Shown piece after piece: positions 1 through 20,562 of a stretch of DNA of 20,562 bases. Under the pieces are notes generated by a model that was not told where the DNA came from, ran no database searches, and saw only the letters and a list, made by a program, of their open reading frames with translations. The DNA lies in contig NW_021823873.1 in NCBI RefSeq assembly GCF_006345805.1, forward strand, positions 1-20,562, read 5' to 3'. This DNA comes from Octopus sinensis. Its lineage: Eukaryota. Each line of letters opens with the position of its first letter. Position 1 is the first letter of the stretch. A program made the translations under genes and the position numbers.

Positions 1-439
1 GTGAGAGAGAGAGAGAGAGGGGAAGCAATACATGTAGGAGTCAGCGAACAAGAAAATTTTGAGAAAGAGGGTTTGAAGATAGGAGCTTAAGGAGAATGAA
101 ACGAACCCAATCACGAAAATAAGCCCAAATATATATACACATGTATATATGTGTGTATATATAAAGAGAAAATTGAATCTAAGTGAACCGTTTCCTTTAG
201 TGCTAGTGTAAAAATCCATCCTTGTATTGAATCGGAGACTGGAATGGGGAGGAGAGACGGCGAATCGAAACTCAAGTAAGCCAATCTGAATCAATATCGC
301 CAGTTAGGTTTTAAAATCGATCTCTGGTAACGAACTTAATATTGGTGGGTGGAGTGGAGTATTATTAAGAAAAAAATATATAAATTGAAGTCGTATGAAA
401 AAAAAAGGGGCAGTACAGTAAACATTAACGGAAAGACAA

Positions 440-880
440 TAATGAGTGTGTGTTTTCGTGTGTGTATGTGTGCTGTTGTTGTGTGTGTGTGAGTTTTCGC
501 ATGTTTTTTTATGTGTGCATACATGCGCTTACAAACATGTTTATACACGCCCGCCCGTATATATATATATATACACATATGTATAAGTTGATATATGTAT
601 CCTTGTTTAGAAATGTAATTATGTTAATATTTAATGTGCATATACTTGTACGAGCGAGATTTGTACGCGCAAGTATATATGTGTGTGCGTGCGCGAATTT
701 ACGGATAAGCTTGTATGTGTATTGATATATATATATGTGTGCACACATGCAAATACGCACACACATGCATGCATACAAGGATACAAGCATACACAAACAT
801 ATACCTATTTATATATGTATCTATATATATCATCTATCTATCTGTCTGACTGTCTGTCTATCTATCTATCTATCTATCTA

Positions 881-928
<48 letters not shown>

Positions 929-1145
929 CATACATATAATACATATATATATATATATATAACATATCCATGCATATCTATACCTACATTTATATCAATC
1001 TATCTATATATATATCTCTATATATATCTATCTATATCTACATTTATATTTATCTCTCTATCTATCTGCCTATCTATCTACATATACACACGCGTGCGCG
1101 CAAACGCACACGCGCAAACGCACACGCGCACACACATATATATCA
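440..1145. repeat. Compound microsatellite region (TG, TA, TCTA, CA)
   Basis: Direct reading; includes (TCTA)n at about 835-880 and (TA)n at about 885-960. Confidence 0.95.
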
Positions 1146-1224
1146 CTCTGATCATAAATGCCGTTATATATTTACCATACATGAACAAAAAGTCGGTCTT
1201 TCATGAATCTCAACGTATATGATC

Positions 1225-1300
1225 TTATGGACGATATGCATTTAACAGGGTGATATGCTTTTATGGACAATATGCATTTAACAGGAAGATATGCTTTTAT
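1225..1300. repeat. 36-bp tandem duplication
   Basis: ttatggacgatatgcatttaacagggtgatatgctt (1225-1260) and ttatggacaatatgcatttaacaggaagatatgctt (1261-1296), 3 mismatches. Confidence 0.9.
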
Positions 1301-1387
1301 CCACTTGATTCACTTTAGTCATTTATTATAACACTGGAGGAATTGAACTCACCAAATACTTCATAACCGTAAATGCAGTAGTCAATA

Positions 1388-1542
1388 TTACGTTCTGAGT
1401 TCAGACTGCACCGAGGTCGACTTTGCTTTTCATCATTTCGGGGTCGATAAATTAAGTAGCAGTTGCGTACTCGGGTCGATCTAATCGACTGGCCCGCTCC
1501 CTAAAAATTTCGGGCCTTGTGCCTAGAGCAGAAAAGAATATT
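1388..1542 (+). mobile_element. SINE family A, partial
   Basis: acgttctgagttca...gaggtcgactttgcttttcatcatttcggggtcgataaattaagta...aaatttcgggccttgtgcctag matches the 13576-13788 copy. Confidence 0.9.
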
Positions 1543-2692
1543 ACGATCATCTTTGTTTGATTAGCGATGTAAGTTAATATCTTTTATTACAGTTATGTAG
1601 TAACCTGTGTTCCGTCACTATTCCTACAACCGGCAGCGCTCGGAAGGAATTTGCAAATAAAGCTGATAATGTCGCTTGTTGGTGTTCATCTGTGACTTGT
1701 AGAATATAATAGTGTACTTAGGTTTAAATATTTTGCGTGAATTTTGAGGCAACGCCTCATAGCATAGAACAATTATATAACAACATTCATACTAAAAATT
1801 TGTTGGAATTGTCTAAAGGTGTTGCAGCTAGAACAGTTGATGCGCCATAGACATTACTGTGAGACGGGAGAAGGACATGGCACAAAATGGAAACAAACAA
1901 AGTGTGCTGATAGAAAGCAGCCCAGTCAATGACCATAACTGGTAATATTTGTAGAGATGGCATTTGAAAATCGTTAGGATGGAAAGTGCGCCGGAAGCGT
2001 CAAAGACTGAGCAAAAGGAATCGAAAATGGACAAAATTTGAGATTTTATGAAAAATATTGAAATGTTAACAAACACTGAGACATTTAGTATTTCATGTAT
2101 CAGATAATGAAGATTGGACAAAAGCGTTCTACCAATTTCTGAATAAAAATCGGCAGAAGCAGGACTTGCACTCATGCATTGGAAAGATGAATGCCATATA
2201 TCTTGATCAACATATTGCAGAAACTAATTGTGAGCCAAGTATGCGAGAAAGATTTGGTGGTGAAAATTACTGGATAAGACACTATTTCTTTATTTTTATG
2301 GCAGAAACTACTAGGTTAACTCTTCGTGGGCCGGCGGTGTCCCTTGGAACCCCAGAAAATTTTTAAAGTTATGCAACTTCTACATTTTTTATTTAAATAA
2401 TTTTATATCTCATGACTTTTATTGTCAATAGTTTATGTATGCACATAAAAATTTAAGTTTAAAATTTCCAGTCATATGGATGTTATAGCGTAAAATATGC
2501 TCATTAGGGTCCAACTGGACTCCATTGGCCTTCTGTGAAATTATTTTTTTCTGTTCATTTTTCTGATATTCTGATGAACTATAAGTCAATTTTCTTCGTA
2601 TTTGTATTGGTATGAATTGTTTTACTATGATATATTTTGTTCGTTTTGTCTTATTTTATATTTAGTATGTATTGTATGTATATTTAGTATGT

Positions 2693-2913
2693 ATACTCCC
2701 TTTACTCTTTTACTTGTTTCAGTCATTTAACTGCGGCCATGCTGGAGCACCGCCTTTAGTCGAGCAAATTGACCCCAGGACTTAGTCTTTGTAAGTATAG
2801 TACTTATTCTATCGGTTTCTTTTGCCGAACCGCTAAGTTACGGGGACGTAAACACACCACCATCGGTTCTCAAGCGATGTTCGGAGGCCGACCACAGACC
2901 CCCCCCCCCATAT

Positions 2914-2946
<33 letters not shown>

Positions 2947-3042
2947 CGACGGGGTTCTTTCCGTTTCCGTCTACCAAATCCACTCACAAGGCTTTGGTCG
3001 GCCCGGGGCTGTAGTAGAAGACACTTGCCCAAAGTGCCACGC
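2693..3042 (-). mobile_element. SINE family B lacking the tRNA head, nested in the piggyBac-type element
   Basis: Reverse complement matches the 6723-7152 copy (gccttgtgagtggatttggtagacggaaac; internal TA tract; ggcggtgctccagcatggccgcagt; gtaaaagagtaaa tail). Confidence 0.92.
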
Positions 3043-3130
3043 ATTTTATAGTTTATAAAACTATAAAAAAGTGATAAATTTCTTGTTCTGTATCAGACAC
3101 TCACAGATATATACAAGATTAAACAAATAC

Positions 3131-3264
3131 TCTTTTCTAATCTTGCACAAAGCCCGAAATTTAAGCGTTGGGGAGGCCAGTCGATTAAATCGACCCCAGT
3201 ATGCAACTGGTACTTAATTTATCGACCCCGAATGGATGAAAGGTAAAGTCGACCTCACGGAATT
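3131..3264 (-). mobile_element. SINE family A 3' half
   Basis: tggtacttaatttatcgaccccgaatggatgaaaggtaaagtcgacctc is the reverse complement of the family A core. Confidence 0.9.
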
Positions 3265-3847
3265 ATGATTAAACAAATATTGCTTTATGGATAGTGCGGA
3301 AAAGCGCAAAAATAAGAGGACCCCCAATGACCTTTTGTGTCATTCCAACCCTGTCGGCCCACGAAGGGTTAAAACCACTGGTCGTTTTCGGAGAAAATCT
3401 ATGTCAACGAAGATATTTGCACAACTAATTGTTGTATATATGTAACCAAATTTCTGGATGGATTAGTAGGGAAGGCGAAAAATGGATAAAATGAAATGGA
3501 TAAAATAAAGTAAATGGTAAAAGCCTGTTTGTCTGGGAACAGTTTGGGTCACATTCAGTGACGTTTAGTTAATAGAACAACAAAACAGTGACCTTGAGAT
3601 AAGCACTGAATCTGTCGGTGTTCATATTGATATGATAGTTAAGGTGATGCTGAAGATGAAATAAAGTAAATGAATGTGCTGTGGAGAAAAAAACAAACAG
3701 GAGTAACTATACTGGTTCCATCACTGACCATCAACCAAAAACTGGATTCCTAAAATTCATGTACGGAAATACAGCTGATATTTTAATGAAATCATTCGAG
3801 AAATATGGAATTTGTAATACATTCAATAATACAGAGGGTAAGATTCA

Positions 3848-3960
3848 ATGACGATGCTGCTGCTGCTGCTGTTGTTGGTGATGATGATGATGATGATGAT
3901 GCTGATGATAACGACGAGGAAGATGGTGATGGTGGTGGTGAAAATGATGATGATAATGAC

Positions 3961-4010
<50 letters not shown>

Positions 4011-4345
4011 CGATGATGGTATTGGTGACGATGGCGATGCTGACGCTGATGCCTAGAATGATGATAGCGACGAGGAAAGTGGTGATGTTGGTGATGAAAA
4101 TGATGATGACGATGGTGATGACGACAACGAGGGTGATGATGACGACGATGATAATGATAACGGGGAGACCATGGTGGTGGCGTTGGTGTTGGTGTTGGTG
4201 ATGATGATGACCATGGTGGTGGCGTTGGTGTTGGTGTTGGGATGGTGGTGACTTGATGATGATAATGATGATGATGATGATGACTACGACGATAGCGATG
4301 AGGAAGATGATGGTGATGATGATGCTGACAACGATGCTGATGATG
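3848..4345. repeat. Degenerate (GAT/GGT)n trinucleotide array with higher-order duplications
   Basis: Long (GAT)n runs; an identical 32-mer at 4167-4198 and 4209-4240. Confidence 0.95.
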
Positions 4346-4963
4346 AAGCAACCCAGAGTGCAATCTCTAATTACGGACAAGGCTAATAAGATTCTGAATT
4401 GCAATATTCTTCAACCTGATGATTACCAACGTTTGTTCAGTTCTACAGATGATGCACAGATGCGATTTTTCTAAGTTTCTGAGAAGTTTTTGTTTGAAAT
4501 ATTTAACACTTACTCCGTAATTGCAATTTAAAGCCATATTAAATTTCCATCTGAAATCTGAAATTTGTACATCTACATTAAGCTTACGAATTCATTTTCA
4601 GTTTTCGCTATTTAAAATTTTCCTTTTAATAATTATAACCTTTGAATGAATTGGATTACCCAATCAGAAATAAAAATTCACAGCTGAGATACAGTGCTAT
4701 GATGAGCGAGTGCGACTGCGACAAAAGGAGTCGATAAAGTATGATAGACATTGGTGAAACAGCTAGGCTAAATAGCCATAATAGTTACAGAGTGAAATAT
4801 TCAGTGTGAATATCCATGAGAGCTACTCAGTGAAATAGTACGTGTAAATATCCACATGATCAATAGAATGATACACCAAGTGTAAATAACTATATGAATA
4901 AAAGAATGATAGAGCAAGTGCAGATAGACAAAAGGGACACGTACTGATATATCAATTGTAAAA

Positions 4964-5122
4964 GGTGGCGAGCTGGCAGAAACGCTAGCACGCCGGGCGA
5001 AAACCTTAGCGGTATTTCGTCTGCCGCTACGTCCCGAGTTCAATTTCCGCCCAGTTCGACTTTGCCTTTCATCCCCTCGGAGTCGATAAATTAAGTACCA
5101 GTTACACACCGGGGTCGATGTA
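4964..5122 (+). mobile_element. SINE family A, 3'-truncated
   Basis: ggtggcgagctggcagaaacgctagc (A box), gagttcaatttcc (B box), core tttgcctttcatcccctcggagtcgataaattaagtaccag. The core resembles the Nin/Deu SINE domain (recalled, not searched). Confidence 0.92.
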
Positions 5123-5167
5123 CACGCGGACTCATATTGTATATATAGATTGCGAGAAGCTAAGCGT

Positions 5168-5396
5168 GCCGTGGCTCCTTGGGGAAGTGTCTTCTACTAT
5201 AAGCTCGGGCCACTGGAAACTGAAAGAACCCCCAGTCGATGTTGGTGTGTCTATGTCTCTGTAACATAGCGGTTCGGCACAAGAGGCCGATAGGATAAGT
5301 ACTAGGCTTACAAATAATAAGTGATGGGGTCGATTTCTTCGACTAAAGGTAGTGGTCCAGCATGGCCTCAGTCAAATGACTGAACAAGTAAAAGAA
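5168..5396 (+). mobile_element. SINE family B, diverged, with internal deletions
   Basis: gtggctccttggggaagtgtcttctactata...ggaaactgaaagaa...gataagtactaggcttaca...ccagcatggcctcagtcaaatgactgaacaagtaaaag; the internal microsatellite is absent. Confidence 0.85.
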
Positions 5397-5397
5397 C

Positions 5398-5457
5398 ATA
5401 TATATATATATATTAGTATATATGTATATATATATACATGTATATATATATATATAT

Positions 5458-5526
<69 letters not shown>

Positions 5527-6241
5527 TATTGTGTTTATTGTTGTAATTGACTCATTATAGCATCAACTCTTCCAAGGAAAACAATATTCGTGAAGCAGCG
5601 ATCAGGTTTATGTCAGTAACAAATAACCATTAGAAAGAAGAACAGATAAAGACAAAGATTTTCAATGCAAATTCTATTATGGCATGTAAACATGTGTATT
5701 TAAAAATGAAAGGAGCTTTCTCTATTTTAATTTTCTTTATTGTAATTTCTGTACATTTAAGTAAGATAAACATATTCGCCATCGGTATTGACTTCTTTGT
5801 ACACTGATCTGCATACACATGTTTGTATATATGTGAGTTTCTATGTGTGTCTGTGTGTGTTTGTATGTGTGTGTATGTGGGCATTATACACGGATGCACA
5901 TATATACATACACTTGTCTACGTGTGTGTATATGTGTGTATACTCATATATGTGCATACACACTCACATATACACACACACACATATATATACATATATA
6001 TGTAATACATACACACATACCTACAAACGTACATACAAGCATGCATACGTACATGTATGTATGTAGTATAGAATGACACTGACAATAATTTAAATAGTAT
6101 AAAAATTGAAAGCAAAGCCAGTGCAGTAATATAATCAATGACAGCCACAATATATACAACATCTTGAAAGACATGTAATACGAGATATATACATACACCA
6201 GTTTATACATACCAACACACGCCCACACATACAAACATGCA

Positions 6242-6292
<51 letters not shown>

Positions 6293-6435
6293 CTTCAGAT
6301 GTAATGGCATACTCTTCAGTATCAACACACAAATGACCGATGAAATATATACCACATGCAGCGAGTGGAATAGCATTGAAAACATGCAGCTGTACCAAGA
6401 CTGTCGAAAACAACAACAACAACAACAACAATAAC
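5398..6435. repeat. Microsatellite-rich interval: (TA)n+(GA)n 5398-5524, CA/TA 5820-6290, (AAC)n 6408-6432
   Basis: Direct reading. Confidence 0.9.
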
Positions 6436-6480
6436 ACTATCACCAGAACCAGCATGTATGCATGCATGTCGTTAACAACA

Positions 6481-6601
6481 ACATGGTTTCTGGGTTCAGT
6501 TTCACTGAGTGGCACCTTGGGCAAGTGTCTTCTACCATAGCCCCGGTCCGACCAAGGCCTTGTGAGTGGATTCGGTAGACGGAAACTGAAAGAAGTCTGT
6601 C
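6481..6601 (+). mobile_element. SINE family B 5' portion, ending at its internal (TA)n tract
   Basis: catggtttctgggttcagt...ggcaccttgggcaagtgtcttctacc...ggtagacggaaactgaaagaagtctgtc, then (TA)n. Confidence 0.9.
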
Positions 6602-6621
6602 GTATATATATATATAATGTA

Positions 6622-6714
<93 letters not shown>

Positions 6715-6722
6715 GTATATAT

Positions 6723-7152
6723 GGGCGCAGGAGTGGCTGTGTGGTAAGTAGCTTACTTACCAATCAAATGGTTCCGGGATCAGTTCCACAGCGTGACACC
6801 TTGGGCGAGTGTTTTATTCTATCACCCCGTTCCGACCAAAGCCTTGTGAGTGGATTTGATAGACGGAAACTGAAAGAAGCCCGTCATATATATATGTGTG
6901 TGTGTGTTTGTGTATGTCTGTGTGTGTGTTTGTGTGTGGGGGGTGTGTGTATTTGTCCCCCTAACATAGCTTGACAACCGATGCTGTTGTGTTTACGTCG
7001 CGGTAAATTAGCGATTCGGCAGAAGAGAACGATAGAATAAGTACTAGGCTTACAAAGAATAAGTCCTGCGTGTCGATTTGTTCGTCCAAAGGCGTTGCTC
7101 CAGCATGGCCGCAGTCAAATGACTGAAACAAATAAAAGGAAGAATAAAAGAA
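6723..7152 (+). mobile_element. SINE family B, full length
   Basis: gggcgcaggagtggctgtgtgg (A box), ggatcagttcc (B box-like), internal TA/TG tract at about 6887-6950, 3' end catggccgcagtcaaatgactgaaacaaataaaag, followed by (AAT)n. Confidence 0.93.
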
Positions 7153-7199
7153 TGAATAATAATAATAATAATGATAATAATAATAATAATAATATAATA

Positions 7200-7232
<33 letters not shown>
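7153..7232. repeat. (AAT)n microsatellite between two tail-to-tail SINEs
   Basis: Direct reading. Confidence 0.95.
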
Positions 7233-7233
<1 letters not shown>

Positions 7234-7445
7234 TTCTAATATAGGTACATGGCCTGAAATTTGGGGGCAGAGCGGATGTCGAATAGTTGGACCGTAGTGC
7301 CCATTTGGTACTTATTTCATCGACCCCGAAAGGATGAAAGACAAAGTCAATACCAGTGGAATTTTAACCGAATAAAATGCCGCGAGGCACCGGACAAAAT
7401 GCTTAGCGGCATTTTGTCCGGTGTGCTACCGATTTTGCCAATTGA
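7233..7445 (-). mobile_element. SINE family A with a rearranged head
   Basis: ggtacttatttcatcgaccccgaaaggatgaaagacaaagtc (reverse complement of core); the head contains a fold-back insertion (see findings). Confidence 0.88.
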
Positions 7446-7504
7446 ATGCCTTATGAGAAAAAGTAATAATAACATTACTTTGAAGCATTTTTGTTTGACG
7501 CAGC

Positions 7505-7690
7505 AGATTCAGAAGAGTGTTTTAGTCGATTACTTCAACAGAATGTTAAGTTGGTACTTGTTTCATCGGACCTAAAAGGATAAAAGGCAAACTCGACCTT
7601 GGCGGAATTTGAACTCAAAATGAAAAGATAGACGAAATACCACTAAGCATTTCGCCGGGCGTTCTAACGTTTCTGCCAATTCACTTCCTT
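7505..7690 (-). mobile_element. SINE family A
   Basis: ggtacttgtttcatcggacctaaaaggataaaaggcaaactcgaccttggcggaatttgaactc...gttctaacgtttctgccaattcac. Confidence 0.88.
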
Positions 7691-8365
7691 TGCTGCAAAA
7701 GTAATATTGTAAACAACGAACGATTATTCGCAAATTCATTCCTAATATGTCTAGCCACCTCCAGACGCTAAAAAATGCTGGTTGCTCTAATATACGTCAT
7801 AGGAGAAAAACATCTTTCTTCTACAACGTCAGTTTGTTACACAATCGGCTGACTGGCACAGGGAATTCTGTGACACCGATGTTTCGAAATGTTTTGTCAC
7901 TTCAGTCAGAAATACTTAGGACCTTTGACACTAAACTAAGCAAACTTTAGTTATACACGGTGTACACAGTGCAAAAAATGATTCTTTATTGCCTGGCAGA
8001 TATAAGCACAGACCTGCAAATATATTCTTCTCTGAAAGTATAAACAAATTCCAGCGTCGATAACTACACTAAAAATGCCAAAGTTAAATCTAACAAACAA
8101 TTTAAACTATGTTAAAATAAACAACGGCGTTAGGCAGACTAGTGTCGCCAGCAACAGTAACAGCAACGACAATACCAATAAAGCCAATGACACCAGCTAT
8201 AATAGTTTCGTTATGAAAGGCAAAAAAACAAAGCTAAGCAACGGTGTTAACGTTGAATATAGCAACTGCAACAATAATGATGGCAATAGCAAAACTCATA
8301 GACATTTGCATATTTTTCGTGTTAATGTGTCATGGCGTACTCTTCATTTACGTCATTAATAATCC

Positions 8366-8571
8366 CTCTCTACTATAGACACAAAGTAATATGGGGGGAG
8401 TGGACCAGTTGATTACATCAACCCCGGTGTTTCACTGATATTTAGTTTATCGACCCCGAATGGATGAAAAGGCAATGTCGGTATCAGCGGAATTTGAACT
8501 TAGAACGTGCAGACGGACCAAGTGCCGCAAAATATTTCGTCCGGCGTGCCAAAGATTCTGCCAGCTCGCCG
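8366..8571 (-). mobile_element. SINE family A
   Basis: tttatcgaccccgaatggatgaaaaggcaatgtcgg...ggaatttgaacttagaacgt...gattctgccagctcgcc. Confidence 0.9.
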
Positions 8572-9139
8572 ACTTACTTACGGCATAAATAATAAACGCA
8601 CTCGGAAACAAATGCTGGGAAGCATTTCATCCGTTGAATTGCGTTTTGAGTTCAATTACGGGTGAATCAATTTTTATTTTTAAGCTTCGATGTCGATAAA
8701 ATACTGGAGACCAATTAATCGAATAAGCACCTCTGTCTAAAATTCCTATTATTATGTTTCAATAAAAACAATAAGTTCTCACGACCTCAATAATTACGAG
8801 TACAGAACGGAAGCTCTACTTAGATGCAGGACGTGCTAGAAATAGGAACAAATTATACCCTACAGATAAAGTAATTTGGAAAATGGTGTGATTAATAATC
8901 GGTACTGACAAAAAAATTTGGTTAACTCTAACCTCATACAGGATCAAACCTAGGGTTGAACAACAATGTCAATAAAATAATTTCCGAGGAAGCCGGGAAG
9001 AAAATTTCGTATAAAGAGTGAATACTAAAACAAATAATAAAGAATAAAATATACCAACAAAAGGTACATCACCACGTGACCGGCAGCAACAACAACAAGC
9101 AACAATAATAAATAGATCAAAGCAATGAAACACTAAAGC

Positions 9140-9740
<601 letters not shown>

Positions 9741-9759
9741 ACGTTCTCCTTGTTTTACT

Positions 9760-9985
9760 ATTTGGCCTGCAGCCGTGCGGGGTCACCTACTTAAAGGGTT
9801 TCAGACTATAGATCGACTCCTATACTTATTTCTGTGATCTGTCTGTGTAACAAGGCTGGTAATTCGGCAGAGTAGTTTGAGCGTTCTGCAGAATGCCTCA
9901 TATATTCGTTACGGTTTGTGCGCTCTCGGTTCAAATTACGCCGAGGTCAACAGGGCCTTTCATCATTTCGCGGTCGATTAAAAAA
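9760..9985. mobile_element. Two old SINE remnants: family B 3' end (minus, about 9760-9830) and family A (plus, about 9862-9985)
   Basis: ttttactatttggcctgcagccgtgcggggtcacc resembles the reverse complement of the B tail; ggttcaaattacgccgaggtcaacagggcctttcatcatttcgcggtcgat matches the A core. Confidence 0.6.
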
Positions 9986-10035
9986 ATCAAAAAAAAAATC
10001 CTACCAATCATGGCTTCCGGAATTGTTAGAAGGAC

Positions 10036-10200
10036 TGGGAAGGTGCGTAACCCTGCTGTTAGGAACCTGCACTCACGATCGTTTGGCACGGTTTCGATTC
10101 CTGTACCGGACGGTGCGTTGTGTTCTCGATCATTACATTTTATTTCACGTTCTTCCAGTTCATTCAGGCTGAAATGAGAAATCCTACGACGGACCAGTGT
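10036..10200 (+). mobile_element. SINE family C, diverged partial copy
   Basis: ggtttcgattcctgtaccggacggtgcgttgtgttctcgatcattacattttatttcacgttcttccagttcattcaggctgaaatgag aligns by eye to the reverse complement of 12437-12700. Confidence 0.7.
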
Positions 10201-10589
10201 GCCAGAGACCACTTGACCGACCTAATAAATCCATGGGTTCAAGACAAAGCGAAGATGGAAAGCGTATCAACATAACTTATGGCATTTGTTTCGGGAGTTT
10301 GCTTTCTGACGGCAACGTCTGCGATGACACAGGAGACTAAATGTATCGTCTCAAGTCAGCAGCATTTCTTTTGCATAAATAATAATACTGTGCAGGATGA
10401 AGGCATGCATGCATGCTCAGTCTCCAGTCTTCCTTAAAATACCGTTCCCAAGAATCCATCTGTGTGATCACTGCCAGTCTAGACCAAATGTAAACCTTTA
10501 ATTGTCACACCGATAATTTACGGGATATAAATAATCACTGTTTGTTTATGAGCGATGATAACAAAATGACAGAGAGTCAGAAAGAAACA

Positions 10590-10967
<378 letters not shown>

Positions 10968-11121
10968 AATAAATGAAAGAATGGAGTTGAACGACGAATT
11001 AACAAAATTCCTTTATTTTCGACATATGTTTCGAAGGCTGCATATTCCTAATTTCGAAGGAATAAGGGATATATATGTATACACACACTCAAACACGCAC
11101 ACACAGATATATATATATATA

Positions 11122-11955
11122 TTGGATCATCCCATAAATTATGCAGATTTTTTCAATTGCATGAACTAAAAGTCGGAGGGAGACGGAATAAATTACCTGC
11201 ATCAACTTACTATAAAAGTGCAAATTTCGAAGACTGCAATACATTTTAACAGTTAATGTTTTCAAATCTATAAAGAAGTGACAAAGGAGCATATTCGGCA
11301 TATTTTGCTTTATGAGTTCAATATAGGCGACAATGCAATGGAAAGTGTGAGGAATGTTAATGCAGTATATAGGGATCGGATAATAAGCGTAAGCCAATGT
11401 CAACGGTGGTTCCAGAGATTCTTAGCTGGAAACTACAACCTAGAAGACGAACCTCTTTGAACCGCTTTGGACTTTTAAACCCAAACCAAACGATGACAAG
11501 AGATCTATTGCGAGCAGCTTGAGCAGCTAAAGTCAGTGCCAGAAGGAAAGCAGACATCTTTGGTTTCAAGACGAAAGGTGTTCTATCAGGATAAAGCTCG
11601 GTCACGTACAGCGAGGATGACATTTCAAAGGCTGGAGCAGTTTGAATGGGAAACGATGCCCTACCTATCATATGCACCGGATACTGCGCCATCTGATTAT
11701 CATTTATTCCGCAATCTTCAAAATCATTTGAACGGAAAGAATATGAATTCTGTAGACGGGTTCAGAACAGTACTTAAGAACTTTTCGTCACAGAGAAGTG
11801 AATTACGGAAGAGTGGGCTTGCAAGTCTACAAGATTGATGGAAGAATATTGTAGAAAATGAAGGAGAGTATATTTTAGATTAAAAAAGAACTTTGTTTAC
11901 CTTAATTTTGAAAATTAAAACTATAAAAAACCGCATTATTTATGGAATGACGCAG
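11122..11955 (+). mobile_element. Internally deleted mariner DNA transposon
   Basis: Imperfect TIRs (ttggatcatcccataaattatgc at 11122; reverse complement of the right end ctgcgtcattccataaataatgc, ending 11955), each flanked by TA. Remnants: EVTKEHIRHILLYEF...CQRWFQRF...LEDEP, then a deletion at about 11455, then QDKARSRTA...YAPDTAPSDYHLFRNLQNHLNG (YSPDLAPSD motif). WVPHEL and the first catalytic D are missing. Length 834 bp versus about 1.3 kb for a typical mariner. Confidence 0.9.
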
Positions 11956-12149
11956 TATATAGATAAAACACAAACATATATTCTCACTCCAGTTTTACAG
12001 AGGAGACGTTATTTGGCCCGAGGCTATAGAAGATACACAAAATTGCATGTGCGCTACCATTTTAGAGTGTTCACTAAAGAATGGAATAATAGGAAAAGAT
12101 AGACACATCATATACGTCAGTTATATATATATGATATATTACTGGTAAC

Positions 12150-13300
12150 GGATACATTAAAAGTCGAAGGGAAGCTAAAAGAAAAATTAGTATACAACTC
12201 CTCACTAAAATTTAACAAAGAGAATAATACAAATAAAACTACCTGTTTAGACATAAACAAACAGAGCGAAAGAAAAATAAACAAGATACGTTACGTCGGT
12301 TACACTGGAGATTCAAACAAATGCCACTACTTGTTCACAAATGGGGCACTAGAGTAACATGTCCGCAGAAAAACAAACGCGTATTAATTAATAACAGATA
12401 TTCCAACAGATTATTAAGCCGTAATACAAATGAATAAAAAATAATAATAAATGCGCTCTTTTTAAAGCCTAGCCAGGCTCATGGGCCCGGTTTCCCGGTT
12501 TCTATGGCGAATGTGTTCCCCAGCTGGACGGGATGCCAGTCCATCGCAGTGTTACTCATTTTTGCCAGCTGAGTGGACTTGAACAACGTGAAATGAAGTG
12601 TTTTGCTCAAGAACACAACGCGTCACCTGGTCCAGGAATCGAAACCACAATCTTACGATCATGATGCTGACACCCTAACTACTAAGCCACGCGTCTCCAC
12701 TAATACAAATGAATACAGGCACAATTATATTAGATACATGCAATAAATACATACAAATGTACACCCTATAAAGAAAAACGCAAATCGCATATGAAGCGTG
12801 TCATACGCATTGCTGTCAAAGAGGCAAACGCGTTAACAAAACGTTATATACTGAAGATAGCGTATAACATCGGAATTTCAAATATAACTGGTAATATACT
12901 TTAAGAACACCAAACCGAAAACCTTTTTATCAGTGAAACACACCACAAACATGTAAACTCGAATACAAATAACTAAGGACTAATGTGATTCACAAATTTG
13001 CGAAATTAAAAGTTGTAAACTTCAGGACTCCAGCAGTTATATTGGTCGTAGTAGTGCAATTTTCTTTCATAGGCTCACCATACATTGACAAGAATCAGTC
13101 CGAATAGCGTATACTACAAATCACAAAACAAGGTTGGATAAAACAATACAGATTGGTACGACATCCATACTACATATATTTCAGCACTAGAACAAATTAA
13201 TCATGGATGCAACACAATACCTAAATGTATATACAAACAACAGACATATCATAAAATTGAACGCGTGATATATGACTTGAAAGTTGAAAGGTAAAAAAAT
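12150..13300 (+). mobile_element. Highly decayed Penelope-like retroelement (RT C-terminus and GIY-YIG endonuclease), interrupted by a SINE
   Basis: 12193: YNSSLKFNKE..NK(L/T)(P/T)CLDI, resembling the PLE motif NSxLKFTxE...NKLPFLDV. About 12386: LINNRYSN, resembling LVNNGYxN. 12982: NVIHKF. 13035: SYIGRSS...HRLTIH, a GIY-YIG signature. Order matches PLE architecture; boundaries approximate. Confidence 0.6.
12437..12700 (-). mobile_element. tRNA-derived SINE, family C, full length and young
   Basis: Minus strand: gtggagacgcgtggcttagtagttaggg (A box), ggtttcgattcc (B box), body ttgtgttcttgagcaaaacac...gtccactcagctgg, (TTA)n tail. Perfect 15-bp TSD taatacaaatgaata at 12422-12436 and 12701-12715. 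Confidence 0.9.
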
Positions 13301-13575
13301 TGGATGCTGAAGTGAATATAAATTTGACTACTGTTAATAGGGTTCACAGATAATTGTTGACGCGGACGCATAGCGGTCAACTATATTTAATGTTAACGTC
13401 TATATAAATTCGACTATGATTTAGCAGGCAAAATAGAGACTGCATATAGAAAGGTTGTTAGCGTTAGAGGAAGAAAAGTTACTAACAAACACCAAGAGCA
13501 TAAGCATTTTACAAATATACGAAATATCTTTAATAAAAAAAAAACAAAAGTGTTTTCGATAGAATTCACATACAA

Positions 13576-13788
13576 GGTGGTGAGCTGGCAGAATCGTTAG
13601 CACGCGGGCAAAATGCTTAGCTGTATTTCGTCTGTCGCTACGTTCTGAGTTCAAATTTCGCCGAGGTCGACTTTGCCTTTCATCCTTTCGGGGTCGATAA
13701 ATTAACTACCAGATGCACACTGGGGTCGATCTAATAGATTGCCCCTCCCCCCAAATTTTGAGCCTTGTACCTAGAATAGAAAAGAATA
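13576..13788 (+). mobile_element. SINE family A, full length
   Basis: ggtggtgagctggcagaatcgttagc...gagttcaaatttcgccgaggtcgactttgcctttcatcctttcggggtcgataaattaactaccag...gagccttgtacctagaatagaaaagaataaaa. Confidence 0.93.
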
Positions 13789-14035
13789 AAATTCACGTAC
13801 GCAGGGATATTTATGTGCGAACGTAGTCATCTTCCCAAATAGTGGAATCGTTGAGGTAACCATAATGTTCTGGTGATTTAATGAGCTAGCTTTATTTAAT
13901 TGTGTTAATTTGCAAATTATACAATTGTATTGTATAATGGTGACTACACATAATAAGGCTAACATGTGCGCATATATGTTGCATAGTGAAATTATGCAGT
14001 ACTTCAATATGCACCTCCTATACTTCGTGACTATG

Positions 14036-14452
14036 CCGCAGGCGTGGGTCTGTTGCTAGAAGCTTGGCTCCCAAACAAATGGTTCTGGGTTCGGTCCCAC
14101 TGCGTGGCACCGAACCCAGAACCATTTGGGCAAGTGTTCTCTGCTAGAGTCCCAGAGCAATCAAAGCCTTGTGAGTGGATTTGGTAGACGGATACTGAAA
14201 GAAGCTCGTCATATATACATTTATATGTGTGCGTGTGTGTGCGTGTGTGCGTGTGTGTCTTTGCCTCCCCCCCACCATTGATTGACAACCGATGTTGGTG
14301 TGTTTATGACCATGAAACTTAGCGGTTCAGCAAAACATATCTATAGAATAAGTACTAGGCTTACAGAGAGTAAGTCCTGGGGTCGATTTGTTTGGCTAAA
14401 GGCGGTGCTCCAGCATGGCCGCAATCAAATGCCTGAAAAGAGTAAAAGTGTA
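14036..14452 (+). mobile_element. SINE family B, full length, with a templated insertion
   Basis: gcaggcgtggg...ggttcggtcccactgcgtggcacc...gccttgtgagtggatttggtagacgg...internal TG tract...ggcggtgctccagcatggccgcaatcaaatgcctgaaaagagtaaaag. Confidence 0.9.
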
Positions 14453-14457
14453 GATAA

Positions 14458-14480
14458 GCATATATCTGTGTATATAGATA

Positions 14481-14540
<60 letters not shown>

Positions 14541-14549
14541 TATATATAT
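14458..14549. repeat. (TA)n tract, left flank of the H2B-LINE unit
   Basis: Direct reading. Confidence 0.95.
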
Positions 14550-14571
14550 CATACCACCAATATATATCATC

Positions 14572-14949
14572 ATACCACCAGCACCAGCTACCGCTTCGAA
14601 AGGAGCCAAGAAGGCTTCGAAGGCCAAAGCTTCACGTCCCCCCGGAGACAAGAAGCGCAAGAAGAAGAGGAAGGAAAGTTATTCCATCTACATCTACAAA
14701 GTAATGAAACAAGTCCACCCCGACACTGGTATTTCCAGCAAAGCTATGTCCATCATGAACAGTTTCGTCAACGATTTGTTCGAAAGAATCGCTTCTGAAG
14801 CCAGCCGTTTGGCTCACTACAACAAACGTTCGACCATCAGTAGCTGTGAGGTGCAGACTGCTGTCCGTCTGCTTCCCCCTGGTGAGTTGGCCAAACACGC
14901 CGTCTCTGAAGGTACCAAGGCTGTCACCAAATACACCAGCAGCAAGTAA
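14572..14949 (+). pseudogene. H2B: Histone H2B retrocopy/pseudogene (start codon lost, frame otherwise intact)
   Basis: In frame from ATA at 14572 it reads (I)[124 protein letters not shown], an unmistakable H2B. Lesions: ATG>ATA; R>C at 14845-14847 (tgt, CpG-type change in SREVQT); L>P at 14875-14877 (RLLLPG>RLLPPG). Upstream is (TA)n, with no promoter and no H2A partner. Confidence 0.95.
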
Positions 14950-14991
14950 ATCTATTCTATTGTCAAATAGACTATTCGTCTATTTGACAAC

Positions 14992-15011
14992 GGCCCTTTT
15001 CAGGGCCATCA
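14992..15011 (+). promoter_or_regulatory. Replication-dependent histone mRNA 3' stem-loop
   Basis: aac-GGCCCT-TTTC-AGGGCC-atca: canonical 6-bp stem and 4-nt loop (SLBP site), 42 nt after the H2B stop codon, followed by ATCA (canonical ACCA). Confidence 0.95.
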
Positions 15012-15866
15012 AATGAAGACAAATTCGAACTGATTCACTTTGGAAGGGAGGACGCTCTGAAACTCCCATACTCTCTTCCTTCTGGAGAAATTCTCATGGC
15101 ATCCAACAACATCAGAGACTTGGGAGTAACAGTGGACAACAACGTAAGCTGGGCTACACATATAAGCAGCAAAGTTGACATGGCCCGCAGAATGTGTTCC
15201 TGGATTCTCAGAACCTTCCAGTCGAGAGATTCCCACGCTATTATCCTTCTCTTCTCCACTTTTGCCCGACTCCACCTTGAATACTGCTGTCCACTGTGGT
15301 CTCCCTACACAAAACAAAATATTATGAGAATTGAAGCTCCCCAAAGGTCAATCACAAAAAAGATAGATGCATGTCAGACCTTGACTACTGGGGTAGACTA
15401 GAGAAGCTGAAATGTATTCACTCCAACGACGACCGTGAACGCTACATTATCTGTATGATGTGAAAATATTCCATTAGCACTGTTCGAATGATGTTGGCAT
15501 CACCTTCAAAATACATCCAAGGCTTGGACCACGTGCCATCCGTCCACACAAAATCTAAATCGCATCACATAACGACAATACGGCACAACTATTTCACCTC
15601 AATAGGACCCGCTCTCTCAACATTACACCAGGACACGTCAAAAAAGAAACTGACCACACAACAAAATTCAAGAAGTCTTTGGACAAATTCCTTCAACAGT
15701 CCCGGACAAACCACCCACACCCGGATATGTCTCCGCAAACAATAACTCTCTGCTCGAATGGGCCTTGGTGCCCAAATCCTGAACTGAAAGACTTCGCCAG
15801 GTGTTGCTATTAAGTTAGACATGGCCTGGGCCAACTGGCCAAACCTTTCTAAGTTATTCTAAGTTA
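15012..15866 (+). mobile_element. 5'-truncated CR1-group LINE (C-terminal part of ORF2 plus 3' UTR and tail)
   Basis: Open frame from 15012: NEDKFELIHFG...IRDLGVTVDNNVSWATHISSKVDMARRMCSWILRTFQSRD...LEYCCPLWSPY...IEAPQRSITKKI. After frameshifts: MSDLDYWGRLEKLK, YSLQRR, IGPAL, KFKKSLDKFLQ, PGYVSANNNSLLEW. These are typical CR1/L2-group post-RT motifs. Ends in the tandem tail ttctaagtta x2 (15847-15866). Clade assigned from recalled motifs. Confidence 0.85.
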
Positions 15867-15882
15867 TATATATATAATATAT

Positions 15883-15924
<42 letters not shown>

Positions 15925-15955
15925 GTATGTATATATAATATATGTATGTATATAG
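15867..15955. repeat. (TA)n tract, right flank of the H2B-LINE unit
   Basis: Direct reading. Confidence 0.95.
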
Positions 15956-16139
15956 TTCAAATTTACAGAAAAAAAGACGAAGACAGGTGAGGGAAAGAAG
16001 CAGCTGTAATAGTTTGACGCTTGGGAAAAATAGAAAAGTTTTTGACGTCTCAAGCCTACGATCTTCGATAAAAAGGATAAACAGAAAAAAAAATGGAGAC
16101 CAATAAATAAACGGAGGCAGAAAAAATGAGAAGCGATTA

Positions 16140-16215
16140 ACGTTGTTTATGTCTGTGTGTGTATACATATATATAATTAAATAAAGAAATGCATATACGC
16201 AAAATATATATATTA

Positions 16216-16262
<47 letters not shown>

Positions 16263-16307
16263 TATATAATATATAGATTAATCTAAATACATATATAACA
16301 TATACTC

Positions 16308-16349
<42 letters not shown>

Positions 16350-16979
16350 ATAATATATCATATATATAATATAACAAGTAATATCTATTTGTGGATGTAT
16401 CTCTTTCTATAAATATTTATATTTATATTATATCTATATATATATATATTATATATATACTATATATATATATATATATATATATTGTATATGTGTAAGT
16501 ATATACAGATTTGACATTTAAGAGGTGAATCTCTTATGGGCGAGATCGTGTCGCTCCCACGTAATCAGACTGGGGCCCATATTGACACCAGACCTGAGAT
16601 ACATAGTAAACTGTAGTGCAAGCCTTATTGGATCTAGCATCTTAGATCGCCTGATTGCCGACAAGCCGATTTGTCGGTGACTTGTCGAGTAGGAAAGCGC
16701 AATAGCGTGTAGGAACTACCAACCAGGATGAAGTCGTCCACCGGTGCAATAACCTTATGTACAAGCATTGCTGATAATTTGCATGGGCAAGGGGCAATAA
16801 TAATCTTCGCCAATCACACAAACACACGCGCGCACGCATGGGCATACAGATTTCAGCGTGAAACGCACAAGTTAGCCATTCAAAAACACACAAAGTACCT
16901 TAACTTCATTTAAATGTACTATTTGAAACATATACAAAAATACACATGCACACACATGTGAATGTGTGTTGTATATATA

Positions 16980-17065
<86 letters not shown>

Positions 17066-17116
17066 TATATATATATATATATATGTATGTATATATATAT
17101 GTATTATGTATGTATA

Positions 17117-17166
<50 letters not shown>

Positions 17167-17413
17167 TCTGTGTTTGTCTATGTCTGTGTGTGTGTGTATG
17201 CTTGTGGGTGTGTATGTATATTTTGTGTGTATATGTATATGTGTATATATATATAAGTATGTATGTATATTGAGACTTACACGAATTTAGAACAGTCATA
17301 AATTGAAATCGTATATCTCTCTGTCATTCTATATTGATGTAGATGTGTGTACAGGCGTATGTTTAAATATAGGTATACATAATATATTAATACGTACATA
17401 CATATATACATAC

Positions 17414-17449
<36 letters not shown>

Positions 17450-17881
17450 TGTGTGTGTGTGTGTGTGTTTGGTGTGTTTGTGGTGTGTGTGAATAAATAA
17501 ATAAATATATATATGTTCTTCCCATCACAGTCATATCAACAGTAAGTAACGAATGACAAATGACTATAGCAATGCTGCGAGTCACAGTGTTGAGATGTTG
17601 GAAGCGTGGTCGGGGTGGAGGATAAATGGCGGATTAAAAATAATGAAGAGACATTGTTTTAAGTATTATCGAAACAACAATCTTTTGTTGTATGACATTT
17701 TGTTCGTTGTTTTTTTTTTTTTTCAATCTACTTTTATGTCTGCCCTTACTTATCCCATCCCCACTTCACCCTTCATTTCTTTTTCTGTTTATTTTTTAGT
17801 TAATGGCTTAGTGGAAGCCTTTATTTCAAACACACAAAACACCTATATATATATTATATATATTAATATATATATTATATA

Positions 17882-17928
<47 letters not shown>

Positions 17929-18116
17929 GTAGATGTGTTTCGTTCCAGGCAATAAAAAATGAGTTTTAACTTTATTTGACACGATGTGACGCTAGTGGGT
18001 TTTGTCCGCCTGCGTGATGAAGGCTAGAAAAAATATATATTGGGTAGGGGTGATGTTTCTCTAAATTGTTCTCCTGTTATTATTCATCATCATCATTATT
18101 ATTATTATTATTATTA

Positions 18117-18168
<52 letters not shown>

Positions 18169-18284
18169 TGCCCAGTCGATCTATCTCACCATCTTTTGTA
18201 TGATATCACGGAATGCTACCTATGTTTTTGTTTTAAATCTTTCAAATGTTTTGGATATTCTTTTATTATTCATTGTTGTTGTTG

Positions 18285-18322
<38 letters not shown>

Positions 18323-18495
18323 TATTATTATCATTACTGTTTATACTTTCTCGCTTTTGATCATTTTTACTTATAGTCTATTGTGTCAGGCCAATCGATA
18401 TAACATAGACAACGTCTTTATATAATCGATAAATATTCATTATATTAACGATCTCTCTTCATAATATATATATATTATATATATAATATATATTA

Positions 18496-18541
<46 letters not shown>

Positions 18542-18635
18542 CTATATTATATATATATATATAATATATAGATATATATATATATTATATTTATATATAT
18601 ATATTATAATATTATATATATATACATATATATTA
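16140..18635. repeat. Series of microsatellites: (CT)n/(TA)n 16140-16490, TA/TG 16925-17500, TA 17843-17925, (ATT)n 18077-18335, TA 18460-18635
   Basis: Direct reading; tracts are separated by short unique spacers. Confidence 0.9.
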
Positions 18636-18669
18636 TCCATGTGGTTACCTTTATGTGACTCAGTAAACC

Positions 18670-19165
18670 TACGTGTAAATAAGTCTCATGAGTAGATGGA
18701 GCTGAACTAACTTCACATTGGTGAAATTCAGAAAGCTTTTAGACTTGATTTCACACACCATCCTAACAGAAAGCCCCCTCATGTAGCTTTCTCTGCCACT
18801 TGCATCCTTCTTCCTGATTTCTCTATGTGGCCGCAACTGGACAGCCTCTTCCAATGTTCCATCAGGAATCTTGTCCCCATCAGCTTTGGTAGACCGTCAG
18901 TTTCATTATTGTGTTTCTCTACTCAGAACACCAATATTGTTCGGTGGCCTCCATCAATTATTAAGATTCCGAATACGCCACAATATAACAACCGATGTGA
19001 CTTGTTCAGCAATGTAGCATTGACCAGCAAAGCCTACCCTTCATTAAAATAGTTTGTGTTTTAATTTGTAATCCTTGTAGCAACCTATAAGATTTCGTAT
19101 CTTCCTGCCATACTGTTATCTTCCGACAAAATTTTAAACAGCCGGTTGAATGTTAAAAGTATTAT
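18670..19165 (-). mobile_element. Probable decayed RTE-clade LINE 3' fragment
   Basis: Frameshifted minus-strand remnants resemble RTE C-terminal motifs: CL....I.WQED (RCLRxIxxIxWQD), ATLLNKSHRL..G (LLKxxLRWxGH), GLPKL (GRPKL), EEAVQLRP (WExxAxDRxxWR). Very diverged. Confidence 0.45.
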
Positions 19166-19173
19166 CGTTAATA

Positions 19174-19513
19174 CAGGAGTGGCTGTGTGGTAAGTAGCTT
19201 GCTTACCAACCACATGGTGGCGGGTTCAGTCCCACTGCGTGGCACCTTCGGGAAGTGTCTTCTGCTATAGCCTCGGGCCGACAAAAGCCTTGTGACAACC
19301 GATGCTGGTGTGTTTACGTCCCCGTCACTTAGCAGTTTGGCAAAAAGTACGATAGAATAAGTACTAGGCTTGCAAAGAATAAGTTCTGGGGTCGACTTTG
19401 CCTTTCCTCCTTTCGGGATCGATAAATTAAACACCAGTTACGTTCTGGGGTCGATCTAATCGACTGGCCTCCTCCCTAAAAATTTCGGGCCTTGTGCCTA
19501 CAATAGAAAAGAT
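19174..19513 (+). mobile_element. Chimeric SINE: family B head and body with family A 3' half
   Basis: B sequence runs to ggggtcga (19388-19395), then ctttgcctttcctcctttcgggatcgataaattaaacaccag...aaatttcgggccttgtgcc of family A. Confidence 0.88.
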
Positions 19514-19982
19514 AATATAGATAGCGGCAGCTTAAATAATTTGAGTAGGTGTTGGTCAACTTTTATCTAGGCTGTGTTTAACTTAATAACACAACAGTCT
19601 TTTAAGTCATGCTTTAAAATATCCTAGCCCACGCATCTACAGAATGATTGAATGCCGAAATGTGTCAGGTGTCGGTGATCGTCTGGCTTTTCTTGGAAGA
19701 ATTTGTACAGGTGTCGTTTCATTGTTGTTTATTATTTATTTTAGAATGATATTGAGAAAGACAGAGCGGTTTTAGGTAAAAAGAAAGTTATGTCGTAATG
19801 TTATCTATATAATGTGAGTTCGAATTTCGTAAGAGGTGTATGGCTCTGGCTCTGGGGCCAAAAATCGAGCTACTTGTGAACCTGATATTCTCTTCACTTT
19901 AACCGTATGGTAACTGAGAAAACACAGAGAGAAGAATAGATAACAAGATGGCAGTCTTTCGTTTTTATAGCGTTTTATAGGT

Positions 19983-20460
19983 GAGGCTCTGTCGTGCCTT
20001 CTTCGGCCGTGGAAATGAAGGGCTCTTCCATTGTGACGACTGCTGTTTCATCTCAGGCTCGTACCCGTAGACCTAACTCTCGTCACTGGTGATGATCTTC
20101 GCATAAAGGATTATTTGTCAGTGGTACACTGACGGAAATATTGACAGACCTCGATGCGATATTCTTTCTGCCCGTGGTTACAGGCGCAGGGGACAAACTT
20201 GGCATACACCTGCATGTTCCTTCATACGTTAGGATTACTGCACGGACCCGTTCGACAAGACCAACATCAGCAATGTCGTTGACTGTCCTTCAACGATCCT
20301 AATGCGTAAGCTAATCGATTTTCTCCAGATTCCTGGGATTGAGGTTCGTGGATGCTCTTCCAGATTGCTCGAGTACCAGGGACATTCTTCTACTTTTGAA
20401 GCTACCCTGCCACTTGAAATATTGCGTACGACCCATTGCCTCGTCGCTCGAGATACTCAA
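19983..20460 (-). mobile_element. Decayed mariner transposase fragment (irritans-like)
   Basis: Minus strand reads DEAMGRTQYFKW..FKSRRMSL...SGRASTN, AKFVP, QKEYRIEVC, and IITSDES*VYGYEPEMKQQSSQWKSPSFPRPKKARQS, i.e. the HTH region through the first catalytic D, with stops and frameshifts. TIRs not found. Confidence 0.85.
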
Positions 20461-20484
20461 GACCCACAAGTGCAATGATAATCC

Positions 20485-20562
20485 TTTCTATTATAGGCAC
20501 ACGGCCTGAAATTTTGGGGGAGGGAACTAGAGGACTACATCGACCGCAGCATTTCACTGTAC
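20485..20562 (-). mobile_element. SINE family A 3' end (continues beyond the window)
   Basis: tttctattataggcacacggcctgaaattttggggg is the reverse complement of the family A tail. Confidence 0.8.

What the first reader, a model, noticed from the sequence alone, without database searches (positions are those of the whole stretch)
14548..15866. Histone H2B mRNA fused at its processed 3' end to a CR1 LINE: a candidate template-switch retro-chimera
Seen: the H2B CDS, short 3' UTR and stem-loop (14992-15007) plus ATCA end at 15011. At 15012 LINE coding sequence begins mid-ORF (NEDKFELIHFG) and runs to a LINE tail at 15866. Both parts are in the same orientation. There is no poly(A) and no histone promoter. 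Established: replication-dependent histone mRNAs lack poly(A) and are cleaved 4-5 nt after the stem-loop (ACCA/ACCCA). U6/L1 chimeras arise when the LINE RT switches from its own RNA to the 3' end of another RNA. Inference: CR1 RT primed on its own tail, copied about 855 nt, then jumped to the mature 3' end of an H2B mRNA. CR1-group LINEs recognise their own 3' tails rather than poly(A), so this would be a way for such a genome to make retrocopies, including of non-polyadenylated mRNAs. I do not know of a description of this for histone mRNA and CR1 in cephalopods, but could not search.
Basis: partly seen in the sequence, partly recalled or inferred. Interest (0 to 1): 0.9.

Follow-up and report, generated by a model that had tools for sequence, protein, structure and literature searches.

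The report
Histone H2B mRNA–LINE retro-chimera
An octopus-type genome holds one dead copy of a histone H2B messenger RNA joined, exactly at the RNA's natural trimmed end, to the last 855 bases of a young jumping gene (a LINE); the most likely cause is that the LINE's copying enzyme hopped from its own RNA onto the histone RNA. This process is known for mammalian L1, but I found no report of it for a histone mRNA.

Summary
Similarity to genomic H2B genes covers window 14568-15010 only. It starts 4 nt before the start codon (now ATA), with no TATA or CCAAT box. [quoted passage not shown]

From 15011 the sequence is the 3' 855 nt of an abundant, young LINE with a reverse transcriptase; its relatives also carry an AP-type endonuclease. 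The LINE is cut mid-RT and ends in its normal (TTCTAAGTTA)2 tail. There is no filler and no microhomology at the junction.

The family inserts into (TA)n. All 29 copies examined have TA-rich microsatellite after the tail (one has (ATCT)n), and 12 of 15 truncated copies have it at the 5' junction. Here (TA)n lies outside H2B and outside the tail, with none between, so the pair is one insertion unit. The two parts are equally diverged (1.9% and 1.3%).

The junction is unique in the genome. I read 40 of the 98 histone stem-loops and none of them adjoins this LINE, so this is a single event, not a shown pathway. One SINE-LINE junction looks analogous. The label "CR1" is plausible but was not tested by phylogeny. 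This is a new member of the known class of LINE template-switch chimeras.

The parts
14460..14547 (.). (TA)n microsatellite: 5' half of the target site
   Evidence: Sequence. 12 of 15 5'-truncated copies of this LINE family have (TA)n directly at their 5' junction.
14548..14568 (+). About 21 nt imperfect tandem duplication of the 5' junction. ATCATACCACCA occurs at 14548-14559 and again at 14569-14580.
   Evidence: Sequence. Both copies carry the ATG>ATA change, so the duplication arose at or after the insertion.
14568..14571 (+). Remnant of the H2B 5'UTR (CATC). Similarity to the parent genes starts here.
   Evidence: Alignment to L002-L007 and L018. The parental TATA box (41 nt upstream of ATG) and CCAAT box are absent.
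14572..14949 (+). H2B coding sequence, now a pseudogene: start ATG>ATA, plus Arg>Cys (14845) and Leu>Pro (14876); stop codon at 14947-14949.
   Evidence: Pfam Histone E 1.7e-22. 96-98% identity to H2B genes of the C9:3.30-3.36 Mb cluster.
14950..14991 (+). H2B 3'UTR of the C9-cluster type, with a private 12-nt insertion (14959-14970). The insertion creates a perfect 13-bp inverted repeat: 14960-14972 pairs with 14978-14990.
   Evidence: Alignment. No genomic H2B gene carries the insertion.
14992..15010 (+). Histone stem-loop GGCCCTTTTCAGGGCC plus ATC. This is the end of the H2B-derived sequence (stem + 3 nt).
   Evidence: The parent genes continue ATCCA|TATTCTCTTGATTG; the window does not.
15011..15782 (+). 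LINE ORF2 3' portion, from the end of the RT domain (after FADD) through the C-terminal region. It is 5'-truncated at 15011 and decayed by frameshifts; the stop codon TGA is at 15780-15782.
   Evidence: 96-97% identity to more than 30 full-length matches among about 3,000 candidates. The family consensus continues upstream. Intact copies have an open frame for 500 aa upstream and 257 aa downstream of this point. Pfam RVT_1.
15783..15846 (+). LINE 3'UTR with predicted hairpins
   Evidence: fold z = -2.4 on the sequence of an intact copy.
15847..15866 (+). LINE terminal repeat (TTCTAAGTTA)x2: the normal 3' end of the family
   Evidence: The same tail, in 1-3 units, is seen in all 29 copies examined.
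15867..15950 (.). (TA)n microsatellite: 3' half of the target site
   Evidence: 28 of 29 family copies are followed directly by (TA)n or TA-rich repeat, and one by (ATCT)n.

Best explanation
A single retrotransposition event of a (TA)n-targeting, tail-dependent LINE produced a two-part cDNA.

Proposed steps:
1. The LINE endonuclease nicked a (TA)n tract.
2. The reverse transcriptase primed on the 3' tail of its own RNA and copied 855 nt.
3. It then jumped end-to-end onto the 3' terminus of a mature, 3'hExo-trimmed H2B mRNA (stem-loop + 3 nt). The mRNA came from the C9:3.3 Mb histone cluster.
4. It copied that mRNA almost to its cap.
5. The cDNA was joined to the upstream (TA)n.

The product was dead on arrival (no promoter) and has since decayed.

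Shown here: the exact boundaries, the single-unit architecture, the truncated LINE, the equal ages and the uniqueness of the junction. Inferred: the order of events, and that the joining was done by RT template jumping.
For: - **H2B boundaries.** H2B similarity is limited to 14568-15010. The promoter and downstream processing region are absent, and the end lies at stem + 3 nt.
- **Truncated LINE.** LINE similarity begins at 15011, while the family consensus continues upstream. Truncation points in other copies vary.
- **Clean junction.** There is no filler and no microhomology.
- **Normal LINE 3' end.** The LINE ends in the family's normal tail.
- **One insertion unit.** The family targets (TA)n: 28 of 29 3' flanks and 12 of 15 5' junctions are TA repeat, against 7% (TA)n coverage of the window. 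Here (TA)n lies 5' of H2B and 3' of the tail, with none at the internal junction.
- **Equal divergence.** H2B differs at 8/431 positions (1.86%) and the LINE at 11/851 (1.29%); Fisher p = 0.47.
- **No source locus.** The junction is unique in the 2.72-Gb assembly.
- **A second candidate.** In L058 a tRNA-SINE stops 3 nt short of its consensus 3' end and is joined directly to an internal LINE position. The pair is bracketed by (TA)n, while other copies of that SINE have non-TA flanks.
Against: - There is only one histone case. I read 40 of the 98 exact histone stem-loops, including every isolated one, and none of those is next to this LINE or a related ORF2. The other 58 lie in histone clusters. 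Of these I read only the downstream flanks of H2B genes held as L002-L030; the rest were not read.
- Target-site duplications cannot be defined inside a microsatellite.
- The transcription start of the parent gene is not known, so "near full length" is an estimate from the TATA position.
- The 12-nt palindromic insertion and the 21-nt 5' duplication are not explained by the simple model.
- Sequence alone cannot separate RT template jumping from RNA-RNA joining before reverse transcription.
- There is no read-level validation of the assembly at the junction.
Confidence: 0.7

Rival explanations
1. RNA-level joining before reverse transcription. The H2B mRNA 3' end was ligated (or trans-spliced) to a fragment of LINE RNA. 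The hybrid RNA was then copied in one pass by the LINE machinery through the LINE tail. This is the mechanism proposed for U6/L1 chimeras via RtcB (my recollection of Moldovan et al. 2019; not read here).
For: It gives the same architecture: a clean junction without microhomology, the natural RNA 3' end and one insertion unit.
Against: Ligation by RtcB needs a 2',3'-cyclic phosphate, as on U6. Histone mRNA ends made by CPSF73 cleavage and 3'hExo trimming carry 3'-OH (established knowledge; trimming is described in PMC9745837). No splice-site motifs are present at the junction.
Confidence: 0.1
2. Two steps through a lost source locus (5' transduction). A truncated LINE first inserted just after the stem-loop of an H2B gene. 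A read-through H2B-LINE transcript was then retrotransposed through the LINE tail into this (TA)n tract.
For: The parent sequence after the stem is ATCCATATTC, which contains a short TA-like stretch. Most copies of the family are 5'-truncated.
Against: No locus with this junction exists elsewhere in the assembly. None of the H2B genes or stem-loops I read carries a LINE. It needs two events, plus an insertion that happens to fall exactly at the position of the mature mRNA end.
Confidence: 0.08
3. Independent events at DNA level. A pre-existing H2B fragment and a separate LINE insertion, or a deletion or rearrangement, happen to abut.
For: (TA)n tracts are common here: 7% of the window. One other copy (L064) abuts a different repeat without intervening (TA)n.
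Against: Both H2B boundaries coincide with mRNA ends. No known route makes a promoter-less, poly(A)-less H2B copy on its own. There is no (TA)n between the two parts, although the LINE targets (TA)n. The two parts are equally diverged.
Confidence: 0.06
4. Assembly or library artefact (chimeric read or contig).
For: The window lies at the start of contig C344 of a 13,516-contig assembly. The contig's length was not reported, and C344 gave no hit outside the window. The assembly shows many single-base indels in repeats.
Against: An artefactual join of genomic DNA would keep the promoter or downstream sequence. Both parts carry private substitutions (8 and 11) and private indels, as expected for an aged genomic insertion. 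The junction lies at a biologically meaningful nucleotide.
Confidence: 0.03

Closest known systems
U6/L1 and other bipartite LINE-1 chimeric retrocopies of mammals (template switching during target-primed reverse transcription)
   Same: A cellular RNA copy ending at its own 3' end forms the 5' part. A 5'-truncated LINE in the same orientation, with its normal 3' end, forms the 3' part. The pair is one insertion unit and there is no promoter. L1 chimeras with U6, other non-coding RNAs and mRNAs are catalogued in the PMC13174262 abstract. U6 pseudogenes are covered in PMC4476161, which was listed but not read.
   Different: - The LINE here depends on its own tail and targets (TA)n, with no poly(A).
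- The partner is a replication-dependent histone mRNA, which has no poly(A).
- The host is a cephalopod.
- Only one case was found, whereas L1 chimeras are numerous.
- PMC13174262 mentions histones only as chromatin marks.
Template jumping of non-LTR reverse transcriptases in vitro (R2 of Bombyx; my own knowledge of Bibillo & Eickbush 2002/2004, not read here)
   Same: An end-to-end jump from the 5' end of one RNA template to the 3' end of another without sequence identity, matching the filler-free, homology-free junction.
   Different: R2 belongs to a different clade, carries a restriction-like endonuclease and is rDNA-specific. No biochemistry exists for the family found here.
Origin model of tRNA-SINEs that carry LINE 3' tails, and the scarcity of retrogenes in CR1-dominated genomes
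   Same: LINEs that recognise their own RNA limit which cellular RNAs can be retrotransposed (PMC5470649). From the titles and abstracts listed: SINE 3' ends derive from LINEs (PMC3747384) and stringent LINEs recognise their own 3' tail RNA (PMC4176376). A cellular RNA can therefore be mobilised once, or repeatedly, only if it is fused upstream of the LINE tail, which is the arrangement seen here.
   Different: The chimera here has no internal promoter and was not amplified; the junction is unique. It is a dead end, not a new SINE.
LTR-mediated chimeric retrocopies in non-mammals (PMC5131818, abstract listed; mechanism as described in PMC5470649)
   Same: A retrocopy formed by RT template switching and flanked by retroelement sequence.
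   Different: Those are flanked by LTR sequence on both sides and rely on microsimilarity. Here there is a single LINE 3' part, no LTR and no microhomology.

Membership tests
LINE template-switch bipartite chimera (U6/L1 type) | The 5' part is a copy of a cellular RNA that ends at that RNA's authentic 3' terminus | tested here: met
   H2B identity ends at stem-loop + 3 nt. The parent genes continue with different sequence. This position is the major cytoplasmic 3' end in mammals.
LINE template-switch bipartite chimera (U6/L1 type) | The 3' part is a 5'-truncated LINE, in the same orientation, ending in the family's normal 3' terminus | tested here: met
LINE template-switch bipartite chimera (U6/L1 type) | The 5' part lacks the promoter and downstream genomic sequence (RNA origin) | tested here: met
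   TATA and CCAAT boxes and the post-cleavage sequence are absent. Introns are uninformative because histone genes have none.
LINE template-switch bipartite chimera (U6/L1 type) | One set of target-site hallmarks brackets the whole unit and none lies at the internal junction | tested here: inconclusive
   The family's (TA)n target lies on both outer sides and not between the parts. A discrete target-site duplication cannot be defined within a microsatellite.
LINE template-switch bipartite chimera (U6/L1 type) | Recurrence: independent chimeras of the same LINE family with different truncation points | tested here: inconclusive
   No second histone case was found in the 40 of 98 stem-loops read, which include all the isolated ones. 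There is one SINE-LINE candidate, L058. Flanks of U6 copies could not be read.
Replication-dependent histone mRNA 3' end (Rfam RF00032) | A 6-bp stem and 4-nt loop with an A-rich 5' flank and an AC-rich 3' flank | tested here: met
   Exact GGCCCTTTTCAGGGCC. The Rfam score of 32.8 bits is just below the gathering score of 34, and the model's 3' flank positions fall on LINE sequence here.
CR1-clade LINE | ORF2 with an AP-type endonuclease and a reverse transcriptase | tested here: inconclusive
   RVT_1 is present in family copies. Homologues at 43-56% identity carry PF14529/PF03372 plus RVT_1 in proteins of about 1,000 aa. The N-terminal part of this family itself was not retrieved.
CR1-clade LINE | A 3' end made of a hairpin plus a few copies of a short (8-10 nt) direct repeat, without poly(A) | tested here: met
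   (TTCTAAGTTA) in 1-3 units. Predicted hairpins in the 3'UTR, z = -2.4. L2 and some other clades share this feature.
CR1-clade LINE | Phylogenetic placement of the RT within the CR1 clade | not tested
   No reference RT set was available. Recently active octopus LINEs are reported as RTE, Dong-R4, CR1 and L1-Tx1 (PMC13282606). The roughly 290-aa region after FADD argues against RTE, and the AP-type endonuclease of the homologues argues against Dong-R4; both arguments draw on my own knowledge of these clades.
Classical processed pseudogene (L1/poly(A) type) | A 3' poly(A) tract directly after the mRNA copy, flanked by target-site duplications | tested here: not met
   There is no poly(A); the H2B copy is followed directly by LINE sequence.

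The most novel reading that the evidence does not exclude
This (TA)n-targeting LINE family may regularly jump from its own RNA onto the 3' ends of non-polyadenylated cellular RNAs such as histone mRNAs and SINE or small RNAs. That would give cephalopod genomes, whose active LINEs largely depend on their own tails, a general route to retrocopies and new SINEs. Such junctions would also preserve natural snapshots of mature RNA 3' ends; here they would show that 3'hExo-type trimming of histone mRNA to stem + 3 nt is conserved in molluscs.
Probability: 0.2. Interest if true: 0.6.

Novelty: new member of a known kind. Interest (0 to 1): 0.42.

Why it matters
LINEs that recognise their own 3' tail are thought to make almost no gene retrocopies. 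A chimera in which the LINE tail supplies the initiation signal and an mRNA is picked up by template jumping shows how that restriction can be bypassed, even for an mRNA with no poly(A).

The junction also records, at single-nucleotide resolution, the 3' end of an octopus histone mRNA. That end is stem-loop + 3 nt, the same as the trimmed cytoplasmic form in mammals.

As it stands this is one decayed locus with no sign of function or amplification. It is a well-resolved example, not a new principle.

Tried and rejected
- **Other copies of the junction.** I searched the whole genome with a probe spanning the junction. Only the window matched across it.
- **Other histone-LINE fusions.** All 98 exact histone stem-loops were listed. 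The 40 I fetched and read include every isolated one plus some from clusters. None is near this LINE or a related ORF2. The other 58 lie in histone clusters. Of these I read only the downstream flanks of H2B genes held as L002-L030; the rest were not read.
- **Other H2B fragments.** L036 and L070 are truncated DNA-level pseudogene pieces without a LINE. L038 and L039 are divergent H2B genes.
- **L069 as a second chimera: rejected.** The LINE there sits in the (ATCT)n tail of another LINE family.
- **L064 as a chimera: ambiguous.** The neighbour is a roughly 195-nt repeat that usually abuts (TA)n, and it is truncated at the junction.
- **H2A, H3 and H4 scans by hit range.** No hit spans exactly 5'UTR to stem + 3. 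A few isolated partial H3 and H4 copies remain unexamined.
- **Rfam on the whole window at gathering threshold.** Nothing was found.
- **Literature.** Six searches and five papers checked by term look-up gave no description of a histone mRNA-LINE chimera. The library lacks most subscription journals, so absence is not proof.
- **Clade assignment of the LINE.** No reference set was available.

Full report
**Setting.** The window is G000:C344:1-20562 of a 2.72-Gb assembly in 13,516 contigs. The nearest named relative of its LINE protein comes from the octopod Argonauta hians, so the genome is cephalopod and octopus-like.

**Observation.** The sequence is as described.
- An H2B reading frame runs 14572-14949 and matches Pfam Histone at E 1.7e-22.
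- A 42-nt 3'UTR follows, then the canonical histone hairpin GGCCCTTTTCAGGGCC at 14992-15007. Rfam Histone3 scores 32.8 bits, E 4e-8, against a gathering score of 34.
- LINE coding sequence (NEDKFELIHFG...) follows, running to a (TTCTAAGTTA)2 tail that ends at 15866.
- (TA)n microsatellite lies immediately 5' of the H2B part and immediately 3' of the tail.

**H2B boundaries.**
- A whole-genome DNA search found about 35 H2B genes in clusters. Only the genes at C9:3.30-3.36 Mb (L002-L004, and more distantly L005) share the window's 3'UTR.
- With 1.5 kb of flank on each side, similarity to these genes covers window 14568-15010 and nothing else.
- At the 5' end the match begins at CATC, 4 nt before the start codon, which is ATA in the window. 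The parental TATA box lies 41 nt upstream of ATG. It is absent, as is the CCAAT box, and (TA)n stands in their place. From the TATA position the transcription start should lie roughly 8-12 nt upstream of ATG, so the copy is near full length.
- At the 3' end the window reads GGCC-ATC|AAATGAAGAC, while the parents read GGCC-ATCCA|TATTCTCTTGATTG.

**LINE boundary.**
- Twenty-nine other copies of the LINE read ...AACATGTTGCT|AAATGAAGACAAATTC. All three A's at the junction therefore belong to the LINE, and the H2B-derived part ends at 15010, exactly 3 nt after the stem. There is no filler and no microhomology: the next parental base is C and the preceding LINE base is T.
[quoted passage not shown] More than 80-90% of cytoplasmic molecules then end 3 nt after it (PMC9745837). 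The junction thus sits at the expected end of a mature, trimmed mRNA.

**The LINE family.**
- The 855-nt part is 96-97% identical to more than 30 copies that match it over its full length, out of about 3,000 first-look candidates.
- Two copies (L051, L066) keep an open frame for at least 500 codons upstream and 257 codons downstream of the junction point. A stop, an 84-nt 3'UTR with predicted hairpins (z = -2.4) and 2-3 units of TTCTAAGTTA follow.
- The protein has RVT_1. Homologues at 43-56% identity are proteins of about 1,000 aa with an AP-type endonuclease (PF14529/PF03372) plus RVT_1.
- This fits a CR1/L2/Jockey-group LINE that depends on its own tail. The clade was not resolved because no reference set was available. 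CR1, RTE, Dong-R4 and L1-Tx1 are the recently active LINE groups reported for Octopus vulgaris (PMC13282606).

**Target preference and unit structure.**
- In 28 of 29 copies the tail is followed directly by (TA)n or TA-rich repeat. In the remaining copy it is followed by (ATCT)n.
- Of 15 copies truncated within the sampled 1.5 kb, 12 have (TA)n directly at the 5' junction. Truncation points are scattered.
- (TA)n of five or more units covers 7% of the window. The family therefore inserts into (TA)n.
- In the window, (TA)n brackets H2B plus LINE and is absent between them. This is what a single insertion unit predicts.

**Ages.**
- The LINE part differs from the majority sequence of the 29 copies at 11 of 851 aligned positions (1.29%), with 11 indel events. 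The copies range from 0 to 1.9%.
- The H2B part differs from L002-L004 at 8 of 431 positions (1.86%), plus one 12-nt insertion.
- The two rates do not differ (Fisher p = 0.47).
- The sample of LINE copies is biased toward well-conserved ones, and the assembly shows many single-base indels. The frameshifts are therefore weak evidence of age.

**Generality.**
- The junction probe matches only the window across the join.
- The pattern GGYCCTTTTMAGGRCCA has 98 hits, against 2 for the reversed control. The 40 loci I fetched include every isolated hit plus some from clusters. None shows this LINE or a related ORF2 by blastn or tblastn.
- Range-based scans with H2A, H4 and H3 genes plus flanks found no copy spanning exactly 5'UTR to stem + 3. 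They did list a few isolated partial H3 and H4 copies whose flanks I could not read.
- Among the three truncated LINE copies without (TA)n at the 5' junction:
  - L069 is a plain insertion into another LINE's (ATCT)n tail.
  - L064 is ambiguous.
  - L058 is a good analogue. A tRNA-SINE stops 3 nt short of its consensus end (…CGGAGTGCTCC) and is joined directly to LINE position 735. (TA)n(TG)n lies upstream of the SINE and (TA)n downstream of the LINE. Other copies of that SINE have unrelated flanks.

**Mechanism.**
- The best explanation is target-primed reverse transcription started on the LINE's own tail at a (TA)n nick. It was followed by an end-to-end template jump to the 3' end of a mature H2B mRNA and completion near its 5' end.
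- This is the U6/L1-type mechanism, here with a tail-dependent LINE and a non-polyadenylated mRNA.
- RNA ligation before reverse transcription gives the same product and cannot be excluded. It is less natural for a 3'-OH histone end.
- A read-through transcript from a lost H2B-LINE source locus needs two events and a coincident insertion point, and no such locus exists in the assembly.
- Independent adjacent events or an assembly artefact do not explain boundaries that coincide with mRNA ends, or the equal private divergence of both parts.

**Unexplained details.**
- The 3'UTR carries a private 12-nt insertion (14959-14970) that is the reverse complement of the adjacent downstream sequence. 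It makes a perfect 13-bp hairpin (14960-14972 with 14978-14990).
- The 5' junction is tandemly duplicated over about 21 nt, and both copies carry the ATA change.
- Either feature could date from the insertion event or from later replication slippage.

**Known or new.**
- LINE template-switch chimeras are well known. [quoted passage not shown] The idea that CR1-type LINEs recognise their own RNA, which limits which cellular RNAs they can retrotranspose, is described in PMC5470649.
- I found no report of a histone mRNA as the captured partner, or of such chimeras in cephalopods. The searchable library is incomplete.
- I rate this a new member of a known kind: a real, cleanly resolved, single event.

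Noticed in passing
window 14959-14990: A private 12-nt insertion in the H2B 3'UTR is the reverse complement of the neighbouring sequence. It creates a perfect 13-bp inverted repeat (TTGTCAAATAGAC/GTCTATTTGACAA) just upstream of the histone stem-loop. It is absent from all genomic H2B genes found. It looks like a templated (snap-back) insertion.
   Followed up: partly
window 14548-14580: An imperfect 21-nt tandem duplication at the 5' junction: ATCATACCACCA appears twice, separated by TA repeat. Both copies carry the ATG>ATA change.
   Followed up: partly
L041-L069 (29 LINE copies across G000): This young LINE family (0-1.9% from its majority sequence) is specific for TA-type microsatellites. 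28 of 29 copies have (TA)n after the tail, 1 of 29 has (ATCT)n, and 12 of 15 truncated copies have (TA)n at the 5' junction.
   Followed up: yes
L058 (G000:C2:113936211-113937654 region), junction at locus position 738/739: A tRNA-derived SINE, stopping 3 nt short of its consensus 3' end, is joined directly to an internal position of the same LINE family. The pair is bracketed by (TA)n. This is a likely second template-switch chimera.
   Followed up: partly
L077 (G000:C5:27690497 region): A roughly 60-nt piece of an H2B 3'UTR with its stem-loop and about 15 nt of downstream sequence, preceded by about 13 nt of unrelated sequence. The whole is flanked by an 11-bp direct repeat, AAAACAGACAT. It is not LINE-associated and looks like a templated filler insertion.
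   Followed up: no
L071, L078, L079, L089 and L073, L076, L080, L083, L084: Two interspersed repeat families, sharing about 950 bp and about 700 bp respectively, each contain an exact histone-type hairpin GGCCCTTTTCAGGGCC followed by ACTTTACAT, and further CCTTTTCAGGG-like motifs nearby. No histone coding sequence is adjacent.
   Followed up: partly
G000:C2:14613839-14614315; C10:84720432-84720835; C17:2700658-2700942; C4:152534458 and 152544458: Isolated partial H3 and H4 copies without promoter similarity. The C2 H3 copy (96% identity, stops 8 nt before the stem-loop) has a 37-nt inverted piece of its own 5' end next to it. These are possible further histone retrocopies; their flanks could not be read.
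   Followed up: no
window 15955-16140; L064 locus positions 1240-1412: A repeat of about 195 nt with at least 383 candidates in the genome. It typically starts right after a (TA)n tract and lies just beyond the chimera's 3' (TA)n in the window. It may be another (TA)n-targeting retroelement in the opposite orientation.
   Followed up: partly
window 14037-14456: A repeat with an inverted-repeat segment, upstream of the chimera. Copies at 75-78% identity lie near H2B clusters (L011, L016).
   Followed up: no
G000:C1:141926002-141953129: A tandem array of at least 25 U6 snRNA genes spaced about 1.1-1.4 kb apart, plus about 24 dispersed U6 copies elsewhere.
   Followed up: no
L118-L124: A second LINE family (about 1,900 candidates) ends in ...AATAAAAGAAAGTTATCT followed by (ATCT)n in 6 of 7 copies. 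The first family can insert into this tail (L069).
   Followed up: partly
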